Part shown: piece by piece, positions 1 through 64,000 of the stretch
How positions within the stretch are numbered: the first letter of the stretch is position 1
How the letters are laid out: every line of letters starts with the position of its first letter
NCBI GenBank assembly: GCA_040880105.1
Contig: JBBDJA010000017.1
Coordinates: 32,573 to 96,572, forward strand
DNA from: Waddliaceae bacterium
GTDB taxonomy: Bacteria > Chlamydiota > Chlamydiia > Chlamydiales > SLOH01
Length of the DNA: 64,000 nt
Direction of reading: 5' to 3'
The notes under the pieces: generated by a model
What the model saw: only the letters and a program-made list of their open reading frames with translations
What the model was told of the DNA's origin: nothing
The model's database searches: none
Made by a program: the position numbers and the translations under genes

Positions 1-622
1 TCCGGAAGAAGTGACCGATATGCAGCGCATCGTAAAAGGAGAGGTGATCTCCTCGACTTTCGATGAGCCGCCTGAGCGCCACGTACAAATCGCTGAAATG
101 GCAATTGAAAAAGCAAGACGTCTTGTCGAGCACGGAAAGGATGTTGTCATCCTTCTTGACTCTATTACAAGACTCGCCAGAGCGTACAACACAGTCCAGC
201 CTCACTCAGGAAAGATCTTAACCGGTGGTGTGGATGCAAATGCTCTACATAAACCTAAACGATTCTTTGGGGCAGCAAGAAATATTGAACAAGGCGGATC
301 CTTAACGATTATCGCAACAGCACTTATTGATACCGGGTCCCGCATGGACGAGGTTATCTTCGAAGAGTTTAAGGGAACGGGTAATATGGAGCTTGTTCTC
401 GAGCGTCGCCTTGCAGACCGAAGACTCTATCCTGCGATTGATCTAATCAAGAGTGGAACGAGAAAAGAAGAGTTGCTGTATCACGAAGATGAGCTAGAAA
501 AGATTTTCCTATTAAGACAGCTCTGCGCCGATCTATCGCCAATCGATGCAATGACACTGTTACTCGGACGTCTCAAGAAGACAAAGAGCAATGTCGAATT
601 CTTACTCTCCATGAAAGATTAG
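1..622 (+). CDS. rho: Transcription termination factor Rho, C-terminal part (5' end lies outside the window)
   Basis: The frame is open from nt 2 ([15 protein letters not shown]...). The strings [65 protein letters not shown] and [17 protein letters not shown] are almost residue-for-residue the E. coli Rho C-terminal half as I recall it. Confidence 0.95.
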
Positions 623-623
623 A

Positions 624-1397
624 ATGAAGAAGGGTCTCTTTTTTTTCATCTTCTTGATTATCGGATGTTCCCTCTTTTTCTTTTTTCCGGAAAACGAGTG
701 GGACTTCCTGAAGGGATATGTTGAAAATAAAGAAATCCGTTCATTTGAGCTTCGGTATACACTTGATGAAATCGCAACGCTCCAAGAAGAGCCCTTTGAG
801 ACACTTTCCTTAAAGTACTTTCCCTGCCTTCTCTTAGAGGTGAAGTACAATTTTAATGGAACCACCTTGGAAGATCAGATCTTATGGAGCTTGACCGATG
901 GTGAAATGATTCTCAATACTCAGTCATGGACACTGAGTCACGGTTTTTCGGAACTGATTCAGCTGGGACTTAACGGCGAAGAGGTGGCAGCGTTACAAGA
1001 CTTAACGAAAAGCGCCTCTCCTCTTTTAGCAGAGGAAAGTCGGTTTCCGTATGCGCTCTCCTCATTAAAGAAAAAGAACTTAGTACTAGAAACAGACGGC
1101 TACTATACGCTCCACATGAAAGACCCGTTCTTGTCGATTCCTCCCCGTACACGCATGCTCACACCTCTTGTGTTAAGGCACTATCAACAAAAGGAAATGT
1201 TTCCTAAGAAATTTACAACCAGACAAGTTGAGAGACTCGTAGTAGATTATTTTAAACCGTTTCAGTTGGCGATCAAAAACACTCGAGTCATTTACTTACC
1301 TGTAGCGGAATTAAAAAGAAAAAATAGCGACGACTCATTTACGATCGAATACCTGAACTGTCTAACAGGCGATCCGATCGACTTTGTGCCGGCTTAA
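624..1397 (+). CDS. Hypothetical protein, probable lipoprotein (N-terminal hydrophobic segment ending in the lipobox-like LIIGC)
   Basis: 257-aa ORF whose ATG lies 2 nt after the rho stop. The N-terminus is MKKGLFFFIFLIIGCS. I recognise no family. Confidence 0.55.
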   Translation: MKKGLFFFIFLIIGCSLFFFFPENEWDFLKGYVENKEIRSFELRYTLDEIATLQEEPFETLSLKYFPCLLLEVKYNFNGTTLEDQILWSLTDGEMILNTQSWTLSHGFSELIQLGLNGEEVAALQDLTKSASPLLAEESRFPYALSSLKKKNLVLETDGYYTLHMKDPFLSIPPRTRMLTPLVLRHYQQKEMFPKKFTTRQVERLVVDYFKPFQLAIKNTRVIYLPVAELKRKNSDDSFTIEYLNCLTGDPIDFVPA

Positions 1398-1411
1398 TCT
1401 ATTTGAGGCGA

Positions 1412-1621
1412 TTACTCCCCTTCTTCCATGTTTTTATTAAGCTCGTCAAGTAGCACTTGAAAACCTTTATCCACATGACTTTTAAGACTCTGCTCTTTTA
1501 AAAATTGCAGCTTCTGTCTTGATAGACACTCTTCCAATTGTGTAGCATTTTTCTGACTTAAAGCATCTAATAACGCATCTGCGAGCGCTTCTAGCGAGGG
1601 ATTCTTTTCTATCTTTTTCAT
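1412..1621 (-). CDS. Small hypothetical helical/acidic protein (69 aa)
   Basis: Only ORF in this gap, co-directional with recF-dnaN. Its composition looks coding-like, but I recognise no motif. Confidence 0.35.
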   Translation of the reverse strand: MKKIEKNPSLEALADALLDALSQKNATQLEECLSRQKLQFLKEQSLKSHVDKGFQVLLDELNKNMEEGE

Positions 1622-1640
1622 TGATTTATCTAATTTAATT

Positions 1641-1815
1641 CTTAAGGAACTGCTGATTAACTCAGGTTAATTTAATTTTGCATGAATTTTTTCTAAAATT
1701 CGAAAAATCAATCGAAATTAACTGTTTAACAGTTAATAGAGTGCGATTTTATCGAATTTTAGGAAAAATTCATGCAAAATTAAATTAACCTGAGTTAATC
1801 AGAGGTTCCATAAGT
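1641..1815. repeat. Palindromic MITE/REP-like element, copy 1 (both arms type A, near-perfect long hairpin)
   Basis: The left arm is CTTAAGGAACTGCTGATTAACTCAGGTTAATTTAATTTTGCATGAATTTTTTCTAAAATTCGAAAAATCAATCGAA. The right arm is its reverse complement (...TTCGAATTTTAGGAAAAATTCATGCAAAATTAAATTAACCTGAGTTAATCAGAGGTTCCATAAG). The centre holds a small palindrome, TTAACTGTTTAACAGTTAA. The same sequence recurs at five other loci in this window. Confidence 0.9.
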
Positions 1816-1832
1816 TGATTGTAAGAAAATTA

Positions 1833-2861
1833 TTAATTTACAACAATGGCAGACCACTCTGAAGGGAAGCTCTCCCTACGTGTGGTGGTGATAAAAATTT
1901 GAGATTGTAAATTTTTTAAGTGTTCGATGACCCCATTTGTCCGTATCGGATCAAGATGCATTCCCAAATCGTCAATTAGAAGCATCGGCGCGTGGGTAAC
2001 CTCACATTTAAGCCGCTCCCACTCTGCAAAGCGGAGCGCTAAAGTGGTTAGTGTCAGCTGCCCTAAGCTTGCAAATTGCTTTGCGGGCTTCCCGTCGATT
2101 GAAATCATCAGATCGTCTCTATGTGGCCCAAAGAGAGTAGAGCCAAGTAGAATTTCTCGTTCTCTTTGATTTTTGTAGAGAGAGGCGAGGTTCTCTTGTG
2201 CCTTATACTGAATATCAAGAATGCACTTAAGACAACTAATAGTAGAAAAATGACTCTGCACAAGAGGACGCAGCTTTTCAACGAGCAAGAGACGCTCATT
2301 AATCAAGTACTCACCGGCTTGAACAAGCTCTTTTTCCCAAATTTCAATCGTCCTTAAATCTTTATTTCGCAGCAGTTGGTTGCGTTGCTTGACAGCGCGT
2401 GTGTAGCGCATTAACTGTTTAAAATACTCACCGTTTGCTTGTGAAAGTTGAATATCTAAGTATCGTCGCCGAACAACAGGACCGCCCTTAATTAAGGTGG
2501 TGTCGTCAGGAGCCATGACCACGCCATGGAGTAGACCGATTAAAGGCGCAATGGATTGATGAGTTGTTCGATTATGGACAATCTTCTTTCGCTTACCATC
2601 CGATCCTAAACTTAAGCGATGATCCAATCCGCTTTTGATAAAATGCGCCTCAATGGAGAATTCCTTTTGAGAAATCTGAATGACATCATTTAGTTGTTGA
2701 TGGCGAAACGGGCGGCCGCATATGAGTAAATGGACCGCCTCTAAAATAGATGTTTTTCCCTTTGCATTTTCCCCGACGATTAAATTAACGCCGGGATCAA
2801 ATGCAAAACATAAACCGCGATGAACACGGTAATTGTTTAGAACAAGCTTTTGTAGAAACAA
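1833..2861 (-). CDS. recF: DNA replication and repair protein RecF
   Basis: Walker A GENAKGKTSILEAV lies near the N-terminus, and the start MFLQKLVLNNYR is RecF-like. The gene begins 3 nt downstream of dnaN, the classic dnaN-recF arrangement. Confidence 0.9.
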   Translation of the reverse strand: MFLQKLVLNNYRVHRGLCFAFDPGVNLIVGENAKGKTSILEAVHLLICGRPFRHQQLNDVIQISQKEFSIEAHFIKSGLDHRLSLGSDGKRKKIVHNRTTHQSIAPLIGLLHGVVMAPDDTTLIKGGPVVRRRYLDIQLSQANGEYFKQLMRYTRAVKQRNQLLRNKDLRTIEIWEKELVQAGEYLINERLLLVEKLRPLVQSHFSTISCLKCILDIQYKAQENLASLYKNQREREILLGSTLFGPHRDDLMISIDGKPAKQFASLGQLTLTTLALRFAEWERLKCEVTHAPMLLIDDLGMHLDPIRTNGVIEHLKNLQSQIFITTTRRESFPSEWSAIVVN

Positions 2862-2864
2862 AAC

Positions 2865-3995
2865 TTATGTCGTCGGGTTTAATCGTAGCGGCATCAAAAT
2901 GAATAGGGGCGACGCATCCTTTGTGGACTTGCCTTCATCTCCATCCAAAAGAACGCCTGGGCTAAACGAGTCTGTTAAGCCAAGTGTAATTCTCTCTTGC
3001 TTGCTGTGGCGTAAAATATCTAAGAAAAACGCTGGGTTGAATGCAATATCAATCGGTTCTCCGTGATAATCCACCGGCATACTCACATTCCCCTCCCCTA
3101 CATCAGAAGAGTTGACTTTGAGTTTGACCTCGCCTCCTGCAAATGTGAAGCGGACAGATTCACCGGACTCAATTGCAAAAAGAGAGACTTGTCGAAGAAG
3201 CGTCATTAACTCTTCTCGATGCAAGTGCACTTGCATCTGAGCTGCATCGGGAATAATACGCGTTAAATCGGGGTATTTTTCTGTAATCAGCTTAGAAACA
3301 AGAGTAAAGTTCTCTGTTTTAACGGCAATTTTATCTTCCATTAAAAGAACAGCTGCTTTCTCATCGCCGCCTATACTCTTGATAATTTCATCGACAGCCT
3401 TAATCGGAAGAATATAGTTCTCTGAGACATCGGTATCAAGGCCTTCAATCGAGACAAAAGTCCGTGAGAGGCGTTTTCCATCAGTTCCGAAAAATGTCGC
3501 CCTTCCATGATTCAGAGACAGTCCCACACCGGAAAGTTCAATCCGGCTGCCGTCTTTGCAAACGGAAAAAGCGGTGCGATACAGCGTATCTTTCAACTCT
3601 TCTTGTTTTAAGTTCAAAGTAATCGCATCGGTCAGGTTAGGGAGACTCGGGTAATCCTCAGGATTCATACCTTTTAATTTAAAGTGGGAAGAGTCGCATA
3701 TCAGATGCGTTGTATGATCTTGATCCACGCTGATTTCAATATTGTATGCTGTCAGTTCTCTGATCAAATTCGCAAAACGTTTAGCAGGCAAAGACGCTTT
3801 ACCTTCTTCTAATATTTTTACGTCCGTCATACACTGGATTCCGACAGTTAAATCTGTCGCTGTCAGTTTAAGTTCTCCATGCGCAGCTTCGATTAAAACG
3901 TGGGATAAAATCGGCATTGCAGGCTTGGCTGAAATCACACTCAAGCACTTGGAAAGTAGATAATTTAGTTCTTCACGTGAGATAATAAATTTCAT
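2865..3995 (-). CDS. dnaN: DNA polymerase III beta sliding clamp
   Basis: 376 aa beginning MKFIISREELNYLLSKCLSVISAKPAMPILSHVLIEA, which is the typical beta-clamp N-terminus. The size and the adjacent recF fit. Confidence 0.93.
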   Translation of the reverse strand: MKFIISREELNYLLSKCLSVISAKPAMPILSHVLIEAAHGELKLTATDLTVGIQCMTDVKILEEGKASLPAKRFANLIRELTAYNIEISVDQDHTTHLICDSSHFKLKGMNPEDYPSLPNLTDAITLNLKQEELKDTLYRTAFSVCKDGSRIELSGVGLSLNHGRATFFGTDGKRLSRTFVSIEGLDTDVSENYILPIKAVDEIIKSIGGDEKAAVLLMEDKIAVKTENFTLVSKLITEKYPDLTRIIPDAAQMQVHLHREELMTLLRQVSLFAIESGESVRFTFAGGEVKLKVNSSDVGEGNVSMPVDYHGEPIDIAFNPAFFLDILRHSKQERITLGLTDSFSPGVLLDGDEGKSTKDASPLFILMPLRLNPTT

Positions 3996-4019
3996 AGCGA
4001 CCTCTTGGAATTTCTCTAT

Positions 4020-4047
4020 TTGATATTAGAGATTCATGTGATATAAT
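4020..4047 (+). promoter_or_regulatory. Candidate sigma70/sigma66-type promoter for smpB-rlmH
   Basis: TTGATA (4020-4025), 16-nt spacer, then TGaTATAAT, an extended -10 with TATAAT at 4042-4047. It lies 95 nt upstream of the smpB ATG. Confidence 0.4.
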
Positions 4048-4142
4048 CCTAGAATAAAGTCGTTAAACATTGCAAAACGTAATCTAACCTTGTTAAGATT
4101 TACATTCCGTTTTAACCGCTTTCAGTCAAGGATTCTCGCTCT

Positions 4143-4607
4143 ATGGCAAAGAAAAAATCAAACTCTCAACTTGTATCCAACCGCGGAGCCTCTTTCAGTT
4201 ATGAAATTCTTGAGACTTTTGAGGCAGGAATTGCACTCCAAGGGACGGAAGTGAAGTCCCTAAAAGAGCATCACGGCTCTCTTCAAGAAGCGTATATCAA
4301 AACAATGGGCAGTGAGCTTTGGCTTGTCGGATGTACGATCCCTCCTTACCGATATGGAAATATTCACAACCATCAAGAGCGCCGCGAACGTAAACTTCTC
4401 ATGCATAAGCATGAAATTCTCCGCCTCAAGGCTGAGCTTCAAGAGAGGGGTCTTGCCCTGATCCCCCTCGGCATGTACCTAAAACAAGGGAAAATCAAAC
4501 TGCAGATTGCCCTTGGAAAAGGAAAAAAAATGCATGACAAAAGACAAACGATCAAAGAACGGGATCAAAAACGTCAAATGCAGCGCGCGAAAAAAGAGCA
4601 TCAGTGA
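4143..4607 (+). CDS. smpB: SsrA-binding protein SmpB
   Basis: 154 aa with NRGASFSYEILETFEAGIALQGTEVKSL and a C-terminal basic tail, as in the SmpB family. Confidence 0.93.
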   Translation: MAKKKSNSQLVSNRGASFSYEILETFEAGIALQGTEVKSLKEHHGSLQEAYIKTMGSELWLVGCTIPPYRYGNIHNHQERRERKLLMHKHEILRLKAELQERGLALIPLGMYLKQGKIKLQIALGKGKKMHDKRQTIKERDQKRQMQRAKKEHQ

Positions 4608-5026
4608 AGACAATCACTCTTTTCACATTAGGGAAAATACGAGAAGATTGGCTCAAAGAACTGATCCAAAAGTATTTAAAAAGGCTAAAAAACGATCTCT
4701 CATTTCAATGGGTGCAGGTTAAGTCAGAGAGTGGACTGCTAGATAAAACAAAAGAGATAGCAAATGTTTACTGTTTAGATGCGCTCGGCAATACCATGTC
4801 CAGTGAAGCGTTTAGCGAGTTATTAGAGTCACATTTAAAGGAAGGGAACGCAAAAGTTGCCTTTATTATTGGCGGGCCTGAAGGGCTTTCCGATGAAATC
4901 AAACAAAAGTTCCCCCTCATCAGCTTTTCTCCCATGACCTTTACATCTCAAATCACAACACTTCTTCTGATTGAACAGATTTACCGAGCATTTGAGATTT
5001 CAAAAGGTTCTAAATACCATAAATGA
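4604..5026 (+). CDS. rlmH: 23S rRNA (pseudouridine1915-N3)-methyltransferase RlmH (SPOUT)
   Basis: The GTG start overlaps the smpB stop by 4 nt. IIGGPEGLSDEI and the C-terminal EQIYRAF...KYHK match the RlmH pattern (IGGPEGL ... YRA ... PYH). Confidence 0.85.
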   Translation: MKTITLFTLGKIREDWLKELIQKYLKRLKNDLSFQWVQVKSESGLLDKTKEIANVYCLDALGNTMSSEAFSELLESHLKEGNAKVAFIIGGPEGLSDEIKQKFPLISFSPMTFTSQITTLLLIEQIYRAFEISKGSKYHK

Positions 5027-5042
5027 AGGAAAGAATGAAATG

Positions 5043-5073
5043 CGGGGGCAAAAAAACACCCCCGGTCATTTTT
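5043..5073 (+). terminator. Possible intrinsic terminator between two convergent genes
   Basis: CGGGGG (5043-5048) pairs with CCCCCG (5059-5064) around an A-rich loop. A T5 run follows at 5069-5073. The stem is short, so this is tentative. Confidence 0.35.
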
Positions 5074-5074
5074 C

Positions 5075-5512
5075 TTACTGAACGACAGCCGCACGAAAAT
5101 AGGTCGTGGCTCCTTGTAAAAGGGCAAAGCCGACAATAACATCAATTACACCTCGAATATCCTGAGGGAAACCGAACAGTCGCATAGAGAGACCTAGCAG
5201 CATCATAACGCCAATTAAAATAATGAGCTTAAAGCTATATAAATGCTTAAGCGATGGCTGCGGCAGCTTCCGAATTCGACTGATTTCACGTTCTGCTGAA
5301 CGTCGCAACACAAATCTACCCTTGAAGAAACCTAATACAAGAGAAAAGGCGATCAACAGAACAACTGTATTTTCAACAGACGCATAAGAAGAAAAAGCGC
5401 TAAGAAGCACACTCCCCTCATTTGCCTGTTTTAGAAGACGCACACCCAAAGAGAGCAGTCCTGCACCAACAATAGCCCATATAGAGCCGGCAATAATAAA
5501 TAATGTTTTCAT
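5075..5512 (-). CDS. Hypothetical integral membrane protein (about 4 TM segments)
   Basis: I start the gene at the internal ATG (MKTLFIIAGSIWAIVGAGLL) rather than at 5683. The longer version would run into the divergent yacL-like gene. Confidence 0.55.
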   Translation of the reverse strand: MKTLFIIAGSIWAIVGAGLLSLGVRLLKQANEGSVLLSAFSSYASVENTVVLLIAFSLVLGFFKGRFVLRRSAEREISRIRKLPQPSLKHLYSFKLIILIGVMMLLGLSMRLFGFPQDIRGVIDVIVGFALLQGATTYFRAAVVQ

Positions 5513-5633
5513 GCTTGAGAGTCTAATACAAAGAGCAAAAAGAAGCAAATTTGAGTTGGACTTAAAAAAAAAAACAAAATAGACTGAGCAAAAATTCAAA
5601 CAGAATACATTCAAAAAATAGGTAATATCGACT

Positions 5634-6731
5634 ATGAAAAAGACAGTGACCATTTGTAGAACACTGACCGTTATCCTTTCCATGATTATGGGCGCTTATT
5701 GCTCTTCTTTTCTTTTATTCAATCAAGTTGATTCGATAAGTTTAGCATTCGGAAGTGCTGCGGGCCTCGGGTTTGGATTACTGCTTGTTGTGGTTGAATC
5801 TCTGATGAAACAGGCTAACTTAAGAACGTTTAACCTTATCATGCTAGGATGTTTTCTTGGCGCTCTTTTTGCATTTACAGTGACCGCGGCATTCGGGCCG
5901 CTGCTCTTTATGATCCCCGAAACATATGCCACGATTACAGAGGGTGCTGTATTTATTGTCGCCGCCTACTTTGGCGTTATTCTCACACTGCGTTCATCTG
6001 AAGAGCTATATCTTTCAATTCCCTTAGTTAGACTTCATCCGACAACGCAAAAAAAACGCGACATCCTCCTTGACAATACAATTCTATTAGATCAACGACT
6101 TGTCGATCTTGCAAGCTCCGGAATCCTTGACGATCGCTTGATTCTTCCACGTTTTATTATCGATCATTTTCGCGAACTATCTATTAGCAAAAAGGAAGAA
6201 TATAATATCAAAGGAAAGCGCGGTCTTGAAACGATTAAATCGCTTGAAGAGCTTCCGCATCTTCACCTTTCCATCCACGATAAAGACTTCAATGAACTCA
6301 ACGACATCAGTGAAAAGCTTGTGCGACTCGGGGGATTCTTTGGAGCCAATATCTTCACTGCCGATATGACGCGCATTGAAGAGTCCTCTCTTCAAGGAAT
6401 TCGCGTAATCAATGTCCATTCACTCTCACGCACATTAAAAACACTCACACATTCAGGTGAAAATATCCCAATTAAGGTCCAACGATACGGAAAAGAACCG
6501 CGCCAAGGCGTCGGTTATCTTGAGGATGGAACAATGGTTGTGATTAATGGAGGAGCTGAGTACATCGGAGAAACGATTCGCGCGCAAGTGCTATCTGTCA
6601 AACACACCTCCTCGGGGCGAATGATTTTTTCTAACGCGATTGAAGATAGCGAGCAAGAAGAAAGCGAGGATCAAAGAATACCGGCCGGAGTTGCTTCAGG
6701 CTCACAGCCAAAAGATTACTTTACTCTTTAA
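5634..6731 (+). CDS. yacL: PIN/TRAM-domain membrane protein (YacL-like)
   Basis: N-terminal TM segments are followed by a central PIN-like region (ILLDNTILLDQRLVDLASSGIL). The C-terminal segment is TRAM-like (GVGYLEDGTMVVINGGAEYIGETIRAQVLSV). At 365 aa it matches YacL size and architecture. Confidence 0.7.
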   Translation: MKKTVTICRTLTVILSMIMGAYCSSFLLFNQVDSISLAFGSAAGLGFGLLLVVVESLMKQANLRTFNLIMLGCFLGALFAFTVTAAFGPLLFMIPETYATITEGAVFIVAAYFGVILTLRSSEELYLSIPLVRLHPTTQKKRDILLDNTILLDQRLVDLASSGILDDRLILPRFIIDHFRELSISKKEEYNIKGKRGLETIKSLEELPHLHLSIHDKDFNELNDISEKLVRLGGFFGANIFTADMTRIEESSLQGIRVINVHSLSRTLKTLTHSGENIPIKVQRYGKEPRQGVGYLEDGTMVVINGGAEYIGETIRAQVLSVKHTSSGRMIFSNAIEDSEQEESEDQRIPAGVASGSQPKDYFTL

Positions 6732-6747
6732 TAGAGGCGAGGTCACC

Positions 6748-7113
6748 ATGCCAACCGGTGTCGGCACCGATATTATCGAGATTCCTCGAATCAAACAGGC
6801 GATAGAGAGACAAGGTCAACCTTTTATCGATCGCCTGTTTACTCAAGCCGAACAAACCTACTGTAAAACATTCAAAGATCCCTACTCGCATTACGCTGTG
6901 AGATTTGCCGGTAAAGAAGCGGTGCTAAAAGCACTTGGAACGGGAATGAGAGAGGGCATCACCTGGCTGGATATTGAAATTATCAATAACGATCTGGGCA
7001 AACCGATAGTTTTTATCTCGGATGCGTTAAAAGAGCGATTCAGCTCGCCTGAGATACAGATCTCTTTGAGTCATTCAAAATCGACAGCAATCGCTTTTGT
7101 CATCGTCTCTTAA
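6748..7113 (+). CDS. acpS: Holo-[acyl-carrier-protein] synthase
   Basis: The protein begins MPTGVGTDIIEIPRIKQAI and contains FTQAEQTYC, FAGKEAVLKALG and ISLSHSKSTAIAFV. I start it at the ATG at 6748, preceded by GAGGCGAGG, not at the track's 6640. Confidence 0.85.
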   Translation: MPTGVGTDIIEIPRIKQAIERQGQPFIDRLFTQAEQTYCKTFKDPYSHYAVRFAGKEAVLKALGTGMREGITWLDIEIINNDLGKPIVFISDALKERFSSPEIQISLSHSKSTAIAFVIVS

Positions 7114-7116
7114 AGC

Positions 7117-7265
7117 AATCTCTGATTAACACAGGTTAATTAAATTTTGCATGAATTTTTTCTAAAATCCGAAATAACAGTCCAGGTTAAACGATTGGGT
7201 TTTTATCGAACTTCAGAAAAAAGGCGCAAAATTTAACAATCTGAGTTAATCAGGGGTTCCTAAAG
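7117..7265. repeat. Palindromic MITE/REP-like element, copy 2 (A arm on the left, diverged B arm on the right)
   Basis: The left arm is TCTGATTAACACAGGTTAATTAAATTTTGCATGAATTTTTTCTAAAATCCGAAA. The right arm is AAAAAGGCGCAAAATTTAACAATCTGAGTTAATCAGGGGTTCCTAAAG. The copy lies in the convergent acpS/doxX gap. Confidence 0.85.
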
Positions 7266-7304
7266 AAACCTTCCAGTGAAATCAGACGGTTATCAGAGGT
7301 TCCT

Positions 7305-7769
7305 TCAACGTCTTTCCAGTTTGAAATGTTTAATGATCGCATCCAGTGAAAAAGCGCCCGGTCCAAAACAGAGCACCAAAAGAGCTGTTAGCAAATATAA
7401 AAACGGAGTCTCTTGAACGAATCCTTGCGGATTTTGCATAAAGTTTTCGACCACTGCATAATGAGCCTTTGCATATGCCACAGTCATTATAGCAATTAAC
7501 GGAATTGCTATGATCCTTGAACCAAGGCCGAACACAAGTAGTACTCCCCCGAGCGTTTCAAATAGGGCCACTAGGTAGGCTAAAATGTTTGGAAAGGGAA
7601 TATCGACTGAAGTAAAAAAATTGATCACGCTATCGATATTTTGTAACTTTCCCCATCCGGCATAGAAAAAAGCAATGCCCCAAAAGAGTCGCATAAACAA
7701 TAGCAATGGGTGTTTAAGAATATCTCCAAGTGCGGTTAACCCTTTTACAATGGCATGGATTCCTGACAT
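7305..7769 (-). CDS. DoxX-family membrane protein
   Basis: 154 aa with 4 TM segments. LFMRLFWGIAFFYAGWGKL and FETLGGVLLVFGLGSR are typical of DoxX. Confidence 0.7.
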   Translation of the reverse strand: MSGIHAIVKGLTALGDILKHPLLLFMRLFWGIAFFYAGWGKLQNIDSVINFFTSVDIPFPNILAYLVALFETLGGVLLVFGLGSRIIAIPLIAIMTVAYAKAHYAVVENFMQNPQGFVQETPFLYLLTALLVLCFGPGAFSLDAIIKHFKLERR

Positions 7770-7868
7770 AATACCTCCTCTTCTACTTCAGTCAGTTGCG
7801 GCTAATATAAGCTACTCTTTAATCTTTTCATTTTACAAGATTTTTCTTCTATTCTATAAGATCAAGGT

Positions 7869-8054
7869 ATGAATTTAATCATCGACAAACCGGGAATCGT
7901 TCTTTTTACGGCAACGATCATACTAAGCTTTGGTTTCTTACAGCTAACAACCTTGGAACCATTTTACAGCCTTTTTGCTTCTTTACTTACTGCGACCCTA
8001 GTTTTTGGTTCGTATCTTGTGATTAAGTGGATATGGATTGCGGCAAAAAAATAA
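7869..8054 (+). CDS. Small hypothetical two-TM membrane protein (61 aa)
   Basis: The ORF has two hydrophobic helices. A TTACAA-16 nt-TATAAG motif sits just upstream. There is no other support. Confidence 0.3.
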   Translation: MNLIIDKPGIVLFTATIILSFGFLQLTTLEPFYSLFASLLTATLVFGSYLVIKWIWIAAKK

Positions 8055-8062
8055 ACTATCGT

Positions 8063-8090
8063 TTGATAAATTATTTTGAATGCCTACAAT
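8063..8090 (+). promoter_or_regulatory. Candidate sigma70/sigma66-type promoter for the 470-aa orphan gene
   Basis: TTGATA (8063-8068), 16-nt spacer, TACAAT (8085-8090). A strong SD, TAGGAGAGG (8117-8125), precedes the ATG at 8129. Confidence 0.45.
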
Positions 8091-8128
8091 TGCAACATGA
8101 ATCAACCTCTAAAACCTAGGAGAGGATT

Positions 8129-9541
8129 ATGACATCATCAGCTGTTAACGCAAGCCCTTTACAAGAGGCTCAAGATTGGGGAGAGATTATCAAAGGTGAA
8201 GTCTCATTAAATAAGGAAAAGACAAAAAAACTAAACGAATTTTTCCAAAATCAGCTACTGCCCCATCTTAAGGAAAACGGTCAGTCGCATCGTAATGTAC
8301 CAAGGCCCCCGCCTACACCTCCACCGAAAAATGAAAGTGCAATTGCAAAACAGGTAAGGAAAATTGTCAAAGAGCAAAATCCTTTTCCTTCAATTCCTGA
8401 TGAAAAGATCCTTGAAATCATCGCTTTTGGGTATCGGGCAGCCGGTGGAAGTAAAAAAAATAAACTTGTTGCAGATGCGCTTCAAAAAAATTCAACACCA
8501 CCAGAATGCAAAAATGACGATGTCCAGAAATTAACGGCGGAACAAACACAATTAGAGCTACAAAGACTTGAAACTCAATTAGAAAAATTTAGAGAGCTAT
8601 CTAAAAAGCAATGGGAGAGTTTTTCCTCTCAAAAAGAAGGAGTTTATCAACCATCCCACGCACGTGAGCTTCAAAACTTATCGAACACATCAATACATCG
8701 CAGTCAAATTCAAAATCGAATCAATGAATTATTTCCATACCTGCAAAATTCGATTGATTTAGCAGATAATATCCGGGAAAAGTTTGCCAATGTTTGCATT
8801 CACTTCATGTATTCTGATTGGAACATTACATCTTCCTCCTTCCTTGCTAATGAGCGCAATGCGTTAAGAAGAATGATACGAGATGTTTCAGATCTTACAA
8901 CCACAATTAACACAGGAAAAGCCACTTATCGCATCATTCAAAAAGAGGGCGATCCTGGACTTGCTCTTGAGAAGGATCTTGAGAAATGGATTGAAACTTA
9001 TGAAAATTTAGGCAAGCAGATTGAAGAGCTTGATGACAATTACCTGCAAACAATTGAGAAACTTGCAAAGCCATTAGAAGAGAATGAGATCAATAAAGAA
9101 ATTATTCGGCAAGTAGAAGTTATTTCAAACCCCCAACTTCGCAAAGAAGTGGCAGAGGCAATGGCCTCCCCTCCTCAAGTCATCCGTGCGCAATTAAAAG
9201 GCGTGCTTCTTGAGTATTCAAATATGTGGGAAAATCTCCGAAAGTCTGTCAATGATCTTGAGGTGCAAATTAATCGCCTTGGATACGGAATTAAAAATAA
9301 ATGTTCGATCCCTTTAGAATCTCTGTTTGACGCAGAAAAAAAAGGGTTTTGGCAGAAAGCAGGATCTCTACTTGCTTGGGGGGGGCAAAAACCGGAAAAG
9401 CTCGTGATTTCTCCATTTACTATACAAAAAATGAAAGAGGGCGAGCCTGTATCTCCTCAAAATATTGAAGAGGGTGAGCCGGCATCTGCAGAGAAGCCTG
9501 AAGAAGTTAAAGAAGAGTTGCAACCAAGCATGCTCCCTTAA
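8129..9541 (+). CDS. Hypothetical soluble protein, proline-rich N-terminal part plus predicted coiled coils (470 aa)
   Basis: Long ORF with a good SD, no signal peptide and no TM segment. It carries RPPPTPPPK, heptad-like stretches (LTAEQTQLELQRLETQLEKFRELSKK) and a C-terminal EGEPVSPQNIEEGEPASAEKPEE. I recognise no family. Confidence 0.7.
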   Translation: MTSSAVNASPLQEAQDWGEIIKGEVSLNKEKTKKLNEFFQNQLLPHLKENGQSHRNVPRPPPTPPPKNESAIAKQVRKIVKEQNPFPSIPDEKILEIIAFGYRAAGGSKKNKLVADALQKNSTPPECKNDDVQKLTAEQTQLELQRLETQLEKFRELSKKQWESFSSQKEGVYQPSHARELQNLSNTSIHRSQIQNRINELFPYLQNSIDLADNIREKFANVCIHFMYSDWNITSSSFLANERNALRRMIRDVSDLTTTINTGKATYRIIQKEGDPGLALEKDLEKWIETYENLGKQIEELDDNYLQTIEKLAKPLEENEINKEIIRQVEVISNPQLRKEVAEAMASPPQVIRAQLKGVLLEYSNMWENLRKSVNDLEVQINRLGYGIKNKCSIPLESLFDAEKKGFWQKAGSLLAWGGQKPEKLVISPFTIQKMKEGEPVSPQNIEEGEPASAEKPEEVKEELQPSMLP

Positions 9542-9546
9542 ATCAA

Positions 9547-9585
9547 AAGGCTCAATGTGCCTCGCACATTGAGCCTTTCTTTTAT
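9547..9585 (+). terminator. Intrinsic terminator after the 470-aa gene
   Basis: A perfect 14-bp stem pairs AAGGCTCAATGTGC (9547-9560) with GCACATTGAGCCTT (9564-9577) across a 3-nt loop. TCTTTTAT follows. Confidence 0.65.
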
Positions 9586-9737
9586 CCCCCAAAACATCGG
9601 CTAATTTGACAGGTGCATTTAATAATGAATGTCTTTGATTAGCTAAATTCCACAGTTAAGATTATTCATAAGACTCCTCTATTAGAGCTGAATGGAAATT
9701 GTGTTATAATATTCAAAGATAGTGTAATATATCTGCG

Positions 9738-12494
<2,757 letters not shown>

Positions 12495-12544
12495 AATTTG
12501 TCTTTCCAATTGCAATCTTTCTGGTAAAACGCTAATTTAAAGAA

Positions 12545-14080
12545 ATGGTATTTGAAAATCCTTTAAAAGAAGATACGCAGGAGTTTAAGCGAGCAGAATC
12601 TTGCCTAATGGTGATCTTTGGCGCGACCGGAGATTTAACTGCGCGAAAGCTTGTACCGGCTCTCTATAATCTTGCTGTCGAAGGTCAATTGCCCCCGCAT
12701 TTTGCATGCGTCGGATTTGCAAGGCGTGACAAAACGCATGAGCAGTTTCGAGAAGATATGAAAAATGCGATCTCAAAGCATTCGAGACACGCACTGAATC
12801 AAGAGTTGTGGGATAGTTTTAAAGAACAAATTTTCTACCACAAATCAGCTTTTGACGATGATGCAGGGTATGAAAAATTAAAACCCCTTCTTGATGACTT
12901 AGACAAAAAATTTTACACAAATGGAAACCGCGCCTATTACCTAGCGACCCCTCCAAAAAACTTCCCGATTATCATCGAAAAACTAGGAAAGCATCAGCTC
13001 ATTTATAAAGAGAATGCCGAGCCTTGGAGTCGAGTGATCATCGAAAAGCCGTTTGGAAATGACCTTGAGTCTGCAAAACAACTACAAAAAGATATCTCCT
13101 GCCATTTAGACGAAAAGCAGATCTACAGGATAGACCATTTTCTCGGGAAAGAGACCGTTCAAAACTTACTTGTTTTTCGCTTTAGCAACCCCATTTTTGA
13201 ATCGCTCTGGAATAACAAACATGTCGATCATGTGCAAATCACAGTAAGCGAGGATATTGGCATAGGAACAAGAGGAAACTTTTTTGAGGCATCCGGCCTA
13301 CTTCGCGATATTGTGCAGAATCATATGATGCAGCTTCTCTCCCTAATTGCAATGGAACCACCGATTAATTTATCTGCTACAGCCATCCATAATGAAAAGG
13401 TCAAGGTTCTTGAATCTCTACGTCATTTCCCAAAAAATGAAGATCAGACGAAAGAGGAAAGTGCAATTGTTCGAGGACAGTACGGGCCTGGCTTTATCGA
13501 AGGCAAACCTGTCAAAGGGTATCGAGAAGAAGACGATGTTGCTAAGGACTCTAATGTCGAAACATTTGCGGCGATGCGACTCTTTATCGACAATTGGAGA
13601 TGGGCAGGCGTGCCGTTTTATATGCGAGCCGGAAAGCGAATGCCAAAAAAGGTCACCGAAATCTCAATTGCGTTTCGCGATGCTCCCGGATTCCTTTTCA
13701 AAAAAGACTCTATTGATCCAAACTTACTTGTGATCCGCATTCAGCCAAATGAAGGGATCTCTCTTAAAATGAACTGTAAGGTTCCCGGAATTTCAAGTCC
13801 GATTCAACCGGTCAAGATGGACTTTCGGTATGGCTCATACTTTGGAGCCTCCCCTCCCGATGCCTATGAGAGGCTACTTTGCGACTGCATGTCAGGTGAT
13901 AATACGCTTTTTGCAAGAATTGATGAAGTGCTTGCGTCTTGGAAGTTATTCTCAAATGTCTTACATAAGTGGGAAAATGACAAAGCGGAAGGATTTCCCA
14001 ATTATCAAGCAGGCACTTGGGGACCGCAAGCGGCAGATCTTCTTATGAAGGGAACGAAACGGAAGTGGCGGTTACTTTGA
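12545..14080 (+). CDS. zwf: Glucose-6-phosphate 1-dehydrogenase
   Basis: Contains the NADP-binding site VIFGATGDLTARKL and the active-site motif RIDHFLGKE, plus DIVQNHMMQLL. Confidence 0.96.
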   Translation: MVFENPLKEDTQEFKRAESCLMVIFGATGDLTARKLVPALYNLAVEGQLPPHFACVGFARRDKTHEQFREDMKNAISKHSRHALNQELWDSFKEQIFYHKSAFDDDAGYEKLKPLLDDLDKKFYTNGNRAYYLATPPKNFPIIIEKLGKHQLIYKENAEPWSRVIIEKPFGNDLESAKQLQKDISCHLDEKQIYRIDHFLGKETVQNLLVFRFSNPIFESLWNNKHVDHVQITVSEDIGIGTRGNFFEASGLLRDIVQNHMMQLLSLIAMEPPINLSATAIHNEKVKVLESLRHFPKNEDQTKEESAIVRGQYGPGFIEGKPVKGYREEDDVAKDSNVETFAAMRLFIDNWRWAGVPFYMRAGKRMPKKVTEISIAFRDAPGFLFKKDSIDPNLLVIRIQPNEGISLKMNCKVPGISSPIQPVKMDFRYGSYFGASPPDAYERLLCDCMSGDNTLFARIDEVLASWKLFSNVLHKWENDKAEGFPNYQAGTWGPQAADLLMKGTKRKWRLL

Positions 14081-15045
14081 GTAACAAAACCTCTAAAACT
14101 TATCTCTTTAATTTGATTATTTACTCTCATTCAGAAGAGAGACGGCGTTATTTTGAAGAGATGGTCTACCCATTAATCGAAAAATATCCCTGCCGCATTC
14201 TTTTCATTGAAGGGATCATGGAATCGGACTCCGATGTATGCCAGACATTTTGTCTTGCGCCCTCTCCTGAACAAGAAAAGTTTTTAGAGAAATCCGATCG
14301 CATGGTCATACGAGTTTCGAAGGAAAACCTCTCAAAAGCACCTCTTTTAGTCCTGCCCTATTTAATCCCCGACTTGCCGGTTTTCTTGATCTGGGGACAA
14401 GATCCGACCAAAGAAAGAAATATCCTCCCCTCTTTTTTAAATGTCGCTACCCGCCTTGTGTTTGATAACGACTCTGTCTCTAATCTCTCTGAATTTGCCA
14501 AGTCTATGCTGGAAATTTTAGACACTTTGGATATGGACCTTATGGATGTCGACTGGGCACATATTAGCGGAATGAGAGCTGCCATAGGCACTATTTTTAA
14601 TAGCGAAACGCTTTTTAATGAACTAAAGAGCGCTCGAAAAATCTCTATTACCTATACCCATGTCGCAAATTCGCCGATGCAGCACCAGAATAGACGCTCT
14701 CTCTACCTGCAAGGCTGGCTTGCCGCCATGCTCGGCTGGAAATTAAAAAAACGTGAGGGGGATAAAATCCAATATGAGAATCATGAAATCATATTAATAA
14801 AGGAAGAGAGTGAAAACGGGTTTGCAGGTGAGATCAAAGTAATCGACGTTGATCAAATCATGCATATCGAGACACTCCTAACAGCGGCAACTCCGCTTCT
14901 TCGCGTAAGTCCCTCGGACGCCCCTTCCTATCAACTCCCGATACCGAATATGCGGCGTGGCCTTGCATTTATCAAAGAGATTTTCTACCACCCAATCACA
15001 ACGCATTACCGTAAAACCTTGGATATAATCTCGAGAATGAAATGA
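14017..15045 (+). CDS. OpcA-like putative G6PDH assembly/effector protein (true start uncertain; an in-frame GTG at 14065 is an alternative)
   Basis: The gene sits between zwf and pgl, overlapping both. The segments LFNLIIYSH...EKYPCRILFIEG, LLVLPYLIPDLPVFLIWGQDP and DVDWAHISGMRAAIG resemble conserved OpcA blocks (...HPCRvivv..., ...lPfLlpDtPvv.WW...) as I remember them. Confidence 0.55.
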   Translation: MGTASGRSSYEGNETEVAVTLSNKTSKTYLFNLIIYSHSEERRRYFEEMVYPLIEKYPCRILFIEGIMESDSDVCQTFCLAPSPEQEKFLEKSDRMVIRVSKENLSKAPLLVLPYLIPDLPVFLIWGQDPTKERNILPSFLNVATRLVFDNDSVSNLSEFAKSMLEILDTLDMDLMDVDWAHISGMRAAIGTIFNSETLFNELKSARKISITYTHVANSPMQHQNRRSLYLQGWLAAMLGWKLKKREGDKIQYENHEIILIKEESENGFAGEIKVIDVDQIMHIETLLTAATPLLRVSPSDAPSYQLPIPNMRRGLAFIKEIFYHPITTHYRKTLDIISRMK

Positions 15046-15785
15046 CCATACAACCGCTTGATGATAGACGCAATTTTGTAATCTTTGAAAACACATCACA
15101 AGCCATTCAGTTTGCTGCCGACCACTTTTTAGGGGCTGCAAATCGCGCAATCAAAGCAAAAGGGGCGTTTTATGTTGCCCTATCCGGAGGATCCTCTCCA
15201 AAAGCCATTTTTGAGCAGCTTCTTAAGCATAAAGAGGCGTGCGACTTTACAAAAGTCTGGCTCTTTTGGGGTGATGAGCGCGCCGTTCCTCCCGATCACC
15301 CTGAAAGCAACTACAAAATGGCAATGGAAACTGCATTTTCTACCCTTCCCGTTCCAAAAGAACAAATCTTTCGTATGCAGGCTGAAAAATCGATTGAAAA
15401 AAACGCGCTTTCATACGAAAAAATGATCCAAAAAACGATCCCGGACGGTTCATTTGATCTTCTCATGCTTGGAATGGGTGAAGATGGTCACACCGCTTCT
15501 CTTTTTCCCAATACAAATGCCCTAAAACGCCAAGACCGGCTTGTGGTTGCCAATTTTATTCCGCAAAAAAATCAGTGGCGCATGACATTGACCTTCCCTT
15601 GCATTAACGCTGCAAAAGAAATTGTCATTTATGTATTTGGAAAAGGGAAAGCAAAAAAATTAAATGAAGTCTTTACCACCCCTTTTAACCCGGATGAAAT
15701 CCCTATCCAAGCGGTCGGAACCCCGGATAACCCGGCTCTTTTCATCTTAGATCAAGGATCCGGACAAAACTTGGTTTCATTATAG
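15042..15785 (+). CDS. pgl: 6-phosphogluconolactonase
   Basis: ALSGGSSPKAIFEQL, WGDERAVPPDHPESNY and LLMLGMGEDGHTASLFP are the DevB/Pgl signatures. Confidence 0.9.
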   Translation: MTIQPLDDRRNFVIFENTSQAIQFAADHFLGAANRAIKAKGAFYVALSGGSSPKAIFEQLLKHKEACDFTKVWLFWGDERAVPPDHPESNYKMAMETAFSTLPVPKEQIFRMQAEKSIEKNALSYEKMIQKTIPDGSFDLLMLGMGEDGHTASLFPNTNALKRQDRLVVANFIPQKNQWRMTLTFPCINAAKEIVIYVFGKGKAKKLNEVFTTPFNPDEIPIQAVGTPDNPALFILDQGSGQNLVSL

Positions 15786-15834
15786 TTAGCATTCTTGTTA
15801 TATAGATCCTAATTAGTGAAAAGAGAAATCTCTC

Positions 15835-18834
15835 ATGGCAATCAGATGTTTTCCTCCGCAAAAAAAATCTTGGCGTATCGTCATCATCTGCGCATTGATT
15901 CCGCTGTTTATGGGAATCGCTGCCCTTATATATTGGCATCTATATTCAGTTGCTCTCATAGAAAAGCATCGTTTATTTCAGTATCACCACTATAATTCAG
16001 CCCTTTCGACCACTGCTGTCAGCCTTGCAATGCTGCTATTTTTAGCCAATTTTAGAAAAACAGCAATCGCCCTCGCCACCCTTCCGTTCCTCATTGGTTT
16101 ACTGACTCTTTTTGAACATATTTTTGATACAAATCTTAGAGTCGATAACTTATTCATTTTTAAAGCATTTTCTATTAATGCCTATCCTCTGGGGCGGATG
16201 ACCCCTTTAGCCACCTTTGAGGTATTTGTTCTCGGGATTGCGATGCTCCTGATTACATTTGATTTCAGCTTTAAAAAAAAACAGATTGTCTTGCGTGTTC
16301 TCGGCGTCATTGTCTTTGCGATATGCGTTGTTGCTTTAGCAGCTGCGCTAATTGGCGTTGAAGTCGCTCCAAAATGGGCGCAATTTTCTTACCTGGACTC
16401 AAGACCGGCCGTTGAAATGGGCTTTCTTGGCTTTATGATTATCGCCTACGCTTGGGGGTTTTGCTGTACGACAAATAACGATCTTCCACCCTCTCTACCC
16501 TTCCCTACAACAGGCGCAGTCATTTTGGGAGCACTCTATCTATGGCAAGCATTAAACACTCAAGAGACTGTACATTTTCAACGGATGAATCAAGCCGTGG
16601 CAGAGCAGCTCGCAACCTCTGTAAAGTCACTTCTCAATAACCGAATCGACTCGCTCACTTTTATGGCTAAACGGTGGGAAAACCGCAAGGGAGTCCCGAA
16701 GCACGAATGGGAGATGGATTCCATGTCATATGTTGACGTGGAATCAGGCCTTGTCGCCATCGAATGGGCAGACTCTTCTTACCATGTCCGCTGGAGTGTT
16801 CCACAGGAAGATGAGAGTTTGGAAAATCTTGATATTATGTTGGATAATAAGCGCGGGGAGACCATTCAAAATCTTGAAAAAGATGGTGGTCTATACGCCA
16901 CACCAGTTATCAATCTCGTGCAAGGCGGAGACGGCTTTTTAATTTACGTGCCCCTCTTTCCCGATGGAGTCTTTGACGGTTTCATCATCGGAGCCTTTAA
17001 TATTGAAAAGCTCTTCACAAACATCATCCCTGAGTACCTCCTAAAAGACTATGCCATTTCAATCTATGACGGAGGCAGGCGCATTTACCATCACAACCCA
17101 GATGATTTGCTTGATCCGGATATACAACCGGAGATGGCCGGATTTTCATTCCTCAATAACCATTGGTTTATAGACGTCCGGCCTGAAAAGGGGCTTTTAC
17201 AAAAAAACCGCTCCTCTCTTCCGATGTTTACTCTTGTCATTGGTTTTTTTCTTGCAGCCTTTGTCTTTACTGCCTTTTTCTTCGGTGAAACGGCCTATCT
17301 TCGCTCAAGGCAGCTTGAAGAGACGCTAAATGAACTTAATGAATCGACTCAACAAACCCACGCCATTTTACACTCGATGGGAGAGGGCGTTTTTGGGATC
17401 AACCATCTAGGTAAAACAACATTTGTCAACCCGACAGTTACAGAACTTGTCGGATTTAAACAATCGGAGTTAATTAACAAAAGTTATAAATCTCTGAAGT
17501 TTCTCCCCGCAGAATTTGAAAGAATAATGAATATAGCAGAAGCATTGACAAAAGGTGAGACTCAAACAACAACACAGCTTGAGTTCATGAGGAAAAATGG
17601 ATCGTTTTTTCCAGTAGAGTGCACCGCCGCCCCGATTATCATTGATAAAAAAACAGAAGGCGCTGTCATGATTTTTCGCGATGTGACCGAGAGAAAACAG
17701 ACAGAGGAGCAGCTACTCAACTTCGTTCGTAAACTAGAGGAAACCAACCATAAATTAAGGGAAGCAAGGGCGGCATCGGAAGCTGCTAACTATGCAAAAA
17801 GCGCGTTTCTTGCGAATATGAGCCATGAAATCCGCACGCCACTTAATGGCGTGATTGGAATGGCGGGAATTTTACTTGCAAGTCCTGACCTTAACGAAAA
17901 ACAGAAAAAATATATCGGAAGAATTGACCTCTCCGGAAAGATCCTTCTTGAGCTCATAAATGACATTTTGGATTTCTCAAAAATTGAAGCAGGTGAAATG
18001 CGCCTTGAATCCATTCCTTTCGATCTCCATAACATTCTTTTAGAGACAGAAGACATCATGTCGTCAAGAGCGCAAGAGAAAAAGCTCGACCTTTCTCTAG
18101 AGTATCCAGATGATCTCCCTAAACATGTGATCGGCGACCCTAGCCGGCTTCGGCAAGTCGTAAACAACCTCTTAAGCAATGCAATCAAGTTTACAAGTGA
18201 AGGAAGTGTGATACTTAGAGTCATCGGAAAAGAACGGACGCAGTCACAAATGCTCTTTCGTATCGAAATCATCGATACCGGCATCGGAATCCCCGAATCA
18301 AAAATTGACGACCTTTTTGAAAAGTTCTCCCAAGCTGATACCTCGACAACAAGAAAATTTGGAGGAACCGGTCTTGGCCTTTCCATTTCCAAACAACTAG
18401 TTGAACTGATGGATGGAGAGCTGAGCTGTAATAGCGAAGAGGGAAAAGGATCCACATTCTGGATGGAAATTGTGTTCGCTCTTGATAAAGAAAGTAGACC
18501 TAACAAGACCTTAAATACAATTGAAGGAATGCCTGTTCTTATCGTCAATAAAAACAAGTCAGTCGCCGAAAACATTGAAAAGATATTTACCAAATGGAAA
18601 ATGCGCTGCGTCACTTCAAAATCGATAGAAGAGATCAATAATACACTCAAGAAAGTAAATATAGACGGAAATTCAATCCCATTTACAATTATAACAGAAG
18701 AAGCACGCAATGAAGTGCAATTACATGGAAGCCCTCCAAATACACAGTCTATGCTTATTGGAACACTTACAGATCCGATTAGAGGCAACCATCTCTTCAC
18801 TCTCTTAAATAAATGGATGGAAACAAATAAATAG
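15835..18834 (+). CDS. Membrane sensor histidine kinase: multi-TM N-terminal domain, CHASE-like extracytoplasmic domain, PAS, HisKA, HATPase_c and a degenerate receiver-like tail
   Basis: The kinase boxes are all present: H-box SHEIRTPLNGVIG, N-box NLLSNAIKFT, G1 DTGIGI and G2 GGTGLGLSIS. A PAS-like segment (HSMGEGVFGIN...FPVECTAAPII...GAVMIFRDVTERK) precedes them. A CHASE-like segment (IEWADSSYHVRWSVPQ...ATPVINLVQGGDGFLIYVPLF) is flanked by hydrophobic helices. Confidence 0.85.
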   Translation: MAIRCFPPQKKSWRIVIICALIPLFMGIAALIYWHLYSVALIEKHRLFQYHHYNSALSTTAVSLAMLLFLANFRKTAIALATLPFLIGLLTLFEHIFDTNLRVDNLFIFKAFSINAYPLGRMTPLATFEVFVLGIAMLLITFDFSFKKKQIVLRVLGVIVFAICVVALAAALIGVEVAPKWAQFSYLDSRPAVEMGFLGFMIIAYAWGFCCTTNNDLPPSLPFPTTGAVILGALYLWQALNTQETVHFQRMNQAVAEQLATSVKSLLNNRIDSLTFMAKRWENRKGVPKHEWEMDSMSYVDVESGLVAIEWADSSYHVRWSVPQEDESLENLDIMLDNKRGETIQNLEKDGGLYATPVINLVQGGDGFLIYVPLFPDGVFDGFIIGAFNIEKLFTNIIPEYLLKDYAISIYDGGRRIYHHNPDDLLDPDIQPEMAGFSFLNNHWFIDVRPEKGLLQKNRSSLPMFTLVIGFFLAAFVFTAFFFGETAYLRSRQLEETLNELNESTQQTHAILHSMGEGVFGINHLGKTTFVNPTVTELVGFKQSELINKSYKSLKFLPAEFERIMNIAEALTKGETQTTTQLEFMRKNGSFFPVECTAAPIIIDKKTEGAVMIFRDVTERKQTEEQLLNFVRKLEETNHKLREARAASEAANYAKSAFLANMSHEIRTPLNGVIGMAGILLASPDLNEKQKKYIGRIDLSGKILLELINDILDFSKIEAGEMRLESIPFDLHNILLETEDIMSSRAQEKKLDLSLEYPDDLPKHVIGDPSRLRQVVNNLLSNAIKFTSEGSVILRVIGKERTQSQMLFRIEIIDTGIGIPESKIDDLFEKFSQADTSTTRKFGGTGLGLSISKQLVELMDGELSCNSEEGKGSTFWMEIVFALDKESRPNKTLNTIEGMPVLIVNKNKSVAENIEKIFTKWKMRCVTSKSIEEINNTLKKVNIDGNSIPFTIITEEARNEVQLHGSPPNTQSMLIGTLTDPIRGNHLFTLLNKWMETNK

Positions 18835-18842
18835 AGGAACTC

Positions 18843-19241
18843 TTGATGAATCCACTTTCCAAAAAATTTCCCGGAAAAAAAATTTTAGTTGTCGAAGACT
18901 ACTTCATTAATCAAGAAGTCATTAAAGACATACTCGAGTTAATGGAATGCGAAGTCGCCATTGCGGAAAACGGAGTCCTTGCCCTTGAGAAAATAGAAAA
19001 GGAAGAATACGACCTTGTCTTTTTGGACATTCAAATGCCTGAAAAGGATGGTTATCAAGTCGCAAAAGAGATTAGAGAAAAGGAAGATTCAGATGAACAC
19101 ATCCCGCTTATTGCCTTAACTGCCAGTGCCTTGAGTGGAGATCGTGAAAAATGTCTTAAAGAGGGAATGGACGACTATCTTTCGAAGCCAATTGAACCCT
19201 ACCAGATTGAAGAAATCCTAGACAAGTATCTAAAACCTTGA
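18843..19241 (+). CDS. Stand-alone response-regulator receiver protein (CheY-like, no output domain)
   Basis: KILVVEDYFINQEV, DLVFLDIQMPEKDG, IPLIALTASA and DDYLSKPI together make a complete REC signature. The protein is 132 aa and lies 9 nt after the kinase gene. Confidence 0.88.
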   Translation: MMNPLSKKFPGKKILVVEDYFINQEVIKDILELMECEVAIAENGVLALEKIEKEEYDLVFLDIQMPEKDGYQVAKEIREKEDSDEHIPLIALTASALSGDREKCLKEGMDDYLSKPIEPYQIEEILDKYLKP

Positions 19242-19274
19242 GTTTTAGACAATTTTGAATTAAAATTTCTTCCT

Positions 19275-20276
19275 ATGATAGTTTTGGGAATTGAAAGTAC
19301 ATGCGATGAGACCGGCTGCGCAGTTGTTAAAGACGGTCGAGAGATTCTCTCAAATCTTGTTGCCTCACAAATCAACCTACACAAGCGTTTTGGGGGGGTT
19401 GTTCCGGAACTTGCATGCCGAGAGCACGCCGATCTTTTCATTCCCCTACTAAACAAAGCGCTAAACGAAGCTAATGTCACCCTCAATCAAATCGATTTGA
19501 TCGCTGTCGCAAATGGCCCAGGACTTATTGGAGCACTCCTCGTTGGGCTGAGTGCAGCCAAAGGACTCTCTTTTGCATTAAAAAAACCGCTGATCGGAGT
19601 CAATCACATCGAGGCTCACCTCTATGCTGCCATCATGTCGGCAAAGGAAGAGATTGAATATCCCTGTATCGGAGCCGTTCTTTCCGGAGGACACACCTCA
19701 CTTGTGTTAGTGAAAAATATTGGAGAGTACGAGTTGATCGGACAGACGCAAGATGATGCGATCGGCGAGGCATTTGATAAAGTCGCAAAGCTATTAAATC
19801 TCCCCTACCCCGGAGGGCCTGAAGTTGAAAAACTGGCAAAAAAGGGAAACCAAGCCGCCTTCCCCTTGAAGTCGGGAACAATAAAGAACCGGCCCTTTGA
19901 CTTCTCCTTTTCCGGACTTAAAACAGGGGTACTCTACGCTTCAAGAAAACAAACCCTCACCCCCCAAGTAAGAGAAGACCTTGCCGCCTCATTTCAACAC
20001 ACCGCATTCGAAGATATCATTTCAAAAACCCTCAAAGCAGCAAAACAGTATCAATGCAACTCCGTTCTTCTTGGCGGTGGGGTAACCAACAACCAGACGC
20101 TACGCAATATGTTCGCTCAAACAGATCTCAATCTCATGTGGCCAACCAAGGAACTGACGCTTGACAATGCGGCAATGATCGCCGGCCTTGGGTTTCATCG
20201 CTACAAGATTGAAGGGAAAAGCGACCTTCACCTAGAAGCGCAAACAAGAATCCCTTGGTCTTTAGGGAACCTCTGA
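19275..20276 (+). CDS. tsaD: tRNA N6-adenosine threonylcarbamoyltransferase TsaD (Gcp/Kae1 family)
   Basis: The protein begins MIVLGIESTCDETGCAVV and contains NHIEAHLYA, SGGHTSL, DDAIGEAFDKVAKLLNLPYPGGP and GGGVTNNQTLR. Confidence 0.94.
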   Translation: MIVLGIESTCDETGCAVVKDGREILSNLVASQINLHKRFGGVVPELACREHADLFIPLLNKALNEANVTLNQIDLIAVANGPGLIGALLVGLSAAKGLSFALKKPLIGVNHIEAHLYAAIMSAKEEIEYPCIGAVLSGGHTSLVLVKNIGEYELIGQTQDDAIGEAFDKVAKLLNLPYPGGPEVEKLAKKGNQAAFPLKSGTIKNRPFDFSFSGLKTGVLYASRKQTLTPQVREDLAASFQHTAFEDIISKTLKAAKQYQCNSVLLGGGVTNNQTLRNMFAQTDLNLMWPTKELTLDNAAMIAGLGFHRYKIEGKSDLHLEAQTRIPWSLGNL

Positions 20277-20423
20277 TTCACTCAGATTATTAAATTTAGT
20301 GCCTTTTTCCTTAAATTCGATACAATCGCACTCGCTTAACAGTTAAGTTCGATTAATTTTTCGAATTTTAGAAAAAATTCATGCAAAATTAAATGAACCT
20401 GAGTGAATCAGAGGCTCCTTAGG
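20261..20423. repeat. Palindromic MITE/REP-like element, copy 3 (inverted relative to copies 2, 4, 5 and 6; overlaps the last codons and stop of tsaD)
   Basis: The left (B-type) arm is TTTAGGGAACCTCTGATTCACTCAGATTATTAAATTTAGTGCCTTTTTCCTTAAATTCGA. The right (A-type) arm is TTCGAATTTTAGAAAAAATTCATGCAAAATTAAATGAACCTGAGTGAATCAGAGGCTCCTTAGG. The tsaD TGA (20274-20276) lies inside the conserved CTCTGATT core. Confidence 0.85.
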
Positions 20424-20538
20424 AAACTCTTAAGTCCATCTAATTGCACTTTTTTAGAGGTTCTTATCAGACAAATATTCCAAAATAATCCCCACTTGTG
20501 GTATTGTATCTTCTTAATCAATAAATAGAGATTTGACC

Positions 20539-20694
20539 ATGGCAAGCAAAAGAGAAAAAATTAAACTAAAAAGCTCAAAGAGTTCGCACTTCTATTACTC
20601 AGTTAAAAACAAGACTAACTCGCCTGACCGCATTTCACTACGCAAATACGACCCAACTCTCCGTGAGCACGTCGAATATAAAGAAACTAAATAA
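20539..20694 (+). CDS. rpmG: 50S ribosomal protein L33 (short ORF absent from the supplied track)
   Basis: My own translation gives MASKREKIKLKSSKSSHFYYSVKNKTNSPDRISLRKYDPTLREHVEYKETK (51 aa). This matches the L33 pattern (REKIKL.S......FY...KNK......L.LRK.DP..R.HV.YKE.K). Confidence 0.85.
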   Translation: MASKREKIKLKSSKSSHFYYSVKNKTNSPDRISLRKYDPTLREHVEYKETK

Positions 20695-20700
20695 GACGCA

Positions 20701-22677
20701 TTGGCCATGTTTGAACTTTCTGTGGCCTTCAAATATTTGATCCCTCGCTGGAGACAGCTCTCTGTCTCCATCATCAGTTTGATCTCCGTTTTTGTGATCG
20801 CGCTTGTCGTTTGGTTGATTGTTGTTTTTTTTTCCGTCACTCACGGCTTAGAAAAAACCTGGGTACAGAAAATGCTCTCTGTTTCCGCTCCGATCCGCAT
20901 CACACCCACACATGCCTACACCCACTCTTATTACTATAATGTTGACACGATTTCGCTCTCTTCCGATTACACTCTGAAAAGCATCGGAGAAAAATTCATT
21001 GCGGAGCAAACCGATCCGTATGACCCCTCATTTGATGAAGAAATTCCCGAAGATTGGCTTACTGCCGATACCGATGAAGAGGGAAACCCTCGCGATCTTG
21101 TCAAAGAACTGTTTGATGTCATCCATGAGATCCCGGGCGTCTACGCATCCGAGTATGAAGTGGGAGCCGGAAATCTCCACTTGCGCTTACTTCGTCACAC
21201 CCAAGAGGGAACTCAAAGACAGCAAATTGACCAAAAAGCGCTTCTAACTGCATTCGATACAAAAAATCCCTCACTAACGACAAGCCTACTCAAACCGAAA
21301 ACCGACGATATTGATAATCTTATCGCCATGAGTCGTATCTCCCCTCGGAATGTCCTAGAGGAAAACTCCGGAAAGACATACCGCTTAAGTCAAAATGATC
21401 GGCAAAAAAGATTGGAATCCCTGAATTCTAAACTTCACCTAAACCAATTCCAAACAAAAGAGAGCGGATGGGTCATGCCACACGCATTTCTTAATGACGC
21501 CACTTCTCTAAAGGTTCTTGCAGTATTGAATGGAGCCGGTGAAGTTAAACGTGTGATCATCCCCAATAACTCTAAACAAGGCAATGTAGCCTTGAAAATG
21601 GAAAACGGCTCTCCCACCCTTTTAATTGACGGAAAAGCGCAATCCCTCATGCCTCAAGTCCCACTCATTGTAGAAGGTGGCATCAAAGTAGAGGCAAATC
21701 TAAACCCCGATTTTAGCCAAGAGACTGTAATTAACCTTCAAGGCAACCTCCTTAGCGGCAAAGTGCAGTATGGTGCTTTTGATCTCATCGATGGAGAAAT
21801 CGACCCGATCGCTCTTCTGAATTGGATTGACGATGAGAGCTTAGACCCAGTTCTATTGCCAAAAATCTTTCGTGATAAAGGTGTAAAAATTGGCGACCAC
21901 GGCTATATCGGTTACGAAGGAGCGACGCCTACCGGCACTCAAGAAATGCGCTTGCCTATTTTTATCGCAGGCTTCTACGATCCGGGCATTATCCACCAGG
22001 GAGGAATCTTCCTTCTTGCCCCCAAAAGCTTAACGCATATGGTGCGCCAGGCAAGCCATGAGGACTTGATGGGAAATGGCATCCATTTGTACTATGACGA
22101 CCTAAAGGAAACAGATGCGATCCAAAGCCAGATCATAGCAAAGCTTAAAGCGCGCGGACTTAACCCCTACTGGAAAGTTGAAAGTTACAACCAATTCCCT
22201 TATGCCAAAGAGATCCTAGAGCAGCTAAAATCCGAACGCACTCTCTTTACGCTCATCTCCTGTGTGATTATCCTCGTTGCCTGTTCAAACATTATTTCGA
22301 TGTTAATTATTTTGGTTAACGACAAGAAAAAAGAGATCGCAATCCTACGAGCAATGGGCGCAAGCGCCTTAAGTGTTGCTACAATCTTTGGGCTTTGTGG
22401 AATTGTGATGGGTCTTCTTGGCAGCCTGCTTGGGATCGGCCTTGCAGTTTACACTCTGCGCCATCTAGACCTTCTTATTGGTTTACTTAGCGCCATTCAA
22501 GGACGCAGCGCCTTCAACCCTAACTTCTATGGAGAGACGCTTCCGAATGAGATCAGTAGTGAGGCGTTGATCTTTGTGCTTCTCACTACCGGAATTCTCT
22601 CTCTTATTTCCGGTGTGATCCCCGCTCTCAAAGCAAGCAGTGCAGAGCCATCAACAGCCTTGAGGTCGGACGGATGA
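20701..22677 (+). CDS. LolC/LolE-family (FtsX-domain) ABC transporter permease with an unusually long periplasmic domain
   Basis: The N-terminus (FELSVAFKYLIPRWRQLSVSIISLISV) and the C-terminal FtsX-type TM bundle (KKEIAILRAMGAS...) are LolCE-like. A lolD-like ATPase follows with a 4-nt overlap. The start may be the TTG at 20701 or the ATG at 20707. Confidence 0.75.
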   Translation: MAMFELSVAFKYLIPRWRQLSVSIISLISVFVIALVVWLIVVFFSVTHGLEKTWVQKMLSVSAPIRITPTHAYTHSYYYNVDTISLSSDYTLKSIGEKFIAEQTDPYDPSFDEEIPEDWLTADTDEEGNPRDLVKELFDVIHEIPGVYASEYEVGAGNLHLRLLRHTQEGTQRQQIDQKALLTAFDTKNPSLTTSLLKPKTDDIDNLIAMSRISPRNVLEENSGKTYRLSQNDRQKRLESLNSKLHLNQFQTKESGWVMPHAFLNDATSLKVLAVLNGAGEVKRVIIPNNSKQGNVALKMENGSPTLLIDGKAQSLMPQVPLIVEGGIKVEANLNPDFSQETVINLQGNLLSGKVQYGAFDLIDGEIDPIALLNWIDDESLDPVLLPKIFRDKGVKIGDHGYIGYEGATPTGTQEMRLPIFIAGFYDPGIIHQGGIFLLAPKSLTHMVRQASHEDLMGNGIHLYYDDLKETDAIQSQIIAKLKARGLNPYWKVESYNQFPYAKEILEQLKSERTLFTLISCVIILVACSNIISMLIILVNDKKKEIAILRAMGASALSVATIFGLCGIVMGLLGSLLGIGLAVYTLRHLDLLIGLLSAIQGRSAFNPNFYGETLPNEISSEALIFVLLTTGILSLISGVIPALKASSAEPSTALRSDG

Positions 22678-23342
22678 ACCCCATTTTAACCGCCAAAGGA
22701 ATCACAAAAAGCTATCGCTCCCCTATCTTGCTTAGCGTCTTAAAGGGAATTGATCTTGAAGTCAATGAAGGCGAGAGTGTCGCCATTGTCGGCAGATCCG
22801 GCGAGGGGAAAAGCACACTCATGCAAATCCTCGGCACCCTTGAAAATCCCTGCAGCGGAAAAGTGATCATCAATGGACAAGACGCATGTAAAAACCGCTC
22901 TCAAATTCGCAATCAATCGATTGGCTACATCTACCAATCCTTTCATCTTCTTGAGGACTTCACGGTACTAGACAATGTGCTGATGCCGGCAAAAATTGCG
23001 CGAAACTCCACAAGACCCGGAAGCGCTGCCTATCAACGCGCTGAAAAACTTCTTCACGAGGTCGGTCTATCAAAACGCAAACATCACCTAGCAAAGCAGC
23101 TCTCGGGAGGAGAGAGGCAACGGGTCGCAATTGCGCGCGCTCTTTGCAACAATCCCCCCATTCTTCTTGCCGACGAGCCAACCGGCAACCTCGACAGCAC
23201 AACTGCTAGTGCCATTCATACACTTTTGCTTTCTCTTGTCAAAGAGCACAAGAAAACCTTAATCGTTGTCACCCATGACAAAAACCTTGCCGCTCTTTGC
23301 GACAAGCGGCTTTTCCTCACACAAGGCCACCTGCACACATAA
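22674..23342 (+). CDS. lolD: LolD-like ABC transporter ATP-binding protein
   Basis: Walker [10 protein letters not shown], the ABC signature [15 protein letters not shown] and Walker [13 protein letters not shown] are present. The gene is coupled to the LolCE-like permease gene. Confidence 0.85.
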
Positions 23343-23385
23343 AAAAATATTGACAGAAACAAAGTAAAGGTAAAAAAGTAAGTGT

Positions 23386-24426
23386 ATGGAGAATATGCAC
23401 TTATCAAGGACCAAATGGTGGATCGTTACTCTAGCCTTAATCGCTGGAATTATCCTCACCATTATTTCCACTATAGGACTCTGTACAGCTGAATGCGCTG
23501 AAAATGAAAACTGGAGGCTTTTTGGACTCCCCTTCGAGCTCTTCGGTTTTGTCTTCTTTGCCGCAGCAACGACTCTCCATCTATTATCTTGGAAGTATCC
23601 GGCTCTTTGGAAATGGACTGCAATCCTCGCCTTTTCAGGAGTTGGAGCTGAGATCACAATGATTTGGATTCAACACGCTAAAATCGGCGCTTGGTGTCCT
23701 GTGTGCCTTAGCATTGCGGGGACAATCTTCTTTATTGCCGCCATTTTCTTAAGCACAATGGTTAATCAATTAAAATTACAACCTAAAGGGAATTTTATGA
23801 AAGTTTATCAAATGGAGATTCGCTCCTTAGCAGCCCTTATCCTCGGGTTTCTCGCAACCTTCTTCGGGGCCGCCCAAGTCGATGCATTCCAAGAGATCTC
23901 GGATAACATTACAGAAAATATCGCCTTCGGAAACAAGGATACCGATATTGAAGGTTATCTCTTTACAGACTGGGCTTGCCCTGCCTGCAGAAAGATTGAG
24001 CCGGGTATCGAGCAAATCAAATCAGCCGTGACAAAAGAGGGAAAATTCTACTTTATCGACCATGCGGTTCACCCTGAAACGCTTAACTACATACCCTATA
24101 ATCTCTCCGCAATGGTCAACCACAAGCCGTACTACATCCAGTTTCGCCATATGCTGACCAAACTCTCAACCCAAACACCTTCACCGACCGCAGACCAAAT
24201 TAAAGCTCTAGCGAATACAATCGGGATCGACTTTCGGAAGCTTGACTATTCAAATATTTCTATGGGAATTCGAAACTTTAAAGAACTTGGAAAAAAATTC
24301 AAAGTCAAAGGAACACCGACACTTGTGCTAGTCAATAAAAAAACGAAACAAGGCAAGCGTCTGACCGGCTCTGATGACATTACACCTGAAAAGATCAAAG
24401 CTGCCATTCAGGAATTGAAACAATAG
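23386..24426 (+). CDS. VKOR-family membrane oxidoreductase fused to a periplasmic DsbA/thioredoxin-like domain
   Basis: Four TM helices carry a loop cysteine pair (C33/C37 in GLCTAEC), followed by W.LFGLP.E..G. A membrane-edge CxxC (WCPVC, C104/C107) lies at the start of TM4. A fifth TM (aa 146-162) leads into a thioredoxin-fold domain with WACPAC (C198/C201) and KVKGTPTLVL. Confidence 0.7.
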   Translation: MENMHLSRTKWWIVTLALIAGIILTIISTIGLCTAECAENENWRLFGLPFELFGFVFFAAATTLHLLSWKYPALWKWTAILAFSGVGAEITMIWIQHAKIGAWCPVCLSIAGTIFFIAAIFLSTMVNQLKLQPKGNFMKVYQMEIRSLAALILGFLATFFGAAQVDAFQEISDNITENIAFGNKDTDIEGYLFTDWACPACRKIEPGIEQIKSAVTKEGKFYFIDHAVHPETLNYIPYNLSAMVNHKPYYIQFRHMLTKLSTQTPSPTADQIKALANTIGIDFRKLDYSNISMGIRNFKELGKKFKVKGTPTLVLVNKKTKQGKRLTGSDDITPEKIKAAIQELKQ

Positions 24427-24477
24427 CCAAAAAGTCTAAAAGATGATTAACTAGGTGGCTCTAAATGGAGCCATCTA

Positions 24478-25665
24478 ATGAGTAAGAAACTTCTACGCAC
24501 TCTTGAAACACAACTCGTCGACCTTAAAACAGAAGGACTCTACAAACAAGAGTATCCCATTGACTCCCCTCAAAACGCCTCCATTACGCTTCAAGACGGT
24601 AAGCAGTTACTGAATTTTTGCGCCAATAACTACCTCGGTCTAGCCGACCATCCGGAAGTGATTAACGCCGCAAAAGAGGGCCTTGACCGGTATGGATTCG
24701 GAATGGCATCCGTCCGTTTTATCTGCGGCACCCTCTCCATCCATAAAGAACTTGAAACGCGACTCTCACACTTTCTCGGCACTGAAGAGACCATTCTCTA
24801 CTCCTCTTGCTTTGATGCCAATGCGGGCCTCTTTGAAACGATTCTCACCCATGAAGACGCTATCATCAGCGACTCCCTCAACCACGCCAGTATCATCGAC
24901 GGTGTTAGACTATGCAAAGCCGAGCGTCACCGCTATAAAAACAACGACATGCAAGACCTTGAAGAGAAGCTGAAACAGACCCAAGAGAAGCGTTTTCGCC
25001 TCATTGCGACAGACGGCGTCTTTTCAATGGATGGAACGATTGCCAATCTCTCTGCTATCTGCGACCTTGCCGACAAGTATGACGCACTTGTGATGTTTGA
25101 TGATTGCCACGCCGTTGGATTCCTTGGTGAAAATGGAAAAGGCACTCATGAACTTACAAATGTTATTGACCGTGTCGATATTATCACAGGTACTCTCGGT
25201 AAAGCTCTTGGCGGCGCCTCCGGCGGTTACACATCCGGAAGAAAAGAGATTATACAGTGGTTGAAGCAACGGTCTCGCCCTTACCTCTTTTCAAATGCCC
25301 TTGCCCCCTCTATTACAGCCGCCTCCCTCAAAGTCCTTGACCTTATTGAAAGCTCAAATGACCTTAGGGAAAAACTCCATGAAAACAGCCGCTATTTCCG
25401 AAAAAAAATGGAAGCCCTAGGCTTTAATCTTACGCCCGGCTCCCATCCCATTATCCCTCTTATGCTCGGAGAGGCAACACTTGCAGTAGAATTTGCAAAA
25501 CGCATGCTCTCCCACGGCATCTATGTGATTGGATTTTCCTACCCTGTCGTTCCCAAGGGAGCTGCCCGCATCCGCACCCAGATGTCTGCCGCTCACACAA
25601 GAGAAGATCTTGACCGCGCGATTGCGGCCTTTGAAACTGTCGGAAAAGAACTTAAGGTGATTTAA
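24478..25665 (+). CDS. kbl: 2-amino-3-ketobutyrate CoA ligase (glycine C-acetyltransferase)
   Basis: 395-aa alpha-oxoamine synthase fold. It contains [31 protein letters not shown] and the PLP-lysine context [16 protein letters not shown] tdh gene lies nearby. Confidence 0.88.
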
Positions 25666-25667
25666 CG

Positions 25668-28600
25668 TTAGCCGTTCAAATATTCCAACACACGATCTGT
25701 GACGGCATACGCATCATCCGGATCAAAATCGTAGCTATTTGTTATATCTGATACTGTTGGTTTTCCATTCTTTATCATCATTTTGTACTTTAACACCGAT
25801 CTCAATTTACCTAGCTCAGTCACTTTCTCTAGAGTCTCTTCTTCAGCGAGTACAAGATCGTCAGTCATTTCAATTTCTACGTCTAACGATTGAATACCAT
25901 CATTTGATTTATTAATGATTAGTTGTATTTTACGATTTTCTCTACCCTGTTCTCGACGATAACCAAAATCTTGACCTCTAACAGAAATGCGAGGCATCTC
26001 TTCCATCACTAGTGCACCTACACGAACCATGGGTTCGACTAAATAATTCATTCCACTCTGAGTAACGGCCGCTTTTGCTAAAACTTTCCACTCCTCCTCG
26101 AAACTATCTAAAAAATGATTATAGAAATCAGGATTATTTCCGCCTCCCATCCCCGATGTCATAGTAATTATGTTACCTTCAATCTCAAAATTTCCAAGCT
26201 GAGGCAAGTCTCGATTGAATTGCCGATCCACTTTTTCACTACTATCGAGCATTAAATGCTCTTCAAGTGAGCTGCCTTTCGTTTTAGCCAGTACCTGTAA
26301 TTGCTTGTTCAATTGCTTAGATGCGATATCGTTAAATTTTACAACCTGTTCAGCTTCTGCTCTTAATAGTTTGCGAATTTCACTTTTAATTTGACGTGCC
26401 TGTTCTTTTAACTTTTTAATCCCGTCGCTTTTGGGGGATAAGTCAACATCATTATTTAGAGCTGTCTTAAATAAGAAATCAAAAATTTTGTCATCATCCT
26501 CTGCATTCGCTCCGCTTTCAATACAAAGGTCCACAAACTCTTTCTGGTCACTCAACGGTTTCTCAGAGTCAAAAGTGAGAAGCGTATACAGTGAGCGCAA
26601 CTTCTCTCCGCCTTTTAATCGCATGGCCATTTCGACAATCTCTTTGTCAAGATCTGACTTATGATCATAGAAGTCAAAAGGAGAAGAGTCTCCATACTCA
26701 TGAATTAAATTTTCACAGGAGTTAAAGTCACTTAAAATTCCCTCTACATCATTCAGCTGAAATTCAAATTTTGTACTATTAACTATTGCTTTCACATTCT
26801 CAAGCTCTGGCATATTGTCGTCAAAATTCCATGTATAATTGACTTCTTGTACGACATTCCCCAAAGATGTCCTAAATCTGTGTTCATTTCCCTTATCGTC
26901 TGTCATCATTACATTAACGCTTGTTGTTTTTTTATACTGAACATCTAAAGCTATAATTTCCCCTCTATCATCTCTATTCACACTCACTTCAACATTAACT
27001 CTTGCATTCCCGCCATACCTATAATTAAAATCATCATTAAGCATTTGTAAGCGATTTCCAACACCTAATTGACCTATTGTAGGTGTAAAAGCGGTAACAT
27101 AAGCACCTGGTATTTGAGTAACAGCGAGTTTTGCAAGGTTCTTCCACTTATCCTCAGCTTCTTTAAAATAGTCATCAAATGATTCTACGTAATTTGCTTT
27201 GAAGTGCACTCGGTTAGGATCGCTCATTGAACTCAGACTTAGAGCCCCTTTACCGCTATTTTTATTTGCCTCTTGAATAGTAAAGTGGATTCCCACACGC
27301 GTCATATCCACTTCAAATCCCTCGATGATTTTATCAGCAGACATACCTTCGAGCATTGAAATCGGGGGGGCACCAAATTGCTCTCTTCCTTCCCGCAAAA
27401 GTTCCTGTAACTGAGTCGTTAAAATACCGTGCGCTTCTTCAATTTTGTCAGATTCAGCAAGTAAACGGATACTCTGTTTAATCTCTCTTGCATGGTCTTC
27501 AAGGCCATCCTCTACTTTTGCTTCAATTTTTGATGCAATAAAGTTGTCAATGCGTTTGTCATGATCATCTGTCACTTTATTTGCTACACACCATTTTGCA
27601 AAATAGGTCGCGATGCTACCTATTCCATTCCATGTGAGTAAAGTATGAAGAGGAATTAGACTTTCATCTCCTAAATTCAATGCCTTTTCTAATAAAGGTA
27701 AAATCCGTTCATTGTTCTCATATCGATCATAAGCATCAAATGGAGGTTCTTCACTTATCTGCTTGATTTCTTTGAGATCTTCTCTGATTCTGTTGAGTTT
27801 TTTTTCATACTCGGTAAAATCTTTTCTATTTGCATCTGTCTCAGGAAATTTCTTGTTCATTTGACTAATCAAGCCATCGTCTACGACAAAAGAGCGTAAA
27901 TCTTCAATATTAAAATCAGTTTTAGAGAGTTCTTTGGTCCCTCTTGCTAGCTCAAAGGCAAAAAGATATGCAGCTTCTAAATCACCTCGGTTTGCGACAT
28001 CATATAGAGATTCAAGATGCGCAGCCCGCTCCTCATCGGAAAAATCCCCTGCTTGTATAAAACAGCTTTTAATCACTGAATCAGCAGCTTCTCTATAGCT
28101 TGGATCTTTGAAAACAGCCTTCCCATAATCACTGCTTTCAAACCTCTTAAGCAGGTCCATTCCGACTTGAGCATTTTTTGACTGCATATCTGCAATAACC
28201 TTCAACGCAAATGCTCCAGCCTCAGGTTCATTCATCCCCCCTTTAACAACATCGAAGGCTCTAACCTTGCCCTTACTTGCTATAACAAGTGATTGACCCT
28301 TTTTAAGTTTGAGTAAATTTTTAAGTAATGAATGTGCAGATGGAACAGCTAATTGATTAGGATCGTTTTCATACTTATCCAACTGTGCAGATAAGTCCAT
28401 ATTTTGTGACTTATCTAGATTCTTATTTGGGTTTTCTTGGGCTTCATAAAAATACTGTATAGACTCAAGATCATCTACCCCTGATTCCCTTAACTCACAG
28501 CCAAGTAAGTAACACGCTTTTGCATCTTTTTCCTCGTCCCAATGAATTCCCAAATTCGCCCGTAGCCTTAAGAGAGGAAGGAATGCTTTGCGTAAACCCT

Positions 28601-37531: not shown

Positions 37532-37781
37532 ACCCACATTTGAAAAAGCCTTTGCAAGACTCGAAGAAATTTTAGAAAAGATCAATACCGGTAAAATCAC
37601 CCTAGACGACTCATTAAAATTGTATGAAGAAGCCGACGGTCTTATTCGATCATGCTCAAAAAGACTCACCGATGCTGAAAGAAAAATCGAAATACTCGTT
37701 AAAGAGCGCAATGGTTCTCTACAATTAAATGAGGAAGGAGGACCGATCACTCAAGAGTTCGACCTCGACTCTCAACGATGA
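37518..37781 (+). CDS. xseB: Exodeoxyribonuclease VII small subunit
   Basis: [39 protein letters not shown] matches XseB. The gene overlaps the xseA 3' end. Confidence 0.85.
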
Positions 37782-39682
37782 AGTCACTTTTATCCGAGAT
37801 TCACACTCCCGAACAAATTAAGAACTTCTCAATAGAAGAACTCAAGGCGCTGGCCAAAGAAATTCACGAGCGCATTGTTGAAGTCATGTCTAAAAACGGC
37901 GGACATCTCGCTTCAAATTTAGGATCTATCGAGCTAACGATTGCCCTCCATAAGGTCTTTAACTCCCCTATTGACAAATTCATTTGGGATGTCAGTCATC
38001 AGACCTATACACATAAGCTTCTAACCGGTCGTGATGATGCATTTGATAAGGTTCGTCAGTCCGGTGGATTGTGTGGATTTTCCCACCCCAAAGAGTCAGC
38101 GCACGACCACTTTCATGCCGGACATGCAGGCACAGCGCTTTCCCTTGCTCTCGGGAAGGCTGCCGCAAGAGATTTAGATCAAAGAGAAGAGTATATTGTT
38201 CCGGTGATCGGAGATGCAACTTTAACTTGTGGAATGGCATATGAAGCTCTCAATAATATATCGCGTGATTTGAAGAAATTCATTGTCGTACTAAATGATA
38301 ACCGTATGTCAATTTCCAAAAATGTCGGGGCGATCACGCATATTTTAAGTCGATGGCTCAGCAATCCGACAACACATCGCCTTCACCAGGAAGTGGATGC
38401 AATCGTCTCAAAAATCCCAACGCTTGGAAGCCTGCTTTCTAGCCAAGGGCGAAAGTTAGCGGATTCACTTAAAAACCTTGTTAGCCCGGCTGCCTTTTTT
38501 GACCATTTTGGACTCTCGTATATTGGTCCGATTGATGGGCACGATATAAAGAAATTGGTCGATGCGTTTGAAGGGATCAAAGACTCCGAATGGCCGGTTA
38601 TCATCCATGTGCTCACAAATAAAGGGAACGGGATGTCGACTGCGATGGAAAATCCATCCACTTATCACGGCGCTAAACCGTTTTACAAAGACACAGGCAC
38701 TTTTATCCCCCAGCCTTCAAAAAATCCGACATTTCCAAAAGTTTTTGGAACCCATCTATTACAAATGGCAGAGAAAGATAAGCGTATCGTCGTTGTAACA
38801 CCTGCCATGTCTTCCGGATCAGGAATTGATCCTATGATGGAAAAACTTCCTGACCGCTGCATTGATGTTGGGATTGCCGAGTCACATGCGGTTACGTTTG
38901 CCGGAGGCATTGCACATGACCGATCCAAACGGGTCATCGTCTCAATCTACGCAACCTTTTTACAACGTGCATTTGACAATCTTTTTCACGATGTGTGCAT
39001 CCAAGAAATTCCGGTCGTTTTTGCGATTGACCGCGCAGGGCTCTCAGCCGGCGATGGGATTACACATCACGGCATTTATGACATCTCTTTCTTGAATGCG
39101 ATGCCAAATATGATTATTAGCCAACCGCGCAACGCGAAAGTACTAAAAGAGCTGATGGAGTCCTCTTTTGACTGGGGACATCCTGCGGCAATCCGCTATC
39201 CGAATCAACCGACCGACCTCGCAGATGGCGAGCTACAAACGCGTACTCCGGGAGAGGCTGAGATCCTTGAGCGAGGCGATGACTTGATTATCCTTGCTCT
39301 TGGGCATATGTGTGAGACGGCTTTAGAGGTACGAAACAAACTGCTAGAGAAAGGAATTCACGCCACAGTTGTCGATCCGGTCTTTATTAAGCCGCTCGAT
39401 TCTGAACTTCTATGCGAACTCCTTTCCAAACAGCAAAGGCTTGTCACCATTGAAGAGCATTCAGTTGTCTCCGGAATGGGCGCAATTGTGAATCACTTCC
39501 TTATGTCCAAAGGGTATTCCAATGTTGAGGTTTTAAACATCGGCATTCCTGAAACATTTGTCGAGCATGGCGGGTATAGTGATATTATGAATGCCCTTGG
39601 TTTAACATCCGATACAATTGTTAACCAAATCATTCAGTCATTTACCTTTACATCTAAAGTGACGATGCAAAGAGTTCTTTAA
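37778..39682 (+). CDS. dxs: 1-deoxy-D-xylulose-5-phosphate synthase
   Basis: [50 protein letters not shown] and [12 protein letters not shown] are present. Confidence 0.96.
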
Positions 39683-39766
39683 AAAAACTCTGAATTACTA
39701 AATGCATCGCCTTTTTAAAATTTAATTTTTATACAATAAAGAAAAACTCTTGTAAGGATTGACAAC

Positions 39767-40615
39767 GTGACTACTATTTTTCTTTATAGAAACTCAAATC
39801 TTGAAGGCTCAAAGCATATAGCCATTGGAATACGCGACTATTTGCGCAATCATAATGTTAAAGTCGTTGTTGAAAAGTCGGAATCTGAAACGCTTGAATC
39901 AGATACTCTTTCATCTGTCGATCCCAAGGAGATTGATTTTGTTATTACCTTAGGAGGTGACGGAACAATCTTGCGCTACATGCATAACTATCCGGATTAT
40001 AACATTCCCGTCATCGGAGTAAACTTAGGAAGCCTTGGATTTATGGCTGATTTAGTGGTTACCGATATCTACCCCTCTCTTTCAAACCTTTTAGATGGAA
40101 AATTTTGTATCCAAGAGAGACTGATGATGCGGGGCGTCGCATCCGATGGGAAGGAGTGCTCTTCGGTCAATGACTTCACTTTCCATCGAGCAAGTATCCC
40201 CTCTTTAGTCGAGCTTGCGATTCATGTCGATGGGTCGTATTTGAATACGTTTTCCGGAGATGGAGTCATTTTTGCCACCCCTTGTGGATCAACTGCCTAT
40301 TCACTTGGAGCCGGAGGACCTATTTTAACTCCGAATTTAGAGGCGTTTATCTTAACTCCCATTTGTCCGCACACGATTTCCAATCGACCGATTGTCCTCA
40401 TGCCTGAACAAGAAATTCAGATTCAGTACACAAGTCTTCATGATCCGATAGAAGTTCACAGCGATGGGATTTTTATCGGTAAATTAAAGACAGGCGATAT
40501 CTTTCGCTTAACCCCTTCTAAGAAAAAATTCCGCCTGGTAACCCTACCACAAACAGACTACTTCTCCACGTTGAGATGTAAGCTTGGGTGGTCTGGAAAG
40601 TCAAAAAAGCTCTAA
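39767..40615 (+). CDS. nadK: NAD kinase
   Basis: GTG start. ITLGGDGTILR, GVNLGSLGFM and the NAD-kinase C-terminal pattern (ATPCGSTAYSLGAGGPI) are present. Confidence 0.88.
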   Translation: MTTIFLYRNSNLEGSKHIAIGIRDYLRNHNVKVVVEKSESETLESDTLSSVDPKEIDFVITLGGDGTILRYMHNYPDYNIPVIGVNLGSLGFMADLVVTDIYPSLSNLLDGKFCIQERLMMRGVASDGKECSSVNDFTFHRASIPSLVELAIHVDGSYLNTFSGDGVIFATPCGSTAYSLGAGGPILTPNLEAFILTPICPHTISNRPIVLMPEQEIQIQYTSLHDPIEVHSDGIFIGKLKTGDIFRLTPSKKKFRLVTLPQTDYFSTLRCKLGWSGKSKKL

Positions 40616-40848
40616 AAACTTCTTTACAGCAAAGTTCTTCTAAGCCTGTCTGAGCTAGAGACTTACAATCTATTCTAAAAAAAAGTTCACAAAAAGAATA
40701 GATTATACTGGAACATTTATCTTTGAACACGTATTTAAATTAGTCAAAAACCTTTTTGTTTTAGGGGGTCCCGTCTCCAATACAGACAGACTTCCTTAAG
40801 AATGGTTAGAATATTTTAACTAAGAAACCAAAACCGTAGGAGAACATC

Positions 40849-41064
40849 ATGAAACTATCAAAAGTTTTATCATCATCATTAGCACTATTAGCAATGGCTT
40901 TTGTGTTAACTAGCTGCTGCTGTGATAGCTACTGTGCTGACCCATGCCCACAACCATGTCCAAAACCATGTTGTCCTCAGCCATGTCCACCACAACCTTG
41001 CTACCCACAGCCTGTATCTAACCCATGCCCATGCCCTCAACCCGCATGCCCTAGCTGCTACTAG
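40849..41064 (+). CDS. omcA: Small cysteine/proline-rich outer-membrane lipoprotein (OmcA-like)
   Basis: The signal peptide carries the lipobox LTSC. I count 14 Cys in the mature part of about 49 aa, arranged as CP(Q/K)PCP-type repeats. A strong SD (GTAGGAGAA) precedes it. Its position upstream of omcB matches Chlamydia. Confidence 0.7.
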   Translation: MKLSKVLSSSLALLAMAFVLTSCCCDSYCADPCPQPCPKPCCPQPCPPQPCYPQPVSNPCPCPQPACPSCY

Positions 41065-41157
41065 AACAGGATAAAGCTGTAAGGCTTAAAACGATGCAGA
41101 GGGAAAACACTTCCCTCTGCAAAGTAACTTGAAAAATCAAACGATCTGGGATAAACG

Positions 41158-41388
41158 TTGAAGAGAAAACTTAAAAGAGTCGCATTATTATTTTCTCTGA
41201 TTACATTCACAAGCTGCAGCGTAGAGTCTGCTTATAATGCATGTGGAAAGCTCAAACAACCGGCGACGCCGTGCCAAGATCCTTTTGTCTCTACATGGGA
41301 TGAAAGATACAGACCCCTACACTCTCCTGAAGGTTGGGGAAAACAAAAAAAATGTCCTACCTGTTGCTACAGGGAAATGACCAGATAA
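41158..41388 (+). CDS. Second small Cys-containing lipoprotein (76 aa, TTG start)
   Basis: The signal peptide carries the lipobox FTSC. The protein has 6 Cys, including CPTCC. It lies between the omcA-like gene and omcB. Confidence 0.5.
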   Translation: MKRKLKRVALLFSLITFTSCSVESAYNACGKLKQPATPCQDPFVSTWDERYRPLHSPEGWGKQKKCPTCCYREMTR

Positions 41389-41470
41389 GTTTAATGATGT
41401 CACTTTCTTATATAATACTAAGGAAATCACAACTTGAAACTTTTTTAACAATGAAAATTAGGAGTCATAC

Positions 41471-43075
41471 ATGAAAAAACAATTCGGATTTGTTGCTTCA
41501 TTGCTCGTAATGTTTGCAACAACGCTGATGTGGACAGGCTGCTCCAGTAGTGATGGATACAACAACTGTTGCGAACAACAATATGGCGTGGATTGTCCAT
41601 CGCCCTGTCCTCCTGCTGTAGATGCATGCCCAGCTGCATGCCCAGCTGCATGCCCGGCTGTTTGTCCGGATCCATGCTGTGAGCCGCTTTGCAAGCAACC
41701 ACCTCAGTGTCGTTACCCAAACACAAACGAGTTAGATTGTGTTGACGGTATTACCGTTACTGCAAGAAAACCTGAACTTTGCATGCTAGGGGATCAATAT
41801 CCTCTTGAGTTTGAAGTTTGCGCATGTAAAGACGTGTGCGATGTTGAAGTTTCAGTCCACCTACCGGATGGCGTGAGTTACGTACGTAGCCAACCTTCTG
41901 GAAAATTAGATGGAAATGAACTGACTTTCAATTTCGGCGCGATGAGATGCGGCGAAGTGAAAAATGCAAAAGTAATGCTTGAGTGTCTATGCGAAGGAGA
42001 GTTATGTGCATGTTTCTGTGCAAAAGCAACTCCAGTTCGTTTTTGCTCTTTGCTTTGCGCTAAGCCTTGGTTAGTCTGCCAAAAATGCGGACCTGAAGAG
42101 GTTTGCCCAGGAGATCCGATTAATTACACAATCACGGTCACCAACCGCGGAAGCTGCGCTGCAGAAGATGTTGTCGTTAAAGACACTCTTCCTGAAGGTG
42201 TGATGCATGCAAGCGGTCAAAGCATTCTAACGTACCGCTTAGGATCACTTGCTCCTTGCGAATCCAAAACTGTTAACATTTGCGTCCAAGCTTGTGCACG
42301 TGGAGAGGTTTGCAACACAGCTGTTGTTACAGCATGCAATGCAGACTCAGTCTCTTGCCAAGCATGCACATGTGTATGCGTTTGTGATGTTGAGCTCATC
42401 AAAGATGGACCTCAACAAGTGCAGATCGGCGACAGAGCTGACTACACTGTGACAGTACGTAACACAGGTGATAAGCCTCTGACTGATGTCGTTGTCACAG
42501 ATTGCGCCCCAAGCGGAACATCAATTGTTTCTGCTGAAGGAGCAAGAATCAACGGTAATCAAGCAGTTTGGAGACTTCGCAGTCTTGATATCAACGAAGA
42601 AGTGACCTTCAATATCACACTAACGACTTGCACAACCGGCTGCTTTACAAACAGAGCGTCTGTAAAGACTTGCCAAGGTTGCTGCGATTCAGATGAGATC
42701 GTGACACGTTGGAGAGGTTCTCCGGCACTTAACGTTTGCATCGTGGATTCAGAAGATCCAATTTGCGTTGGTGACTTTACTACATACACAATTACTGTTG
42801 TAAACCAAGGATCTGAACAAGATGAAAACGTTCGCGTTGTTGTTCGATTCCCATCAGAAGTTGTACCTGTAAGTGTATCAGGTGATGCACCGGGCTCAAT
42901 TTCAAATGGCACAGTGACATTTGCACCATACAACAACTTCTCTCCTAGACAGACGTTGAAGTATCGTGTGAGAGCGCGTGCTAACCAACCGGGTGATGCT
43001 CGAATTGTTACAGAAGTAACATCAGACACATTCGGAACACCAATTATACAACAAGAAAGTACAATTGTAAACTAA
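41471..43075 (+). CDS. omcB: Large cysteine-rich outer-membrane complex protein OmcB (60-kDa CRP family, DUF11 repeats)
   Basis: The lipobox is WTGC and the N-terminal region is Cys/Pro-rich. GITVTARKPELCMLGDQYPLEFEV, the repeated ..Y.ITV.N.G... beta-repeat pattern (PINYTITVTNRGS, ADYTVTVRNTGD, FTTYTITVVNQGS) and the C-terminal ESTIVN are OmcB-like. Confidence 0.88.
   Translation: MKKQFGFVASLLVMFATTLMWTGCSSSDGYNNCCEQQYGVDCPSPCPPAVDACPAACPAACPAVCPDPCCEPLCKQPPQCRYPNTNELDCVDGITVTARKPELCMLGDQYPLEFEVCACKDVCDVEVSVHLPDGVSYVRSQPSGKLDGNELTFNFGAMRCGEVKNAKVMLECLCEGELCACFCAKATPVRFCSLLCAKPWLVCQKCGPEEVCPGDPINYTITVTNRGSCAAEDVVVKDTLPEGVMHASGQSILTYRLGSLAPCESKTVNICVQACARGEVCNTAVVTACNADSVSCQACTCVCVCDVELIKDGPQQVQIGDRADYTVTVRNTGDKPLTDVVVTDCAPSGTSIVSAEGARINGNQAVWRLRSLDINEEVTFNITLTTCTTGCFTNRASVKTCQGCCDSDEIVTRWRGSPALNVCIVDSEDPICVGDFTTYTITVVNQGSEQDENVRVVVRFPSEVVPVSVSGDAPGSISNGTVTFAPYNNFSPRQTLKYRVRARANQPGDARIVTEVTSDTFGTPIIQQESTIVN
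41624..41659 (+). repeat. Tandem 12-nt repeat, three copies (GCATGCCCAGCT), inside omcB and encoding (A)CPA repeats
   Basis: I read GCATGCCCAGCT GCATGCCCAGCT GCATGCCCGGCT directly. The repeat is in frame and gives CPAACPAACPAV. Confidence 0.85.
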
Positions 43076-43102
43076 GCCAAGTCTATATTAGACTGCTTAT
43101 TA

Positions 43103-43132
43103 AGCGGCCTCACATGAGGCCGCTTTTTTTTT
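43103..43132 (+). terminator. Intrinsic terminator after omcB
   Basis: AGCGGCCTC (43103-43111) pairs with GAGGCCGCT (43116-43124) across a 4-nt loop. A T9 run follows immediately. Confidence 0.8.
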
Positions 43133-43164
43133 ACCTATCTCTCTTCCTAAATTCAAAAGATCAG

Positions 43165-43318
43165 TAAAGGAGCCTCTGGTTAACTCAGGGTAATTTAATT
43201 TTGCATGAATTTTTTCTAAAATTCAAAAAATCAATCGAACTTTAATTGAGTGCGATTTTACCGAATATCAGGAACAAGACACTAAATTTAATAATCTGAG
43301 TGAATCAGAGATTCCTAA
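43165..43318. repeat. Palindromic MITE/REP-like element, copy 4
   Basis: The left arm is TAAAGGAGCCTCTGGTTAACTCAGGGTAATTTAATTTTGCATGAATTTTTTCTAAAATTCAAAAAATCAATCGAAC. The right arm is AAGACACTAAATTTAATAATCTGAGTGAATCAGAGATTCCTAA. The copy lies in the convergent gap between omcB and the methyltransferase gene. Confidence 0.85.
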
Positions 43319-43378
43319 ATATAAAAGAATGCAGTCGAAGTTAACGGGTGTTAAAATAGAGCTAAATTTCTTTTAAGA

Positions 43379-44077
43379 CTAGGATCGGATCGCATGGAAA
43401 ATTTGACGGTCTCCTTCTTCTTTAAAAGGATTCCCCTGATAATCATTCCATACATTTTGAATATCGAAACCAGCTTGAATCAGCATCTTTTCAATCTGCG
43501 TACGATTGTAGAGTTTGACCCTTTCTTCGTATGAACGCCCTGGAAATAAGATACGCTTGACCACAGTGTCATCTTCGATCTGGCGTGTAATTGTCACAGT
43601 TTCACCCTTAACAATCGATGTTTCTGCATGCACAAGACTCTTTCGCACAGAAAAGGGGTGAAGGTATTCAAGAAAGTAACTTCCGCCCTTTTTAAGCGAC
43701 TCATGAGCCTTGATGAAAAATTTTAAATTATCATCATCTTTACGAAAATAGCCGAAAGAAGTGAATAAACTTAGAGCTAAATCAAAAGTTTCAGGCATTG
43801 AAAAGGAGAGAATATCCGCATGAATAAAATGTCCCGGCCCCTTTTTTGCGATTTCGATCAACTCCTTTGACTGGTCGACCCCGGTAATATCAAAGCCTCG
43901 GCTCGCAAATGCATGGCAATGACGCCCGGCGCCACACCCAAGATCAATGATTTTTTCTGATCCATTCAAAGTAAGCAGTTCTATCATTAGATCTACTTGT
44001 CTGTCACCTTCTTCCTCTCCTCGTTTGGAGTAGAGGTTTAAGTAATCCTGATTGAACCAATTTTTATACCACATCAT
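43379..44077 (-). CDS. Class I SAM-dependent methyltransferase
   Basis: Motif I IIDLGCGAGRH is present. The size (232 aa) and the overall pattern fit the Methyltransf_11/25 type. The substrate is unknown. Confidence 0.78.
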   Translation of the reverse strand: MMWYKNWFNQDYLNLYSKRGEEEGDRQVDLMIELLTLNGSEKIIDLGCGAGRHCHAFASRGFDITGVDQSKELIEIAKKGPGHFIHADILSFSMPETFDLALSLFTSFGYFRKDDDNLKFFIKAHESLKKGGSYFLEYLHPFSVRKSLVHAETSIVKGETVTITRQIEDDTVVKRILFPGRSYEERVKLYNRTQIEKMLIQAGFDIQNVWNDYQGNPFKEEGDRQIFHAIRS

Positions 44078-44139
44078 ACCCCTCTACTTGTAGGAGACTT
44101 AAGTCTATATTCACACAAGCTAAAATAGCAATTGGGACG

Positions 44140-47100
44140 TCAAGAGGCGATCTCTTCGAAGGTTCCAATCTTTTTTAACTGATCTTTAATTTTAGGCGAA
44201 ACGCTTAAGTCAAGTTGAAGGTGTGCAAATTCTTGTCCTTCCTTCATAAAATCAACCTGAAAGGGTATCTCACCTGGATAATCTTGTAACAGATCTTTAA
44301 TTTTTAAAATTTGGCTCATGTACAGTGCGTTAAGGTCGACCTTTAGAGCATATTTGGATATTTTCTTTTCTTGCTCTTCTTGAACCGGCTCTTTTGGTTT
44401 TTTGCTTGCAAATTGTTTACGCTTTGCAAAATGTAGCACTTTTTTCTTAGCACGGTCATACGCTTGATCGCACTCGGCAACCATCGCCTCGCTTGCTTCT
44501 GTCAAGTCTTCCAGCCATTCGCAAGAAAGCCGCGTCTGCTCTTGCTCTTTATCAACAATTAGAACCGCATAAAGCATCTGATTTTCTAAAAGAAGCGCCT
44601 TTTTTTCTTCAAAGAGGTTCGCCCAAATCGGAAGTTCATAGGTTGCTATCCCATCACTAATCATTAAGATTGCAAATTTTTTATTCGTCTTTGAGCTAAA
44701 GCGCGTTTGCACAGACTCCACAATAAAGGCAGAGCGAAAAACGGTTTGATGTTCGAGTTCCTCAAGCCTTCGAAGTGGCAAGCATGAGAGTCGTCCCAAA
44801 ATTTCCTTATATTGGTCCATCGGGTGACCGGTTACAAAGAAACCGAGAAGCTCTTTTTCTTTTAATAAGAGCTCTTGCTTGCTATACGGAATTTTAACCT
44901 CAGGCGGTTTCTCAAAGCGATTACTGGTTGTTTCGCCCATTAAGTCAAAAAGATTGAGCACCCCTGCGCTTTTTTCCTTTTTCTCTTTCACAGCAGCCTC
45001 AAACATCGGCTCAATTGAGATTTTGAGTTGATCCCGCGACCAGTCTGTAAAGTCAAAGCAGCCGGCCAAAACAAGGCACTCTACCATTTTTTTCCCGACT
45101 TTCTGGGTATTGATCCGACTTAAAAAGTCATATAAGTCTGTAAAATGTCCGCCATTTTTGCGCTCTAGAAGTATCGATTCGACAATGCCCTCTCCAACAC
45201 CTTTAATCGCTGAAAGAGCAAACCGAATCCCTTTGTCCGTTGCCATGAAACGATCGCCCGACTCATTAATATCAGGCGGAAGCAGAGCAATTCCCATCGG
45301 CTTACATTCGCGAATAAACTTAGCGACCTTAGAGATATCTTGGCTATCGCAGGTCATTAATGCAGCCATCCACTGCGCGGGATAGTTGGCTTTAAAAAAT
45401 GCTGTCACATAGGAGAGGTAGCCGTATGCGGCGGCATGTGATTTGTTGAATCCATAAGCGGCAAATTTTTCCATCTTATCGAAGATAACCATTGCCGTCT
45501 GCTCATCAATACCATTTTCGATTGCGCCGGTGCGAAATTTCTCTCGCTCTTTTGACATTTGCGCCATATCCTTTTTTCCCATGGCGCGCCTGAGCACATC
45601 CCCTTCTCCAAGAGAATATCCGGCAAGCTTTTGAGCAATCTGCATGACCTGCTCTTGGTAAACCATGATCCCGTAGGTTTCAGAAAGAATCTCCTCGAGC
45701 CATGGATGATCATATTCAATGGATTCTTTTCCATGCTTACGATTAATAAATGAGGGGATCATGTCCATCGGACCAGGTCGATAAAGAGAGGTCACGGCGA
45801 TAATTTCTTCGAATCGATCAAGGTGAAGATTGCGCGCTAGATCTTGCATTCCACCTGACTCTAGCTGGAAAATACCAAGAGTTTTCCCTTTATTCAGAAG
45901 TTCGAATGTCGCAGTGTCTTCAAGGGAAAGTTCCGTCCAGTGGATGACCTCTCCGGTCTTCTCAGCGACAGCGCGGGTGCAAAGATCAATTGCTGTTAAT
46001 GTTTTGAGGCCTAAAAAGTCCATTTTGAGCATTCCCACCTGCTCAACTGGCTTCATTGAATACTGTGTCACGGGCATTTGAGCATCTTTTGCTACACATA
46101 CGGGAATGAGCTCTGTCAAAGGCTGTCCGCTAATAATAATGCCTGCCGCGTGAATTCCTGTATTGCGGATCGATCCCTCAAGCTTTTTCCCTAGATCGAT
46201 TAAGCGAGCCGCGTCCTCGTCATTTTCATACATTGAGCGAAATTCATGATCTTTTTCGATCGCCTTTTCCAAAGTGATATTTAAATCATCAGGAACAAGC
46301 TTGGCAATTGCGTTTACCTTTGAAAGCGGAACGCTAAGCACACGTCCTACATCGCGCAGGACCATCTTTGCCTTCATCGTTCCAAAAGTGATAATCTGGG
46401 CTAAGTTCTCTTTTCCGTATTTGGAAAGGGTGTAATTGATCACCTCAGAGCGCCTGTCCATGCAGATATCGACGTCGATATCGGGATACGATAGGCGTTC
46501 GGGGTTAATAAAGCGCTCAAAAAAGAGATTAAAGCGCAGGGGTTCAATATCTGTTACCCCAATCAAATAAAGCACGATCGAACCCGCTCCTGAACCGCGG
46601 CCGGGACCCATTGGGATTCCGTTTTTCTTTGCCCAATGAATAAAGTCCCACACAATCAAAAGATAGTCGCACATCCCCTTAGGGGCAATCACATCCATCT
46701 CATGCTGTAGACGATTGCGCACCACTTGCATCGGATCTTGATCCGGAAAGAGTTCGGCAACTTTATCAAGGCGCTCTTGAGTGTAGCGTTTGGGTATTCC
46801 CTCTTCACATAGTTCCCAAAGGTAGTGCTCAACGGCCTTGCTGCGCTGCTCTTCTACGACCTCCTTTCCTTCCAATGCAGGGGGGATGAAAACTGGATAG
46901 TGCTTTGTTTTAAGATCGATGATAAGCTCGCACTTCTCTGCAACTTTCACGGTGTTTTCAATCGCTTCAGGGAGATCGGAAAATAGTGACGCCATCTCTT
47001 CAGGAGACTTGAAGTAGACTTCATTGGAGGCGTATGTGCGGCGTTTGGGATTGGGAACGCGAAACTTTGGATTCCCCTGCCGATCTTTTTCCCAAATCTC

Positions 47101-47856
47101 ACACGGCTCACCGGACTGGATATTGAGCAAAATTTCATGTGCTTTCCACTCGTCACGTTCGATATAATGACTGTCGTTTGTTGCTACAAGCGGAATTCCA
47201 AACTCTTTTGAAAGTTGTACTAAAGCCTCGTTTACTCTCTCTTGTTGATCGATTCTCTCCTGATACTGCTGCAAAAGCCACGTCTCTTGAGTAAATCCAT
47301 CGGCTTTGAGGTTTTCTTCGCTCATTCGGTGGCGCTGAACCTCTAAATAAAAATCGTCCCCAAAGACTTTTTGATACCAGGCGATCAATTCTTTGACATC
47401 ACTTGGATTCCCATGCAAAATTTCATGGGAGAGTCGAGAGGAGAGACAGCCAGAAAGGCAGATCAGTCCTTCGGAATGCTTTTCAAGCATCTCAAAATCG
47501 ATACGAGGAAAATAATAAAACCCATCCAAATAGCCGATAGAACTTAACTTGCAAAGGTTTTGATAGCCCTGCATATTTTTTGCGAGAATTGTTTGGTGGA
47601 AGGCAGCGCGCTCCCCTCTCTCCTTTTTTTTCTCTAGTCGCGATCTTGGAGCGATATATAATTCGCAGCCGACAATTGGCTTGATGCCGGCCTTTTGAGC
47701 GCTTTTAAAAAATTCGACTGCACCGAACATATTGCCGTGATCGGTGAGCGCAACTGCAGGCATATCAAAGGCTTTTGCTTTGTCTACTATACCTTGTATG
47801 GATGCTGACGCATCTAAAATAGAGTATTGGGAGTGAACATGGAGTGGAATAAACAT
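44140..47856 (-). CDS. dnaE: DNA polymerase III alpha subunit
   Basis: 1238 aa. The PHP domain begins MFIPLHVHSQYSILDA. GSGAGSIVLYLIGVTDIEPL, FNKSHAAAYG and an OB fold near the C-terminus are present. Confidence 0.97.
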   Translation of the reverse strand: MFIPLHVHSQYSILDASASIQGIVDKAKAFDMPAVALTDHGNMFGAVEFFKSAQKAGIKPIVGCELYIAPRSRLEKKKERGERAAFHQTILAKNMQGYQNLCKLSSIGYLDGFYYFPRIDFEMLEKHSEGLICLSGCLSSRLSHEILHGNPSDVKELIAWYQKVFGDDFYLEVQRHRMSEENLKADGFTQETWLLQQYQERIDQQERVNEALVQLSKEFGIPLVATNDSHYIERDEWKAHEILLNIQSGEPCEIWEKDRQGNPKFRVPNPKRRTYASNEVYFKSPEEMASLFSDLPEAIENTVKVAEKCELIIDLKTKHYPVFIPPALEGKEVVEEQRSKAVEHYLWELCEEGIPKRYTQERLDKVAELFPDQDPMQVVRNRLQHEMDVIAPKGMCDYLLIVWDFIHWAKKNGIPMGPGRGSGAGSIVLYLIGVTDIEPLRFNLFFERFINPERLSYPDIDVDICMDRRSEVINYTLSKYGKENLAQIITFGTMKAKMVLRDVGRVLSVPLSKVNAIAKLVPDDLNITLEKAIEKDHEFRSMYENDEDAARLIDLGKKLEGSIRNTGIHAAGIIISGQPLTELIPVCVAKDAQMPVTQYSMKPVEQVGMLKMDFLGLKTLTAIDLCTRAVAEKTGEVIHWTELSLEDTATFELLNKGKTLGIFQLESGGMQDLARNLHLDRFEEIIAVTSLYRPGPMDMIPSFINRKHGKESIEYDHPWLEEILSETYGIMVYQEQVMQIAQKLAGYSLGEGDVLRRAMGKKDMAQMSKEREKFRTGAIENGIDEQTAMVIFDKMEKFAAYGFNKSHAAAYGYLSYVTAFFKANYPAQWMAALMTCDSQDISKVAKFIRECKPMGIALLPPDINESGDRFMATDKGIRFALSAIKGVGEGIVESILLERKNGGHFTDLYDFLSRINTQKVGKKMVECLVLAGCFDFTDWSRDQLKISIEPMFEAAVKEKKEKSAGVLNLFDLMGETTSNRFEKPPEVKIPYSKQELLLKEKELLGFFVTGHPMDQYKEILGRLSCLPLRRLEELEHQTVFRSAFIVESVQTRFSSKTNKKFAILMISDGIATYELPIWANLFEEKKALLLENQMLYAVLIVDKEQEQTRLSCEWLEDLTEASEAMVAECDQAYDRAKKKVLHFAKRKQFASKKPKEPVQEEQEKKISKYALKVDLNALYMSQILKIKDLLQDYPGEIPFQVDFMKEGQEFAHLQLDLSVSPKIKDQLKKIGTFEEIAS

Positions 47857-47930
47857 GTGTTTTAGTATGAAATATCTTGATGTTTGAAGTCAATGGCGCG
47901 CTTGTTTTCCTCTAAATTCTAACCTTCTAT

Positions 47931-49307
47931 TTATACAAATTCAGCTTCTGGCTGCGCATCATCTTGATCATTTGAGGTCACAGACCAAAGAGGTAAGAGA
48001 AGGATGAGCGAACAAAGGCTCGTGATGATAAGACCCATAAAAAACCCGTTCCAACCAAACACATCAATCACTCGACCTAAGGGGTATCCTGAGATTGACG
48101 CTCCAATGTAGGCAAAAAAGCCGACAAACCCTGTGGCTGTCGCAGCGGCTTTCTTGTGAGAAAGCTCAGCAGCGGCAACTCCGATTAACATCTGCGGCCC
48201 GAAGATACAGAATCCTAGCATAAAAATCGAAAACGAATCCATCCAAGGGTATCCGACAGGGGCATATTGAAAAAGAAGGACCGAAAATACGATTCCAAGA
48301 GCAAATAGAGCGTTGACAGGCCCTCTTTTTGCCGAAAAGAAGTAATCGGATGACCAGCCGGCGGCTAAACTCCCGACAAACCCTCCGACCTCAAATAAAG
48401 AGACGCATCCCGTTCCGCTCATCGGCGTGTATCCTTTCTCTTCAATTAAGTACATCGCAGTCCAGTCATTTACTCCTGTGCGAACAAAGTAGACAAAGAA
48501 ATATGCAAACGCAAGAACCCAGATAAACTTATTTTTTAGAACAAACTCAAAAAGAATCTCTTTAGTGGAAAGCTCCTTTTCCGACTCTTCTCCCCCTGAA
48601 TAATCATTGCGGTACTGTTCAATGGGAGGAAGGCCAAGCGATTGTGGGGTATCACGCAAACGATTAATTAAAAATAGTCCTCCAAGGAGACAAAGGACTC
48701 CGGGGACATACATTGCATATCGCCAGCCATAATACTGCAGACAAATTCCGGCAATCCAGGGAATAATAAATGCTCCCACATTATGAGACACATTCCAAGT
48801 CGACCACCATCTTCCGCGTTCGGACCTAGAGTACCAATGCGTTAAAAATTTGGCGCAAGGCGGCCACCCGAACCCTTGAAACCATCCGTTCAATCCCCAG
48901 AATAGAATAAACATATAGAGGGAGGACGAAAGTCCGAAAAAGATATTAAATACCCCCGTCATCATCAGACCGAAGGCCATAAAGTACCTTGGGTTTGAGC
49001 GATCGGAAATCACTCCGCTAACGAATTTACTAACACCATATGTGATAGAGAGCACACTTGCCAAGATCCCGACCTGCCCCTTGTCAAAACCAAGTTCGCT
49101 TATCATTCCCGGCATGGCAAAGGTAAAACTTTTTCGAGTAAAATAATAAAAAGCATACCCGAAAAACATCGAATAAAGGATGCGGATACGCCAATACTGA
49201 TATTTTTCGTCGACGACTTTCGAGTCTTGGATTAAATTAATATGTGGAACAGGTTTGAACAGACTGAAAAATGAGCTCATGTCAAAACACCAGATTTTTT
49301 TGAACAT
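47931..49307 (-). CDS. uhpC: MFS organophosphate:phosphate antiporter (UhpC/GlpT family hexose-phosphate transporter)
   Basis: 12-TM MFS protein. YWRIRILYSMFFGYAFYYFTRKSF and SDRSNPR are UhpC/GlpT-type motifs. It lies next to dnaE, as in Chlamydia. An ATG at 49280 is an alternative start. Confidence 0.85.
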   Translation of the reverse strand: MFKKIWCFDMSSFFSLFKPVPHINLIQDSKVVDEKYQYWRIRILYSMFFGYAFYYFTRKSFTFAMPGMISELGFDKGQVGILASVLSITYGVSKFVSGVISDRSNPRYFMAFGLMMTGVFNIFFGLSSSLYMFILFWGLNGWFQGFGWPPCAKFLTHWYSRSERGRWWSTWNVSHNVGAFIIPWIAGICLQYYGWRYAMYVPGVLCLLGGLFLINRLRDTPQSLGLPPIEQYRNDYSGGEESEKELSTKEILFEFVLKNKFIWVLAFAYFFVYFVRTGVNDWTAMYLIEEKGYTPMSGTGCVSLFEVGGFVGSLAAGWSSDYFFSAKRGPVNALFALGIVFSVLLFQYAPVGYPWMDSFSIFMLGFCIFGPQMLIGVAAAELSHKKAAATATGFVGFFAYIGASISGYPLGRVIDVFGWNGFFMGLIITSLCSLILLLPLWSVTSNDQDDAQPEAEFV

Positions 49308-49592
49308 GAATAATGTCTCACTTCTCTTGAAATGAAGAGAAAGGAAACAGTATCCGCGTTTCTAAAGGAGGATAATTCATAAAATAGAGAAAGTCAAGAA
49401 GTCGTGAAGTCTCCCTTCTTTGATGAAACATGTTGACGACTGCAAAGTAGATGTGCTAGAACAACTCTCATTTTAATGTGGAAAAGGTAGAAATCTAGAT
49501 CACCTAACGAAGCCAAGTATAATTAGCAATTCATTTCGTCAAGGAGCCCCTACCCTTTAGAGCCTTAATCCACCGAAGGTAGCAACTAAGAG

Positions 49593-51890
49593 TTGGCAAA
49601 TATGATAAAGTTCATTATCAATCCTGAAGGCGAAGCTAAAGATGAATCTTTTAGCCAAGAAATCCTCACCATCGGAAATGGGAAAGAAGATGGCTGCGAT
49701 CTGATTTTTCCAAGCGTTCAAGAAAAGCACCTGCAAATTATAAAAGAAAACGAGCAGTACTACTGTATTAATTTAATACATGACCCCTTCGCCTCTATAA
49801 ACCAGCTCCCGTTCGGCAAAAAACGCCTAGCTGTCAATGACCGTATTGAGTTTGGAGACGAGATTCTCAAGGTTGTTGAGTTAGAGATACAAAAGGTGAA
49901 TCATCCTGATAAAAAATCAAGTCCCGTAGAGGAGCAACCCGATCCCTCACCTCCAATAGACGAGCTAGACGACGCAGAATTTGACCGCTTATTAAAAGAT
50001 TTGGAGGATGAGGATAGTAAAATAGTGGCAGAGCCTCCCAGGAAAAAGGAAAAACCCGCACCTATTTTTCACCAAGAGAAAAAGCCCCTTCCACATGCTG
50101 AAAAAGAGCCTGAAAAGGAAAAATTCCAAGACTGGAAGCTGGTCATTTTTTTAATGCTTGCAATCTGCACGATTTGCAGCTCACTTTTAGGGTTTACCTA
50201 TTACTGGCAATCCACGCAAAAAGCCGACTACTTTGAAATGCGAGTGGCCGGTGCTGTGGGCGACACAAGTATGGCAATCCTCTTTGCCAAATTAAACCAC
50301 ATTTCCGCCCCGAAACAGCAGTGGTCAAACCCCGACTTTATCAACGAACAACTCAAAGGGGTCCTTGCGCCCATGATGGATAGTCTTGCGACTTTCGATC
50401 AAAAGGGAAATTTTGATCGACTCCCCTACTTTATGCGCATTTACACCTCTGAAGATCTTGCGCGCTTTTTGGTCATTGCTCAACCGCAAGCCGGTTTTTT
50501 CCCTTTCTGGTCTTCTTCCGATGCAATCGTACTTGATTCAAGCGATATGGAGATCCGAAGAATCAGCAATATTCGCGACCTAAACCGTCTGCTTGTTCAT
50601 GCCAACCCTCTAGAGGAAAAAAAGGGAAACGAAATTTCTCAGATTATTGCCAGTCAACCGCGCATTTCACTTCAAGAGATCGGGTTCAATCGAAAGCAGT
50701 GGGGATTTCAAACACCTCAAGCGCTTTCTCTTTTAAGACCCGGAGCCGAGAATAAAGTCTATAACGCGATGAGATACTATTTGTTAGGCGAATCCGTGCT
50801 TCATAAGGCAGCTTCAGTCTTTAACTCTTTCCATGGAGTTCAAGACATTGCAAAAATCCAAGATACAATTGATGATATTACAGACTTTCCCCAACTGATT
50901 TTTTACAGCTCTAACGGCGTTGAATGGGCACGGGAAGCGCAAAAAGCGATTGATGCATTTGTTCCTGAAAAAGAGATTATGATTGGGTACCTAAAGTTTG
51001 ATCCTAAAGGCGTGATCACCGGATCGCATCTTCTGATCGATAATGAAGGCATCAACTTTCCTTTTGATGAAATCGCCCAAGGCAGAACAGATCCGAATTT
51101 AATTGATCCAGCAAAGACACAACAACTTTTTGCTATGCGATTGCGATCTAGTCAATCGAATATTTCAAAACTGGAAAATGCTCCCTATATCGATCATTCC
51201 CACCCCCTATATCACCGCTTAAAATCACTTTCAGCAACTAGAGAGCGACTTCTACTACCTTTTAAAGAAGAAATTTTTCAAACAATTACACGTCAAGCGA
51301 TGCAGATCCAGCCAAACTTTGACGACCATATGCAAAAAAAGCTGAAAAAATTCTCCTCTAAAGACATGGAGATTCGTGACACAATGAAAGAGCAGTTAAA
51401 AGAACTGATCATTGAGTACCCTTCTGTCCCAATGAAGGAGCTAATTGCTTTTACCGACTCTACCGGTTTATCCACACTTTTTAAAGAAGCGATTACCAAA
51501 ATTGAGCGTACTGAAAGTGAGATCAAACTGACAGAAGAAAAAGCCGACCTGCTGCTAAGCGACATTCCAAATAGCGTCGAGCTTGAATCTTTGCATGAAA
51601 ATGTAATGGAAATTTCCGATATGCTCACATTGGCCGAGCTGCCAAACTTTGAAACTTTAAAGAAAAAACAAGCGCAATTTCAATCATTAGTTCTGCATCA
51701 ATTAAAAAAGCTTATACTAGATGAGTCAAAGCAGTTGCCTAAGAACCTTACCTTGGACCACAGCCGCTCCCTACTCATTGAAATCCTTATTTCTTCTTGG
51801 GTACGGGACCAGCAAGAGTTTGATTACTTTTTAAAAGAGCACGATGAGCTCTATGATGAAAGCCTTGGAGTCCCCTTCCATGAGGGTTAA
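49593..51890 (+). CDS. Hypothetical bitopic membrane protein: degenerate FHA-like N-terminal domain, charged linker, one TM and a large C-terminal domain
   Basis: Residues 20-95 (LTIGNGKEDGCDLIFPSVQEKHLQII...YYCINL...INQLPF...LAVNDRIEFGDEILKV) follow the FHA strand pattern but lack the canonical GR/SxxH/NG residues. The TM WKLVIFLMLAICTICSSLLGFTYYW spans aa 181-205. The start is the TTG at 49593 or the ATG at 49602. Confidence 0.65.
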   Translation: MANMIKFIINPEGEAKDESFSQEILTIGNGKEDGCDLIFPSVQEKHLQIIKENEQYYCINLIHDPFASINQLPFGKKRLAVNDRIEFGDEILKVVELEIQKVNHPDKKSSPVEEQPDPSPPIDELDDAEFDRLLKDLEDEDSKIVAEPPRKKEKPAPIFHQEKKPLPHAEKEPEKEKFQDWKLVIFLMLAICTICSSLLGFTYYWQSTQKADYFEMRVAGAVGDTSMAILFAKLNHISAPKQQWSNPDFINEQLKGVLAPMMDSLATFDQKGNFDRLPYFMRIYTSEDLARFLVIAQPQAGFFPFWSSSDAIVLDSSDMEIRRISNIRDLNRLLVHANPLEEKKGNEISQIIASQPRISLQEIGFNRKQWGFQTPQALSLLRPGAENKVYNAMRYYLLGESVLHKAASVFNSFHGVQDIAKIQDTIDDITDFPQLIFYSSNGVEWAREAQKAIDAFVPEKEIMIGYLKFDPKGVITGSHLLIDNEGINFPFDEIAQGRTDPNLIDPAKTQQLFAMRLRSSQSNISKLENAPYIDHSHPLYHRLKSLSATRERLLLPFKEEIFQTITRQAMQIQPNFDDHMQKKLKKFSSKDMEIRDTMKEQLKELIIEYPSVPMKELIAFTDSTGLSTLFKEAITKIERTESEIKLTEEKADLLLSDIPNSVELESLHENVMEISDMLTLAELPNFETLKKKQAQFQSLVLHQLKKLILDESKQLPKNLTLDHSRSLLIEILISSWVRDQQEFDYFLKEHDELYDESLGVPFHEG

Positions 51891-51909
51891 TCGCCCTTCA
51901 AATCATTTC

Positions 51910-52078
51910 CTAAGGAAGGTCTGATTAACGCAGGTTAACTAAATTTTGCATGAATTTTTTCTAAAATTCGAAAAAACAATCGAACTTAACTACTAGATAG
52001 TTAAGTGAGTGCGTTTTTCTCGAATTCCCTTGGAAAAGGCACAAAATTTAATAAGCTGCGTAATTAGGGGTTCCTTAA
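51910..52078. repeat. Palindromic MITE/REP-like element, copy 5
   Basis: The left arm is CTAAGGAAGGTCTGATTAACGCAGGTTAACTAAATTTTGCATGAATTTTTTCTAAAATTCGAAAAAACAATCGAAC. The centre is TTAACTACTAGATAGTTAAG. The right arm is GAGTGCGTTTTTCTCGAATTCCCTTGGAAAAGGCACAAAATTTAATAAGCTGCGTAATTAGGGGTTCCTTAA. Confidence 0.88.
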
Positions 52079-52116
52079 TGGAGATTTTAAATAAATAGCT
52101 GCCGGCATAGGGCAAA

Positions 52117-52187
52117 TTGAGTGCATTTTTTATCGAATTCCAGTCAAAAAGTTACGGAATTTAACAAACAGACTTATTCAGAACTTC
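52117..52187. repeat. Solo half-copy (B arm only) of the same element, about 40 nt after copy 5
   Basis: TTGAGTGCATTTTTTATCGAATTCCAGTCAAAAAGTTACGGAATTTAACAAACAGACTTATTCAGAACTTC aligns with the B arm of copies 5 and 6 (GAGTGCGTTTTTCTCGAATTCCCTTGGAAAAGGCACAAAATTTAA...). Confidence 0.6.
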
Positions 52188-52262
52188 TCTATACTTTCTC
52201 TTCACTTTTTTTAATGTAGCTTCTACAATAACGTGGATAATAGAAAAGTTTTGCAGGTAAAC

Positions 52263-53705
52263 ATGAGATACCAATGCCCAAGAGGGGTATTTGACATTAT
52301 TCCCAATCATTCCAAAGAGAACTGGCAAACCTCACATCTATGGGATCATGTCGAGTCAACAATTCGGGAAACCGCAAAAAATTGGGGATTTCAAGAAATA
52401 CGCACTCCAATTTTTGAACGAACCGAACTTTTTCAGCGGAGCGTCGGCGAAGATACAGATATCGTTACAAAGGAAATGTATACATTCGATGACCGATCTA
52501 AAAGGTCGATGACACTGCGTCCGGAAGGAACTGCCGCTGTCATCCGCTCCTACTTGGAACAACATCTAGATCACAAGGCTCCTGTACAGAAACTCTTTTA
52601 CATTGGACCCATGTTTCGATACGAAAGAGCGCAGGCGGGAAGATACCGCCAACACCATCAATTCGGTGTGGAGGCAATTGGAGTCGCCTCACCTGAGCAA
52701 GATGCTGAGGTAATCGACCTGCTCTACACGGTTTTTTCAAGGCTCGGGATAAAGGATCTCAAGATACAACTCAACTCTATTGGAAATAAAGAGACGAGGA
52801 GCGAGTACCGCAAGATGCTAAGAGAGTATCTAGGAGAGAGCCTTCAGCTTCTCTCTGAGGAGAGCCAAACGCGTTTTCAAACCAATCCGTTTCGCATTCT
52901 CGATTCAAAAGATCTGCGCGATCAGGAGATTTTGAAAAACGCTCCTCCGCTAATTAACTATCTCGATGAAGAATCGAAAGAGCATTTTGAAAACGTCCAA
53001 ATGTTTCTTAAGAAATTAAAGATCCCGTACGAAATAAATCCCCGCCTTGTTCGCGGGCTTGACTATTACAATCGCACGGTCTTTGAAATCACGACCGAAA
53101 GTTTGGGTGCGCAAAACAGTATTGCCGGCGGCGGACGTTATGATGGACTTATTCAAACGCTTGGGGGGCCTGAAATCCCGGCACTTGGATTTGGCGCGGG
53201 ACTCGAGCGTATCATCCAAACACTTATCAACCAAAATAGCCCGATACCTCCACCGCAGACCCCTGTGTTATATTTAATCCCGCTCGGAGATGACGCTAAA
53301 AACACATGTTTTACGCTTACACATCAGTTAAGAGCGGATGGAATTTTTGTCCAAATGGATTACTCGGGTAAAAAACTCGGTAAAATGATGACCACAGCAA
53401 ACAACTTAGGCGCAACATTTGTCGCTGTTGTCGGTGAAGAGGAGCTTGCAAAAGAGGAAGTCGAGTTAAAAGAGATGGCCACCGGAACCATCCACAAAGC
53501 TCCACTCTTTAATCTTTCGCGTATTTTACGAGTAGAGGCAAAGGGGGATGATTTTATCGAAGTATGGAAAGAGATGAACGAGCCCTTTGACCACCCGTTA
53601 GAAGCAAGCTTTTTTCTAAATAAAATCAAACATTCAATCGAAGAGACAAGCGAACTTTCGGAAACACTGAAAGACGCCATGAAAAAAATGGAAGAGCTCC
53701 TATGA
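52263..53705 (+). CDS. hisS: Histidine--tRNA ligase (with a C-terminal extension of about 58 aa)
   Basis: I start it at the ATG at 52263 (MRYQCPRGVFDIIP). The class II motifs are FRYERAQAGRYRQHHQFGVEAIG and GGGRYDGL...GFGAGLERI. An anticodon-binding domain and then an extra helical tail follow. Confidence 0.93.
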   Translation: MRYQCPRGVFDIIPNHSKENWQTSHLWDHVESTIRETAKNWGFQEIRTPIFERTELFQRSVGEDTDIVTKEMYTFDDRSKRSMTLRPEGTAAVIRSYLEQHLDHKAPVQKLFYIGPMFRYERAQAGRYRQHHQFGVEAIGVASPEQDAEVIDLLYTVFSRLGIKDLKIQLNSIGNKETRSEYRKMLREYLGESLQLLSEESQTRFQTNPFRILDSKDLRDQEILKNAPPLINYLDEESKEHFENVQMFLKKLKIPYEINPRLVRGLDYYNRTVFEITTESLGAQNSIAGGGRYDGLIQTLGGPEIPALGFGAGLERIIQTLINQNSPIPPPQTPVLYLIPLGDDAKNTCFTLTHQLRADGIFVQMDYSGKKLGKMMTTANNLGATFVAVVGEEELAKEEVELKEMATGTIHKAPLFNLSRILRVEAKGDDFIEVWKEMNEPFDHPLEASFFLNKIKHSIEETSELSETLKDAMKKMEELL

Positions 53706-53783
53706 GAGACTTGAAGAACTTAAACATCTTTAATGCACCTCTCTCTTTTTAACCTATTTAACTGATATAATTTACGGATCCAA

Positions 53784-55565
53784 ATGTTAGACTATCGCCC
53801 CACACATAAAAACCATCAACTGACTAAAGAAGATATTGGAAAAACTGTCACACTTTCAGGCTGGGTGCATCGCACCCGCGATCACGGTGGTTTGATTTTT
53901 ATCGATCTGCGCGATCGTTTCGGGCTGACCCAAGCCGTATTCGACCCGGAAAAAAATCCAAAACTCCACTCTCGCGCAGAGAAACTCCGAAGCGAGTGGG
54001 TGATCACCCTGCAAGGAACAGTCATTCCCCGTGCCGAAGGAATGTCTAACCCTAATCTCTCCACAGGAGAAATTGAAGTTGAAGTGCATGAAATGGAAGT
54101 ACTTTCAAAAGCGAAAACTCCCCCCATTTCAATTTCGGATACAAAAGTTGAAGCCGGTGATGAGATTCGTTTAAAGTACCGCTACCTTGATATGCGTCGG
54201 GGAAAAATTGCAAATAATTTAATTATGCGCCACAAAGCGCAGCTTGTGGCTCGTAACTTCCTTGACAAACATGAATTTCTTGAGATCACAACGCCCATTA
54301 TGGCAAAGTCTACACCTGAGACAGGAGCTAGAGACTACCTTGTTCCCTCAAGAGTCTATCCCGGCTCTTTCTTTGCGTTGCCGCAATCTCCTCAGATCTA
54401 CAAACAGCTTCTCATGGTCTCTGGAATGCATCGCTATTTTCAAATCGCCCAGTGCTTCAGGGACGAAGATTTAAGATCCGATCGCCAGCCGGAATTTACG
54501 CAAGTAGATATTGAAATGAGTTTTTCCACTCCGGAAGATCTAATGGCACTTATGGAGAAGTTGATAAAAGAAATTTTCCTCGAATGCAAAGGGATCGAAA
54601 TTAAAGCCCCCTTTCAAAGGCTCACATATGAAGACTGCATGACAAGATACGGCTCAGATAAGCCCGATACGAGATTTGGAATGGAAATTGCAATTCTCGA
54701 TGATATCGCAAGCCGCTCGGACTTTACTGTCTTCAAGGAACAAATTGCGTCCAGTGGAACTGTGCGTGGAATTTGTGTCAAAGGCGGCGCGGATATCTCT
54801 CGAAAAGCGATTGATGACTACACTAAATTTGTGGGCCAGCTAGGTATTCGAGGACTTGCTTGGATGAAGTACCAAGAAGAGGGGCTTACTTCCAGTATCA
54901 CCAAATTCTTTACCGATGATCAAAAGCAGCAGCTCATCGACCGCACAAAAGCGGAAAAAGGCGATCTTATTTTTATGATCGCAGATGAGAAGACAAATAC
55001 GCTTCAGGCTCTTGATCACTTGAGACGCAAACTTGCACGCGATCGCGATCTAATCCCCGATAATGTTTACGAGCCGCTTTGGGTAACGGATTTCCCTCTT
55101 TTCCATTGGAACTCCGAGGAGCAAATGATTGAAAGCGAGCACCACCCATTCACCTCCCCACACTTAGAGGATCTATCGTTGCTCGATAGTGAGCCCCTAA
55201 AGGTTCGCTCTCTTGGCTATGATCTTGTTCTCCATGGCCATGAAATTGGCGGCGGATCACAAAGGATTCACGATAATAATCTGCAATCAAAGATCTTTGA
55301 GATCCTACAGCTCAGTCCAGAGGAAGTCAAACGTCGATTCGGCTTCTTTCTTGAGGCACTTAGCTATGGAACTCCTCCTCACTTAGGAATTGCACTTGGC
55401 CTTGACCGGTTGATGATGATCCTCTGTGAAACAGATAATATCCGCGATGTGATCGCTTTTCCTAAAACACAAAAGGCGGCAGATTTAATGAGCTCAAGCC
55501 CTTCTCAAGTGGCAAAACCGCAGCTCGACCTTTTAAAACTATCTATAGAGGTACCTGATGAATAA
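53784..55565 (+). CDS. aspS: Aspartate--tRNA ligase
   Basis: The N-terminal OB fold carries GWVHRTRDHGGLIFIDLRD. FRDEDLRSDRQPEFTQVDIEMSF, the GAD insertion and GGGSQRIHD...GTPPHLGIALGLDRL follow. Confidence 0.96.
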   Translation: MLDYRPTHKNHQLTKEDIGKTVTLSGWVHRTRDHGGLIFIDLRDRFGLTQAVFDPEKNPKLHSRAEKLRSEWVITLQGTVIPRAEGMSNPNLSTGEIEVEVHEMEVLSKAKTPPISISDTKVEAGDEIRLKYRYLDMRRGKIANNLIMRHKAQLVARNFLDKHEFLEITTPIMAKSTPETGARDYLVPSRVYPGSFFALPQSPQIYKQLLMVSGMHRYFQIAQCFRDEDLRSDRQPEFTQVDIEMSFSTPEDLMALMEKLIKEIFLECKGIEIKAPFQRLTYEDCMTRYGSDKPDTRFGMEIAILDDIASRSDFTVFKEQIASSGTVRGICVKGGADISRKAIDDYTKFVGQLGIRGLAWMKYQEEGLTSSITKFFTDDQKQQLIDRTKAEKGDLIFMIADEKTNTLQALDHLRRKLARDRDLIPDNVYEPLWVTDFPLFHWNSEEQMIESEHHPFTSPHLEDLSLLDSEPLKVRSLGYDLVLHGHEIGGGSQRIHDNNLQSKIFEILQLSPEEVKRRFGFFLEALSYGTPPHLGIALGLDRLMMILCETDNIRDVIAFPKTQKAADLMSSSPSQVAKPQLDLLKLSIEVPDE

Positions 55566-56259
55566 AATCATTCTTAGTTTGATACTGATGACAACTGCTT
55601 GCTTTGCAAATGAGCAAGAAAACGACTTTAAACCCCTGACTAAAGAAGAGATCAAAACGCTTTCTGAAGCATTCGGTCACTTCATCGGTAAAACTGTTAA
55701 TACTCCCGGCGTTTCTTTTGATTTAGATAGCCTAATCAAAGGAATGAGAGATGAAGCTGCCGGACGCCCATCCCCTCTTACAGATGAGCAGACTGAAGAG
55801 ATGATGAAACGCATGCAAGTGCAAGCAATCAGCGCAATGGCAGACGCAAATTTAGAAGAAGCGGAAACATTTCTTCAAAATAACAAATCAAAACCGGATG
55901 TTCGAGAAATTGTTCCCGGAAAACTCCAAGCTGCCGTTATAAAAGAAGGTAGAGGGGAATCAGTAACTGAAAATGACACACCCGTTGTACATTTTACAGG
56001 AACATTTCTTTCAGGCGACACTTTCACATCGACAGAGCAACTTGGTAAAGCAATTCCACTCCCATTAGATGGAACGATTGAAGGCTTTAAAAAGGGAGTC
56101 CCAGGAATGAAAGAAGGTGAAAAAAGAAGACTTTTCATTCATCCAGACCTTGCCTACGGCACATCGGGACACCTTCCCCCAAACTCATTACTCATTTTTG
56201 AAATTGAAGTCGTTAAAGCCAATGCGACAGAAGAAGATGAAGCGCCCGAGGGAAATTGA
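55558..56259 (+). CDS. mip: Mip-like FKBP-type peptidyl-prolyl isomerase, probable lipoprotein
   Basis: The signal peptide carries the lipobox-like MTTAC. The FKBP domain reads VVHFTGTFLSGDTFTST...GFKKGVPGMKEGEKRRLFIHPDLAYG...NSLLIFEIEVV. It lies between aspS and trmL, as in Chlamydia. Confidence 0.87.
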   Translation: MNKIILSLILMTTACFANEQENDFKPLTKEEIKTLSEAFGHFIGKTVNTPGVSFDLDSLIKGMRDEAAGRPSPLTDEQTEEMMKRMQVQAISAMADANLEEAETFLQNNKSKPDVREIVPGKLQAAVIKEGRGESVTENDTPVVHFTGTFLSGDTFTSTEQLGKAIPLPLDGTIEGFKKGVPGMKEGEKRRLFIHPDLAYGTSGHLPPNSLLIFEIEVVKANATEEDEAPEGN

Positions 56260-56705
56260 AAGTCGTTCTTTTTGAACCCCAAATCCCACAAAATACGGGA
56301 AATATCGTCCGCACCTGTTCTGTTACAGGGTGCGGGCTTATTCTGGTTGAGCCCCTTGGCTTTTCCACCGCTTCTCGCCATTTAAAACGTGCAGGACTCG
56401 ATTATTGGGAAGGTATCGACCTTCTCAAAATTGACAATTTGGACGCATTTTTAGAAGAGACCGATGATCCTTTCTGGTTTTTTTCCAGTAAAGCGGAAAA
56501 AAGTTATGCAGATGTGTCGTATGAAAGCAATGATCTTCTGATCTTTGGGTCCGAGACATCCGGACTGCCGCCGCATTTTGAGGAAAAATACCGCGACCGT
56601 TTTCTTCGCCTTCCTATGAGAGAAAACAAACGGTGCTTAAATCTTGCGACCTCGGTTGGAATTGCTGTCTATGAAGCATGGAGACAACAAGGATTTAATG
56701 CGTAA
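56256..56705 (+). CDS. trmL: tRNA (cytidine/uridine-2'-O-)-methyltransferase TrmL (SpoU/YibK family)
   Basis: TTG start overlapping the mip stop. VVLFEPQIPQNTGNIVRTC, LIFGSETSGLP and LNLATSVGIAVYEAWRQ form the SPOUT knot signature. Confidence 0.86.
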   Translation: MKVVLFEPQIPQNTGNIVRTCSVTGCGLILVEPLGFSTASRHLKRAGLDYWEGIDLLKIDNLDAFLEETDDPFWFFSSKAEKSYADVSYESNDLLIFGSETSGLPPHFEEKYRDRFLRLPMRENKRCLNLATSVGIAVYEAWRQQGFNA

Positions 56706-56832
56706 CTCTTAAGCTGCGGATACTCTTCTTTTCTTATAAAAACGCCAAATCATCAATAATAGCATCACAGTTAACATTTGTATTCCCTAAATAAATCCTA
56801 AATAATTTTAACCAATGAATATTAATTGTTGA

Positions 56833-57004
56833 TTAAGGAGTCTCTGATAAACTCGGGTTCTATTAAATTTTGGATGAATTTTTTCTATAATTCGAAAAAA
56901 CATTTGATCGTAACTATTTAATAGTTAATCGAGTATGTTTTTCTCGAATTCCCTTGGAAAAGGCACAAAATTTAACAATAGAAGTCATATAGAGGTTCCT
57001 TAAG
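56833..57004. repeat. Palindromic MITE/REP-like element, copy 6 (most degenerate termini)
   Basis: The left arm is TTAAGGAGTCTCTGATAAACTCGGGTTCTATTAAATTTTGGATGAATTTTTTCTATAATTCGAAAAAAC. The centre is TAACTATTTAATAGTTA. The right arm is GAGTATGTTTTTCTCGAATTCCCTTGGAAAAGGCACAAAATTTAACAATAGAAGTCATATAGAGGTTCCTTAAG. Confidence 0.8.
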
Positions 57005-57012
57005 AAATGAAT

Positions 57013-57037
57013 AGCGGAAGAGAACCTTCCGCTTTTA
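57013..57037. terminator. Hairpin immediately downstream of trxA, possibly a bidirectional terminator
   Basis: AGCGGAAG (57013-57020) pairs with CTTCCGCT (57026-57033). TTTT follows on the plus strand, and ATTCATTTC follows on the minus strand. Confidence 0.45.
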
Positions 57038-57041
57038 GATG

Positions 57042-57356
57042 TTAGAGTTCTGCAACTAGTGCTTTAAGCTCTTCGGCATCTTTAACGCCAACAATACGCT
57101 TCTCTTCATTTCCATCCTTAAAGATGATGATCGTTGGAATTGAAGTGACACCAAGAGCTGCAGGTTTTGCTTGCGAGCTTTCGATATCAAATTTTGCCAC
57201 TTTAACTTCTTCTAGCGAAGAAGCCAGCTCTTCCATTACAGGCTCCATCATGCGGCACGGACCACACCAATCGGCGTAAAAATCAACAATTGTAATTCCA
57301 CTTGCGATTTCTTCATCGAAATTATTATCATTTAAATATTTGAGATTTTCGGCCAT
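57042..57356 (-). CDS. trxA: Thioredoxin
   Basis: 104 aa with the active site DFYADWCGPCRM and the cis-Pro context TSIPTIIIFKDG. Confidence 0.95.
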   Translation of the reverse strand: MAENLKYLNDNNFDEEIASGITIVDFYADWCGPCRMMEPVMEELASSLEEVKVAKFDIESSQAKPAALGVTSIPTIIIFKDGNEEKRIVGVKDAEELKALVAEL

Positions 57357-57443
57357 TGTTTTCCTCCATTAATCCCTTAGTCTCCCATATCCAAGTTGTT
57401 TTTTCCAAGAGAAAAAATGGGATTCTATGGTATCATATTCTGC

Positions 57444-64000: not shown

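What the first reader, a model, noticed from the sequence alone, without database searches (positions are those of the whole stretch)
1641..1815. Dispersed family of ~150-175 bp palindromic MITE/REP-like elements (6 full copies plus remnants in 64 kb)
The same element occurs at 1641-1815, 7117-7265, 20261-20423, 43165-43318, 51910-52078 and 56833-57004, and a half-copy lies at 52117-52187. It has three parts. The first is a terminal inverted repeat beginning TAAGGA(A/G)C.TCTGATTAACTCAGG. The second is a long arm: either an 'A' arm (TTAATTTAATTTTGCATGAATTTTTTCTAAAATTCGAAAAA) or a diverged 'B' arm (reverse complement of GAGTGCGTTTTTCTCGAATTCCCTTGGAAAAGGCACAAAATTTAA). The third is a small central palindrome, TTAAC-N-GTTAA. 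Copy 1 is A/A and folds into a near-perfect hairpin over almost its whole length. The other copies are A/B, and copy 3 is inverted relative to them. Every copy is intergenic and lies just past a gene's 3' end; three sit in convergent-gene gaps. No transposase gene is present in the window, so the elements would be non-autonomous. This density and placement recall Correia, ERIC and RUP elements and the Rickettsia palindromic elements. It suggests roles in termination or mRNA stability, or recent mobilisation, in an obligate intracellular lineage.
Basis: seen in the sequence. Interest (0 to 1): 0.68.

Follow-up and report, generated by a model that had tools for sequence, protein, structure and literature searches.

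The report
Small mobile palindromic repeats in chlamydiae
The repeats are real: a family of about 160-base non-coding "jumping" DNA elements (MITEs) in an environmental chlamydia-like bacterium that insert at TTAA-like sites, often on a gene's stop codon. This is a well-known kind of element, and I found no report of one in this bacterial group.

Summary
The window holds six full copies (146-164 bp bodies), one half copy and two terminal remnants of one palindromic element. Its 23-nt terminus matches nine times against 0 expected by chance.

The window is from a Waddliaceae-like chlamydial MAG and is 99.9% identical to GCA_040903145.1. The element is a MITE, shown by:
- imperfect terminal inverted repeats starting GGAA(C/G)(C/G)TCTGATTAAC, with no coding capacity;
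- 4-bp direct target-site duplications (TTAA, TAAA/TTTA, CTAA/TTAG), perfect in 7 of 11 full copies;
- two clean empty-versus-filled orthologous sites between this genome and a related MAG (SLOH01), one in each direction;
- one shared old insertion;
- no element at the copy 5 and copy 6 sites in a more distant syntenic relative.

The targets contain TAA or TAG. About a third of the flanks coincide with a neighbouring gene's stop codon, and copy 3 supplies the last five codons of TsaD.

The tips match the E. coli IS5 inverted repeat at 10-12 of 16 bases, and the 4-bp YTAR-like target also fits IS5. An IS5-group transposase is therefore the likely mobiliser, but none was found. A termination role is not supported. 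A 35-nt internal block is unusually conserved and remains unexplained.

Verdict: a new member of a known kind, of moderate interest.

The parts
1642..1813 (+). Copy 1. Duplication TTAA (1642-1645), body 1646-1809, duplication ATAA (1810-1813, one mismatch). Left inverted repeat 1646-1668; conserved A block 1673-1707; central palindrome TTAACTG-TTTAA-CAGTTAA 1718-1736. Lies between the recF 3' end (1833) and the start of a 69-aa ORF (1621), both on the minus strand.
   Evidence: Folds at -93.1 kcal/mol, z = -20.7.
7111..7264 (+). Copy 2. Duplication TAAA (7111-7114), body 7115-7260, duplication TAAA (7261-7264). The central palindrome is deleted. The acpS stop codon TAA (7111-7113) lies inside the left duplication.
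   Evidence: the left-flank ORF carries the ACPS domain.
7291..7306 (+). Solo right-terminus remnant TATCAGAGGTTCC followed by TTA. That TTA is the reverse complement of the DoxX gene's TAA stop codon (ORF 7305-7769, minus strand).
20262..20422 (-). Copy 3, inverted. Duplication TTAG (20262-20265), body 20266-20418, duplication TTAG (20419-20422). TsaD (19275-20276) reads through the duplication into the inverted repeat and stops at TGA (20274-20276). The element therefore encodes its last five residues, SLGNL.
   Evidence: The orthologous site in SLOH01000039.1 is empty.
20423..20468 (+). 46-bp remnant ending AGAGGTTCTTATC, a decayed right terminus. Together with copy 3 it forms the 207-bp insert that is absent from the SLOH01 orthologous tsaD-rpmG spacer.
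43165..43319 (+). Copy 4. Duplication TAAA (43165-43168), body 43169-43315, duplication TAAA (43316-43319). The central palindrome is deleted. It lies between convergent genes for an OmcB-like protein and a methyltransferase, 40 nt beyond the OmcB-like gene's own terminator (43102-43125).
51910..52078 (+). Copy 5. Duplication CTAA (51910-51913), body 51914-52074, duplication TTAA (52075-52078, one mismatch). The left tip GGAAGGTCTGATTAAC matches the IS5 inverted repeat at 12 of 16 positions. It lies 18 nt after the stop of a 765-aa ORF and upstream of hisS.
   Evidence: The site is empty in the syntenic relative L040/L041.
52109..52190 (+). Half copy, B arm only (model positions 84-160), with the variant terminus ...CTTATTCAGAACTTCT. 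The terminal 16-mer (52173-52188) read on the minus strand is AGAAGTTCTGAATAAG, which matches the IS5 inverted repeat at 12 of 16.
56833..57003 (+). Copy 6, the most diverged full copy. Duplication TTAA (56833-56836), body 56837-56999, duplication TTAA (57000-57003). It lies between convergent genes for a SpoU methylase and thioredoxin, beyond the thioredoxin terminator (57033-57013, minus strand).
   Evidence: The short-read contig L050 breaks inside it.

Best explanation
These are miniature inverted-repeat transposable elements (MITEs). They are 146-164-bp non-coding, non-autonomous DNA transposons of a Waddliaceae-like chlamydial lineage.

**Anatomy.** Each copy is an imperfect palindrome. 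It has ~23-bp terminal inverted repeats (5'-GGAA[C/G][C/G]TCTGATTAACTCAGGTT), two diverged arms (A and B) and a short central palindrome.

**Mechanism.** A transposase encoded elsewhere in the genome, or now lost, binds the two termini and excises or copies the element. It integrates the element with a 4-bp staggered cut at T/A-rich tetranucleotides (TTAA, TAAA/TTTA, CTAA/TTAG), which become a 4-bp direct duplication.

**Why copies sit at gene 3' ends.** The targets contain TAA or TAG. In a ~90% coding genome only insertions that spare genes survive, so copies accumulate at or just past stop codons. Duplicating the target gives each flanking gene its own stop. Otherwise the reading frame runs a few codons into the inverted repeat and ends at the TGA of CTCTGA.

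**What is shown.** Repeat family; inverted repeats; 4-bp duplication; insertion polymorphism between genomes in both directions; one shared old insertion; nested and decayed copies; no coding capacity.

**What is inferred.**
- The mobiliser is a DDE transposase of the IS5 family, IS5 group. I put this at about 0.5, from the 4-bp YTAR-like target and tips matching the IS5 inverted repeat at 10-12 of 16.
- The copies are mostly selfish or neutral passengers rather than terminators.
- The very conserved 35-nt A block is a cis-acting requirement for transposition.
For: - **Family and termini.**: 9 terminus matches against 0 expected.
- **No coding capacity.** All six frames of every copy are full of stops.
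- **Target-site duplication.** In 11 full copies from two genomes, 7 have perfect 4-bp direct repeats and 3 have one mismatch. Pairing left and right flanks at random reaches 7 matches in only 0.17% of shuffles. All 5 perfect non-palindromic pairs (TAAA x3, CTAA, TTTA) are direct, not inverted.
- **Site A, filled in SLOH01 and empty in this genome.** L044 (GCA_040903145.1) reads CAGCG-TTAA-GGAATT. L003 (SLOH01) reads CAGCG-TTAG-[161-bp element]-TTAA-GAACTT. Flanks are 77-79% identical.
- **Copy 3 site, filled in the window and empty in SLOH01.** SLOH01000039.1 and an ENA contig have tsaD, 37 bp, then rpmG. The window has a 207-bp insert there.
- **Shared old insertion.** Both genomes carry a copy at the DUF2608 3' end. 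In L044 it is decayed and interrupted by another copy.
- **More distant relative.** A syntenic relative with 65-68% nucleotide identity has no element at the copy 5 and copy 6 sites.
- **Stop-codon coincidence.**
- **IS5 link.** The IS5 ends are GGAAGGTGCGAA[T/C]AAG. Element tips match at 8-12 of 16, whereas only 0.25% of window 16-mers reach 10 or more. The IS5 duplication motif is YTAR (PMC10359306).
- **Repeat behaviour in assemblies.** Short-read contigs break inside copies.
Against: - **No mobiliser found.** No transposase gene and no full-length IS with matching termini turned up in the window, in the related loci I read through (no transposase evident among the translated ORFs of L005 and L007; none among the genes called with Pfam families on L044), or on the Waddlia plasmid, which carries only IS1. 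I could not search a whole genome.
- **Imperfect fit to IS5.** TAAA/TTTA targets are not YTAR. The IS5 resemblance rests on 16 nt compared with one reference element, and other IS families were not compared systematically.
- **Unusual conservation pattern.** The termini are less conserved (75-77%) than an internal 35-nt block (94%), which is atypical for a plain MITE.
- **Compensatory changes.** The long hairpin shows more of them than shuffles do: 12 pairs against 4.8 +/- 1.7. This could reflect selection on structure rather than transposition alone.
- **No recent activity shown.** Copies are 74-93% identical.
Confidence: 0.88

Rival explanations
1. The elements are exapted, or primarily functional, structured elements. 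The long hairpin or the conserved A block would act at gene 3' ends as an RNA stabiliser or terminator, a small RNA, a promoter or enhancer, or a protein-binding or bent-DNA site. On this view selection on that function, not transposition, explains their conservation and placement.
For: - Compensatory changes keep the hairpin: 93.7% of cells are paired and 12 pairs changed on both sides, with 0 of 500 shuffles as high.
- The A block is 94% conserved against 72-77% elsewhere, and it is depleted in both shared and singleton variants.
- Element identity between the two genomes (82%) is at least as high as that of the flanking coding DNA (76-78%).
- G:T mismatches outnumber A:C on one strand, 16 pairs to 7.
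- Folding is strong, with z = -6.5 to -20.7.
Against: - Orthologous sites are empty in relatives, and insertions are lineage-specific in both directions.
- Copies 4 and 6 lie beyond canonical terminators, and the element has no G+C-rich stem followed by a T-tract.
- Where only one neighbouring gene can read through the copy, orientation relative to that gene is mixed: copies 1 and 3 and the L044 copy are antisense, copy 5 is sense.
- Both strands fold equally well.
- Decayed copies lose or mutate the A block.
- No Rfam family matches.
- 9 of the 12 covarying pairs lie in the outer helix (columns 1-34), which spans the inverted repeats. There both ends must fit one transposase, and conversion between the arms of a palindrome would give the same signal.
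- The G:T excess is biased, because the structure was derived on that strand.
Confidence: 0.1
2. The elements are REP/BIME-type or IS200/IS605-type palindromic elements (PATEs). These are moved as single-stranded DNA by a Y1 (HUH) transposase such as a RAYT or TnpA, not by a DDE transposase.
For: The whole element is palindromic, lies in intergenic regions at gene 3' ends and is present at high density. There are weak hints of strand asymmetry in the mismatches.
Against: - Clean 4-bp direct duplications and an empty site that holds a single copy of the tetranucleotide. Y1 transposases make no duplication.
- Bodies of 146-164 bp with true terminal inverted repeats, not 20-40-bp hairpins with GTAG or CGTC heads.
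- No Y1 transposase domain among the window's ORFs scanned against Pfam.
Confidence: 0.01
3. The similarity comes from segmental duplication or recombination that carried the sequence around, not from transposition.
For: None beyond the repetition itself. One pair of copies in L003 has mismatched flanking tetranucleotides (CAAA...TTAG and TTAG...TTAA), which could reflect recombination between copies.
Against: Similarity stops exactly at the GGAA...TTCC termini in all 11 copies. Flanks do not align with each other. Precise presence and absence at orthologous sites comes with a 4-bp duplication.
Confidence: 0.01

Closest known systems
IS5-family (IS5 group) insertion sequences and their MITE derivatives
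   Same: The duplication is 4 bp at T-A-centred tetranucleotides; TTAA, CTAA and TTAG fit the IS5 motif YTAR. Termini begin GGAA. The consensus tip matches the E. coli IS5 inverted repeat at 10 of 16 positions and the GG variants at 11-12 of 16.
   Different: There is no transposase. No full-length parent was found. TAAA/TTTA targets fall outside YTAR. The body is one long palindrome rather than two unrelated IS ends.
Correia elements (CREE/NEMIS) of Neisseria
   Same: They are ~100-155-bp MITEs with ~26-bp inverted repeats, present at high density, often at gene ends, able to fold as long hairpins, and with no cognate transposase known (from my own knowledge). The termini share a GATTAAC...CAGG motif by eye.
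   Different: Correia elements duplicate TA, not 4 bp. They are confined to Neisseria. RNase III processing, IHF binding and promoter creation are documented for them and untested here.
RUP (Streptococcus pneumoniae) and ERIC/IRU (enterobacteria)
   Same: These are ~107-127-bp imperfect palindromic MITE-like repeats in intergenic, often transcribed, regions. RUP has termini like those of an IS (IS630-Spn1), which is taken as its mobiliser (from my own knowledge).
   Different: They give TA duplications (IS630 type). Their hosts and sequences are different.
MITECca01 of the Cardinium endosymbiont (PMC9769881)
   Same: It is a MITE family in an obligate intracellular symbiont, found by manual curation and restricted to one lineage.
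   Different: It is ~240 bp and derives from an identified IS982-family parent (ISCca4) present in the same genome. Here the parent is unidentified and the termini and duplication point to IS5.
Rickettsia palindromic elements (RPE)
   Same: They are ~100-150-bp palindromic repeats in an obligate intracellular lineage, and some contribute codons to host proteins (from my own knowledge). Here copy 3 encodes the TsaD tail.
   Different: RPEs typically sit in frame inside genes and lack demonstrated inverted repeats and duplications. The elements here have both, and they touch only the extreme 3' ends of ORFs.

Membership tests
MITE (non-autonomous DDE-type DNA transposon) | Short (under ~300-500 bp) with no coding capacity | tested here: met
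   Bodies are 146-164 bp. All six frames of 10 full copies (six in the window, four in SLOH01 loci) are interrupted by stops.
MITE (non-autonomous DDE-type DNA transposon) | Terminal inverted repeats | tested here: met
   The ~23-nt termini GGAACCTCTGATTAACTCAGGTT occur at both ends: 9 matches in the window against 0 expected (alignment A2).
MITE (non-autonomous DDE-type DNA transposon) | Target-site duplication of fixed length flanking each copy | tested here: met
   The 4-bp direct repeats are perfect in 7 of 11 copies and have one mismatch in 3. Shuffle p = 0.0017. All 5 non-palindromic perfect cases are direct.
MITE (non-autonomous DDE-type DNA transposon) | Presence/absence at orthologous sites, the empty site holding one copy of the target | tested here: met
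   Site A: L044 is empty (TTAA) and L003 is filled (TTAG...TTAA). Copy 3 site: the window is filled and SLOH01000039.1 is empty. The copy 5 and 6 sites are empty in L040/L041.
MITE (non-autonomous DDE-type DNA transposon) | Many dispersed copies with unrelated flanks | tested here: met
   The window holds 6 full copies and 3 fragments in 64 kb. L044 holds 1 full copy and at least 3 fragments in 7.7 kb. Copies occur on five SLOH01 contigs. Only the element aligns between loci.
MITE (non-autonomous DDE-type DNA transposon) | A cognate autonomous IS with matching termini in the same or a related genome | not testable with these tools
   None in the window or the fetched loci.
IS5 family, IS5 group (as source of the termini and the mobilising transposase) | 4-bp duplication at YTAR-type targets | tested here: inconclusive
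   The length of 4 bp is met. TTAA, CTAA and TTAG fit YTAR, but TAAA/TTTA (4 of 11 copies) do not.
IS5 family, IS5 group (as source of the termini and the mobilising transposase) | Termini resembling IS5-group inverted repeats (GGAAGGT...) | tested here: met
   Tips match the E. coli IS5 inverted repeat at 8-12 of 16 positions. Only 0.25% of window 16-mers reach 10 or more, and 0.007% reach 12. Only one reference IS was compared.
IS5 family, IS5 group (as source of the termini and the mobilising transposase) | An IS5-type DDE transposase gene bounded by the same termini | not testable with these tools
   No transposase was found in any sequence held. A whole-genome search is needed.
IS701 family (alternative source; also gives an exact 4-bp duplication) | End consensus ---YACT-Y--YR | tested here: not met
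   The consensus in PMC2266710 does not fit GGAACCTCTGATTAAC.
REP/BIME elements (RAYT-mobilised) | 20-40-bp palindromes with a GTAG/CGTC head and no target duplication | tested here: not met
   Bodies are 146-164 bp, inverted repeats begin GGAA, and 4-bp duplications are present.
Correia elements | TA duplication and the Neisseria-type 26-bp inverted repeat | tested here: not met
   The duplication is 4 bp, and a TA-only model does not fit copies 3 and 4. The termini share only a GATTAAC..CAGG motif by eye.
Intrinsic (Rho-independent) terminator | G+C-rich stem-loop followed by a T-tract, directly after the gene | tested here: not met
   The scan calls no such site in the elements, apart from a weak mini-hairpin in the inverted repeat of copy 4. 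True terminators lie between the gene and the element at copies 4 and 6.
Any described RNA family (Rfam 15) | Covariance-model match at or near the gathering score | tested here: not met
   There were 0 matches at gathering score across the window. At E<=1 on the copy 5 region there was only a chance hit (SCARNA7, 11.5 bits against 65).

The most novel reading that the evidence does not exclude
The element may be more than a selfish MITE. Its 35-nt A block (AAATTTTGCATGAATTTTTTCTAAAATTCGAAAAA; 94% conserved against ~75% for the termini) and the compensatory maintenance of the 56-pair hairpin could mark a portable functional module. Candidates are a structured RNA, a protein- or nucleoid-factor-binding bent-DNA site, or a promoter or enhancer of the kind known for the IS5 end. 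Stop-codon-targeted transposition would have spread this module to the 3' ends of, by extrapolation, a hundred or more genes in an obligate intracellular bacterium. That would rewire 3'-end biology, and copy 3 shows it can also rewrite a protein's C-terminus (TsaD).
Probability: 0.15. Interest if true: 0.6.

Novelty: new member of a known kind. Interest (0 to 1): 0.36.

Why it matters
- **A first for the group, as far as I could find.** Classical chlamydiae almost lack repeats and mobile DNA. In the held literature I found no paper describing a MITE in any chlamydial lineage. This family shows that environmental, Waddliaceae-like chlamydiae carried an active cut-or-copy transposition system across a speciation-scale split.
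- **A tidy insertion logic.** A target that contains a stop codon is duplicated on insertion, so compact convergent genes each keep a stop.
- **Practical value.** Copies break short-read assemblies of these MAGs. They change annotated C-termini, as in TsaD. They offer presence/absence markers for strain and lineage typing.
- **A possible tool.** If the mobilising transposase were found, the pair would be a candidate native genetic tool for a group that is hard to manipulate.
- **An open question.** The unusually conserved internal block is a concrete, testable candidate for a cis-acting or exapted function.

Tried and rejected
1. **Metagenome search.** I scanned the metagenome collection with a 20-mer from the A arm. 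It returned 30 loci and none is a true copy.
2. **Viral, phage and plasmid searches.**
   - Viral contig scans with the terminus and with the A block gave 0 hits.
   - Phage and plasmid BLAST with whole copies gave no match.
   - A 40-nt terminus query against plasmids at E<=10 gave only chance hits in Campylobacter.
3. **Parent IS search.**
   - No transposase domain in about 40 window ORFs.
   - None evident among the translated ORFs of L005 and L007, and none among the genes called with Pfam families on L044.
   - The Waddlia pWc plasmid carries only an IS1 transposase.
4. **Peptide trick.** I hoped to retrieve more copies through an element-encoded peptide. No open frame is long enough.
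5. **Extending the window.** One look-up found nothing. The other gave 2.9 kb of new sequence with one more arm fragment.
6. **Promoter reading of the A block.** I checked it by eye against sigma-70, sigma-28 and sigma-54 consensus sequences and found no convincing match. The scan tool calls no promoter inside any copy.
7. **Strand-specific RNA function.** Both strands fold equally well. Orientation relative to neighbouring genes is mixed. The G:T excess over A:C is biased by how the structure was derived.
8. **IS701 as parent.** Its 4-bp duplication fits but its end consensus does not.
9. **Alternative duplication lengths.** A TA (2-bp) or 3-bp model does not fit copies 3, 4 and 5, whereas 4 bp does.
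Full report

Yes. Aligning the six claimed copies gives 77% mean column identity, with long invariant runs. A profile built from them finds exactly those six full copies in the 64-kb window, plus a half copy at about 52109-52190, and nothing else above noise. A profile built from 11 copies gives the same result. The 23-nt terminus GGAACCTCTGATTAACTCAGGTT occurs 9 times with up to 3 mismatches, against 0.00 in 100 shuffles. A shorter terminal probe adds a solo terminus at 7291-7303.

Similarity stops sharply at the ends of the element and the flanks are unrelated. Copy 1 folds into an almost perfect 164-nt hairpin (-93.1 kcal/mol, z = -20.7). Copy 5 folds less perfectly, and equally well on both strands (z = -6.5 and -6.4).

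**2. Where does the window come from?**

The window has 42.5% G+C. It encodes an OmcB-like protein (Chlam_OMP6 plus DUF11 domains) and ordinary housekeeping genes. It is 99.9% identical to contigs of MAG GCA_040903145.1, labelled 'Waddliaceae bacterium'. Its HisS is at most 64% identical to any other protein in the 5.8-billion-protein collection, so the lineage is isolated.

An exact 24-mer from the element, scanned over one genome per GTDB species, hit only one other organism. That is the Waddliaceae MAG SLOH01 (GCA_007132595.1), on five contigs; two further hits were chance matches. Metagenome, viral, phage and plasmid collections gave no true copy. The family is therefore narrow.

**3. What is it? 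Boundaries and target-site duplication.**

I aligned 11 full copies with their flanks: six from the window, one from another contig of the same MAG (L044) and four from SLOH01. The element proper runs from GGAA... to ...TTCC. The four bases outside each end form a direct repeat:

| Copy | Left / right |
|---|---|
| Copy 2 | TAAA / TAAA |
| Copy 3 | CTAA / CTAA (TTAG on the plus strand) |
| Copy 4 | TAAA / TAAA |
| Copy 6 | TTAA / TTAA |
| L002 | TAAA / TAAA |
| L006 | TTAA / TTAA |
| L044 | TTTA / TTTA |
| Copy 1 | TTAA / ATAA |
| Copy 5 | CTAA / TTAA |
| L003b | TTAG / TTAA |
| L003a | CAAA / TTAG |

Seven of 11 are perfect. Random re-pairing of left and right flanks reaches 7 matches in only 0.17% of shuffles. 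All five perfect non-palindromic cases are direct, not inverted, so these four bases are not part of the inverted repeat.

**4. Empty against filled sites.**

*Site A.* SLOH01 contig L003 and contig L044 of the window's MAG are orthologous: DUF2608, YjbH, ALAD, with YjbH 81% identical and flanking DNA 77-79% identical. At the YjbH/ALAD junction, L044 reads ...CAGCG-TTAA-GGAATT.... L003 reads ...CAGCG-TTAG-[161-bp element]-TTAA-GAACTT.... One TTAA, which contains the YjbH stop codon, became two copies flanking the element.

*Copy 3 site.* In SLOH01000039.1 (TsaD 86% identical, DNA 76-78%) and in an independent ENA contig, tsaD is followed after 37 bp by rpmG, with no element. The window has a 207-bp insert there. 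It consists of copy 3 with its TTAG duplications plus a 46-bp remnant that ends in a decayed right terminus.

*Shared site.* At the DUF2608 3' end both genomes carry a copy. In L044 it is decayed and interrupted by another copy, so it is a shared, older insertion with a later nested one.

*A further site.* L044 has decayed copies upstream of ahpC that L003 lacks.

*More distant relative.* A relative with conserved gene order (dnaE, MFS, an 800-aa gene, hisS, aspS, FKBP, SpoU; 65-68% DNA identity) has no element at the copy 5, half-copy or copy 6 sites.

**5. Relation to genes.**

The element has no open frame. Its targets contain TAA or TAG, and in 7 of 22 flanks the neighbouring gene's stop codon lies in the duplication or in the inverted repeat:

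- acpS at copy 2 (stop in the duplication);
- tsaD at copy 3 (TGA of CTCTGA, 16 nt inside);
- both genes at each of the two L003 copies;
- one gene at the L002 copy.

The solo terminus at 7291-7303 also abuts the DoxX stop codon. TsaD in the window ends ...IPWSLGNL, with SLGNL encoded by the duplication and the inverted repeat. The SLOH01 protein ends ...IPWTQRQLFQNNPHL. So the placement 'just past the 3' end' follows from a target that contains a stop codon plus selection against disruptive insertions. This is an inference.

Termination is not the explanation. The OmcB-like gene has its own strong terminator (43102-43125) before copy 4. Thioredoxin has its own (57033-57013) before copy 6. The element has no G+C-rich stem followed by a T-tract. 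Where only one neighbouring gene can read through the element, its orientation relative to that gene is mixed.

**6. Which transposase?**

None was found in the window, in the related loci I read through or on the Waddlia plasmid, which carries only IS1.

Two features point to the IS5 group of the IS5 family. First, the duplication is exactly 4 bp at T-A-centred tetranucleotides. The IS5 motif is YTAR (PMC10359306), and TTAA, CTAA and TTAG fit it while TAAA/TTTA do not. Second, the tips resemble the IS5 inverted repeat. I read GGAAGGTGCGAA[T/C]AAG from E. coli K-12. The consensus tip matches at 10 of 16, the GG variants at 11-12 of 16 (copy 5: GGAAGGTCTGATTAAC), and the half-copy terminus AGAAGTTCTGAATAAG at 12 of 16. 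Only 0.25% of all 16-mers in the window reach 10, and 0.007% reach 12.

IS701 also makes exact 4-bp duplications, but its end consensus does not fit (PMC2266710). I put the IS5 assignment at about 0.5. It rests on 16 nt and one reference element.

**7. Age and dynamics.**

Copies are 74-93% identical. The mean is 81% within the window's genome, 87% within SLOH01 and 82% between genomes. Copies do not cluster by genome: copy 5 and the L044 copy group with two SLOH01 copies. Each genome nevertheless has insertions the other lacks (section 4).

So several subfamilies, with at least three terminus variants, predate the split and stayed active afterwards in both lineages. Later exchange between the lineages is an alternative. 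Nothing indicates very recent activity. Extrapolating about one full copy per 10 kb to a ~2-Mb genome suggests on the order of 100-200 copies; this is an inference and was not measured. Short-read contigs repeatedly end inside copies.

**8. Structure and an unexplained feature.**

RNAalifold on the 11 bodies predicts one long hairpin of 56 pairs. 93.7% of cells form standard pairs. 12 pairs show changes on both sides, against 4.8 +/- 1.7 in shuffles, with 0 of 500 as high. Slid controls collapse. Nine of those pairs lie in the outer helix (columns 1-34), which spans the inverted repeats. There both ends must fit one transposase, and conversion between the arms of a palindrome would give the same signal. 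Copy 1's right arm has evidently been converted to match its left arm. The covariation is therefore not proof of a functional RNA.

The conservation pattern is more puzzling. A 35-nt block inside the A arm (AAATTTTGCATGAATTTTTTCTAAAATTCGAAAAA; 1673-1707 in copy 1) has 94% mean pairwise identity. The termini have 75-77%, the complementary B block 72% and the centre 58%. This holds among the seven copies of the window's genome, which were not found through that block. The block is depleted in both shared variants (p = 0.003) and singleton variants (p = 0.02).

My preferred reading, which is an inference, is a sub-terminal sequence required in cis for transposition. An exapted function such as bent DNA, a protein-binding site, a promoter or an RNA motif is not excluded. 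No promoter or Rfam match supports one.

**9. Comparison with known elements.**

The element works like a classical bacterial MITE. It meets every defining feature I could test: size, no coding capacity, inverted repeats, fixed-length duplication, insertion polymorphism and dispersed copies. The exception is an identified parent IS, which these tools cannot test.

It is not a REP/BIME, a PATE, a Correia element (those duplicate TA), an RPE or a terminator; each fails a defining feature tested here. Its overall look (palindromic, at gene ends, orphan) is closest to Correia, RUP and ERIC. Its termini and duplication are closest to IS5.

The nearest literature analogue in an intracellular symbiont is MITECca01 of Cardinium, whose IS982 parent is known (PMC9769881). 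Full-text searches found no paper that describes MITEs in chlamydiae. The Waddlia genome paper reports only repeats over 200 bp and transposases.

**10. Verdict.**

The functional suggestions (termination, mRNA stability, recent mobilisation) and the 'REP-like' label are not.

It is a new member of a known kind, of moderate interest. The points of interest are:
- a MITE family with verified insertion polymorphism in Chlamydiota, which I could not find described before;
- stop-codon-sparing insertion;
- an unexplained, highly conserved internal block.

Noticed in passing
window 20262-20276 (3' end of tsaD, ORF 19275-20276): The last five residues and the stop codon of TsaD (SLGNL*) are encoded by the duplication and inverted repeat of copy 3. 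The SLOH01 orthologue instead ends TQRQLFQNNPHL*. The insertion replaced the C-terminal tail of an essential tRNA-modification enzyme.
   Followed up: yes
window 1673-1707 and the equivalent block in every copy (alignment A2, columns 29-63): A 35-nt block in the A arm is far more conserved (94%) than the inverted repeats (75-77%) or its complementary B-arm block (72%). It contains a perfect mini-hairpin, GAATTTT-TTCT-AAAATTC, and roughly phased A/T tracts. This is unexplained.
   Followed up: partly
window 20469-20545 (upstream of rpmG): The ~75 bp between the copy 3 insert and the rpmG (L33) start is clearly better conserved with SLOH01 than the neighbouring coding DNA (76-78% identical). It is probably the rpmG promoter or leader.
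   Followed up: no
window 25668-30884 (minus strand): A 1738-aa ORF has no Pfam match at E<=1e-5. It is a large uncharacterised chlamydial protein.
   Followed up: no
window 49593-51890 (plus strand): A 765-aa ORF has no Pfam match. An 800-aa gene, also without a Pfam family, occupies the same position upstream of hisS in the distant syntenic relative (L040/L041).
   Followed up: no
window 43102-43135 and 57013-57033: Two textbook intrinsic terminators follow the OmcB-like gene and the thioredoxin gene. One is AAGCGGCCTCACATGAGGCCGCTT followed by a T-run. The other is AGCGGAAGGTTCTCTTCCGCT on the minus strand. Each lies between the gene and the MITE copy.
   Followed up: partly
L009, L043, L050 (Logan short-read contigs of SRR27977663): The contigs end inside element copies (copies 3, 5 and 6), so the repeat fragments short-read assemblies of this organism. 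The GenBank MAG GCA_040903145.1 is also cut into ~7-10-kb contigs in the same regions.
   Followed up: partly
L003 646-815 and 3786-3955 (SLOH01000080.1): Two copies in the same orientation bracket a 3-kb segment (DUF2608 and yjbH). Their flanking tetranucleotides are swapped-looking (CAAA...TTAG and TTAG...TTAA). This could reflect recombination between copies or be coincidence.
   Followed up: no
L044 2900-3090 and 7090-7280; L050 2817-2872: Further decayed, nested and half copies occur in other contigs of the same genome, including one copy inserted into an older copy. Element remnants are as common as full copies.
   Followed up: partly
L007 557-1675 (SLOH01000165.1, minus strand): A 372-aa ORF lies about 340 bp from an A-arm remnant (2016-2094). 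By eye it looks like a Fic/DOC-type protein; I did not scan it against any family library.
   Followed up: no
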